From: a virus
Taxonomy: Duplodnaviria > Heunggongvirae > Uroviricota > Caudoviricetes
IMG/VR virus record: IMGVR_UViG_2563366875_000004
Location: 1 to 42,427 of that record
Direction: 5' to 3' (one strand)
Length of the DNA: 42,427 nucleotides
Position 1 is the first letter of the stretch, and every line of letters starts with the position of its first letter. The notes below the pieces were generated by a model that saw only the letters and a list, made by a program, of their open reading frames with translations, ran no database searches and had not been told where the DNA came from. Shown here piece by piece: positions 1 through 42,427 of the stretch. Position numbers and translations under genes: made by a program.

Positions 1-1020
1 CTACTTACTGACCACAAGCGGCAAATCCAGTGTTGGCGTGATTTTGGTTTTACGATCGTAAATCAACACCTGATTTTCTGTTTTGTGTCCACTGAAAATT
101 TGTTTGTCGCGACTGCTGCCTTCGTAATCTGAAATCCCTTTGGCTTTTATGTCATGGAAGTTGCACCCAAACGGAACGCCGGCTTTTTGCTCGGCTGCAC
201 GTTTAGCCTGATTCCACCAGTTGTTCAGCGTCTTGGCTATTACCTTCCCGCCTTTGGTTGTGTTGATCACATACTCGCATGTGCCGGAAGATACATTTCG
301 GGCTAACTGGATCGCCGTACGTAATCGCGGAGACCATTCCTTGATTTGTTTAGTGCCGGTCTTGTTTTGCTCAATGTAAATCCCTTTATCCATAATATCC
401 TGCCATTTCAGCTCGAGTACATCACCGAGCCTTGCCGCACAAAGATAGGATATCTCCATTGCAATACGTAACTGTGGAATTGCTTCCGCATATATTGCTG
501 CATACTGTTCATCGGTGATGTAAACAGTACGGGCTTTAAGTGTGAATTTTCTGACTCCTTTGCATGGATTATTTTTCACATACCCACGCTCATATCCCCA
601 TCCGTATACACGGCTCAGACTTGCCAGTTCATGGTTTGCCTGGGTCTTGCTCTCAAGTCCTCGCTTATCCATGAAAATTCTTACCTGTTCAATTTTTACA
701 TTATCAGCAAGCACTTTTCCGAATACTGCCAACAATGCCCTTTGATGTTGCCGATAATCTTTTTGGGTTCGGGGGGCCAGTTCTGTAAATGCAGGGGAGT
801 CCATAAACATGTGCCATAATTTAGCTACTGTCATTATGTTGTGGAGTTTTGCTTTTTCCAGCTCATAATTTTGCCAGACTTTAGCTACGCTGGTTTCCCG
901 CACTCTTCCGAGCCCTATAGTTCTTGTGCTTCCTTCGGGTTTCCATACGTAACTGTAACCATTCGATCTAACACGCGGTGGTAGTGCATTATCTTTTTTG
1001 TTTTTTCTTGGTCTTCCCAT
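1..1020 (-). CDS. int: Phage integrase, tyrosine recombinase family (339 aa)
   Basis: Full ORF ending at window edge; lambdoid integrase-like sequence with C-terminal His/Tyr-containing region; overlapped at its 5' end by an excisionase-like ORF as in typical xis-int pairs. Confidence 0.85.
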   Translation of the reverse strand: MGRPRKNKKDNALPPRVRSNGYSYVWKPEGSTRTIGLGRVRETSVAKVWQNYELEKAKLHNIMTVAKLWHMFMDSPAFTELAPRTQKDYRQHQRALLAVFGKVLADNVKIEQVRIFMDKRGLESKTQANHELASLSRVYGWGYERGYVKNNPCKGVRKFTLKARTVYITDEQYAAIYAEAIPQLRIAMEISYLCAARLGDVLELKWQDIMDKGIYIEQNKTGTKQIKEWSPRLRTAIQLARNVSSGTCEYVINTTKGGKVIAKTLNNWWNQAKRAAEQKAGVPFGCNFHDIKAKGISDYEGSSRDKQIFSGHKTENQVLIYDRKTKITPTLDLPLVVSK

Positions 1021-1240
1021 TGTTCAGCGCCTCAAAATCGGGTTCAGCGGAAACCAGTTCAGGTGCTTTTGGCATCGTAGTCAGTCCGTGTGGAATATCC
1101 CTGCGAAGAACTATTGGTTCGTTTTTAGGACCGATTACAAATGGGATACCGTGCAGCCTTAACTGGTGTTGCTGTTTTGTGTATCGCTCGTATTTCGTGA
1201 TCTCTTGAATCTCTGCTGGCGATAGAGTTAATTCGTACAT
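989..1240 (-). CDS. xis: Excisionase-like small DNA-binding protein (83 aa)
   Basis: Small basic ORF immediately upstream of and overlapping int start by 32 nt; position and size typical of Xis. Confidence 0.55.
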   Translation of the reverse strand: MYELTLSPAEIQEITKYERYTKQQHQLRLHGIPFVIGPKNEPIVLRRDIPHGLTTMPKAPELVSAEPDFEALNNGKTKKKQKR

Positions 1241-1306
1241 GTGGTCACGTGCCTTACAGCATGACCGCCGCCAATATAATTCGGAGACGGCGATCAGGGG
1301 TGAACA

Positions 1307-3787
1307 TTAAAAATCAACCGGATTCGGGATCAGTTTTTGTATCGTGGCTGTAACGTATTTTGCCTGGTGACGGGCATCATCCAGCGCATTGTGGCGCACG
1401 CCTTCAAATGGAATAACTGTTCTGGCATCAAAGTCGATTGTTTTTCCCAGCTCAACGATTGTGCGTACATCGCGATCGTTGTAGTAGCGCCACGGGCAGG
1501 GGATGTCCAGACGTTCGTATGAGGTGCGCAAAATTGCGTTATCGAAAGTTGCACCATTACCCCATACCTGAACGAATTTTTCATCTGAGTATTCGTTGAT
1601 GAACTCCCGAAACCGCGAAAGGGCATCCTTCAGTTTTACCTGGTCTGTTAAAATGGCAGCTCTGGCTTCACTGGACTGCTTCAGCCACCATTCGATGGTT
1701 CCACCGTCAGGAACAGCCCCTGTATTCATTGCGTCAGTCAGACTGATAACGATATAAAATACTGGCCCGATTTCCCCTGTTTGTGGGTCGAAGAAAACCG
1801 CACCAATAACCACGATGGGCGCATTGGTGTTGGTTCCCATTGTTTCAAGGTCGATCATCAGGTGGTACCACACTCTGCTGGTGGATGTGATAACGTGATG
1901 ACCGTTCACCGCAATTAAGGGATCTGCCGTCCCGCCAGTTTCATTATCGCTGGCGTGGTCCTGAGCGCTGCCAGCATTCTCCTTGTGTGGATGTTCAGCG
2001 CCTTCCATTTCCTCCGGATCATTTTCCTGAACTTCAACCTGATTCTCTTCATCGAATGTTTCCTGGTATGTTGCGTCGCCCATCACCGCGCCACAATCAG
2101 GGCAGTTGCCGCCACCGCTCTGACCGCAGGCGGTGCAGACTTTTTCCGATTCCTGTTGCGCTACTGGCTCAGGTTGTTTCGTTTCTGGCTCGTTTTGTAA
2201 CGCATTTTGGCTGTTTTGTTCCGCTTTCTGGTCGTTCTGTTCCGTTTCTTGCTGGTTCTGGTACACAGAATCGCGGGTTTCAATCCCCTTCACCCATTTC
2301 GGATCATTCGGGTCGCTAATCCCTGCAACAAATTCTCCGCGAGAGGCAGCAAGCAACTTATCGGCGTCAGGCTGGCTGATATTGGCTGCCTGCATAATTT
2401 TGTTTACTTCGTCAGCGGTAACTTTTACCGGCTCTGGTTGTGCGGTCGTGTCAGAGGCACCAGTATTTTGTTGTGAACCTGAGTACGTGCCGTTTTTACG
2501 GGCAAAATATTCTTCTTTCGTGATTTCAGTAGCCCCTGCAGCCAGCGCCTTATTCAGACCAGAAAGTTTGTTTGCACGACCATATTTTTCGCCATCCTTA
2601 TCGGTGAAGAGGAAGTAGAACGGCCCCTCACGCTCTACAGATGGTTCAGTTTCCAGCGCGCTTTCATTTTTTTTGGTATCAGATACTTCAGTTTCCACTG
2701 CATCAGTTTGTGCTGCTGACGGCTGGAGAATATCAGCAGTGTTCTGGTCTGTTTCTTCATCCTCAAACACGCCCTTTGTCGCCAGGTATTCAGTGATGTA
2801 TTTGTTCAGCGCCACGGGATCTTTGTGAATGTCGATCGGACGCTCACGGACAAGGCCAAAAATAGTCTGACGGTCGTAGCGAACGGCATCAGGTTGTTTG
2901 CGCATTGATGCGGAAATACGCTTCCAGTCTTCGCGATCTTTGTCGATAACTTCATTTTTTGCCCAGCGATGGATGCTGCCGTCAATGTTTCCGGCATTAA
3001 TATCGCCAGGCCACAGAGCGTAGGCCAGTTCTTCATCCAGCGTTTTCCATGTCTGCTTGTATTCGCGACGAATGGCGGCAGTGGCGGGGTTGATTTTTCC
3101 TGCTGAGTTTTCAGTGTGCTGCCGGTTGACTCTGGCGCGGGCAAGATCAACAACAGACGTGTATTTCCCGGTTTCTTTGCGTTCGGCTTCGCGACGTTTT
3201 TTCCAGGTGCGTAATTCTGTCTGGATCTCAGGCCATTTTGCGCCCGGCTTACATTTATGTTTAACCCACCCGATGGCGAACAGCTTTAGTTCTGAATACA
3301 TGACGTTAACTTCAGGCATTTTCATCAGTGCCTCAACGATATGCCCGTCGAATGTTGCCATGTCCTCCTGCAACAATTCCTGTGCACTAATCACCATATC
3401 AACGGTGATGTTTTCACATGTACCGAACTTAACCAGGACCGCGTTCTGTACTTCAAGGGACAGCTTGTCAAAATTGACGTTCATCGGATCGGATTCTGGT
3501 TCGACCGGAACAAAGGAAGCGGATTCCTCATCCCAGCGGTTTTCCAGCATATATTCGGTATCCCAGGAGTCGATGGCAGGGCGGGGCATGCCGGGTTTAT
3601 CCTCGCAAACAAGAAATTTATAAGCGCAGTCCTGAGCAGCCGGATATTGCTCCAGGAATTGCCAGGTAAATTTGGCTCGGGCGCGGCGTTCGTCGCCGGC
3701 TTCAATGGCAGTAGCTACAGCGACTGCACCTTCTTCCTTTATTGCCTGTTCGTCCGGAATGGCGGCGCAAATAAAGACTTTACTCAT
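1307..3787 (-). CDS. Large exonuclease-family protein (826 aa): unassigned N-terminal region, acidic/Gln-rich linker, CxxC-x7-CxxC zinc ribbon, C-terminal DnaQ-like DEDDh 3'-5' exonuclease domain
   Basis: Exo motifs visible in translation: MIDLETMG (Exo I), WGNGATFDNAIL (Exo II), HNALDDARHQA (Exo III); zinc ribbon CTACGQSGGGNCPDCG; located next to xis where lambdoid phages carry recombination genes. Confidence 0.75.
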   Translation of the reverse strand: MSKVFICAAIPDEQAIKEEGAVAVATAIEAGDERRARAKFTWQFLEQYPAAQDCAYKFLVCEDKPGMPRPAIDSWDTEYMLENRWDEESASFVPVEPESDPMNVNFDKLSLEVQNAVLVKFGTCENITVDMVISAQELLQEDMATFDGHIVEALMKMPEVNVMYSELKLFAIGWVKHKCKPGAKWPEIQTELRTWKKRREAERKETGKYTSVVDLARARVNRQHTENSAGKINPATAAIRREYKQTWKTLDEELAYALWPGDINAGNIDGSIHRWAKNEVIDKDREDWKRISASMRKQPDAVRYDRQTIFGLVRERPIDIHKDPVALNKYITEYLATKGVFEDEETDQNTADILQPSAAQTDAVETEVSDTKKNESALETEPSVEREGPFYFLFTDKDGEKYGRANKLSGLNKALAAGATEITKEEYFARKNGTYSGSQQNTGASDTTAQPEPVKVTADEVNKIMQAANISQPDADKLLAASRGEFVAGISDPNDPKWVKGIETRDSVYQNQQETEQNDQKAEQNSQNALQNEPETKQPEPVAQQESEKVCTACGQSGGGNCPDCGAVMGDATYQETFDEENQVEVQENDPEEMEGAEHPHKENAGSAQDHASDNETGGTADPLIAVNGHHVITSTSRVWYHLMIDLETMGTNTNAPIVVIGAVFFDPQTGEIGPVFYIVISLTDAMNTGAVPDGGTIEWWLKQSSEARAAILTDQVKLKDALSRFREFINEYSDEKFVQVWGNGATFDNAILRTSYERLDIPCPWRYYNDRDVRTIVELGKTIDFDARTVIPFEGVRHNALDDARHQAKYVTATIQKLIPNPVDF

Positions 3788-3867
3788 TTTGTTTTAACCT
3801 CATTACAGATTTAAGGGTGAACAAATCCCTGCCATTGCTGGCATATAAAAATGAAACCGGATATTAA

Positions 3868-4071
3868 TTACGGTGCTGTTTTAAGTCCCGCCGGGATTTC
3901 GTTATTGTCCATGTGAATAACTTTATCAACCGGATAACAGTTGCCGGGAATTTTCTGTTCCGCTGCGGCAGCCATGCATTCTTCCATTGAATCACGTATG
4001 TCAATAATAAGGTCAAGCGGCTCGCCCGTATTAAGAAAAACCGTCAGAACGAGTGCAAATGATGTATTCAT
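3868..4071 (-). CDS. Hypothetical small protein (67 aa), leftward early operon
   Basis: Internal ATG at 4069-4071 preceded by AAAGGA; ATGA overlap with stop of upstream ORF (translational coupling). Confidence 0.45.
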   Translation of the reverse strand: MNTSFALVLTVFLNTGEPLDLIIDIRDSMEECMAAAAEQKIPGNCYPVDKVIHMDNNEIPAGLKTAP

Positions 4072-4256
4072 TGCCAGTATCCTTTTTGCATCAGACGTAA
4101 ACGGGCCAGCATTGAAACAATGCATATTTGATTTAATAGCTCCCGTTCGTGTTTTCTCTTATTAATGGCATCTTCAGTAAATACAGGGTTACTGATTTTG
4201 ACACCAATTTCAAAGCAACCTTCAGACGTATTAACGTTTGGTAATAACGTTTCCAT
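4068..4256 (-). CDS. Hypothetical small protein (62 aa), leftward early operon
   Basis: ATG at 4254-4256 preceded by GAGGA at 8 nt; coupled to downstream ORF. Confidence 0.45.
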   Translation of the reverse strand: METLLPNVNTSEGCFEIGVKISNPVFTEDAINKRKHERELLNQICIVSMLARLRLMQKGYWQ

Positions 4257-4277
4257 TATCGCGTCCTCAACAATGAA

Positions 4278-4431
4278 TTTTGTGATGCGGTGCCTGGTGC
4301 CTCCAGGTGACGTTAACCAGTTAACAATTAACGCCGGATACAGAGAACCCACCCATAAGAACCAATACGGAAGTCAACTGGCCTTTTTAACTGTTCCGCG
4401 TGCGCTGAGCCGCATTCACCGCATCACAAAA
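4278..4431. repeat. Perfect 15-bp inverted repeat pair TTTTGTGATGCGGTG / CACCGCATCACAAAA separated by 124 bp
   Basis: Read directly from sequence (4278-4292 and 4417-4431); internal GTTAAC-containing sub-palindromes; lies in an ORF-free stretch. Confidence 0.6.
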
Positions 4432-4827
4432 TTCACTTTAAAAAGGGCGGACATCAGCCAGCAATGAAAACTGATGCCGCCAAAAGGTAATCAACATGGG
4501 TTGTTGCAGCGGGGTTGTCACTCAAGCGTATGGTCAACCAGACAACCCGGTGCTCCACAGGGGAGGGAGAATAGTACCCCTGCCATACTTACCGCCGCGC
4601 CATTTCGCGGATTGCCACAACCGGAAGCGTACGGTCGAATTAAATTTAACGACAAGCCTCATAGGTGAAGGCCTTCGCCGTACGCTTTCGTGTTATGCCC
4701 TGACTTTTCAGGGATATATCCTTTCAGTAAACTGTCAGTGCCGGATGCTCACCCGTGTCCGGCGCACGACCACACGTGGCAGCGTGTTGGTCTCCATTTT
4801 TAACCCAGAACCCAAATGGAGGATAAA

Positions 4828-5007
4828 ATGTCAGAACAATTTAACCCCCTGCGGAGACCTGCCTCAGCAGCACAACAAGTCGTGCTTGAAGTTGTTCGCG
4901 CGGGTAAGTTGTACGAAAAAACACAACTTTCTGAACTTTTTACACACATGCTTGACCATTACCGTGCTGAGGCGAAACGCCTGGAGCAGGAAAATAAAGC
5001 TCAATAA
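4828..5007 (+). CDS. Small hydrophilic protein (59 aa) encoded convergently to the leftward operon
   Basis: ATG at 4828 preceded by GGAGGA at optimal spacing; protein-like helical composition; strong intrinsic terminator 20 nt downstream. Confidence 0.45.
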   Translation: MSEQFNPLRRPASAAQQVVLEVVRAGKLYEKTQLSELFTHMLDHYRAEAKRLEQENKAQ

Positions 5008-5137
5008 AAGCTGCTTTAATGATCTGAGCCAGTGTGATTGCTGGCTCTTTTTGTGTTGAATCCAGGTCTGCTAATTTTTGACGAAGACAGTCTGCAGCTA
5101 TAACCTGCAAATCTGCAGGTAAATCTTTAAATTCCAT
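4940..5137 (-). CDS. Hypothetical small protein (65 aa); 3' end overlaps the plus-strand small gene and terminator antisense
   Basis: ATG at 5135-5137 preceded by GAGG; either this ORF or the convergent plus-strand ORF may be the real one in the overlap. Confidence 0.3.
   Translation of the reverse strand: MEFKDLPADLQVIAADCLRQKLADLDSTQKEPAITLAQIIKAAFIELYFPAPGVSPQHGNGQACV
5026..5052 (+). terminator. Rho-independent terminator (plus strand only)
   Basis: GAGCCAG-8 nt loop-CTGGCTC stem followed by TTTTTG; on the minus strand the hairpin is followed by no U-tract. Confidence 0.6.
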
Positions 5138-5159
5138 TATTAGCCTCGTTGGTTAGCTA

Positions 5160-5378
5160 TTAACGCGGGTATGTAATCATTCTGGCAATGCTTAATGCCG
5201 CTGCTTTTTCCAGCCTGGTTATATCTTTTTCCAGAGCGGACAGATTTTCAGCCTGCTTAGTCCTGGCTTCATTGGCCCATTTCAGATCCTGCGCTGCATT
5301 AATTTTCTGGCGCATCCACTCATAAAGTTCATCATCGGTATAGTCTGGCGCGATGATGACGGGTTCTCGTTTCTGCAT
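5160..5378 (-). CDS. Hypothetical small protein (72 aa), leftward early operon
   Basis: ATG at 5376-5378 preceded by GAGGAA. Confidence 0.5.
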   Translation of the reverse strand: MQKREPVIIAPDYTDDELYEWMRQKINAAQDLKWANEARTKQAENLSALEKDITRLEKAAALSIARMITYPR

Positions 5379-5407
5379 ACTGATTCCTCGCGGTGCTGTT
5401 TCGCTTA

Positions 5408-5536
5408 TCAGCCGTTAGATTTTGCCGAACTGGAAAGCGCCTGTTTAAACTCACTGAAGCTGAGAGCTTCTTCGCCTTCGGCAAGGCCTTCGAAGTATTC
5501 TTCGTAAGCCTTTTCCATGATTGCGTCGAAATCCAT
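5408..5536 (-). CDS. Small acidic protein (42 aa, MDFDAIMEKAYEEYFEGLAEGEEALSFSEFKQALSSSAKSNG)
   Basis: Not in the 60-aa ORF track; found by hand translation; ATG 8 nt after stop of the upstream ORF; strongly acidic composition. Confidence 0.3.
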   Translation of the reverse strand: MDFDAIMEKAYEEYFEGLAEGEEALSFSEFKQALSSSAKSNG

Positions 5537-5537
5537 A

Positions 5538-5693
5538 TCACTCACCTGAATTTCTTTCCAGCCAGCGATGCGCGCCAGATTCGGTTTTAAACGTTTTGCT
5601 TTTGGTATACGTCATCGCGGTGAATGTGCCGTCCTGGTTGGGAAACACGCCGTACACCAGAGATTCGTTGTTGCCAAGATCGATAGTATCCAT
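5538..5693 (-). CDS. Hypothetical small protein (51 aa), first ORF downstream of pL-like promoter
   Basis: Internal ATG at 5691-5693 preceded by GAGGT; the longer 82-aa form in the track has no RBS. Confidence 0.35.
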   Translation of the reverse strand: MDTIDLGNNESLVYGVFPNQDGTFTAMTYTKSKTFKTESGAHRWLERNSGE

Positions 5694-5770
5694 GCTGACC
5701 TCATTTCCCCTTAACGCCGGGGTAGCGGAACTGTTTGCTGAGAACACCGTGCGGTGTCTTGATGGATGGT

Positions 5771-5822
5771 AATTTAGTTTTCTCATGAAAATTGGTCAAG
5801 TGTTTTTGATGAGAAAACTCAA
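5771..5822 (-). promoter_or_regulatory. pL-like promoter (-35 TTGACC, 17-nt spacer, -10 TAAATT on minus strand) flanked by two operator copies
   Basis: Operators ATGAGAAAACTCAA at 5809-5822 and inverted TCATGAGAAAACTAA at 5774-5788; same 13-mer recurs between repressor and cro. Confidence 0.5.
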
Positions 5823-5885
5823 TATTTAATGCAAAATAAAGCCAATACATTGAAATGTAAGGCTTTAAAATTAGTGAAGGGGGGG

Positions 5886-6344
5886 TTATTGATGTTTGTT
5901 ACGTTTGCGAGCTTCTAGTAGCTCGGTGAATAGGCGATTAAAATTCTCAACGCGGGCACGGAGTTCGCTGATTTGTGCTTGCTGCTCTGATTTTGGAAGT
6001 GCGCGATACAATCGCAACATCTCCAACTCATCTTCCGATAAGTCTAAGGCGCTGTTGAGTGCAACTGGTGGATCTGGTGTTTTATCCTCGTCACCAAACA
6101 GTATCCAAGTTGGTGAACATTGCAATACCTCAGCCAGGCGATGCAAATTTTGCCCGCGCGGGGCTGTATGGTCGCTTTCCCATAGTGAAATTGATGAGCC
6201 AGATACGCCAGCAGCTTTGCTTAAATCGTTTTGACTTAAACCAACCTGTTTGCGTCTTTCTCTAATTCGTTGACCTAAAGTTTTCTCGTTCATATTTAGA
6301 TATCTTAATAACCCTTGACTTGAGATTCCTTGAGTGATTACCAT
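5886..6344 (-). CDS. Prophage repressor, HTH XRE/CI-type, without a LexA-like peptidase domain (152 aa; alternative start at 6293)
   Basis: HTH motif QVGLSQNDLSKAAGVSGSSISLWE; divergent from cro-like gene; C-terminal part is helical and lacks a Ser/Lys autocleavage module. Confidence 0.8.
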   Translation of the reverse strand: MVITQGISSQGLLRYLNMNEKTLGQRIRERRKQVGLSQNDLSKAAGVSGSSISLWESDHTAPRGQNLHRLAEVLQCSPTWILFGDEDKTPDPPVALNSALDLSEDELEMLRLYRALPKSEQQAQISELRARVENFNRLFTELLEARKRNKHQ

Positions 6345-6356
6345 TGAGAAAACTCA
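6315..6356 (+). promoter_or_regulatory. pR-like promoter (-35 TTGACT) with operator TGAGAAAACTCA directly downstream
   Basis: Operator 6345-6356 abuts the repressor start codon and lies upstream of the cro RBS GGAGGGG. Confidence 0.5.
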
Positions 6357-6370
6357 ACTTTGGAGGGGTG

Positions 6371-6598
6371 ATGTTTAAATCAGACGTAATTAATTTTTAT
6401 GGGACGAAAGCCAAAGTAGCGAAAGCTGCTGGTGTTGATCCATCTGCTGTTTCTCAATGGGGAGAACTGGTTCCTGAAGGTCGCGCGATGCGCCTGCAAG
6501 AGGCATCTGGCGGGGAGCTTCAGTACGACCCCAAAGTTTATGACGAATATCGTAAGGCAAAGCGGGCGGGGCGGTTGAACAATGAAAATCACCCCTGA
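6371..6598 (+). CDS. cro: Cro-like / YdaS-like HTH regulator (75 aa)
   Basis: ATG at 6371 after GGAGGGG; small HTH protein divergent from repressor; the track ORF begins at an upstream TTG. Confidence 0.75.
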   Translation: MFKSDVINFYGTKAKVAKAAGVDPSAVSQWGELVPEGRAMRLQEASGGELQYDPKVYDEYRKAKRAGRLNNENHP

Positions 6599-7133
6599 AC
6601 AGGTTTGTGAGGCTCTGGATGCCTGGGTATGCCGACCAGGAATGACACAGGAGCAGGCGACGATATTAATCACGGAAGCATTCTGGGCTCTGAAAGAACG
6701 CCCGAACATTGATGTTCAACGCGTCACGTTTGATGATGGCGCGGTTGATCAACGGGCACTGGGCGTTAACCGGGTGAAGATATTCGAACGCTGGAAAGCT
6801 ATCGACACCAGGGATAAGCGTGAAAAATTCACGGCGCTGATTCCGGCAATTATGGAGGCTATCCGGATCAGTGATTTCAGGTTGTATCGTGAAATTACTG
6901 ACGGAAAAAGCATTACGTACATGATCGCCGGGTTAAACAAAGAATATGGCGATGTGGTGGAGTCCGGGCTGCTTTTTGCGGATCCAGCTGTTGTGGAACG
7001 TGAGACTGACGAGCTTATAGAAAAAGCTATTGCTTTCAAGCATGCGTATCGTCAGCAATACCAACATTACTTTGCAGATAAACAAATATCTGTCTGGGGT
7101 TCGTATGAGTATCGATGCACTACGATGGGCTAA
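6582..7133 (+). CDS. YdaT-like protein (CII functional analogue family), 183 aa
   Basis: Follows cro with overlap; segment IFERWKAIDTRDKREKFTALIPAIMEAI resembles the conserved YdaT core as I recall it. Confidence 0.6.
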   Translation: MKITPEQVCEALDAWVCRPGMTQEQATILITEAFWALKERPNIDVQRVTFDDGAVDQRALGVNRVKIFERWKAIDTRDKREKFTALIPAIMEAIRISDFRLYREITDGKSITYMIAGLNKEYGDVVESGLLFADPAVVERETDELIEKAIAFKHAYRQQYQHYFADKQISVWGSYEYRCTTMG

Positions 7134-8145
7134 AAAGGTGAAAACCGGCAGTTCATCCAGTAAGTCAGTATTGACCTGGCTTGCTGATATGTGCGGTGCC
7201 GATTTGTGTGCATACCCGTCTGTATCTGCACTGGCAGAAGTAACGGAACTGAACAAAAAGACTGTGCAGGACAGCTTACGACACCTGATGGAGATTGGGT
7301 TAATTGTTGATACCGGTGAGAGAAAAGGCCGAACAAAGCAAATCGTGGTGTACCGACTTATCGGTGTTGAAGAAAGTGTTGCCGAGCCTGAATACACCCA
7401 AAAACGGGAGTCTTTAAAGGTGGGTAAAATTGGTGCTGTTAATAAAAACAGTACCGAAAACGGTTATGTTTCAGCACTAAACAGACCCAAAAACGGAACT
7501 CTTTTCTGCATGGAAAATAACCAAAGACACCCAATTTTTCCATCAAAGACACCCAAAAACGGATCACGGAACCCAAAGGAACCCAAAGATCTAAACCCCA
7601 CACATAACACACGCGAGAGTGCTCCGACCAGTGAGCAGGAAGTTTTGTCGTTACAGGCAGCACCCCCTGTATTCCTGGATGGCCTGAGCGAACCCATCGG
7701 AAAATTTCCGATGACCGATAGCTGGTATCCGTCACGGGATTTTCGACGACGGGCTGCGTTGTGGGGGATGGCTTTGCCGGAGACAGAATTTACACCTGCT
7801 GAACTTGCCGCCTTCCGGGACTACTGGACAGCGGAGGGGAAAGTGTTTACGCAGATTCAGTGGGAGCAGAAATTCGCCCGTCACGTAAATCACGTCAGGG
7901 CGCAGGTTAAACCAGTCAGCAAGGGGGTAAACCATGCAGCAGCACCAGGTGGCACCGCATCACGGGCAGTTCAAGAAATTCGGGCAGCACGTGAGCAGTG
8001 GGAACGTGAAAACGGATTTATCAGCGACGGAAACGGCCTGGAAGCTGTGGGAGCTCATGGGGGAGGTTTATTCGAACCGCTGGACCCAGAAGAATGGGGC
8101 CGCACCTTCGAAGCTCTGGATTGCACAGATTGGCGCGATGACTGA
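7105..8145 (+). CDS. Replication initiator, lambda O-like: N-terminal HTH replication domain plus C-terminal DnaT-like domain
   Basis: N-terminus SIDALRWAKK...LTWLADMCGADLCAYPSVSALAEVTELNKKTV fits the HTH replication-protein pattern; low-complexity linker carries iterons; start chosen at internal ATG 7105. Confidence 0.7.
   Translation: MSIDALRWAKKVKTGSSSSKSVLTWLADMCGADLCAYPSVSALAEVTELNKKTVQDSLRHLMEIGLIVDTGERKGRTKQIVVYRLIGVEESVAEPEYTQKRESLKVGKIGAVNKNSTENGYVSALNRPKNGTLFCMENNQRHPIFPSKTPKNGSRNPKEPKDLNPTHNTRESAPTSEQEVLSLQAAPPVFLDGLSEPIGKFPMTDSWYPSRDFRRRAALWGMALPETEFTPAELAAFRDYWTAEGKVFTQIQWEQKFARHVNHVRAQVKPVSKGVNHAAAPGGTASRAVQEIRAAREQWERENGFISDGNGLEAVGAHGGGLFEPLDPEEWGRTFEALDCTDWRDD
7394..7590. 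repeat. Iteron-like direct repeats (putative replication origin) inside the initiator gene
   Basis: ACCCAAAAACGG at 7396-7407, 7485-7496 and 7551-7562; degenerate copy at 7452-7463; tandem ACCCAAAG at 7571-7588; CAAAGACACCCAA twice. Confidence 0.5.
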
Positions 8146-8599
8146 GCAGCAAATCCGACAGGTCTGCCGCCAGTGCATGGACCGCTGCCGGGCGGGTGAA
8201 ACATGGCCTCCGGACCTAGCTGAGTTTGTGGCACTGATTTCGGAAAGCGGAGCCAATCCATTCGGTCTGACGGTGGATGCTGTGATGGAGGAGTACCGTC
8301 GCTGGCGCAACGAGTCCTGGCGATACGACGGGAGCGATAAATACCCGTGGTCTCAGCCTGTGCTGTATCACATTTGCCTCGAGATGCGTTCAAAGGGGAT
8401 TGAGCGGCAGATGACCGAAGGGGAGTTAAAACGGCTTGCAGAACGGCAGCTGACGAAATGGGCAAAGCATGTTAGTAACGGCCTGAGCGTTCCGCCAGTC
8501 CGGCGACAACTGGCGGCCCCCAAACGTCCTGCGGGACCAACGCCAATTGAGTTGCTGAAACAGGAATATGAACGCCGGAAAGCGGCTGGGTTTGTCTGA
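7934..8599 (+). CDS. Replication protein P-like (helicase loader); start uncertain (7934 or 8138)
   Basis: C-terminal half aligns by eye with lambda P (YPW...W motif, TEGELKRLAERQL); ATG 7934 has a GGGGG RBS but overlaps the O-like gene by 212 nt in another frame. Confidence 0.6.
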   Translation: MQQHQVAPHHGQFKKFGQHVSSGNVKTDLSATETAWKLWELMGEVYSNRWTQKNGAAPSKLWIAQIGAMTEQQIRQVCRQCMDRCRAGETWPPDLAEFVALISESGANPFGLTVDAVMEEYRRWRNESWRYDGSDKYPWSQPVLYHICLEMRSKGIERQMTEGELKRLAERQLTKWAKHVSNGLSVPPVRRQLAAPKRPAGPTPIELLKQEYERRKAAGFV

Positions 8600-8631
8600 T
8601 TTGAGAAGTAATTTTTACCGGGAGGAAATTT

Positions 8632-9402
8632 ATGGAGACTGTTTTTGACGCACTGAAAGCGATGGGAAAAGCCACGTCGGTAGAGCTGGCTGCGCGACTT
8701 GATATCAGTCGTGAAGAAGTGCTGAACGAGCTGTGGGAACTGAAAAAGGCTGGCTTCGTTGATAAAAGCGTATACACCTGGCGTGTGGCTGGCGAAGGTG
8801 AATCCGGGGTAGCCGAAGAGCAGCCAGCACAATCTGAAGCACCGGATGTGCTAACCAGGGAGGTCGAACGAAAAGTTACCGCTGACATGATGATTGAGTT
8901 TATCGGTCAGGAGGGTGCTAAAACGAGTGAGGAACTGGCGGGTAAGTTCGGTGTCAGCACTCGCAAGGTTGCTTCCACGCTGGCGGTAGTAACCGCAACG
9001 GGGCGGCTGGCACGCGTAAACCAGAACGGTAAATTTCGCTACTGCATGCCGGGCGAGAATTTACCAGTAAAGCCGAAAGTCGCATCGGTAACGGAAAATG
9101 ATGGTAAAGCCTTTCCTCAGCCAGCCGGCGTTGCGTTACCAGTACAGGAAGCTGCAACACAGGAAGATATTAAAACAGAAACTGTGGCGGACATTGTGCA
9201 GTCGTTGCCATCGTTCACCGAAACGCGAGCGGATGACCTGATTTTACCATCGCTGCATATGGCAAACCGCGAACTGCGTCGGGCGAAAAATCATGTCCAG
9301 AAGTGGGAGCGTGTCTGCGCCGCGCTGCGGGAGTTGAACAAGCATCGGGATATTGTTCGACAGATTACTGATTTTTCCCGCCGTGTTGCATCGGAAAAGT
9401 GA
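8632..9402 (+). CDS. Hypothetical protein with two tandem winged-helix-like modules (DUF1627-like)
   Basis: GGAGG RBS; internal duplication ([28 protein letters not shown] versus [32 protein letters not shown]). Confidence 0.6.
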
Positions 9403-9417
9403 TTGCCGGAGGCGCTT

Positions 9418-9822
9418 ATGGCAAAAGTATTTACACAAGAAGAGCGGGAAAAAATTAAGGGGCAGATTGTTGAACTTGTACGTCTGAGCGGTCGCGAGAC
9501 GTTACGGCAACTGGAAGCGAAAACAGGTGCGACAAGATATCTGATGAGTGTTCTCGCCAGAGAGCTGGTTGCCAGTGGCGATGTATACAATTCTGGCTAC
9601 GGGTTATTTCCGTCTGAACAGGCGCGTAAGGACTGGCAAAACGCCCGCAAAAAACTATCGAGGGCAAAGGCGAAGAAACCGGTTGTGGTTGCTCCGGACC
9701 TTATCTGGTCATTACCAGACGGAGAAATACGCCGCTACGACAGGCGTCAGAACATGATTTGCCGTGAGTGCCGGGAAAGCGAAGTTATGCAGCGTATACT
9801 AACGTTCTATTGGGGAATATAG
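9418..9822 (+). CDS. Hypothetical protein (134 aa), possible winged-helix fold
   Basis: ATG at 9418 after GGAGG; track ORF starts at an upstream TTG. Confidence 0.55.
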   Translation: MAKVFTQEEREKIKGQIVELVRLSGRETLRQLEAKTGATRYLMSVLARELVASGDVYNSGYGLFPSEQARKDWQNARKKLSRAKAKKPVVVAPDLIWSLPDGEIRRYDRRQNMICRECRESEVMQRILTFYWGI

Positions 9823-9837
9823 CCACTAAATAAGGTA

Positions 9838-10149
9838 ATGAACCAAATGAACACGGAAAAAGCGAAAACGCAGCTCAGGATAATGCTTGCCGGTCCGGCT
9901 GCGAGTTATACGACACATTCACCAGCCATAAAAAAGGTTCTTGATGAACTGGAAGCCAAAGACAAGCGCATTGCAGAACTGGAGGCAAGGGAAGTCCAGC
10001 TACCGGCTGGCTATGAACTTCGATATGGACACCCGATAAATGCTGATGAGCGCCATGTCATGATACCTAAGGAAGATGGCAGCTGGATTTATCTGGCTGA
10101 TTTAGAGCGCGCACTACGTGTTGCTGGCATTCGCATCAAAGGAGAGTGA
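9838..10149 (+). CDS. Hypothetical protein (103 aa), ends with the shared IKGE junction
   Basis: C-terminal AGIRIKGE followed by AAAGGAGAGTGA, the same junction seen again at 10986-10998. Confidence 0.5.
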   Translation: MNQMNTEKAKTQLRIMLAGPAASYTTHSPAIKKVLDELEAKDKRIAELEAREVQLPAGYELRYGHPINADERHVMIPKEDGSWIYLADLERALRVAGIRIKGE

Positions 10150-10150
10150 G

Positions 10151-10507
10151 GTGGAAATAAAACCAGAAGATGAGTTAAGTAATATTGTTTTATTTCCGGT
10201 AAAAGAAGATGACCCACGTAATCAGGTTAATTTTCTTTATGAGCCATCGGAAAGACCATATTGCCATCACGCTTCTGTCCGGGTTGATGAAAAAGAGCGT
10301 CAGGTCCGCTGTAAAATCTGCGGTGCAGTTGTGGAGCCGTTTGACTGGATGCTCTCTGTGGCGAAAAGAGAAACCAGACTGGCAGATGATGTAAGGCTAT
10401 TGCGTCAGGAGGAACGGGAAAGGCGGAAAAATATAGAAAAGCTAATTCAGATTGAGCGTAACGCAAAAGCGCGGATACGCAGAGCGACAAAATCCAGAAC
10501 TGAATAA
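10151..10507 (+). CDS. Hypothetical protein with Cys/His cluster (GTG start, about 118 aa)
   Basis: GTG after GGAG RBS embedded in the preceding gene's end; CHH...CKICG motif. Confidence 0.45.
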   Translation: MEIKPEDELSNIVLFPVKEDDPRNQVNFLYEPSERPYCHHASVRVDEKERQVRCKICGAVVEPFDWMLSVAKRETRLADDVRLLRQEERERRKNIEKLIQIERNAKARIRRATKSRTE

Positions 10508-10602
10508 TTAAATTTAGCACTGTTAAAAATTTAATCCTTAACCGGAGGGATTTCTGTACCCTCAGAACATCAGGAGGCCGCCTGAAAGGGCAGTAATGAA
10601 AA

Positions 10603-10998
10603 ATGACTGAATTAACAAAAGAGCAATTAATCGAAGAAGCTAAATTAAAAATAGCGATTGCGAAATGCCACCCTAATTCAGAGATGGCACGGGTAGAGGG
10701 TGAGTTATTCAAAATTGCACTGGCATCGCTGGAAGCGGAGCCTGTTGGTGAATTTTATGAGTATAAGCCGGGCGGCTGGTATCAGCATTCGGCTGGAGAT
10801 AAAGCGCCAAAGTGGATACAACTCTACGCTGTGCCGCCAGCGCTCGCAGCACCTGAAGGACTGGTTAAAGCAGTGCGCTTTTATGAGCAGGTTAAGCGTG
10901 AGAATCCGCCAGCTGAAACCGGAGCATGGAAAGACGCTGTTGATTGGGTGCTCAAAGAGGCTTGCCAGGCTGTAAACATTGGCATCAAAGGAGAGTGA
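10603..10998 (+). CDS. Ea22-like hypothetical protein (131 aa)
   Basis: Shares motif ALASLEAEPV with the N-terminus of the ORF at 11220 and the IKGE C-terminal junction with the ORF at 9838. Confidence 0.55.
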   Translation: MTELTKEQLIEEAKLKIAIAKCHPNSEMARVEGELFKIALASLEAEPVGEFYEYKPGGWYQHSAGDKAPKWIQLYAVPPALAAPEGLVKAVRFYEQVKRENPPAETGAWKDAVDWVLKEACQAVNIGIKGE

Positions 10999-10999
10999 T

Positions 11000-11218
11000 A
11001 TGCCTACATTATTCAGAAAAGAATATCCGCGAAAAAGTAGAGCGACAGAATTTTTGTTTCTCATTCTGTTTATCGTGTTGCTGATACCGATATCCCCGCT
11101 AATTTTTGTCTGGGCAATCGGGAAAATAATTGAGCCAGTTATTGAATTGTATACCGACGTTGTATGGGCGCCGTTCAACACACTGCACAACAAAATCAAC
11201 CCATATAAGGAAAGCTGA
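11000..11218 (+). CDS. Small single-pass membrane protein (72 aa)
   Basis: ATG after AAAGGAGAGTGA; hydrophobic stretch FLFLILFIVLLIPISPLIFVWAIG. Confidence 0.45.
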   Translation: MPTLFRKEYPRKSRATEFLFLILFIVLLIPISPLIFVWAIGKIIEPVIELYTDVVWAPFNTLHNKINPYKES

Positions 11219-11219
11219 T

Positions 11220-11753
11220 ATGACCACTATTACCAGAGAAAACGCGGAGATTAAATCATTCATCACTGGTTTCCTGAGCGACCCGGCGCACGATAACCAA
11301 TCTTCAGACAGCCTGCTTGCCAATGTGTTTCGTATCGCACTGGCATCGCTGGAAGCAGAGCCAGTGGCGTGGAAGGCAACCTTCACGCAAATTGACAATG
11401 AATATAATACGTTCACTGCTCTGTATTCTGACAAAGCAGAAGTCGAACGGTGGGGGCGACTGCATGAAATAGGTGACTTTCGGGCAGAAATAACACCGCT
11501 TTACGCAGCGCCGTCAGCGCCGGTAATTCCGGATGGTTGGATAAGCTGTAGTGAGCGAATGCCGGAAAAGAACCAGAACGTACTTATTTCGGTGAATTTC
11601 GATAGCTCTCTGGTTGAACCGCTAATATGCTCCGCACGCTATACCGGAAGCACATTCCGGCGAGGAGATGCAACGATTAAACCGGGTAATGGTATTGAGC
11701 AGGCAACTCACTGGATGCCGCTACCGGAACCACCGCAGGAGGTGAATCAATGA
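11220..11753 (+). CDS. Ea22-like N-terminus plus DUF551-like C-terminal domain protein (177 aa)
   Basis: ATG after AAGGAA; C-terminal W...MPLPEPP pattern. Confidence 0.55.
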   Translation: MTTITRENAEIKSFITGFLSDPAHDNQSSDSLLANVFRIALASLEAEPVAWKATFTQIDNEYNTFTALYSDKAEVERWGRLHEIGDFRAEITPLYAAPSAPVIPDGWISCSERMPEKNQNVLISVNFDSSLVEPLICSARYTGSTFRRGDATIKPGNGIEQATHWMPLPEPPQEVNQ

Positions 11754-11833
11754 CCAGGCCTGAAGCATTCACAACGGTAGGAATTGCAATGGCGGTGGCG
11801 CTGGTGGTGCATTCGATTTGCCGCTGGGGGTGA
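11750..11833 (+). CDS. Putative 27-aa hydrophobic peptide (MTRPEAFTTVGIAMAVALVVHSICRWG)
   Basis: ATGA overlap with stop of the preceding gene; GGAGG RBS 8 nt upstream; followed by a hairpin and U-rich tract. Confidence 0.25.
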   Translation: MTRPEAFTTVGIAMAVALVVHSICRWG

Positions 11834-11875
11834 TAAGTGGAATAGTACGGGGTATCGTGCGCCCCGCAGATTTGA

Positions 11876-12049
11876 TTATTTATTTGGGGAGATAATGTCC
11901 TGAAGCGTGACGATTACTTCTTCATCTGTATCTATATTTCGGAGTTGATATGTAATGTCGTCGTTTCTAATAATTTGCACTACAAGCCATTCTCCATTTT
12001 TTTCACGTAAGTGAACAGTACTGTTTTCCGATATACCATGAACGGTCAT
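11876..12049 (-). CDS. Hypothetical small protein (57 aa) in an AT-rich island
   Basis: Hand-translated (below track threshold); weak RBS; convergent with the early-right operon. Confidence 0.25.
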   Translation of the reverse strand: MTVHGISENSTVHLREKNGEWLVVQIIRNDDITYQLRNIDTDEEVIVTLQDIISPNK

Positions 12050-12199
12050 TTTTATACCTTTTGTGTTGTGTGAAGGAGCAGTATAGTCAGAAATGAGACA
12101 AGTGAAAGGGGATAGAAAGTAATAGTTTGTTTTTGTAGAATTGCTGCGGGTGCTTGAGGCTATCTGCCTCAGGCATGAACACCAAAAGGCAGATAGAGA

Positions 12200-12303
12200 A
12201 AAGCCCCAGTTAACATTACGCGTCCTGCAAGACGCTTAACATTAATCTGAGGCCATATCTATGCGACACATAGAGATTAGCCTCTTACGGACCGAAAGGT
12301 CAA
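12200..12303 (-). ncRNA. Sok-like antisense RNA with its promoter (approximate bounds)
   Basis: Minus-strand -35 TTGACC (12298-12303) and -10 TAATCT (12274-12279), 18-nt spacer, reading antisense across the mok start; 3' end not defined. Confidence 0.4.
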
Positions 12304-12320
12304 GGAGAAGCAGGCTATGA
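12261..12320 (+). CDS. mok-like upstream leader ORF (19 codons) coupled to hok
   Basis: ATG 12261; stop TGA overlaps the hok ATG (CTATGA). Confidence 0.3.
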   Translation: MRHIEISLLRTERSRRSRL

Positions 12321-12472
12321 AGCAGCAAAAGGCGATGTTAATCGCCCTGATCGTCATCTGTTTAACCGTCATAGTGACGGCACTGGTAACGAGGAAAGAC
12401 CTCTGCGAGGTACGAATCCGAACCGGTCAGACGGAGGTCGCTGTCTTCACAGCTTACGAACCTGAGGAGTAA
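12317..12472 (+). CDS. hok: Hok/Gef-family type I toxin (51 aa)
   Basis: MKQQKAMLIALIVICLTVIVTALVTRKDLCEVRIRTGQTEVAVFTAYEPEE closely matches Gef/HokC as recalled; GGAG RBS; mRNA 5' segment 12146-12159 is complementary to 3' segment 12522-12536 (fbi-like). Confidence 0.8.
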   Translation: MKQQKAMLIALIVICLTVIVTALVTRKDLCEVRIRTGQTEVAVFTAYEPEE

Positions 12473-12542
12473 GAGACCAGGCGAGGGAGAAATCCCTCGC
12501 CACCTCTGATGTGTCAGGCATCCTCAACGCACCCGCACTTAA

Positions 12543-12567
12543 CCCGCTTCGGCGGGTTTTTGTTTTT
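12543..12567 (+). terminator. Rho-independent terminator of the hok mRNA
   Basis: CCCGC-TTCG-GCGGG stem-loop followed by TTTTTGTTTTT. Confidence 0.6.
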
Positions 12568-12692
12568 ATTTTCAACGCGTTTGAAGTTCTGGATGGTGCC
12601 GGAATAGAATCAAAAATACTTAAGTAGCGCGCAGGGAGAAGAGGGATGGACCCCAAATGGGGGAGTGCTATTTATCTGGAAGGATTCTGTTG

Positions 12693-12953
12693 ATGAAAAT
12701 CGAAGAATTACGTGAAATTTTTAGTGAAGATGGCCTCTATACTGTGCGCGTTGAGAATGGCGCTATTGTCAGCCACTGCCGTATTAAATGTTTACAGTCT
12801 CAACAAAGGAAGAGTGGAACTGCGTTAATTCATTTGGTGGATGGGCTTGTGACGGATGGTTTTATTTTGCGTGCAAATGAATTTGTCACATCGTTGCCGT
12901 CTCTGAAAGAAGCTGGGATTAAGGCTGGTTTTTCTGCTTTTGAAGATGTGTGA
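12693..12953 (+). CDS. Hypothetical protein (86 aa), nin-like region
   Basis: ATG at 12693 after GGA; AT-rich codon usage suggests a foreign insert. Confidence 0.45.
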   Translation: MKIEELREIFSEDGLYTVRVENGAIVSHCRIKCLQSQQRKSGTALIHLVDGLVTDGFILRANEFVTSLPSLKEAGIKAGFSAFEDV

Positions 12954-13019
12954 ATTCAACTACAATTTAGCGCAGGGCTGAACCCCTGCTGAGTAACACT
13001 GTGCCACCGGAGAAAGCCG

Positions 13020-13298
13020 ATGGCGCAAAATTCCAGACTACACAATTCTGATAATTCAGCCGTCTTTGCCAGCAGGCATGGGCGGCGCTCTCATGCATTT
13101 AAATCTGACTGGTTCCAGCATGACCCCTGCACTGAAGAACAAGCTGAATGGCTAATTCAGTGCTACCGCAGACACGGATACGAGATTAAGAAAGCCCTCA
13201 GCCTCGATTATCGTCACTGGATAATCTACGTCAGGCTCCCTTATTCCGAACGCCCACCACGCCCGTCCCGCACATTCCAGCAACGGATCTGGAGGTAA
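13020..13298 (+). CDS. Hypothetical protein (92 aa), nin-like region
   Basis: GGAGAAAG RBS upstream of ATG. Confidence 0.5.
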   Translation: MAQNSRLHNSDNSAVFASRHGRRSHAFKSDWFQHDPCTEEQAEWLIQCYRRHGYEIKKALSLDYRHWIIYVRLPYSERPPRPSRTFQQRIWR

Positions 13299-13299
13299 C

Positions 13300-14349
13300 G
13301 TGCGGGTATTACTTCGACCTGTTCCGGTACCGGAACTCGGGCTGGTGGTCCTTAAGCCTGGTCGTGAATCCATGCAGGTATTTCATAACCCTCGAGTGCT
13401 GGTGGAGCCTGAACCGAAAAGCATGCGCGGTCTGCCGTCCGGAGTCGTCCCTGCCGTCCGCCAGCCGCTGGTGGAGGATAAATCATTACTGCCATTTTTC
13501 AGCAATGAGCGTGTGATTCGTGCTGCTGGCGGCGCTGGTGCACTGTCTGACTGGCTGTTGCGTCATGTCAAATCCTGCCAGTGGCCTCATGGTGACTATC
13601 ATCACAGTGAAATCGTCATACATCGTTATGGTACCGGCGCGATGGTGTTGTGCTGGCACTGCGACAACCAGCTGCGTGACCAGACTTCCGAATCACTCGG
13701 GCAACTTGCTCACCAAAACCTGTCAGCATGGATGATTGACGTCATCCGTCACGCAATGAATGGCACACAGGAGCGGGAATTATCGCTGGCTGAATTATCC
13801 TGGTGGGCAGTCTGCAATCAGGTGGCGGACGCGCTACCGGAGACAGTATTACGTCGTTCTCTGAGGTTACGTGCGGAAAAAATCCGCTCGGTGTACCGCG
13901 AAAGCGACATCATGCCGGGAGAGCAGACAGCCACCAGCATACTGAAGCAGCGCACAAAAAATATTGTGCTATCGCCTCACGCCCACCAGCAACAGAACTC
14001 ACCGCAGGAAAAGGCGGTGGTCAGCATTGCTGTTGATCCTGAGTCTCCGGAATCTTTCATGAAGCGGCCTAAACGTCGCCGTTGGGTAAATGAGAAATAC
14101 ACGCGCTGGGTGAAGACACAGCCGTGTGCGTGTTGCGGTAAGCCAGCCGACGATCCCCATCACCTGATTGGTCATGGTCAGGGCGGAATGGGGACAAAAG
14201 CCCACGATATTTTCACGCTACCGCTGTGTCGGGAGCATCACAACGAGCTTCATGCGGATCCGCTGGCGTTCGAAGAAAAGCATGGTTCCCAGGTTGATTT
14301 AATTTTTCGTTTTCTTGATCACGCCTTTGCAACCGGCGTGCTCGGGTAA
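13300..14349 (+). CDS. DUF968-family (YdfU-like) protein with C-terminal HNH-like Cys/His motif
   Basis: GTG start after GGAGG; C-terminus CACCGKPADDPHHLIGHG...CREHHNELH. Confidence 0.65.
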   Translation: MRVLLRPVPVPELGLVVLKPGRESMQVFHNPRVLVEPEPKSMRGLPSGVVPAVRQPLVEDKSLLPFFSNERVIRAAGGAGALSDWLLRHVKSCQWPHGDYHHSEIVIHRYGTGAMVLCWHCDNQLRDQTSESLGQLAHQNLSAWMIDVIRHAMNGTQERELSLAELSWWAVCNQVADALPETVLRRSLRLRAEKIRSVYRESDIMPGEQTATSILKQRTKNIVLSPHAHQQQNSPQEKAVVSIAVDPESPESFMKRPKRRRWVNEKYTRWVKTQPCACCGKPADDPHHLIGHGQGGMGTKAHDIFTLPLCREHHNELHADPLAFEEKHGSQVDLIFRFLDHAFATGVLG

Positions 14350-14361
14350 AAGAGGTTACTG

Positions 14362-14820
14362 ATGCGTATAGAGTTTGTTTTGCCTTACCCGCCGACGGTG
14401 AACACCTACTGGCGACGTCGTGGCAGCACATATTTTGTATCAAAAGCCGGTGAGCGTTATCGCCGTGATGTGGCGCTTATTGTTCGCCAGCAGCGACTGA
14501 AATTAAACCTGTCCGGAAGGCTGGCGATAAAGATTATTGCAGAGCCACCGGATAAGCGCCGTCGTGACTTGGACAATATTCTGAAAGCACCACTGGATGC
14601 ACTGACACATGCGGGGTTGCTTATCGACGACGAGCAGTTTGATGAAATCAATATTGTGCGCGGACTGCCTGTTCCTGGTGGTCGGTTGGGTGTGAAGATT
14701 TACGAAATTACAGGTGATAACGATGGCGCGAGATATTCAGCAGGTTATGGAGCGGTGGGGAGCATGGGCTGCAAACAATCACGAAGATGTGTCATGGGCG
14801 TCAATCGCTGCTGGTTTTAA
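14362..14820 (+). CDS. rusA: RusA-family Holliday junction resolvase (with C-terminal extension overlapping Q)
   Basis: N-terminal [19 protein letters not shown] and [26 protein letters not shown] are RusA hallmarks. Confidence 0.8.
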
Positions 14821-15109
14821 AGGATTAATCCCGCCGAAAGTGAAATCACGCCCTCAGTGTTCTGATGATGATGCAATGATAATTTGTGGCTGTATGGCCC
14901 GGTTGAACAAGAAAAATCAGGATTTGCACGATTTGTTGGTGGATTATTACGTAGGTGGAATGACTTTTATGGGGCTGGCACGAAAGCATGGGTGTTCGGA
15001 TACCTGTATTGGCAAGCGCCTGCAGAAAGCGGAAGGGGTTATTGATGGCATGTTGATGATGCTTGATATCCGACTGGAGATGGACCGATACGTAGAACGA
15101 ATTATGTAG
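14723..15109 (+). CDS. Short Q-like late antiterminator (QuuD-like, 128 aa)
   Basis: ATG after AGGTGA; size and position immediately upstream of a pR'-like promoter and terminator. Confidence 0.65.
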
Positions 15110-15113
15110 GCGC

Positions 15114-15143
15114 TTGACCAGACACATTGTCCGGGGCTATATT
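15114..15143 (+). promoter_or_regulatory. pR'-like late promoter (-35 TTGACC, 18-nt spacer, -10 TATATT)
   Basis: Directly after the Q stop; followed about 65 nt later by a terminator, as for lambda pR'/6S RNA/tR'. Confidence 0.4.
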
Positions 15144-15206
15144 TCCGACGCAACCGCAAAATCGGTTGTCGGGATTAGCACCCCGGATGTTTACGGAGCG
15201 ATATGA

Positions 15207-15226
15207 GACGCGCCCGCGTCTTTTTT
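15207..15226 (+). terminator. tR'-like intrinsic terminator
   Basis: GACGC-tetraloop-GCGTC followed by TTTTTT. Confidence 0.5.
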
Positions 15227-15390
15227 CATATCGTTTGCACAGTCACATTCGCGATTAATGGCGGGCTGTGTGGGGGAGCCGAAAGGCTCGCCGGTTTCCG
15301 TACCCGGTAGTGCTAACCCCGCACAGTTCGCCACCACGATGATTAGCACCTGACGGTGGCGATAATGTCCAAATGTACGGAGTTATCGTT

Positions 15391-15954
15391 ATGACCACTC
15401 AGATTTCTGTCGAAACTCTTTCCCCAATTACACACAACCAAATTCCCGTTATCACTACCGAGTTACTGGCACAGCTTTACGGTACAGATTCAGATAACAT
15501 CAAAAAGAATTATTCGCGTAACGCAGATCGTTTTTATGAAGGTAAGCACTTCTACAAAGTGATTGGTGATGAACTAAAGAATTTGCGGGTGACTTTAAGT
15601 CACTCACAAAATCCCATCTCTCCCAAAACCCGCTCGCTCATACTCTGGACAGAACGCGGAGCAGCCCGCCACGCAAAAATGCTGGAAACCGATCAGGCAT
15701 GGGAGGTATTCGAAAAACTGGAAGATTGTTATTTCAGCCGAAAACAACCAGCTGCAGCACAAAACACATCTATCGAAAATGATGGATGCGCATTACTGAT
15801 CCACTTCGATAAACACGGTCAGGTCGACTTCACGGAAAAAGTACCCGCCGATGCGATGGTATGCACTCTGGAACGGTTCAAATTTTATCTGGAACAACGC
15901 GGCTGGATCGTTGCCCGTAAAGAACAACTGGTGGAATGGTTGATGCGGTTTTAG
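15391..15954 (+). CDS. ORF6N/Rha-like DNA-binding domain protein (candidate antirepressor or regulator), 187 aa
   Basis: N-terminal pattern ITTELLAQLYGTDSDNIKKNYSRNADRFYEGKHFYKV plus LILWTERGAARHAKMLETDQAWEVFEKLE resembles ORF6N-type domains as recalled; GGAG RBS. Confidence 0.55.
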   Translation: MTTQISVETLSPITHNQIPVITTELLAQLYGTDSDNIKKNYSRNADRFYEGKHFYKVIGDELKNLRVTLSHSQNPISPKTRSLILWTERGAARHAKMLETDQAWEVFEKLEDCYFSRKQPAAAQNTSIENDGCALLIHFDKHGQVDFTEKVPADAMVCTLERFKFYLEQRGWIVARKEQLVEWLMRF

Positions 15955-15999
15955 GTGCGACAGCCCCACCATCTTTATAGTAGTGGGGCTGAAAGTTCA

Positions 16000-16545
16000 T
16001 TACTGAGTGACTTTTAGCCCACTAAATTTAAAAATATACTCTGGTTCTGTTACTTTTCCATAGAGGGTCATGCTTGATTCAAGGATGCAGTCCTTTGAAT
16101 TAGGGATAAAACGCCCTGAAAATGAAACTATATCACCAGGTTTTAATTCAGAGGCCACCGTGAAAATTTCAGAGTCAGGGCTGATAAGAGTATGATGACG
16201 AGAATCGGAAAATGCGTTATTCCAGGTTTTAACTTCAATGTCTGGTGCTATCTCCAAAGCCAACACGCCGTAACCATCACTATTGGCAGAAACAGTTTTT
16301 ACAGTACCAATCCAGTTTTTAACTTTTTTATCTTTTCTTAAGGTTGCGCAAACCGCTTTGTCTCGTTTTGCTTTTATTCCGCCCAGCTTCATGTCGTTAT
16401 CAACACCTTTAGCTGATGAAATTGCGTTTGAGACCGCCTCGATGAACTTTTCCTGCTGCTCAGGCATCTGGTAAGCAAAGGCTGGTGTCTGAAATATGGT
16501 AACCGAAAACGCTATGGTCATGATTTTTGTAAAAACACTATTCAT
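16000..16545 (-). CDS. Secreted (Sec signal peptide) protein of unknown function, 181 aa; AT-rich cargo gene
   Basis: Signal peptide MNSVFTKIMTIAFSVTIFQTPAFA with AFA cleavage motif; opposite strand to the late operon; lower GC than neighbours. Confidence 0.65.
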   Translation of the reverse strand: MNSVFTKIMTIAFSVTIFQTPAFAYQMPEQQEKFIEAVSNAISSAKGVDNDMKLGGIKAKRDKAVCATLRKDKKVKNWIGTVKTVSANSDGYGVLALEIAPDIEVKTWNNAFSDSRHHTLISPDSEIFTVASELKPGDIVSFSGRFIPNSKDCILESSMTLYGKVTEPEYIFKFSGLKVTQ

Positions 16546-16737
16546 ATTTTTCCCTAAAACAAGAAATAATGAAACAAAGAGCGCTCAAATATAAGCTTGC
16601 TTAGATTACCCATCCCTTAAACCCTTATCAACAGTATGTATTTGGGTTGTATTGTTCATCATGTGTGTTTAGGGCTTTACGATCGTAAAAAGTTGAATAT
16701 CCTGTTAAGAGTTGTTACTTCGCCACACAGCTTAAAC

Positions 16738-16759
16738 CCGCCGCCAGGCGGTTTTTTTT
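16738..16759 (+). terminator. Intrinsic terminator
   Basis: CCGCC-GCCA-GGCGG followed by T8. Confidence 0.55.
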
Positions 16760-16956
16760 GTGTCCGGAAAGTGGTGCAGTACGTTAAATGCGCATGTTGT
16801 TTTTTCTAAAATTCAGAAATAATAAAAACACATGCATATATTTACGAATATTGACATAATTTTCTATTGAAAAAAGAGCCGGCATTATTAATATCCATCT
16901 TCGGTTCCGAAGGGGATGTAAAGCGCGGTCATTTTTATTTCTCTTGAGGAACCAAT

Positions 16957-17032
<76 letters not shown>

Positions 17033-17035
17033 TAT

Positions 17036-17110
<75 letters not shown>

Positions 17111-17379
17111 GCAGAGGACGATAGATACTAGGTTGTGTTAGGCACTGACACATTTTATGTGGGGCGTTTTTCCTGACTCCTTACCTCGCCCTGTACTGTA
17201 ATGAGTGATATCGGTTGCAGCACCAGTGCCGTTTTTTACGCCACCGGAATGGTGCATTATTGGTAGAGATTTGCAATGTCTCTGGCAGGGGCCGGTGATG
17301 CATCATTCTGGTGTTGTAAATAACACCATGACATTGAGATTAATCATATATTAAGCAAAACCTGGAAACACATCCTTAA

Positions 17380-17404
17380 CCGCCTCCACCAGGCGGTTTT
17401 TTTT
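17380..17404 (+). terminator. Intrinsic terminator downstream of the tRNA pair
   Basis: CCGCCT-CCACC-AGGCGG followed by T8. Confidence 0.6.
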
Positions 17405-17731
17405 ATTCTTAATTCGAAAAAAAGAAAACACGGACACTGATAATGTCCGTGCGGCAATGCCATGTAAGTCAGCGATGAATATGGCGCAAAAAAGCGCGGC
17501 TATCGGATTAACGCCGCGGGACAAAGTCCGTGAAGAAGAATAAGTATCGATCTCCTTCCGGAGACGAGTTGATATTACTAAGCTTTAAAAATGGTTTAAA
17601 TCCTCAGATTGACCTTAATTTCCGGTAAGTCTTATTTCATTTTCTCCGCGCTACCTCCGGCGCACATCACATCAGATAACACCACACAAAAGGCATCTGC
17701 AGGTGCCTTTGACGGGGTGTTGTTTTTTTAC

Positions 17732-17754
17732 GGGCCGCTGGTGGCCCTTTTTTA
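17732..17754 (+). terminator. Intrinsic terminator immediately upstream of the holin gene
   Basis: GGGCC-GCTGGT-GGCCC followed by TTTTTTATTT; 18 nt before the holin RBS. Confidence 0.5.
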
Positions 17755-17772
17755 TTTACAGGAGAAAAAAGT

Positions 17773-18165
17773 ATGTCTGAACCCTTATCCGGTTCCGGCA
17801 CGGCTGCGGCGCTCGGCGGGGCGACGGTATTCGGGCTGTTTACCGGAACGGATTTCGGGATTGTGTTTGGTGCGTTCGCCGGGGCGTTATTTGTGGCAAC
17901 AATTCCGCAGGCGCTTTCAGCCTGGCGTGTGGCAGCGCATTTTCTGGTGTCGTTCATTATCGGCGTGCTGGGCGCAGAGGTTCTGGCATCCTGGCTGGTA
18001 AAGCATACAGAGTTTGATGGTGCACCTGTTGACGCATTGTGTGCAGTGCTGGTGTCTGTATTGTCGGTAAAAGTGCTGTCCTTTGTGCACAGGCAGGACG
18101 TTATATCACTGATGTCCTGTCTGCTCTCCCGCCTGAAGAGTGGAGGAGGCGACAATGTTAAGTAA
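17773..18165 (+). CDS. Holin-like membrane protein (130 aa)
   Basis: AGGAGAAAAAAGT RBS; multiple Gly/Ala-rich transmembrane segments; first gene of the lysis cassette. Confidence 0.6.
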   Translation: MSEPLSGSGTAAALGGATVFGLFTGTDFGIVFGAFAGALFVATIPQALSAWRVAAHFLVSFIIGVLGAEVLASWLVKHTEFDGAPVDALCAVLVSVLSVKVLSFVHRQDVISLMSCLLSRLKSGGGDNVK

Positions 18166-18430
18166 CCTTCCCGGATTGCTGAATGTGGCGTTATGCACGG
18201 TTATCGTGCTGACGCTCTTTTTTTATCGTCGCCGTGATTCCAGACATAAACCGCTGATGTCATGGCTGGCCTGGCTGCTGATGCTGCTGTATGCCTTTGC
18301 GCCCCTCAGCTATCTGTGTGGTCGCCCGTTAGCAACGGGCTGGCTGGAAGTGTTTTTTAATCTGTTGTTCTGCGTGCTGGTAATACGCGCACGCGGGAAC
18401 GTCGCAAGAATCTTTCCATTGTTGAGGTGA
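18155..18430 (+). CDS. Second lysis-cassette membrane protein (about 92 aa)
   Basis: ATG after GGAGGAGG; hydrophobic segments LLNVALCTVIVLTLFFY and LAWLLMLLYAFAPL. Confidence 0.5.
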   Translation: MLSNLPGLLNVALCTVIVLTLFFYRRRDSRHKPLMSWLAWLLMLLYAFAPLSYLCGRPLATGWLEVFFNLLFCVLVIRARGNVARIFPLLR

Positions 18431-18810
18431 ATATGTCGGGTAAATTCAGATTCAGCCGTCGCAGTGAAAAAAATCTGGAGGGCGTCAAACCACAGCTGGC
18501 TGCTGTCGTTCGCCGTGCCCTTGAGCTGACGGAGGTTGATTTCGGTATTACGGAAGGCCTGCGCAGTAAGTATCGCCAGAAACAGCTGGTCGCGGAAGGG
18601 AAAAGCCAGACTATGAACAGCCGCCACCTGACCGGTGATGCGGTGGATGTTGTGGCCTACATTGGCAGCCAGGTGTCATGGGACTGGCCTCTGTACGAGA
18701 AAATCGCGCAGGCATTTAAGCAGGCTGCCGCAGAGCTGGGAACTGCCATCGAATGGGGCGGGGACTGGAAAACACTGAAAGACGGGCCTCACTTTCAGTT
18801 GAAACGCTGA
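18427..18810 (+). CDS. Endolysin, peptidase M15 (VanY-like) family
   Basis: Motifs SRHLTGDAVD and WGGDW...GPHF typical of M15 zinc peptidase endolysins; ATG at 18427 or 18433. Confidence 0.75.
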   Translation: MNMSGKFRFSRRSEKNLEGVKPQLAAVVRRALELTEVDFGITEGLRSKYRQKQLVAEGKSQTMNSRHLTGDAVDVVAYIGSQVSWDWPLYEKIAQAFKQAAAELGTAIEWGGDWKTLKDGPHFQLKR

Positions 18811-18824
18811 TAACCAGGTGTGTT

Positions 18825-19007
18825 ATGAGCAGAAAACACTGGACACACAGAATGCCGCGAACGGCGGCGAAATGGGCACTGGTAGCGATACTGGTGCCTT
18901 TTTTATTGGTGGGATGCGTCAGCCTGGATAAGGCGCGCCAGCTTTTCGATACGGCTTCTCAGGTCTGCCAGCTTATCGATGGCGTTCGGCAGTGTCTGCA
19001 GAACTGA
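18825..19007 (+). CDS. Small lipoprotein (60 aa), o-spanin-like
   Basis: Lipobox LLVGC after a signal sequence; directly after the endolysin; no i-spanin ORF identified. Confidence 0.45.
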   Translation: MSRKHWTHRMPRTAAKWALVAILVPFLLVGCVSLDKARQLFDTASQVCQLIDGVRQCLQN

Positions 19008-19178
19008 TCACCTGTAATAGCAGAATATTTTGCTGAAAAATGAAGGGTGCGCCAGCGTCCGGAAAGCATGAAATTCTGTGTTAGTGGCTATTCAATAAAA
19101 TAAATTCTTTCTGTCGCCGCGAATACTCAAATGTTGATCAGTGCCCGGTGCGGCGACGGGCTTCGATATCAGGAGACG

Positions 19179-19478
19179 ATGATGGAAAAAACAGAAAACA
19201 AACCGATTGTAATTGGTGCTGATGCTGCTCCGTTTAAGTTTGAGTTGTCTCAACTGGTGGAGATGCGCATCAGTGATGAATGGGGTGAGGTTAAAGCCCG
19301 TGCGCAGTATGCGGATGGCGAAAACCAGTACTTGATCCACTACAAGGCAGCTGACGGTCGCGCCACGACGGAGTGGTTTGGTGAGTCAATGCTGGAAGCA
19401 ACAGAAGATGATCGTCATCCAGGTTGCCCGGTATTTGCTGGTATGGAATTACCGGAAGGTGCAGTCGTTACTGAGTAA
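19179..19478 (+). CDS. Hypothetical protein (99 aa)
   Basis: AGGAGACG RBS before ATGATG; acidic soluble protein. Confidence 0.5.
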   Translation: MMEKTENKPIVIGADAAPFKFELSQLVEMRISDEWGEVKARAQYADGENQYLIHYKAADGRATTEWFGESMLEATEDDRHPGCPVFAGMELPEGAVVTE

Positions 19479-19523
19479 CAGGCATTACAGCAGCCCTTCT
19501 GTGTGAGGGGCTGCGATAATGCT

Positions 19524-19724
19524 TTAGTTGTCTTTCATAAATCCTTTAATTGCCCATCCCACAAGCCTGGTGATGCTGTATATCAACAAGGCACATATCA
19601 GGGAAACAAGGATATCAAACAGTGAAAATCCCCGAGCCTCTGTTGATAAAAGGCCGAAAATGAACACCAGAATAGCTAACAGAATTCCTACCCGGTGAAA
19701 ACCTTTAGAAATCGTGTTTTTCAT
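19524..19724 (-). CDS. Small two-helix membrane protein (66 aa), opposite strand
   Basis: GGAGGA RBS 4 nt before ATG; two hydrophobic helices; same position as the lambda bor-type lysogenic-conversion gene. Confidence 0.5.
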   Translation of the reverse strand: MKNTISKGFHRVGILLAILVFIFGLLSTEARGFSLFDILVSLICALLIYSITRLVGWAIKGFMKDN

Positions 19725-19784
19725 TTGTCCTCCGTATTGGTTTTTTAAAGGGTGGAAATTTTAACATCAGAAGAGTGAAGTTCT

Positions 19785-20135
19785 ATGCCATCACGAATCC
19801 CCCGCGCATGCCGTAAACGTGGATGTGCAGGTACAACCACAGACAGTTCTGGTTACTGCGATAAACATCGCGGTGAAGGCTGGGTGCAGCACCAGCGCGG
19901 ACTGAGCCGCCACCAGCGCGGCTATGGCTCAAAATGGACGGTGATTCGTGCCCGTATTCTGAAGCGCGATAAAGGTCTGTGTCAGTTGTGTCTGCGTGTC
20001 GGTGTGGTGAGCGAGGCGAAAACCGTCGACCACATCATCCCGAAAGCGCATGGCGGAACAGACGCAGACAGCAACCTGCAGAGTCTGTGCTGGCCTTGCC
20101 ATAAAGAGAAAACAGCGCGCGAACGTATCAACTGA
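19785..20135 (+). CDS. HNH endonuclease (terminase-associated)
   Basis: C-x-x-C...H-x-x-x-H pattern (CQLCLR...VDHIIPKAHGGTDADSNLQSLCWPCH); immediately upstream of the terminase genes. Confidence 0.8.
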   Translation: MPSRIPRACRKRGCAGTTTDSSGYCDKHRGEGWVQHQRGLSRHQRGYGSKWTVIRARILKRDKGLCQLCLRVGVVSEAKTVDHIIPKAHGGTDADSNLQSLCWPCHKEKTARERIN

Positions 20136-20283
20136 TAACTGTTCTCGTCTGTAAGGGAGGGGCGGGTAAAATCTCTGTAACCCTGGGCGTTCGGGACCGC
20201 CCGCCAACCCTTCTTCGCATCGCCGCAGGTTCGAAAACTTTTTTTTGGGAATGTGATTAAACGATTGATAGGTAAAACCGATT

Positions 20284-20766
20284 ATGTCAGGACCCCCGAA
20301 AACCCCGCCACGCCTGCATTTGATACGAGGCAACCCCTCAAAGCGCCCCGTTAAAGACTCCAAAAAAACCGCTAAAAAGGACGAAAAAGGTCTCCCTAAA
20401 ATTCCGCAGCATTTAGGGGCGCAGGGGAAGTACTGGTTCAGGCGAATGGCGGAAGAGCTGAATGCGGAAGGGATCATTTCTCAGCTTGATGCGCGTGCAC
20501 TTGAGTTACTGGTGGAAGCCTACACCGAATACCGGCATCACTGCGAAACACTCGATGTTGAGGGGTATACCTACCGCACGGAAACGCAGAATGGCGATGT
20601 GATGATCAAGGCACATCCGGCTGCGGCGATGAAGGCGGATGCCTGGAAGCGGATCCGGGCGATGCTTGCAGAGTTTGGTATGTCACCGGCAAGCCGGGCG
20701 AAAGTAAATATCGCCGGACCGGATGATGTTGATCCGCTGGCAGAGCTTTTAAAAGCGAGAGACTGA
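20284..20766 (+). CDS. Terminase small subunit (P27-family-like)
   Basis: Basic N-terminus, helical core, ends 1 nt overlapping the large-subunit ATG. Confidence 0.65.
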   Translation: MSGPPKTPPRLHLIRGNPSKRPVKDSKKTAKKDEKGLPKIPQHLGAQGKYWFRRMAEELNAEGIISQLDARALELLVEAYTEYRHHCETLDVEGYTYRTETQNGDVMIKAHPAAAMKADAWKRIRAMLAEFGMSPASRAKVNIAGPDDVDPLAELLKARD

Positions 20767-22523
20767 TGGCAAAAGTGGCTGACGGGATCCGCTACGCCGA
20801 ACGTGTTGTTGCAGGAGAAATTGTCGCTGGCGAATTTGTCCGTCTGGCCTGCCAGCGTTTTCTTGATGATCTGAAGTACGGCGAAGAGCGGGGGATTTAT
20901 TTCAGTGAACCCCGTGCGCAGCACATCCTGAATTTCTACAAATTTGTGCCCCATGTAAAAGGGGCGCTGGCAGGTCAGCCCATTGAACTGATGGACTGGC
21001 ATGTTTTTATCCTCATTAATATTTTTGGTTTTGTCATTCCGCTGGTGAATGAAGAGACCGGGGAAGTTGTCATGCGCAGCGATGGCAGCGGACGCCCGGT
21101 GATGGTGCGCCGGTTCCGGACAGCGTACAACGAAGTCGCCCGTAAAAACGCAAAATCAACCCTGTCATCGGGTATCGGTCTGTATATGACGGGGGCAGAT
21201 GGTGAAGGCGGGGCTGAGGTGTATTCAGCCGCAACCACGCGTGACCAGGCCAGAATTGTGTTTGAAGACGCCAAAAATATGGTCAGGAAAGCCCGGTCGA
21301 CACTCGGGCGGTTGTTTGATTTCAACAAGCTGGCGATTTACCAGGAGCAGAGCGCATCAAAATTTGAACCGCTTTCCTCGGATGCAAACAACCTGGACGG
21401 TCTGAACATCCACTGCGCCATTATTGATGAGCTGCATGCACATAAAACCCGCGACGTGTGGGACGTTCTGGAAACGGCAACCGGTGCCCGTCTGCAGTCC
21501 CTGTTATTTGGTATCACCACGGCGGGCTTTAACAAGGAAGGGATTTGTTACGAGCAACGCGATTACGCCATCAAGGTATTGCGAGGCTATAACAGCGACG
21601 TGGAGGGCGCGGTAAAAGACGACTCCTACTTTGCGATTATTTACACGCTCGATGAGGGAGATGATCCGTTTGATGAAACGGTCTGGCAGAAAGCGAATCC
21701 GGGCCTGGGCATCTGTAAACGCTGGGATGATCTGCGTCGTCTGGCGAAAAAAGCGAAGGAACAGGTTTCAGCGCGGGTGAATTTTTTTACCAAACACATG
21801 AATGTGTGGGTCACTGCCGAGTCTGCCTGGATGGATATGATTAAGTGGGAGAAGTGTGAATACATCGCTCCACAGCATGAGCTGAAAACATATCCCATGT
21901 GGGTCGGCGTCGACCTTGCTCATAAGATTGATATCTGTGCGGCGGCAAAACTCTGGCGAACGGATAACGGGCATGTTCATGCCGATTTTAAATTCTGGCT
22001 TCCGGAAGGACGGCTGGAACGATGCTCACGGCAGCAGGCAGAACTTTACCGGAAGTGGGCGGAGATGGATAAGCTCATCCTGACGGATGGTGATGTTATC
22101 GATCATACTCAGATAAAAAGTGACCTGCTGGAATGGATTGGCGGTGAAAACCTGAGGGAACTGGGATTTGACCCGTGGAGCGCAATGCAGTTCAGTCTGG
22201 CGCTGGCTGAAGAAGGTATACCGCTGGTGGAAGTTCCGCAGACGGTCCGCAATCTGTCAGAGGCCATGAAGGAAACGGAATCACTGGTCTATGCCGGACG
22301 TTTCCACCACAGCAATCACCCGGTCATGAACTGGATGATGTCTAACGTTACGGTGAAACCGGACAAAAACAACAATATCTTCCCGAATAAATCCACGCCG
22401 GAAGCCAAAATCGACGGCCCTGTGGCGATGTTTACAGCAATGAGCCGGATGCTGGTCAATGGCGGTGAACCGGAGCCGGATCTGTCTGAGCATCTGGTCA
22501 GCGTTGGTATTCGCTCGCTTTAA
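20766..22523 (+). CDS. Terminase large subunit
   Basis: 585 aa; ATPase and nuclease regions ([15 protein letters not shown]); canonical position. Confidence 0.9.
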
Positions 22524-22534
22524 CCGAGGTCATT

Positions 22535-22717
22535 ATGTTTCTGATAATTCTCACGCCACTGGTGGGCGTGCTGGGGGCGCTTTTGCTGGCGTATGGCGCC
22601 TGGCTGATTTATCCCCCGGCTGGTTTTGTTGTTGCCGGGGCGCTGTGTCTGTGCTGGTCGTGGCTGGTTGCGCGTTATCTCGATCGCGGTCACCGGGTCG
22701 CCTCCGGAGGTGAGTAA
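22535..22717 (+). CDS. Small membrane protein (60 aa)
   Basis: Two hydrophobic segments; lies between terminase and portal. Confidence 0.4.
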
Positions 22718-23958
22718 TGTTTTTCCAGGGGCTTTTTCAACGCAAAAATAACACCCCCGTCACAACGCCCGGGATGCTTGCGGAAGAGCTGGGGTTGTCA
22801 TACGACACCTATACCGGAAAGCGGATCAGCAGCCAGCGGGCCATGCGGCTGACGGCGGTCTATTCCTGCGTCAGGGTGCTGGCTGAGTCTGTTGGTATGC
22901 TGCCCTGCAGTCTCTACAAAATCAGCGGCACCCTTAAAACACGGGCGGTGGATGAACGGCTGCATAAGCTGATTTCGGCAAAACCCAATGGCTACATGAC
23001 GCCGCAGGAATTCTGGGAACTGGTTATCGTCTGCCTGTGTCTGCGGGGTAATTTTTACGCCTACAAGGTAAAGGCACTGGGGGAAGTGGTGGAGCTTCTT
23101 CCGATAGAGCCGGGCTGTGTGGAGCCGAAGCTGAACAGCCAGTGGCAGCCGGTTTATCAGGTGACGTTTCCGGATGGTTCCGTGGATGTGCTGACCCAGA
23201 ATGAAATCTGGCATGTGCGTACCCTGACGCTGGATGGACTTGTCGGTCTGAATCCCATTGCATATGCGCGCGAGGCCATTTCACTGGCAGCGGCAACCGA
23301 GGAGCATGGTGCCAGATTGTTTGGCAATGGCGCGGTAACATCCGGTGTGTTGCGTACGGATCAACAACTTTCTGACCAGGCTTATGCGCGTATCAAAAAG
23401 GATTTTGAGGAACGGCATGTCGGGCTGGGAAACTCTCATCGTCCGATGATTCTGGAAATGGGGCTGGACTGGAAAACGGTGGCACTGAATGCCGAGGACA
23501 GCCAGTTCCTGGAAACCCGCAAGTTTCAGCTGGAAGAAATCTGTCGCCTGTTCCGCGTGCCGCTGCATATGGTGCAGAACACCGATCGCGCCACCTTCAA
23601 CAATATTGAAGAGCTGGGGCTTGGTTTCATTAACTATTCCCTTGTGCCGTATCTGACCCGTATTGAGCAGCGGATCAATACAGGGCTGGTCAGGGAGAGC
23701 AAGCAGGGAAAATTTTACGCCAAATTTAATGCCGGAGCATTGTTGCGTGGCGACATGAAATCCCGCTTTGAAGCGTATGCCACGGGGATCAACTGGGGGA
23801 TTTATTCCCCTAATGACTGCCGTGATCTGGAAGATATGAATCCCCGACCGGGCGGTGATGTGTATCTGACACCGATGAACATGACCACCAGTCCCTCTGC
23901 TGGCGATGACAACGGTAAGAAAAAGGAGAGTGGAGATGCAGACAAAACAGCGTCTTGA
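22717..23958 (+). CDS. Portal protein, HK97 family
   Basis: 413 aa; GGAGG RBS; position between terminase and prohead protease. Confidence 0.85.
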   Translation: MFFQGLFQRKNNTPVTTPGMLAEELGLSYDTYTGKRISSQRAMRLTAVYSCVRVLAESVGMLPCSLYKISGTLKTRAVDERLHKLISAKPNGYMTPQEFWELVIVCLCLRGNFYAYKVKALGEVVELLPIEPGCVEPKLNSQWQPVYQVTFPDGSVDVLTQNEIWHVRTLTLDGLVGLNPIAYAREAISLAAATEEHGARLFGNGAVTSGVLRTDQQLSDQAYARIKKDFEERHVGLGNSHRPMILEMGLDWKTVALNAEDSQFLETRKFQLEEICRLFRVPLHMVQNTDRATFNNIEELGLGFINYSLVPYLTRIEQRINTGLVRESKQGKFYAKFNAGALLRGDMKSRFEAYATGINWGIYSPNDCRDLEDMNPRPGGDVYLTPMNMTTSPSAGDDNGKKKESGDADKTAS

Positions 23959-24586
23959 TATACCGCTGAACCTGAAATCCGTCAGTGATTCCGGGGAATT
24001 TGAAGGTTACGGTTCTGTTTTTGGTGTTAAGGACAGCCACGATGATGTGGTGGTCCCCGGAGCCTTTACCACAACACTCCAGAAATGGAGCGAAAAAAAG
24101 GCGCTGCCTGCGTTGCTCTGGCAGCACCGCATGGATGAGCCCATCGGTGTGTACACCGAAATGAAAGAAGATGATGTCGGGCTTTATGTCAGGGGACGAT
24201 TACTCATTGATGATGATCCCCTGGCAAAACGTGCACATGCCCATATGAAGGCCGGTTCTTTAACCGGCCTTTCTATTGGCTACATCCTGAAAGACTGGGA
24301 GTACGACCGGGAAAAAGGGGTATTCCTGCTGAAAGAGATCGACCTGTGGGAGGTCAGTCTGGTGACGTTTCCTTCCAATGATGAAGCACGCATCAGCGAT
24401 GTGAAAAATGCGCTGGCGCGTGGGGAGATCCCTGATCAGAAAATTATTGAGCGGGTCCTGCGTGATGTTGGACTCTCGCGAACCCAGGCCAAAGCATTCA
24501 TGGCCGGGGGATATGGCGCTTTATCCCTGCGTGATGCTGAGGATGTGGATGCCGCACTGAATGCACTGAAAAATCTTAAATTTTAA
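23936..24586 (+). CDS. Prohead protease, HK97 family
   Basis: ATG after AAGGAG; follows portal and precedes the major capsid gene. Confidence 0.8.
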   Translation: MQTKQRLDIPLNLKSVSDSGEFEGYGSVFGVKDSHDDVVVPGAFTTTLQKWSEKKALPALLWQHRMDEPIGVYTEMKEDDVGLYVRGRLLIDDDPLAKRAHAHMKAGSLTGLSIGYILKDWEYDREKGVFLLKEIDLWEVSLVTFPSNDEARISDVKNALARGEIPDQKIIERVLRDVGLSRTQAKAFMAGGYGALSLRDAEDVDAALNALKNLKF

Positions 24587-24600
24587 CCAGGAGAAAAATA

Positions 24601-25824
24601 ATGGCTGATGTTAAAGATGTGGAACAGGTCGCGCAGGAGTTGCAGCGGAAGTTTGACGATTTTAAGGAAAAAAACGACAAACGCATTGATGCGATCGAGC
24701 AGGAAAAGGGAAAACTTGCTGGTGAAGTGGAAACCCTCAACGGAAAACTGACTGAACTGGAAAACCTGAAAAGCGATCTTGAGGCTGAGCTGGCTGAAGT
24801 TAAGCGTCCGGCAGGCGGCACGCAAAATAAAGTTGCCGGTGAACACAAAGAAGCGTTTATCGGATTTATGCGCAAGGGGCGTGAAGACGGTCTGCGTGAA
24901 CTTGAACGTAAGGCGCTTCAGGTAGGTAATGATGAAGATGGTGGTTATGCCATTCCGGAAGAACTGGATCGTACCATCCTGACGCTGCTGAAAGATGAGG
25001 TGGTGATGCGCCAGGAAGCCACTGTGATCACCCTCGGTGGCTCGGATTATAAAAAACTGGTGAATCTGGGCGGCACAACGTCCGGATGGGTGGGGGAAAC
25101 GGATGCTCGTCCGGAAACCGCCACCTCAAAACTGGGTCTGATTGAACCCTTTATGGGGGAAATCTACGGCAACCCGCAGGCCACCCAGAAAATGCTCGAT
25201 GATGCTTTCTTCAATGTGGAAGACTGGATCAACAGTGAGCTGGCGCTGGAATTTGCCGAACAGGAAGAAATTGCCTTTACCAGTGGCGACGGCAGCAAAA
25301 AACCAAAAGGTTTTCTGGCTTACGAGTCCACCGATGAAGATGACAAGACCCGTGCGTTTGGCAAACTTCAGCACATTGCTTCCGGTGCGGCTTCCGGCGT
25401 GACTGCCGATGCGATCATTAAACTGATTTACACCCTGCGCAAGGCGCACCGCAGCGGCGCGAAGTTTATGATGAACAACAGCAGCCTGTTTGCCATTCGT
25501 CTGCTGAAGGATAACGACGGAAATTATCTGTGGCGTCCGGGTATTGAGCTGGGTCAGCCTTCTTCTCTGGCAGGGTATGGCATCGTTGAGAATGAACAGA
25601 TGCCGGATATTGCTGCCGATGCAAAAGCCATTGCGTTTGGTAACTTCAAACGTGGCTATACCATCGTTGATCGCATCGGTACCCGTATCCTGCGCGATCC
25701 GTACACCAATAAACCGTTTGTGGGTTTTTATACCACCAAGCGAACCGGCGGTATGCTGGTGGATTCTCAGGCGATTAAGCTGATGAAAATTGGGGCTGCA
25801 ACCCGCCAGAAAGCCGCTGCGTAA
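24601..25824 (+). CDS. Major capsid protein, HK97 fold, with N-terminal coiled-coil delta domain
   Basis: 407 aa; N-terminal heptad-rich scaffold-like region then capsid domain. Confidence 0.85.
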   Translation: MADVKDVEQVAQELQRKFDDFKEKNDKRIDAIEQEKGKLAGEVETLNGKLTELENLKSDLEAELAEVKRPAGGTQNKVAGEHKEAFIGFMRKGREDGLRELERKALQVGNDEDGGYAIPEELDRTILTLLKDEVVMRQEATVITLGGSDYKKLVNLGGTTSGWVGETDARPETATSKLGLIEPFMGEIYGNPQATQKMLDDAFFNVEDWINSELALEFAEQEEIAFTSGDGSKKPKGFLAYESTDEDDKTRAFGKLQHIASGAASGVTADAIIKLIYTLRKAHRSGAKFMMNNSSLFAIRLLKDNDGNYLWRPGIELGQPSSLAGYGIVENEQMPDIAADAKAIAFGNFKRGYTIVDRIGTRILRDPYTNKPFVGFYTTKRTGGMLVDSQAIKLMKIGAATRQKAAA

Positions 25825-25870
25825 TGCGGTTTTTTTTGTGCCCGCGTAATTGCGGGCACAGGAGGAAAAT

Positions 25871-26194
25871 ATGCTCCTGAAAGAAGAGGAAATTAAATCT
25901 CACCTCCGGCTCGATGATGGTTTGTACAGTGACGGCGATTTTCTGAAACTGCTGGCACAGGCGGTACAGAAAAGAACAGAGACATACCTGAACAGGAAGT
26001 TGTATGCACCGGAAGAGACGATTCCGGAAGACGATCCTGACGGGATGCATCTGACTGATGATGTTCGTCTGGCAATGCTGATGCTGGTCAGTCATTTTTA
26101 TGAAAATCGCTCAACGATCACCGATGTGGAGAAGCTGGAAACGCCAATGAGTTTCAGATGGCTTGCTGGCCCTTACAGGATTGTCCCGCTATGA
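25871..26194 (+). CDS. Head-tail connector (gp6-like) protein
   Basis: ATG after GGAGG; size and position. Confidence 0.6.
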   Translation: MLLKEEEIKSHLRLDDGLYSDGDFLKLLAQAVQKRTETYLNRKLYAPEETIPEDDPDGMHLTDDVRLAMLMLVSHFYENRSTITDVEKLETPMSFRWLAGPYRIVPL

Positions 26195-26607
26195 AAATCA
26201 GGCAAAGTCAGACCAGTGCCACTTACCTTTTACCGGATCCCGGAGAGCTGAATCGCCGGATAAAGATCCGCCTTCGGGTGGATGAACCCACCGCTGATTT
26301 TGGTACGGAGCCGACATATACGGAGTCGTTTGATGTCTGGGCAAAGGTGGCTCAGCCAGGCGCTGCCGCTTATCAGGGCTCAGTGCAGACAGAAAATATC
26401 GTTACGCATTATTTTACGATCCGTTTCCGTCACGACATCACGGCAGATCATGAGGTGGTTTATTACGGTCAGGAGTACCGGATCCGGCGAATACGCGACC
26501 TGAACGGTCAGCGGCGTTTTTTATTGCTGGAATGTGAAGAACTGCGTACAGCGCGACGACGGGGTGAATGCCATGAATCAGACAGCATTTTTACACGTCG
26601 ACTTTAA
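26191..26607 (+). CDS. Head closure / head-tail adaptor protein
   Basis: ATGA overlap with previous gene; size and position. Confidence 0.55.
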   Translation: MKIRQSQTSATYLLPDPGELNRRIKIRLRVDEPTADFGTEPTYTESFDVWAKVAQPGAAAYQGSVQTENIVTHYFTIRFRHDITADHEVVYYGQEYRIRRIRDLNGQRRFLLLECEELRTARRRGECHESDSIFTRRL

Positions 26608-27097
26608 ACAACCAAAGGAGCTGGAGTTTAATCGCGCCCGTCTGCGTCGGGCATTTGTGCAGATCGGGCGCGTTTACATGCGTGACGCCAGACGTCTGGT
26701 GATTAAACGCGGGCGTTCTGGCCCGGGAGAGAACCCGGGGTATCAGACCGGGCGTCTGGCCCGCTCCATCGGTTATTACGTTCCCAAAAAAACGACGCGT
26801 CGCCCCGGACTGATGGTGAAAATTTCTCCTAACCAGAAAAACGGGCAGGGGAATCGCCGTTTCCCTGAAGGCGCACCCTATTATCCGGCATTTCTGTATT
26901 ACGGCGTTCGCCATTCAGCTTATGGAATGGATAAAAAGGATAAGCGGCAGAAGAAGCACCATTCTTCGGCTTTCCGGCTGGCCCCGCGTAATAACTTTAT
27001 GGCTGACGTTATTGAGCGGCGGCGTCACTGGACGCAGGAACTGTTGTCCCGTGAGTTGCAGCGTTCGTTACGTCCGGTAAAAAGGAAGCATAAATGA
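26573..27097 (+). CDS. HK97 gp10-like head-tail joining protein
   Basis: Basic protein at the usual position; GGGGTGA RBS. Confidence 0.55.
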   Translation: MNQTAFLHVDFKQPKELEFNRARLRRAFVQIGRVYMRDARRLVIKRGRSGPGENPGYQTGRLARSIGYYVPKKTTRRPGLMVKISPNQKNGQGNRRFPEGAPYYPAFLYYGVRHSAYGMDKKDKRQKKHHSSAFRLAPRNNFMADVIERRRHWTQELLSRELQRSLRPVKRKHK

Positions 27098-27657
27098 AAC
27101 TGACAACAATAATTGCGGCGTTGCGTGAGCGATGCCCGCGTTTTGAGAATCGTGTTGGTGGTGCGGCGCAGTTTAAGGCGATCCCTGATGCCGGAAAACT
27201 GCGTCTGCCTGCTGCCTATGTTGTCCCCTCTGACGATGCGCCGGGGGAACAAAAATCACAGACCGATTACTGGCAGGATTTGACAGAAGGCTTCTCCGTT
27301 ATTGTTGTGCTCAGCAATGAGCGTGATGAAAAAGGGCAGTGGGCAGCCTATGACGCCGTTCATGATGTCCGGAGAGAACTCTGGAAAGCCCTGCTTGGGT
27401 GGATGCCGGACCCGCAGGGGGGCGAGATTGTTTATGCCGGTGGCACCCTGCTGGATTTGAACCGTTACGAACTGTATTACCAGTTTGATTTTACGGCGAA
27501 GCATGAAATCACGGAAGAAGACACGCGACAGGCAGAGGACGTGAATGCTCTGCCGGATTTATCCCTGCTGAGTATTGATGTGGATTACATCGATCCTGGT
27601 ACTGGCCCGGATGGTGACTTTGAGCACCATCTGGAAATGCGTTTCCCTCAGAAATAA
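27094..27657 (+). CDS. Tail completion / virion protein (unknown family)
   Basis: AAGGAAG RBS; position before the sheath gene. Confidence 0.5.
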   Translation: MKLTTIIAALRERCPRFENRVGGAAQFKAIPDAGKLRLPAAYVVPSDDAPGEQKSQTDYWQDLTEGFSVIVVLSNERDEKGQWAAYDAVHDVRRELWKALLGWMPDPQGGEIVYAGGTLLDLNRYELYYQFDFTAKHEITEEDTRQAEDVNALPDLSLLSIDVDYIDPGTGPDGDFEHHLEMRFPQK

Positions 27658-27666
27658 GAGTCCCTC

Positions 27667-27831
27667 ATGTTTGTGAAACCCCTGAAAGGGCGGTCGGTTC
27701 CTGACCCTGCCCGTGGAGATCTTTTGCCTTCTGACGGGCGAAATGTGGAAGAAAACAGCTACTGGCTCCGCCGTATAGCGGCGGGTGATGTGGTACGTGT
27801 TAAACAGGATAAGGCTAAAGAATCATGACAA
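27667..27831 (+). CDS. Small protein (54 aa) preceding the sheath gene, DUF2635-like
   Basis: Hand-translated MFVKPLKGRSVPDPARGD...; stop overlaps the sheath start. Confidence 0.4.
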
Positions 27832-29321
27832 TAAGTTTTAGTGCTGTTCCGTCGAATACGCTGGTGCCGTTGTTCTACGCCGAGATGGACAATTCTGCGG
27901 CAAATACAGCGGTGACCAGCGCGCCTGCATTACTGATTGGGCATGCCAGCAACGATGCCGCCATTGAGGTTAACAGCCTGGTGCTGATGCCGTCGGCAGA
28001 TTATGCCCGTCAGATTTGTGGGGCCGGGAGCCAGCTGGCGCGTATGGTTGACGTCTACCGTCAGACAGATCCTTTCGGTGAACTGTATGTTATTGCAGTA
28101 CCGGAAGCCAAAGGGGCGGCGGCGACGGTCAGGGTGACAGTTACCGGAGAAGCAGAGGAAAGCGGCACCCTGAGTCTGTATGTCGGGCGCTCCCGTGTAC
28201 AGGTGCCTGTGGTGAATGGCGATGATGCTACTGCGGTTGCCACCGCGATTAAGGAAGCGGTAAACGGGGTTATCACCCTGCCGTTTGCGGCGTCATCTGA
28301 TGCAGGTGTGGTGACGCTGACTGCCCGCCATAAGGGGCTGTATGGTAACGAGTTGCCTGTCTGCCTGAATTATTATGGTTCTGGTGGTGGTGAGATTCTG
28401 CCTGCGGGGCTTCAGGTTGTGACGGAAGCCGGAACTGCGGGTAGTGGCGCGCCTGATCTTACTGCCGCTGTTGCTGCTATGGGCGATGAGGCATTCGACT
28501 TTATCGGTCTGCCGTTCAACGATGCCGCCTCCATCAATATGATGATGACCGAAATGAATGACAGCAGCGGTCGCTGGAGTTATGCGCGCCAGTTATACGG
28601 GCATGTCTATACCGCAAAACTGGGAACGCTGTCAGAGCTGGTTGATGCCGGAGATATGCATAATCAGCAACATATCACGCTTGCCGGTTACGAAAAAGAA
28701 ACCCAGTCGCCTGTCGATGAACTGGTTGCCAGTCGCCTTGCCCGTGAAGCGGTATTTATCCGCAATGATCCGGCCCGTCCGACACAGACGGGGGAACTGG
28801 TGGGGATGCTTCCGGCACCGAAAGGTAAGCGATTCATCATGACAGAGCAGCAGACCCTTTTATCTCACGGCGTGGCGACGGCTTATGTGGAAGGCGGCAC
28901 GTTGCGGATCCAGCGTTCCGTAACCACATACAAAAAGAATGCATATGGCGTGGTAGACAACAGCTATCTGGACAGTGAAACACTGCATACCAGCGCATAT
29001 GTTCTTCGCAAACTGAAATCGGTCATCACAGGCAAGTACGGACGCCACAAGCTGGCAAATGATGGTACCCGTTTTGGTCCTGGGCAGGCGATTGTTACTC
29101 CTGCCGTTATCAAAGGGGAGCTTCTGGCGACATATCGTCAGATGGAGCGTGCCGGTATTGTGGAAAATTACGATCTGTTTAAACAGTATCTGATAGTTGA
29201 GCGTGATGCGGATAACCCGAACCGACTGAACACGCTGTTCCCGCCGGATTATGTTAACCAGTTACGTGTCTTTGCGGTGGTTAACCAGTTCCGTCTCCAG
29301 TATTCAGAGGAGTCAGCATAA
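27825..29321 (+). CDS. Contractile tail sheath protein (Mu L-like)
   Basis: 498 aa; followed by tube, chaperone and tape measure in Mu-like order. Confidence 0.8.
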   Translation: MTISFSAVPSNTLVPLFYAEMDNSAANTAVTSAPALLIGHASNDAAIEVNSLVLMPSADYARQICGAGSQLARMVDVYRQTDPFGELYVIAVPEAKGAAATVRVTVTGEAEESGTLSLYVGRSRVQVPVVNGDDATAVATAIKEAVNGVITLPFAASSDAGVVTLTARHKGLYGNELPVCLNYYGSGGGEILPAGLQVVTEAGTAGSGAPDLTAAVAAMGDEAFDFIGLPFNDAASINMMMTEMNDSSGRWSYARQLYGHVYTAKLGTLSELVDAGDMHNQQHITLAGYEKETQSPVDELVASRLAREAVFIRNDPARPTQTGELVGMLPAPKGKRFIMTEQQTLLSHGVATAYVEGGTLRIQRSVTTYKKNAYGVVDNSYLDSETLHTSAYVLRKLKSVITGKYGRHKLANDGTRFGPGQAIVTPAVIKGELLATYRQMERAGIVENYDLFKQYLIVERDADNPNRLNTLFPPDYVNQLRVFAVVNQFRLQYSEESA

Positions 29322-29677
29322 TGGCAAAGATCGCCGGAACCTGTTTTTTTAAAGTGGATGGTCAGCAGTTATCGCTGACAGGTGGCATTGAAGTGCCGAT
29401 GAACACCAATGTCCGGGATGATGTCGTCGGCATGGCTGGTGATGTGGATTACAAGGAGACCTGGCGGTCACCTTACGTTAAGGGCACGTTTAAAGTGCCC
29501 AAAAATTTTCCGGTCGACAAAATTACCGCCTCAGACCAGATGACGATTACTGCCGAGCTGGCAAACGGCATGGTGTATGTGCTTTCGGCGGCCTGGCTGC
29601 ATGGCGAAGCAAACCATAATGCCGAAGAAGGTACGGCAGATCTTGAATTCCACGGCGAAGAGGGAGGATATCAGTAA
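29321..29677 (+). CDS. Tail tube protein (Mu M-like)
   Basis: 118 aa directly after sheath; GAGGAG RBS. Confidence 0.75.
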   Translation: MAKIAGTCFFKVDGQQLSLTGGIEVPMNTNVRDDVVGMAGDVDYKETWRSPYVKGTFKVPKNFPVDKITASDQMTITAELANGMVYVLSAAWLHGEANHNAEEGTADLEFHGEEGGYQ

Positions 29678-30006
29678 TGAGCGTGACAGAAATTGTTTTA
29701 AAAAAACCGGTGACAGCGCATAACGAAACGCTGCATGTGCTGGAGTTGCGTGAACCCACGTATGACGAAATCGAGGCCCTGGGTTTTCCTTTCATTATTT
29801 CCGGTGAGGGCAGTATTAAACTGGACAGCCAGGTGGCACTGAAATATATCCCGCTGCTGGCGGGGATCCCGCGTTCATCGGCGGCGCAGATGGCAAAACT
29901 GGATATTTTTAAGACCAGCATGCAGATCCTGCGTTTTTTTACCCAGTCGGAGACGGGAAGCACCTCCGGAAACGACTCTACAATGTTGCCTGGTTCTGGA
30001 AACTGA
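29677..30006 (+). CDS. Tail assembly chaperone (short form)
   Basis: Position between tube and tape measure. Confidence 0.65.
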   Translation: MSVTEIVLKKPVTAHNETLHVLELREPTYDEIEALGFPFIISGEGSIKLDSQVALKYIPLLAGIPRSSAAQMAKLDIFKTSMQILRFFTQSETGSTSGNDSTMLPGSGN

Positions 30007-30098
30007 ATCCACTGGAGCTGCGACGGGTGGCTATTTCGCAGTTTACAGAACTGGAAGCCGAGGCCGTCCGCATTAACGAGGAGATGAAGCATGGCTGA
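29677..30098 (+). CDS. Tail assembly chaperone, predicted -1 frameshift extended form
   Basis: Slippery run T TTT TTT at 29933-29939 in the zero frame; the -1 frame stays open to 30098, overlapping the tape measure start. Confidence 0.4.
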
Positions 30099-32040
30099 CA
30101 GTTTTCAGCTGAAGGCGATCATCACTGCCGTGGATAAGGTATCGGCACCGCTGAAGGGAATGCAGCGCCAGCTGAAAGGTTTTAAAAAGGAGTTTGCCAG
30201 CCTGTCACTGGGCGCAGCGGGTGCCGGAACCGCAGTACTGGGGGCGCTGGCGCTCCCGGTCAAATCTGCCATTGCCCTTGAATCAAAAATGGCGGATGTC
30301 CGGAAAGTGGTGGATGGTCTGGATACGCCGGAAGCGTTTAAGGCAATGACGGAACAGGTGCGCGACCTGTCAACAGAACTGCCCATGTCGGCGGAAGGTA
30401 TCGCCGAAATCGTGGCGGCGGGTGGTCAGGCTGGCATCGCCCGTGACGAGCTGATGCAGTTTACTGACGACGCCGTGAAGATGGGGGGGGCCTTTGACAC
30501 CACGGCGGAAGAATCCGGTCAGATGATGGCACAGTGGCGCACTGCCTTTAAACTGACACAGGGAGAGGTGGCAGGACTTGCGGACAAGATTAACTATCTT
30601 GGTAATACCGGTCCTGCGAGTGCGAAAAAGATTTCTGATGTTGTGACCCGTATTGGCCCTTTAGGCAGTGTTGCGGGTGTGGCCTCCGGAGAGATTGCCG
30701 CAATGGGGGCAACCATTGCCGGAATGGGGGTGGAATCAGAAATTGCTGCGACGGGGATAAAGAATTTTATGCTGTCGCTGACTGCGGGGAATTCTGCCAC
30801 CAAATCGCAGAAAAAAGCGCTTCGCCTGTTGCGCATTGACCCGAAAAAACTGGCGGCGGATATGCAGAAAGACGCCCGTGGGGCCATGCTGCACGTACTG
30901 GATTCTCTGGCGAAAGTGCCGAAAGAAAAACAGGCTGCTGTGCTTAATGCGCTGTTCGGGAAGGAGTCTCTGGGAGCCATTGCGCCGCTGCTCACGAATC
31001 TGGATTTGTTGCGAACCAATTTTAATCGTGTGGCGGATGCGCAGCAGTATGGCGGCTCAATGCAGAAAGAATATGCCGCCCGTGCCGCGACGACGGAAAA
31101 TCAGTTGTTGCTGCTGCAGAACCAGATCAATGCGATTTCTTCCACGTTGGGGGAAACCTTCCTGCCTTCAATCAATGAAGGCATAAAAGAGATGAAGCCT
31201 TTTCTGGAAGAAGTGCGCACGTTTGTCAGAGAAAATCCTGAGGTCGTAAAAACCATCGCGAAAACGGGGCTGGCACTGCTGACATTTGGTGTTGCCATTG
31301 GCTCGCTGTCGCGGATGGGAAAAATCCTTAGTGGCGTGATGAATATGACACCGGCAAAGGGACTCATTACGTTACTGGTAGCGGGGGCGTATCTCATTAT
31401 TGACAACTGGGAAACGGTCGGGCCGGTTGTGAAAAAAGTCTGGCAGGAGGTTGATCAGGTTGTCAGGGCTATGGGGGGATGGGAACAGGCAGTAAAAACA
31501 ATTGCAACGGTTTCTGCCCTGTATATTGGTGTGAAAGCGGTGGCAGCCATTCGTGCAGCAACAGTCGCCCAGAATCAATGGACAACGGCGGCAGGAAAAA
31601 CAGCGCTGAAATTAAAGGGGCTCGGAAAGATCAGCCTCATTGGGGGATTGCTTGAGCTGGGCATGATGGCGCAGGAGTTTGAAAAAGAACATCCCTGGCT
31701 TGTTAAAAATTTTGTGGCTGATGCACTGAACAGTGGATTTGGTCTGAATGATAAGTTCGACGAGTGGGGCAAACAGTTCCATGATTTTGTCTATGACATG
31801 ACCGGATGGCAGATGCCACGTGGTGATGGGTATTTATCTCCCGATAAACGCTACACCCCGAATGTATCACTGGAAAGGAATCAGCTGTTAAGCCTTTCAT
31901 CTTCACCGGCAACCCGCAGCGAACTTAAGGTGACGTTTGACAACGCGCCGCCGGGAATGCGTGTCATCGATTTGCCGAAAACAGGCGATCCCTTTATGAA
32001 AATCACCCATGACGTTGGGTATTCACCTTTCAGGCGTTAA
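30091..32040 (+). CDS. Tail tape measure protein
   Basis: 649 aa, Ala/Gly-rich helical protein with hydrophobic segment; GAGGAG RBS. Confidence 0.8.
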   Translation: MADSFQLKAIITAVDKVSAPLKGMQRQLKGFKKEFASLSLGAAGAGTAVLGALALPVKSAIALESKMADVRKVVDGLDTPEAFKAMTEQVRDLSTELPMSAEGIAEIVAAGGQAGIARDELMQFTDDAVKMGGAFDTTAEESGQMMAQWRTAFKLTQGEVAGLADKINYLGNTGPASAKKISDVVTRIGPLGSVAGVASGEIAAMGATIAGMGVESEIAATGIKNFMLSLTAGNSATKSQKKALRLLRIDPKKLAADMQKDARGAMLHVLDSLAKVPKEKQAAVLNALFGKESLGAIAPLLTNLDLLRTNFNRVADAQQYGGSMQKEYAARAATTENQLLLLQNQINAISSTLGETFLPSINEGIKEMKPFLEEVRTFVRENPEVVKTIAKTGLALLTFGVAIGSLSRMGKILSGVMNMTPAKGLITLLVAGAYLIIDNWETVGPVVKKVWQEVDQVVRAMGGWEQAVKTIATVSALYIGVKAVAAIRAATVAQNQWTTAAGKTALKLKGLGKISLIGGLLELGMMAQEFEKEHPWLVKNFVADALNSGFGLNDKFDEWGKQFHDFVYDMTGWQMPRGDGYLSPDKRYTPNVSLERNQLLSLSSSPATRSELKVTFDNAPPGMRVIDLPKTGDPFMKITHDVGYSPFRR

Positions 32041-32055
32041 CAATGGGGTATCAGA

Positions 32056-33447
32056 ATGGATTTTCCCTCCTTACCTTCTTTGTCCTCTTTGTTTTCTTCA
32101 TCTTCCGGAACGACCTGGCGCGATAATCTTTACGACGCTTCATTTCGTGGTGTTCCGTTTTCGGTGGAAAGCGATGAGGGTACGTTCGGACGCCGCGTTC
32201 AGGTCCATGAATATCCAAACCGTGACAAACCGTACACGGAAGATCTCGGGCGTGCCACGCGACGGCTGACGATTAATGCGTATCTCGTTGGTGATGATTA
32301 CGCAGAGCAGCGCGATCGGCTGATTACCGCGATTGAAACCGCCGGGCCGGGGACACTGATCCATCCGCAGTTCGGTGAAATGCAGGGCTGTATTGACGGA
32401 CAGGTGACCGTTTCTCACTCCAGCACTGAAGGCCGTATGTGCCGGGTTTCATTTCAGTTTGTTGAGAGCGGGGAACTGTCATTTCCGGTCGCCGGAGCCG
32501 CAACCGCCAGAAAACTGGAGGAGTCGTCCGGATTCCTGGATGAGCTGATTGAAGACATGTTCGGCGATTTTGATCTTGCGGGAATATCGGACTTTATTCA
32601 GAACGATGTTATTGCCCGGGCAACCGATATGCTGGGAACCGTTCAGACGGCTTTCAGAATGGTTAATTCTGCTGTTTCTGCCGGAATGAGGCTGATGCAG
32701 GGCGATTTATCCGTCATTCTGATGCCGCCATCGGTTGCCAGTGATTTTGTGCATACGTTGCAGGATACCTGGCGGGCAGGAACCAGACTGGTGGATAACA
32801 CACAGGATCTGGTGCAGTCCATAACAACAATGTCAGGCATTACGCTGGATCCAGGACTGGCACCGCGTGCGGTGTGGCCCACAGATTCCGCATCAGTTGT
32901 CAGGCAAAAACAGCAGACAAATCTGGTGGCTGCAGTCATCCGGACGACGGCAATCAGCGAGGCTGCAAGGGCGGTCACTTCACTGCCGCAACCCGGAAGT
33001 CTGGTGAAAAATCAGCAGGCGGTTGCGGCTGTTGGTGGTTCCACTGAACGTCAGTCCGATATTATTCATGTTTCTCATCCGGCACTTGACAGCGTGGCAG
33101 CCAGCACAGAACAGGATGAGACAGCGCAACCACCCACGCGGGAAAATCTCACCATCATACGCGAATCACTGAACGCGGCGATTGAACAGGAGCTCAGACG
33201 AACGACGGATGACAGGCTGTTTTTTCAGCTGACGTCATTACGTACAGAACTGAACCGGGATATTCAGGCCCGTCTGGTTCAGACGGAGGAAACCGCAGAG
33301 CGAACGCCAGCGGAAGTTCTGCCTGCGCTTGTTCTGGCTGCATCATGGTACGACGATGCGTCCCGTGAAACTGATATCCTGGATCGAAATGCCATCTCCC
33401 ATCCGGGCTTTGTTCCGGTCAGAGCATTAAGGGTACCCGTCAGATGA
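32056..33447 (+). CDS. DNA circulation protein (Mu N-like)
   Basis: N-terminal region ...FRGVPFSVESDEGTFGRRVQVHEYPNRDKPYTEDLG typical of Mu gpN-like proteins. Confidence 0.7.
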   Translation: MDFPSLPSLSSLFSSSSGTTWRDNLYDASFRGVPFSVESDEGTFGRRVQVHEYPNRDKPYTEDLGRATRRLTINAYLVGDDYAEQRDRLITAIETAGPGTLIHPQFGEMQGCIDGQVTVSHSSTEGRMCRVSFQFVESGELSFPVAGAATARKLEESSGFLDELIEDMFGDFDLAGISDFIQNDVIARATDMLGTVQTAFRMVNSAVSAGMRLMQGDLSVILMPPSVASDFVHTLQDTWRAGTRLVDNTQDLVQSITTMSGITLDPGLAPRAVWPTDSASVVRQKQQTNLVAAVIRTTAISEAARAVTSLPQPGSLVKNQQAVAAVGGSTERQSDIIHVSHPALDSVAASTEQDETAQPPTRENLTIIRESLNAAIEQELRRTTDDRLFFQLTSLRTELNRDIQARLVQTEETAERTPAEVLPALVLAASWYDDASRETDILDRNAISHPGFVPVRALRVPVR

Positions 33448-34499
33448 ATAATACCGTTTTACTTCGGGTTTCCGGTCGCGAATGGGGCGGCTGGACATCC
33501 GTCCGTATCAGTGCGGGCATTAACCGTATTGCCCGGGATTTTAATGTTGCCATTACCACCCGCTGGCCCGGCAGCCGGGATTATCAGCCCCGGATAAAAA
33601 ATGGTGAGCTGGTTGAAGTGCTTATCGGGGATGAGCCTGTGCTCACCGGATATGTGGAGGCACTACCGCTTCGTTATGACGCCAGCAGCGTCAGCATGGG
33701 AATTGTCGGGCGAAGCAAAACAGCCGATCTGGTTGACTGCTCTGCTTTGCCACTCCAGCAGAGCGGAAAAAACCTGCTCAGAATAGTCAGTGAACTGGCT
33801 GCGCCATTTGGCATCACCGTTGTTGATGCTGGCGTGCCGCAGACAGCGGTGATTGATGCCCAGCCGGAACATGGCGAAACCGTTGCCGATTGTCTTAACC
33901 GGTTACTGGGGCAGGTTCAGACGCTGGCTTATGACGATGAATGCGGGCGACTGGTTCTGGGAAAACCCGGAACAGGTAAAGCGGCGACGGCGCTGGTTCT
34001 GGGAGAGAATATTCTTTCCTGTGACACGGAAAGAAGCATCAGAGAGCGGTTTTCTGAATATCAGGTCAGTGGGCAGCGACCGGGCAACGACGATGATTTT
34101 GGTGAGGCTACCATTGCCGCAATACGACAGACTATTCAGGACAGTGGTGTGACCCGTTATCGCCCTTTGTTGATTCAGCAGTCAGGCACAGCAACGACAG
34201 CAACCTGTAAGGCCCGTTGTGAATTTGAAGCGCGCCAACGGGCTGCACTTACCCGTGAGACAACATATACAGTTCAGGGCTGGCGGCAGGGCAGTGGCGC
34301 GTTATGGCGTCCGGGGTTATCTGTCATCGTTTTCGACCCGCTGAATAATTTTGATAATGATGAACTGGTGATCGCAGAAGTCACCTATAACCAGGACGAC
34401 CGGGGCACGACGACTGAATTACGGGTTGGCCCGGCAGATGCTTATCTCCCCGAGCCTGTTACCGCCAGGAAGAAAAAAAATGTTGAGGAGGATTTCTGA
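33444..34499 (+). CDS. Baseplate hub protein (Mu P / gpD-like)
   Basis: Position and size in the Mu-like baseplate module. Confidence 0.65.
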   Translation: MNNTVLLRVSGREWGGWTSVRISAGINRIARDFNVAITTRWPGSRDYQPRIKNGELVEVLIGDEPVLTGYVEALPLRYDASSVSMGIVGRSKTADLVDCSALPLQQSGKNLLRIVSELAAPFGITVVDAGVPQTAVIDAQPEHGETVADCLNRLLGQVQTLAYDDECGRLVLGKPGTGKAATALVLGENILSCDTERSIRERFSEYQVSGQRPGNDDDFGEATIAAIRQTIQDSGVTRYRPLLIQQSGTATTATCKARCEFEARQRAALTRETTYTVQGWRQGSGALWRPGLSVIVFDPLNNFDNDELVIAEVTYNQDDRGTTTELRVGPADAYLPEPVTARKKKNVEEDF

Positions 34500-35032
34500 T
34501 GAACGGGTTTTCTCTTCGCAATCTGATTTCCCGGGCTGTCATCACGGCGGTGGATTCCGCCAGAAAGTGTCAGTCTGTAGGGTTGAAAATGATAGCCGGA
34601 GATCAGAAACAACACGTTGAACACCTTGAACCTTATGGTTTTACATCTGCCGCACAGAACGGTGCTGAGGGCGTTGCTTTATTCCCGGCGGGCGATCGTT
34701 CGCATGGTGTGGTTGTGGTCGTGGCTGACAGACGTTACCGGTTGAAAGGACTGAAACGTGGGGAAGTGGCGCTTTATGACGATCAGGGGCAATCCGTTGT
34801 CCTGACTCGTTCCGGTATTGTGGTGAACGGGGGCGGGAAGCCCATTATTTTTCAAAACGCGCCTAAAGCGCGCTTTGAAATGCCTGTCGAATCCACCGCT
34901 GATATTACTGACAATTGCGACAGTGGCGGACTCAGCATGCAGCAAATGCGGCAGACCTACAATGCCCACAAACACACCGAAAATGGTGATGGTGGTGGGA
35001 TCACTGACACGCCAGATCAACCGATGGGCTGA
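34499..35032 (+). CDS. Baseplate spike protein (gpV-like)
   Basis: 177 aa; conserved order hub-V-gp46-J. Confidence 0.65.
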   Translation: MNGFSLRNLISRAVITAVDSARKCQSVGLKMIAGDQKQHVEHLEPYGFTSAAQNGAEGVALFPAGDRSHGVVVVVADRRYRLKGLKRGEVALYDDQGQSVVLTRSGIVVNGGGKPIIFQNAPKARFEMPVESTADITDNCDSGGLSMQQMRQTYNAHKHTENGDGGGITDTPDQPMG

Positions 35033-35037
35033 AAATC

Positions 35038-35451
35038 ATGATGATTAATGTTAACGGGCGAACCGTGTCGACCGGGGCTTCGCTCGACCTTCTGACGCGT
35101 GCTGTGATTATTTCGCTTTTTACCTGGCGGCGTGCAGGGCGTGATGATGATGCACCGCAGATATTTGGATGGTGGGGGGATACCTGGCCTACGGTTCAGA
35201 ATGATCGCACGGGGTCGCGTCTGTATCTGTTGCGACGCAGCAAGCTGACAAATAAAACCCCGCAGCTTGCCAGAGATTATGCCCGTGAAGCGCTGGCGTG
35301 GATGGTGGAGGATGGTGTTGCTTCCCGTCTTGATATTAACGCTGTCAGGACCGGGACAGACTCGCTGGCACTTGCCATTACCATTTACCAGCGTGACGGC
35401 AATATTCACAACATTATTTTTGATGATATCTGGAGTGAACTGAATGGCTGA
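35038..35451 (+). CDS. Baseplate protein (Mu gp46-like)
   Basis: 137 aa; position. Confidence 0.6.
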   Translation: MMINVNGRTVSTGASLDLLTRAVIISLFTWRRAGRDDDAPQIFGWWGDTWPTVQNDRTGSRLYLLRRSKLTNKTPQLARDYAREALAWMVEDGVASRLDINAVRTGTDSLALAITIYQRDGNIHNIIFDDIWSELNG

Positions 35452-36526
35452 CAGTCAGTTTTATCGCCCCGGCCTCCCGCAACTTATTTCTATGATCCGG
35501 AGCGATTTATTAACCCGCTTTGAGCAGGATACGCTGCTTCGTCGTATGGATGCGGAAGTGTATGCCCGTGTACAGGCTGCAGCCGTACACACGTTATACG
35601 GGTATATCGATTATCTTGCCAGAAATCTGTTGCCGGACATGTGTGATGAAGACTGGCTGTACCGGCACGCCAGAATCAAACGCTGCCCGCGAAAAGATGC
35701 GGTGTCAGCCCGGGGATTTGTGCGCTGGGATGGCGTAGAGGGGACGCCGGTATTGCCAGCGGGAACGCAGATCCAGCGTGATGATCAGGTGACCTTCACC
35801 ACGACGGCGACGGTGACCGCAGCCGATGGTCTTCTCCGGGTGCCTGTTGTGGCAGATGAACCGGGGGCGGCGGGGAATACGGATGATGGTATTGCCATGC
35901 AACTGGGAACACCCGTCAGTGGTCTGCCGTCCACAGGGTACGCGGACACCATTACAGACGGTGAAGATATTGAAAATCTGGAAATATGGCGTGCCCGCGT
36001 TATGGAACGTTATTACTACATTCCACAGGGGGGCGCAGACCCTGATTATGTTATCTGGGCGAAAGAAGTTCAGGGTATTAACCGTGCATGGACTTTCAGA
36101 CACTGGAAAGGCATTGGAACGGTTGGCGTGATGGTGGCGACAAACGATCCGGAACACCCGGCCCCGGATGAAAGCGTGATTAACGCAGTCAGGGACCACA
36201 TCCTTCCTCTGGCACCTGTTGCCGGAAGCGGATTGTATGTATTCGGTGCCACAGAAAAAGTTATCCCGATGACGATTGCGTTATCGAAAGACACACCGCA
36301 AATCAGGGCGGCAATAAAATCAGAACTGAATGCGCTGATGTTTCGGGATGGTGTGCCGGAAGGGCGCATGTATCTGTCCAGGATCAGCGAGGCTATCAGT
36401 TTATCTGCAGGCGAGGTGGCCCATCGACTCATCGACCCTTCATCGGATATTGACCTGGGGGAAACTGAGCTTCCGGTACTCGGGGAGATCACATGGCAGG
36501 CTTATGACCCGGTAAGGAGTAAATAA
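35444..36526 (+). CDS. Baseplate J-like protein (Mu gp47-like)
   Basis: 360 aa; position before the YmfQ-like gene. Confidence 0.7.
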   Translation: MADSQFYRPGLPQLISMIRSDLLTRFEQDTLLRRMDAEVYARVQAAAVHTLYGYIDYLARNLLPDMCDEDWLYRHARIKRCPRKDAVSARGFVRWDGVEGTPVLPAGTQIQRDDQVTFTTTATVTAADGLLRVPVVADEPGAAGNTDDGIAMQLGTPVSGLPSTGYADTITDGEDIENLEIWRARVMERYYYIPQGGADPDYVIWAKEVQGINRAWTFRHWKGIGTVGVMVATNDPEHPAPDESVINAVRDHILPLAPVAGSGLYVFGATEKVIPMTIALSKDTPQIRAAIKSELNALMFRDGVPEGRMYLSRISEAISLSAGEVAHRLIDPSSDIDLGETELPVLGEITWQAYDPVRSK

Positions 36527-37116
36527 TGGATACGTTACAGGATGATTATACAAAATTGTTGTATGGCCTGATGCCGCCGGGACCTGCATGGTCAGATACC
36601 GACGGTGTACTTGACGGTCTGGCACCATCGCTTGTGCGTGTTCACCAGCGGGCTGATGAACTGGTGATTGAAATCGATCCCGGTCAGTCCACAGAGCTGA
36701 TTGATCGTTATGAAGAATTGTATGGTTTACCTGATTCCTGTTCCCCTGTCGGAACCCAGACATTACGCCAGCGTCAGCAACGTCTTGAAGCAAAAGCCAA
36801 TGTAGCTGGTGGCATAAATGAGCAGTTCTTCCTGGATCAGCTTGAGGCGTTGGGATATACCGGCGTGACGATCGAACAGTTCCAGCACCTGGATGCAAGC
36901 CCCGATCCGGAATGGGGAGATCGCTGGCGTTATTTCTGGCGTGTGACGTTACCAGTGGATGCTGGCGCGCAGTGGCAGACATGTACGGATGCCTGTAACA
37001 CACCGATCCGGACGTGGGGCGATACGATTGCGGAGTGCGTGATTAATAAATTATGTCCGTCGCATACCGTTGTTTTATTTTCCTATCCAGATGAGGATGA
37101 AGATGCACAGGATTGA
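36526..37116 (+). CDS. Tail protein, Mu gp48 / YmfQ-like
   Basis: AAGGAG RBS; 196 aa acidic protein preceding the fibre genes. Confidence 0.65.
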   Translation: MDTLQDDYTKLLYGLMPPGPAWSDTDGVLDGLAPSLVRVHQRADELVIEIDPGQSTELIDRYEELYGLPDSCSPVGTQTLRQRQQRLEAKANVAGGINEQFFLDQLEALGYTGVTIEQFQHLDASPDPEWGDRWRYFWRVTLPVDAGAQWQTCTDACNTPIRTWGDTIAECVINKLCPSHTVVLFSYPDEDEDAQD

Positions 37117-38113
37117 TACGCTGACAGCGGTAAAAGATAAGTTTGGCCCGGGCAAGAACGGATTTACTGACGGAAATATTCGGACGGGGCGTCTTGCCAC
37201 CTGGCTGAACAGTGCCATGTGGGATGCCATTCAGGAAGAATTGTGTGGTGTCATTGAGAAGGCCGGGATAGAGCTGAATAAAGAAGAACACGATCAGCTA
37301 TATAAAGCCATATTATTACTGGTGGGTGGTGCAATTAACGAAGAGGCATTGCTGATAAAAAATAACCTTTCGGATGTGGAAAACAAGGATAAGGCTGTTG
37401 AAAACCTCGAATTAAAACCCACGGTGGACAAGGCAAAAAATGCCGTTCAGCGTGATGGCGACACCATGACAGGAAAGCTGACGCTGCCCCAGACCTCCGG
37501 ATTTGGTGTTAACACTGACAATGCCCTGGGAGGTAACTCAATTGCTTTCGGGGATAACGATACAGGTATAAAACAAAACGGCGACGGCATTCTGGATGTT
37601 TATGCGAATGGACAGCATGTATTTCGTTTCCAGAATGGTGTGGCGATAGCGTTAAAAAATATTCAGGCCGGAGATGCTAAAAAATTCACGTTATCCAGCG
37701 CCAACAACTCCACGAAAAACGCAACGTTTAATTTATGGGGCAATTCATCCCGACCTGTAGTTGCAGAGCTTGGTGATGATTCCGGCTGGCATTTTTACAG
37801 CCAGAGAAATACCGATGGCAGTATCACATTCGCTGTAAACGGACAGATGACCCCATCAAACTATGGAAATTTCGATGCCCGTTATCAGCAGCGAAATGGC
37901 GGCGTGCAGGATGTGCGTTATGGTTCCGAAATGTATTACAACCCGGGAGGTAACGAGATAACCTGGACGTTTCGCTCACCTTCAGGCCACGGATTATCCG
38001 GTATTTATGTGCAGGATACCGGAAGAAGTTCGGCAGATAACATTGGTGGTGTGTATTACAGACCGCTTCAGAAACTGATTAATGGCACCTGGTATAACGT
38101 GGCGAGTGTTTAA
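37103..38113 (+). CDS. Short tail fibre protein (336 aa)
   Basis: Internal ATG 37103 giving N-terminus MHRIDTLTAVKDKFGPGKNGFTDGN, a conserved fibre N-terminal pattern. Confidence 0.7.
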   Translation: MHRIDTLTAVKDKFGPGKNGFTDGNIRTGRLATWLNSAMWDAIQEELCGVIEKAGIELNKEEHDQLYKAILLLVGGAINEEALLIKNNLSDVENKDKAVENLELKPTVDKAKNAVQRDGDTMTGKLTLPQTSGFGVNTDNALGGNSIAFGDNDTGIKQNGDGILDVYANGQHVFRFQNGVAIALKNIQAGDAKKFTLSSANNSTKNATFNLWGNSSRPVVAELGDDSGWHFYSQRNTDGSITFAVNGQMTPSNYGNFDARYQQRNGGVQDVRYGSEMYYNPGGNEITWTFRSPSGHGLSGIYVQDTGRSSADNIGGVYYRPLQKLINGTWYNVASV

Positions 38114-38115
38114 CA

Positions 38116-38661
38116 ATGTTGCATTTAAAAAATATTACTGCGGGTAATCCAAGAACCGCGGAGCAATATCAGCTGACAAAACAATATGGTATCACCTGGC
38201 TTTTTTCGGAAGACGACAAAAACTGGTATGAAGAGCTGAAAAATTTTGCCAGTGACACCATAAAAATGGTTTACACCGGAGACGGGCGCGTGGTGTGGGT
38301 CGGTAAGGATGTGACAGGTATTGAACCCCGTAACGCCAGTGTTATTGAAGTTCCTGATATTACCGCTAACCGCCGCATTACCGCACCGGGTTACTGGTTC
38401 TACCGCAATGATGAATTTGTTTTTGACTACAAACTTAAAGCGGAAGATGAGCGTGATGCCCTGTTAAAACAGGTCAGCATCATGACCAGCGAATGGGAAA
38501 AAGACCTGCTGCTGGGATTAATCAGTGACGAAGACAGGGAGAAGCTGAAAGCGTACCGCATTTACGCGAAATCGCTGCAGGCGATGGATTTCAGCACCAT
38601 CACTAATAAAACCTCATATAACGCTATTGAATGGCCCGCCTCTCCGGAAACCTCTTCCTGA
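38116..38661 (+). CDS. Tail fibre assembly chaperone
   Basis: 181 aa directly after the fibre gene. Confidence 0.65.
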   Translation: MLHLKNITAGNPRTAEQYQLTKQYGITWLFSEDDKNWYEELKNFASDTIKMVYTGDGRVVWVGKDVTGIEPRNASVIEVPDITANRRITAPGYWFYRNDEFVFDYKLKAEDERDALLKQVSIMTSEWEKDLLLGLISDEDREKLKAYRIYAKSLQAMDFSTITNKTSYNAIEWPASPETSS

Positions 38662-38684
38662 TTTAATTTATTGCGAGAAAAACT

Positions 38685-41600
38685 ATGTCTGTAGTGATAT
38701 CAGGTGCGCTGATTGATGGCGCAGGCATCCCCATGTCCGGATGCCACATAATTCTGAAATCCCGGGTAAACACCTCAGAGGTGGTGATGCGCACAGTTGC
38801 CGACGTGGTGACAGGAAACTGTGGCGAGTACTGTTTTAAGGCGCAGACCGGAAAATATTGCGTATATCTGAAACAGGACTGGCGCGACGAGTACTGTGTT
38901 GGCGATATTGCTGTATACGATGACTCAAAGCCTGGCACGTTGAACGATTTTCTGACCGCTCTCGATGAAGGCGACCTCAAGCCGGATGTTGTTAAACGTT
39001 TTGAGGAACTGGTGGCGCAGGCGCAGCAGAGCGCGGAAGCGGCAGCGGAAAGCGAACGACAGGCCGGGCAACATGTCGCTGATGCGCAACAAATTAAGAG
39101 CGACTGCGAGACGCTGGCGGATAACGTACAGCAGAATGCAGAAGCCGTTGCCGAAGATAAAAAGCAGGTGGCGCTCCTTGCATCATCTACCACACAGGAT
39201 GCGGCCCGCGCAGAACAGGCGGTCAAAGATGCCGATAAGATAGTCCAGAAAGCGGTCGATAAACTCGGTGAAGCCGCAACGCTGACCGGCGAGGCAAAAG
39301 CCAGCGCCGAAGCGGCAGCAAAAAGCGAACAGAACGCGAAACAGCACAGGGACGAGGCGCAACGGATAGTCGATGACCTGAAAGGAACCAACGCCAGCAC
39401 GACGCAAAAAGGTCTGGTGCAACTCTGTAGTGATACAGACAACGACAGCGAAGAACTGGCAGCCACACCAAAAGCCGTCAAAGCCGTCATGGACGAGACG
39501 AAAACAAAAGCGCCGCTGGACAGCCCGGCATTCACCGGCACGCCCACCACACCAACCCCACCGGACGATGCTGCCGGTCTGGAAACCGCGAACGCGGCAT
39601 TTGTCCGCAAACTGCTCGCTGCACTGGTTGACTCGTCACCGGAAGCCCTGGACACGCTGAACGAGCTGGCAGCGGCGCTGGGCAATGACCCGGAGTTTGC
39701 GACGACAATCATGAACGCGCTGGCAGGTAAACAACCGCTGAACGACGTGCTGACGGCAATCAGTGAACTGACGCAACGGGCAGATAATCTTCTGTGCTTT
39801 AATCAGGACGGGAATGCTTCACTGTCTCCGCTGTCAGAAAAAGCCCGGTCACTGCTGGCACAGGCCACAGTGGAAGCCATGCGTAATGAGCTTGAGCTGA
39901 AAAGCGCAGCGGTAAGGGACATACAGACAGACCTTTACGACAGCACGGAAGGTCGCGTTGCGCTGCCTGGTGCATTTGGTTACGGAATGACGGACGCCGG
40001 AGCACGTTCAGTTATTGCCAGCAATATAGCGGATATAGCCAGAACCGCTCACAACCTGCACCCGGGACGGTATTACACCTTTTCCACACAAACGGAAGAG
40101 ACGACCGGAATAACAGAAATTATCTGGCTGGATAATGGCTGGGGCGACAAAACAAGCCAGACAGCAACAAAGCTGGTTCTGTTTTTTGGAAAAGACGGAC
40201 GGATTCTCATGACCGTTCGTGGCGATAATATCTCCGCCCCGGTCACCTGGACGAATCTGACGCCACAACTGGGCAATGCAGCACAAAAAGATGCGCAGGA
40301 GAATATTTACGACCGCACCGAAGGCCGCCTGGCGATTCCTGGCATGTTCGGATTCGGGAAAATATTTTCACCTGATGATGTGGTCCGGTTTAATTCAGAA
40401 GCTGATTTATTGAGGTGGGCAAAACAGGTCACACCGGGTGAATATTTTGTAAATGGTTCCGCCGGCATTCTTCCTGGCGTCGTTTTCCGGGGAATGATTC
40501 GCATCCGCTTCCTGGAAGCTGACCGGGCTACACCGAACCCTCCATATACGGCAAAAGCCATTATTTTCTACGGTGTTAACGGTGATATTTATTATAACCG
40601 TTATTGGTCCACAGGTGATGGATTGTTAACTGGCTGGATAAACCTGAAGGTCAACGAGGCTTCACTCAGGGCACTGATTGAAACCCGCGCCCCACTGAAC
40701 AGCCCGGCACTGACCGGAACGCCGTCTACGCCAACACCGCCGGATGATGCAGCAGGTAATGAAATAGCCAATGCGGCGTTTGTCCGCAAATTGCTTGCCG
40801 CGCTGGTTGACTCATCACCGGAAACCCTGGACACGCTGAACGAGCTGGCAGCGGCGCTGGGTCATGACCCGAACTTTGCGACGACAATCACGAACGCACT
40901 GGCAGGTAAACAGCCGCTTAATGACGTGTTAACGGCGGTCAGCCAGATAACACCGGAAGAAAACACACTGCCTTATTTCAGTGAAGAGGGCCGGATTTTA
41001 CTGGCGCAGCTGTCAGAAAAAGCCCGCGCATTACTGGCACTGGACACACCTGAAGCCATGCGCACGGAGCTTGAGCTGAAAGCGGCTGCGACGATGGAAC
41101 CCCAGACCGATATCCGTGACCGCACACCTGGCAGGCTGGCAGTGTCAGGCATGTATGGATTCGGTCAGGCATTTACCAGCACTGAAGCCCTGGCATTTAA
41201 CGGACAGGCTGATTTTGCTGAATGGCTGAAAGAGGCCACCCCGGGGCGTTATGCGGTCAGTATTGCGGACTCTTCCACGCTGCTGGCTGGCACAACGAAA
41301 TTTAACGGCATCATTGATGTGATGTGGTCCCCCTTTGATAACGACGAATCAGATGCAATACGCAAATTCAAAACGTTGCTGTGTTTTAACCAGTATTACG
41401 AAGGCGAACACAATATTCATCGCCTGACTTACCGCTGGAGTGGAAATAACTGGAATGCAACAGTAAGCCCCGTCATTTACGACGGCGATTCGCTGGCCTT
41501 CCTGCTGTCCCGGACGGCGGGCAACGGCCCGTCCTCATATTACAAATATCCGGCAATTGGCTCTCTTATTCTCGCAGTCTATCAGGGAACGGCGGCTGGC

Positions 41601-41828
41601 GATAAGGCAATCAAAATTGGGCTGGGTGACATTGTACCGGGGTCGCGACTCGGTCCGGTAACTATCACCTGCTCAATTAATGATGCAGGTTCATATGTTT
41701 CCACCCCACGCGTTTCTGCCGGAGGTGCCGGGGCATTCAGCTTTCCCGGTCGCTATCAGGCGCTTTCTGGATTCAGTAATTCGTATGGCGATGAAGGCCG
41801 CATTTGTCTGTTTGTGCGCATCGAGTAA
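38685..41828 (+). CDS. Long tail fibre protein (1047 aa) with internally duplicated modules
   Basis: Conserved fibre N-terminus MSVVISGALIDGAGIP, Ala-rich coiled coil, two copies of a SPxxTGTP-TPTPPDDAAG fibre-repeat module, three DxxEGRxAxxGxxGxG-plus-beta units. Confidence 0.8.
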   Translation: MSVVISGALIDGAGIPMSGCHIILKSRVNTSEVVMRTVADVVTGNCGEYCFKAQTGKYCVYLKQDWRDEYCVGDIAVYDDSKPGTLNDFLTALDEGDLKPDVVKRFEELVAQAQQSAEAAAESERQAGQHVADAQQIKSDCETLADNVQQNAEAVAEDKKQVALLASSTTQDAARAEQAVKDADKIVQKAVDKLGEAATLTGEAKASAEAAAKSEQNAKQHRDEAQRIVDDLKGTNASTTQKGLVQLCSDTDNDSEELAATPKAVKAVMDETKTKAPLDSPAFTGTPTTPTPPDDAAGLETANAAFVRKLLAALVDSSPEALDTLNELAAALGNDPEFATTIMNALAGKQPLNDVLTAISELTQRADNLLCFNQDGNASLSPLSEKARSLLAQATVEAMRNELELKSAAVRDIQTDLYDSTEGRVALPGAFGYGMTDAGARSVIASNIADIARTAHNLHPGRYYTFSTQTEETTGITEIIWLDNGWGDKTSQTATKLVLFFGKDGRILMTVRGDNISAPVTWTNLTPQLGNAAQKDAQENIYDRTEGRLAIPGMFGFGKIFSPDDVVRFNSEADLLRWAKQVTPGEYFVNGSAGILPGVVFRGMIRIRFLEADRATPNPPYTAKAIIFYGVNGDIYYNRYWSTGDGLLTGWINLKVNEASLRALIETRAPLNSPALTGTPSTPTPPDDAAGNEIANAAFVRKLLAALVDSSPETLDTLNELAAALGHDPNFATTITNALAGKQPLNDVLTAVSQITPEENTLPYFSEEGRILLAQLSEKARALLALDTPEAMRTELELKAAATMEPQTDIRDRTPGRLAVSGMYGFGQAFTSTEALAFNGQADFAEWLKEATPGRYAVSIADSSTLLAGTTKFNGIIDVMWSPFDNDESDAIRKFKTLLCFNQYYEGEHNIHRLTYRWSGNNWNATVSPVIYDGDSLAFLLSRTAGNGPSSYYKYPAIGSLILAVYQGTAAGDKAIKIGLGDIVPGSRLGPVTITCSINDAGSYVSTPRVSAGGAGAFSFPGRYQALSGFSNSYGDEGRICLFVRIE
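39510..39775 (+). repeat. Copy 1 of an approximately 260-bp intragenic direct repeat (approximate bounds)
   Basis: Near-identical DNA stretches, e.g. GACACGCTGAACGAGCTGGCAGCGGCGCTGGG in both copies. Confidence 0.6.
40690..40955 (+). repeat. Copy 2 of the intragenic direct repeat (approximate bounds)
   Basis: As for copy 1; about 1.18 kb downstream in the same frame. Confidence 0.6.
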
Positions 41829-41842
41829 TGAGGAAATAAGAC

Positions 41843-42427
41843 ATGAAAATCAGAGCGGTAAAAGGCATCAGAAACGCGCATTATCTTGAAAATGGCGCGG
41901 TTGACTGCGAGGTGTTATTTGAAGGTGAAACGGAATTCGTCCCGTATACCGCCATGCAGGATGATACCGCAATGACAGGCCAGCGCATCTGGGAAGAGTT
42001 ACAGAGCGGCAAGTGGGGGGAAATCGCCCCATTCACCGTCACGCCTGAACTTATCGCAGCGGCAAAAGATGCCAAACGCCAGGAAATCGAAGCCTGGCGC
42101 ACAGAACAGGAGGCGCAGCCGTTCACGTTCGAATGGAACGGTCGCACCTGGAATGCTGGCCCAGACTCACTGGCCCGTCTCTATCCGGTGGTAATGGCTG
42201 CAAAATCTGATACGGCACGAACCGCCCTTGCGTGGGGCGACGCTGATAATCAACAGGTGAAACTGTCGATGCAGGAACTTGAAGAACTGGCGGCAGCAAT
42301 GGCGCAGGCACAGGTCGATCGCAATGACGAGATTTATCAGCGTCAGCGGGAGATGAAGCAAGAGCTGAATAACCTGGAGGATTTGCATTCAATCAGGAAA
42401 CTGGTCGTTAGCTCAGAAAAACCTTGA
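41843..42427 (+). CDS. Tail fibre assembly chaperone (second copy type)
   Basis: RBS GAGGAA; 194 aa; stop codon is the last three bases of the window. Confidence 0.65.
   Translation: MKIRAVKGIRNAHYLENGAVDCEVLFEGETEFVPYTAMQDDTAMTGQRIWEELQSGKWGEIAPFTVTPELIAAAKDAKRQEIEAWRTEQEAQPFTFEWNGRTWNAGPDSLARLYPVVMAAKSDTARTALAWGDADNQQVKLSMQELEELAAAMAQAQVDRNDEIYQRQREMKQELNNLEDLHSIRKLVVSSEKP

What the first reader, a model, noticed from the sequence alone, without database searches (positions are those of the whole stretch)
20136..20283. Possible packaging (cos) region between the HNH endonuclease and the terminase small subunit
The intergenic segment carries a GC-rich inverted repeat GGCGGG ... CCCGCC (20163-20168 / 20202-20207) followed by a T8 run. 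HNH-terminase systems usually cut cos sites located here. This is weakly supported.
Basis: inference. Interest (0 to 1): 0.2.

Follow-up and report, generated by a model that had tools for sequence, protein, structure and literature searches.

The report
Phage cohesive-end (cos) packaging site
The gap between the HNH nuclease gene and the small terminase gene most likely holds this prophage's cos site, where replicated DNA is cut into genome-length pieces for packaging; it is an ordinary, widespread member of the HK97/phiP27 type.

Summary
The motifs exist, 2 nt left of the stated positions: GGCGGG 20161-20166, CCCGCC 20200-20205, T8 20239-20246. As an inverted repeat they are weak. All-GC 6-mer repeats occur in 7.7% of shuffles, pairing is kept in only 16 of 134 relatives, and there is no terminator or RNA structure.

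The right arm lies inside the predicted cohesive end. Window 20198-20207 (CGCCCGCCAA) follows a conserved GGAC. It aligns with four references: the 10-nt cos-site annotated in phiP27, the 10-nt end mapped on SfI virion DNA, the last 10 nt of the HK97 record (known 10-nt 3' overhang), and the termini of the Proteus phage Pm34 record.

About 160 related loci share a fixed layout: a G-run (20155-20173), about 30 nt, GGAC, the 10-mer, 13 nt, then an invariant block ending in the T-run (20218-20246). That downstream block changes with the small-terminase (TerS) clade, so it is the likely TerS site. The G-run is shared by all clades, HK97 included.

The same junction occurs in 936 of 5426 complete E. 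coli genomes. This is a known kind of element of low interest. The physical ends of this phage were not tested.

The parts
19785..20135 (+). HNH endonuclease gene (116 aa), the packaging accessory nuclease
   Evidence: Pfam HNH PF01844, E 3e-16. 99% aa identity to phiP27 L34, 78% to SfV orf53, 34% over 70 aa to HK97 gp74. PDB 5H0M HNH endonuclease, E 5e-13.
20155..20173 (.). Upstream conserved G-rich element GGGAGGGGCGGG + TAAAATC.
   Evidence: Present in all TerS clades, including HK97 (GGGGGGGGG ATCAAATC), SfV/SfI and phiP27. It stays when the DNA to its left is unrelated. The distance from the G-run end to the predicted bottom-strand nick is 29-31 nt in 133 of the 134 sequences with a G-run (32 nt in the other); it is 31 nt in the window. 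Function is inferred only.
20174..20193 (.). Variable spacer between the G-rich element and the cut region
   Evidence: The sequence differs freely among relatives while the length is kept.
20194..20197 (.). GGAC, the conserved flank immediately left of the cohesive-end sequence. The predicted bottom-strand nick lies between 20197 and 20198.
   Evidence: GGAC in 95 and GTAC in 42 of 137 distinct relatives. The Pm34 record ends at ...GGAC. GAC precedes the 10-mer in HK97, SfI and phiP27.
20198..20207 (.). Predicted cohesive-end sequence (cosN), CGCCCGCCAA, expected as a 10-nt 3' overhang. The predicted top-strand nick lies between 20207 and 20208.
   Evidence: Aligns to the phiP27 annotated cos-site CGCCCGCCCC, the SfI mapped end TGCCCGCCCC, the HK97 terminal CGCCGCCAAA and the Pm34 terminal CGCCCCCTTA. 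There are always 10 nt between the GAC flank and the right-hand block. The same 10-mer occurs in 12 of 137 distinct relatives. GGACCGCCCGCCAA is unique in the window.
20208..20217 (.). Start of the predicted left genome end (CCCTTCTTCG), a moderately conserved linker
   Evidence: CC[CT]T[CT]T in nearly all clade-A relatives. The distance from the 10-mer to the CGCCGCAGG block is 13 nt in 136 of 137.
20218..20246 (.).
   Evidence: 20219-20238 is invariant in 60 unique close relatives. It is kept in E. coli, Klebsiella, Morganella, Providencia, Pantoea, Xenorhabdus and, with one or two substitutions, Edwardsiella and Proteus phages with TerS 58-73% identical. It is replaced by a different block (..ACCCGCGAAATT..) in the phiP27/SfV TerS clades. 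It is unique in the window. CG + A/T tract at +25..+39 resembles the HK97 TerS site at +15..+29 (PMC11331095). Binding itself is inferred.
20284..20766 (+). Small terminase (TerS), P27 family
   Evidence: Pfam Terminase_4 PF05119, E 3e-26. 232 homologues, those named by a source called 'phage terminase small subunit P27 family'.
20766..22523 (+). Large terminase (TerL), HK97-like
   Evidence: Pfam TerL_ATPase + TerL_nuclease. PDB 6Z6D 'Terminase large subunit', which I take to be the HK97 TerL crystal structure reported in PMC9410871, E 7e-36. 37.5% identity to phiP27 TerL, 29% to HK97 gp2.

Best explanation
The segment is the cos (cohesive end) site of an HK97/phiP27-type temperate phage. It has three parts.

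1. The cut site. Terminase (TerL), helped by the adjacent HNH protein, nicks the two strands 10 bp apart: after 20197 on the bottom strand and after 20207 on the top strand. Virion DNA then carries the 10-nt 3' overhang CGCCCGCCAA.
2. The small-terminase site. A block 11-39 bp to the right of the cut (20218-20246, CATCGCCGCAGGTTCGAAAAC + T8) is the likely TerS recognition site. It marks the DNA as viral and, at the next cos along the concatemer, stalls the motor so that the terminal cut is made there.
3. The G-rich element. It lies 31-50 bp to the left of the cut (20155-20173), is conserved at fixed distance, and probably helps the nuclease complex at initiation or termination.

Packaging runs rightwards from the cut, so terS, terL and the head genes enter first.

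Shown here: sequence homology, fixed spacing, co-variation of the right block with the TerS clade, and agreement with mapped or deposited ends of related phages. Inferred: the polarity and exact nicks in this phage, TerS binding to the right block, and any role of the G-run.
For: - Gene order is HNH, TerS (P27 family), HK97-like TerL, portal, protease, capsid.
- The window is 92.9% identical to phiP27 from the HNH gene up to base 20205. The phiP27 'cos-site' feature (CGCCCGCCCC) aligns to 20198-20207.
- The SfI end mapped on virion DNA, TGCCCGCCCC, sits at the same position after GGAC (PMC3636060).
- The HK97 record ends GAC CGCCGCCAAA. Its position 1 equals +1 of the published cleavage site (T16, C21, A-tract 23-31 all match). 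HK97 has 10-nt 3' overhangs.
- The Pm34 record termini fall exactly at GGAC | CGCCCCCTTA. Chance agreement for an arbitrary linearisation point is about 1 in 40,000.
- Across 138 distinct clade-A regions and 23 phiP27-clade loci the layout is fixed: G-run, 29-31 nt, G[G/T]AC or GAC, a 10-mer, then the right block.
- The right block follows the TerS clade, while the G-run and the GAC + CGCC core are shared by all clades.
- HNH stimulation of cos cutting and the TerS roadblock model come from HK97 work (PMC9410871, PMC11331095, PMC13595911).
Against: - No virion DNA or read data exist for this phage, so the ends are predicted only.
- How the phiP27 cos-site was determined could not be checked; the paper is not held.
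- The window's 10-mer differs from every mapped one in its last 2-3 bases.
- The A/T tract lies about 8-10 bp further from the cut than in HK97.
- One paper gives the HK97 overhang as 12 nt in its discussion and 10 nt in its figure legend.
Confidence: 0.85

Rival explanations
1. The GC-rich inverted repeat plus the T8 run is an intrinsic transcription terminator, or another RNA structure, that ends the lysis/HNH transcript before the terminase genes.
For: A 6-nt G/C inverted repeat and a T8 run both lie in the intergenic region on the coding strand.
Against: - The T-run starts 33 nt after the right arm.
- The terminator scan finds no site between 20136 and 20283.
- The RNA fold has z = +0.69; 154 of 200 shuffles fold at least as well.
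- There is no Rfam match even at E <= 10.
- Pairing is not kept in relatives and there are no compensatory changes.
- From general knowledge of lambdoid phages: late transcription of the head genes on circular or concatemeric DNA has to cross this region.
Confidence: 0.04
2. The region is a headful (pac) initiation site rather than a cos site. The conserved blocks recruit terminase, but the cuts are imprecise and virion DNA is terminally redundant.
For: TerS-type recognition sequences next to terS are also typical of pac phages. No end data exist for this phage.
Against: - TerL matches the 6Z6D large-terminase structure, taken to be HK97 TerL.
- The packaging-type HNH gene sits next to terS, an arrangement conserved across diverse phages alongside HK97, where the HNH protein stimulates cos cleavage (PMC13595911).
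- Related phages have defined ends at the homologous 10-mer: SfI, HK97, Pm34.
- The spacing of exactly 10 nt between conserved flanks is kept in about 160 relatives.
Confidence: 0.04
3. The conserved blocks are regulatory DNA for the terminase operon (a promoter, operator or translational signals), and the real cut site is elsewhere.
For: The region lies directly upstream of terS, and its last 37 nt include the ribosome-binding region.
Against: - No sigma-70-like promoter is found in the intergenic region.
- The conserved blocks coincide with mapped ends in relatives.
- There is no second copy of either block in the 42-kb window.
Confidence: 0.04
4. The inverted repeat and T-run are chance features with no function.
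For: The 6-nt repeat alone is unremarkable in shuffles. The window has five T8 runs and one A8 run.
Against: Each element is conserved at fixed spacing across genera, while the flanks and the spacer diverge.
Confidence: 0.02

Closest known systems
cos-site of Stx2e phage phiP27 (NC_003356 / AJ298298, misc_feature 21806-21815)
   Same: The HNH gene is 99% identical at the protein level. The DNA is 92.9% identical from the HNH gene to base 8 of the 10-mer. The G-run, the spacer and GGAC are the same. The 10-mer starts CGCCCGCC in both.
   Different: The last two bases differ (AA versus CC). Everything to the right is unrelated: the window's TerS is 18% identical, its TerL 37.5% identical, and the right-hand block is different (..ACACCCGCGAAATTAAAAATTT.. 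in phiP27). I could not check how the phiP27 site was determined.
cos of Shigella phages SfI / SfV / SfII / SfIV (10-nt TGCCCGCCCC, mapped on SfI virion DNA; PMC3636060)
   Same: Same layout: HNH gene, G-run GGGGAGGGGCGGGTCAAATC, about 30 nt, GGAC, 10-mer, A/T-rich block, terS. The HNH proteins are 78-79% identical.
   Different: The TerS clade differs (24-25% identity), the right-hand block differs (ATCGTTTTTTTATACCCGCGAAAAATG), and the 10-mer differs at positions 1, 9 and 10.
cos of coliphage HK97 (10-nt 3' overhang; TerS site at +15..+29; HNH gp74 stimulates cutting; PMC11331095, PMC9410871)
   Same: Both have a G-run + ATCAAATC about 30 nt left of GAC, a 10-mer that starts CGCC, and a CG followed by a long A/T tract to the right of the cut. 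TerL is homologous (PDB 6Z6D E 7e-36) and an HNH protein is present.
   Different: TerS is not detectably related. The HNH protein is only 34% identical over 70 aa, and its gene ends about 320 bp from the cut instead of 62 bp. The A/T tract lies at +23..+31 in HK97 and +27..+39 here.
Termini of Proteus phage vB_PvuS_Pm34 (KY420199.1) and the cos regions of mEp235, Fraca and Klebsiella / Morganella / Providencia phages (same TerS clade)
   Same: TerS is 58-73% identical. The right block [CG]A[TC]C[GA]CCGCAGGTTAGAAAACTTTTTT is shared, as is the spacing. The Pm34 linear record ends exactly at GGAC | 10-mer.
   Different: The 10-mers differ (CGCCCCCTTA, CGCCGCCTAA, CGCCGCCTAG, ...). The window combines this right half with a phiP27-type left half.
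cos of phage lambda (cosQ, cosN, cosB)
   Same: It works in a similar way: a nicking site flanked downstream by the TerS binding region and upstream by a short element needed at termination.
   Different: Lambda leaves 12-nt 5' overhangs, uses gpNu1/gpA and IHF, and has no HNH protein. There is no sequence similarity, and the window's TerL matches the PF03354/PF20441 models. The window is not a member of this type.

Membership tests
HK97-type (HNH-assisted, 3'-overhang) cos site | Lies between the packaging HNH gene and terS, in the module HNH-TerS-TerL-portal-protease-capsid | tested here: met
   ORFs 19785-20135, 20284-20766, 20766-22523, 22717-23958, 23906-24586 and 24601-25824. Pfam HNH, Terminase_4, TerL_ATPase and TerL_nuclease.
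HK97-type (HNH-assisted, 3'-overhang) cos site | Large terminase homologous to HK97 gp2 | tested here: met
   PDB 6Z6D, E 7e-36 over residues 122-559. 29% identity by BLASTP, E 1e-40.
HK97-type (HNH-assisted, 3'-overhang) cos site | Sequence homologous to cohesive ends that were mapped or deposited for related phages | tested here: met
   20198-20207 aligns with the phiP27 cos-site, the SfI mapped 10-mer, the HK97 record end and the Pm34 record termini.
HK97-type (HNH-assisted, 3'-overhang) cos site | Virion DNA of this phage has unique ends with a 10-nt 3' overhang | not testable with these tools
   This needs particle DNA or raw reads. Only the prophage sequence is available.
HK97-type (HNH-assisted, 3'-overhang) cos site | TerS recognition site just downstream of the cut (in HK97: +15..+29, a C:G pair plus a 9-bp A-tract) | tested here: inconclusive
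   A clade-specific invariant block with CG + A4 C T8 lies at +11..+39 and co-varies with the TerS clade. However, TerS is not detectably related to HK97 gp1 and binding was not measured.
Intrinsic (Rho-independent) terminator | G+C-rich stem-loop followed within 0-2 nt by a U-run, and more stable than background | tested here: not met
   The scan finds no site in 20136-20283. The T-run lies 33 nt after the stem. The fold z-score is +0.69. Pairing is not conserved.
Lambda-type cos (5' overhang; gpNu1/gpA; IHF) | Lambda-like terminase proteins and similarity to lambda cosN/cosB | tested here: not met
   TerS is in the P27 family and TerL is HK97-like (PF03354/PF20441). No lambda record appears among the DNA matches.
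Known RNA families (Rfam 15) | Covariance-model match in the intergenic region | tested here: not met
   There is no match in 20136-20283 at the gathering threshold, nor at E <= 10.

The most novel reading that the evidence does not exclude
The G-rich element (GGGAGGGGCGGG TAAAATC, 20155-20173) may be a distinct third cos subsite. It sits a fixed 29-31 nt left of the bottom-strand nick and is shared by HK97, SfV/SfI, phiP27 and the mEp235/Pm34 clade, even though their TerS proteins are unrelated. In this reading it is bound by the TerL-HNH nuclease complex and is needed for the terminal cut, like lambda cosQ. The HK97 papers I could read do not mention such a site. If this is right, the module is split at the cut into an HNH/TerL-matched left half and a TerS-matched right half. 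That would explain why the window is a phiP27-left / mEp235-right hybrid joined inside the 10-mer.
Probability: 0.3. Interest if true: 0.4.

Novelty: new member of a known kind. Interest (0 to 1): 0.15.

Why it matters
Practical value is modest.

- It gives the exact point at which this prophage genome, and those of roughly one in six complete E. coli genomes that carry the same junction, should be linearised.
- It predicts the virion ends and identifies DNA that could be used to make cos-plasmids or to recognise packaging-competent prophages and satellites.
- The comparative layout offers testable hypotheses for the HK97 packaging model: a G-run at fixed spacing, a GAC flank, a 10-mer whose 3' bases vary freely, and a right block that follows the TerS clade. 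These suggest which half of cos is read by which protein, and that the last 2-3 bases of the overhang are not recognised.
- It does not change what is known about phage packaging.

Tried and rejected
- **Terminator or RNA element.** The promoter/terminator scan, the RNA fold with shuffles and two Rfam searches gave nothing in the intergenic region.
- **Inverted repeat as a conserved hairpin or cruciform.** Rejected. A perfect 6-nt complement is kept in only 16 of 134 relatives. Left-arm variants (GGGGCAGG, GGGGTGGG, GGGGGAGG, G9) occur with an unchanged right arm.
- **Primary papers.** The phiP27 genome paper and Kala et al. 2014 are not in the held library.
- **Full-text search for the 10-mers.** It returned only unrelated primer hits.
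- **IMG/VR contigs ending at the cut.** Loci are stored as chunks and most come from isolate-genome prophages, so contig ends were uninformative.
- **Second cos-like site in the window.** None was found.

Full report
**What is in the sequence**

The window carries an HNH endonuclease ORF at 19785-20135 and a P27-family small terminase (TerS) at 20284-20766. Next come an HK97-like large terminase (TerL) at 20766-22523, then portal, prohead protease and major capsid genes.

GGCGGG is at 20161-20166, CCCGCC at 20200-20205 and T8 at 20239-20246.

As an inverted repeat this is weak:
- Some 6-nt repeat is expected by chance. An all-G/C one appears in 7.7% of dinucleotide shuffles.
- The T-run lies 33 nt after the stem.
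- The terminator scan is negative in the gap.
- The RNA fold has z = +0.69.
- Rfam finds nothing there.

**Homology to known ends**

A megablast of 19785-20800 against phage records found phiP27 at 92.9% identity over 19785-20205. The match ends on a feature annotated 'cos-site'.

In phiP27 that feature is the 10-mer CGCCCGCCCC, 61 nt after the HNH stop codon and directly after GGAC. It aligns to window 20198-20207, CGCCCGCCAA.

Three other phages give the same position:
- **SfI.** Direct sequencing of virion DNA ends found a 10-nt gap, TGCCCGCCCC (PMC3636060). The SfI record ends ...GGAC TGCCCGCCCC.
- **HK97.** The record ends ...GAC CGCCGCCAAA and starts GTTTGAATTTAACGCTAACCCGATTTTTTTAG. Record position 1 equals +1 of the published cleavage site, because T16, the C:G pair at 21 and the A-tract all fit (PMC11331095). 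HK97 ends carry 10-nt 3' overhangs (PMC9410871; PhageTerm left/right peaks at 2047/2036, PMC5557969).
- **Pm34.** This Proteus phage has a TerS 64% identical to the window's. Its linear record has one end at ...CACCTAGGAC and the other at CGCCCCCTTA CCTCTTTTCACATC.... That is exactly the predicted bottom-strand nick.

**Conserved layout**

Two IMG/VR scans, one by TerS protein and one by the right-hand block, gave 138 distinct cos regions of the window's TerS clade.

All but one share this layout:
- A G-run (GGGGAGGG[C/G]GGG) followed by [T/A]CAAA-like bases.
- 29-31 nt of free sequence in 133 of the 134 with a G-run (32 nt in one; three have no G-run).
- G[G/T]AC.
- A 10-mer that starts CGCC.
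- 13 nt (in 136 of 137).
- CGCCGCAGGTT[A/C]GAAAAC and a T-run of six or more (7-9 in the closest relatives).

The exception is CharmingMan, described under side observations.

The 10-mers are CGCCGCCTAA (58), CGCCGCCTGA (41), CGCCGCCTAG (13), CGCCCGCCAA (12, the window's type) and a few others. The first 4-8 bases are therefore conserved and the last 2-3 vary freely.

In 60 unique close relatives, positions 20219-20238 never vary.

The same layout appears in Klebsiella, Morganella, Providencia, Pantoea, Xenorhabdus, Edwardsiella and Proteus phages or prophages with TerS 58-73% identical.

**Which protein reads which part (inference)**

Phages with a different TerS clade keep the G-run, the spacing and the GAC + 10-mer. 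These are phiP27, SfV, SfI and 720R4 (18-25% identical to the window's TerS), plus 23 IMG/VR loci found through the phiP27 TerS. They have a different right-hand block..[A/G]C[A/G]C[C/A]CGCGAAATTAAAAATTT.. or ATCGTTTTTTTATACCCGCGAAAAATG. HK97 has a third block.

So the right block follows TerS, and the left half is common to all.

In HK97 the TerS nonamer binds +15..+29, a C:G pair followed by a 9-bp A-tract that must stay A/T-rich (PMC11331095). The window has CG at +25/+26 followed by AAAACTTTTTTTT up to +39.

This is an analogy of position and composition only. The window's TerS shows no sequence or fold similarity to HK97 gp1.

The role of the G-run is unknown. Its fixed distance from the nick and its presence in all clades suggest that the TerL-HNH nuclease reads it, perhaps at termination in the manner of lambda cosQ.

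**Mechanism proposed**

1. TerS binds the right block on concatemeric DNA.
2. TerL, helped by HNH, nicks after 20197 (bottom strand) and after 20207 (top strand). HK97 gp74 stimulates cos cutting and is essential in vivo (PMC9410871, PMC13595911).
3. Packaging proceeds rightwards.
4. TerS bound at the next cos stalls the motor and triggers the terminal cut.
5. This leaves 10-nt 3' overhangs of sequence CGCCCGCCAA.

**The inverted repeat itself**

The two arms belong to two different elements, the G-run and the cohesive-end core. Both happen to be G/C-rich. A perfect 6-nt complement survives in only 16 of 134 relatives, and left-arm changes are never compensated. There is no evidence for a hairpin or cruciform signal.

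**How common it is**

The HNH-cos-terS junction (window 20100-20400) occurs in 936 of 5426 complete E. coli genomes, mostly at 90-95% identity. The window combines a phiP27-type left half with an mEp235/Pm34-type right half, and the similarity to phiP27 stops inside the 10-mer. Twelve of the 137 distinct clade-A regions carry the window's 10-mer, and several of these also have a phiP27-like left flank.

**Side observations**

Three deposited records show irregularities close to the predicted ends:
- CharmingMan has 22 nt, including the 10-mer, in reverse complement.
- Fraca starts with 126 nt of terL-internal sequence fused at the predicted left end.
- The circular record of PSTRCR_117lys lacks about 45 nt that include cosN.

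These are most simply assembly artefacts at physical DNA ends.

**Verdict**

It is of a known kind, is common, and is of low interest. The one open point is the function of the conserved upstream G-run. The ends of this particular phage remain a prediction until particle DNA is examined.

Noticed in passing
window 19785-20205 versus 20206 onward: Nucleotide similarity to phiP27 (92.9%) runs from the start of the HNH gene and stops inside the 10-nt cohesive-end sequence. To the right, the terminase module belongs to a different clade (mEp235 / Fraca / Pm34). The cut site is therefore a mosaic joint, and 12 of the 137 distinct clade-A cos regions carry the window's 10-mer, several with a phiP27-like left flank.
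   Followed up: partly
L090 (Escherichia phage CharmingMan PP925830.1, reverse strand), about locus 480-525: The 22 nt GCGCCAAAGGACCGCCGCCTAA, found in normal orientation in its close relatives, appear as their reverse complement (TTAGGCGGCGGTCCTTTGGCGC). The inverted piece starts exactly at the predicted top-strand end, and the first 4 nt of the left end (CCTC) are missing. This is probably an assembly artefact at a physical end, but a real inversion of cosN is not excluded.
   Followed up: partly
L003 1-130 (Escherichia phage Fraca LR597645.1): The record starts with about 126 nt that translate to an internal piece of TerL (..[32 protein letters not shown]). This piece is fused at CCTC|TTTTCACAT, the predicted left genome end. 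The record also repeats about 70 nt of the cos region at both ends. It looks like a chimeric assembly at the terminus.
   Followed up: partly
L097/L098 (Providencia phage PSTRCR_117lys MW358929.1, circular record junction): The circularised record joins ...CCCTACCACTCTCGCC directly to GGTTAGAAAAC.... Compared with Pm34 it lacks about 45 nt, including GGAC, the 10-mer and the start of the TerS block. This is probably assembly loss at the cos ends.
   Followed up: no
L093 1-20 (SfV NC_003444.1): The SfV record starts at TCCGGAC TGCCCGCCCC, 7 nt to the left of the 10-mer that was mapped experimentally in the near-identical SfI. Deposited start points in this group are therefore not consistent with each other.
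   Followed up: no
window 12148-12319, 15150-15226, 15254-15338: Rfam matches above the gathering score: sok antitoxin RNA of a hok/sok-type module (108 bits), isrK Hfq-binding RNA (74 bits) and a C4 antisense RNA (77 bits).
   Followed up: no
window 16957-17032 and 17036-17110: Two adjacent phage-borne tRNA genes, tRNA-Thr (UGU) and tRNA-Gly (UCC), lie upstream of the lysis genes. SfI carries tRNA-Asn and tRNA-Thr downstream of gene Q (PMC3636060).
   Followed up: no
alignments A3 and A4 (TerS, window residues 16-21 and 132-138): Two of the invariant stretches of the P27-family TerS lie in the N-terminal arm (GNPxKR) and in a C-terminal segment (G-x-x-P-x-x-R, with Ser-Arg at 137-138). These are the two regions that form the DNA-binding 'arginine clamp' in HK97 TerS (Arg7, and Ser127-Arg128), although the proteins show no detectable homology.
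   Followed up: partly
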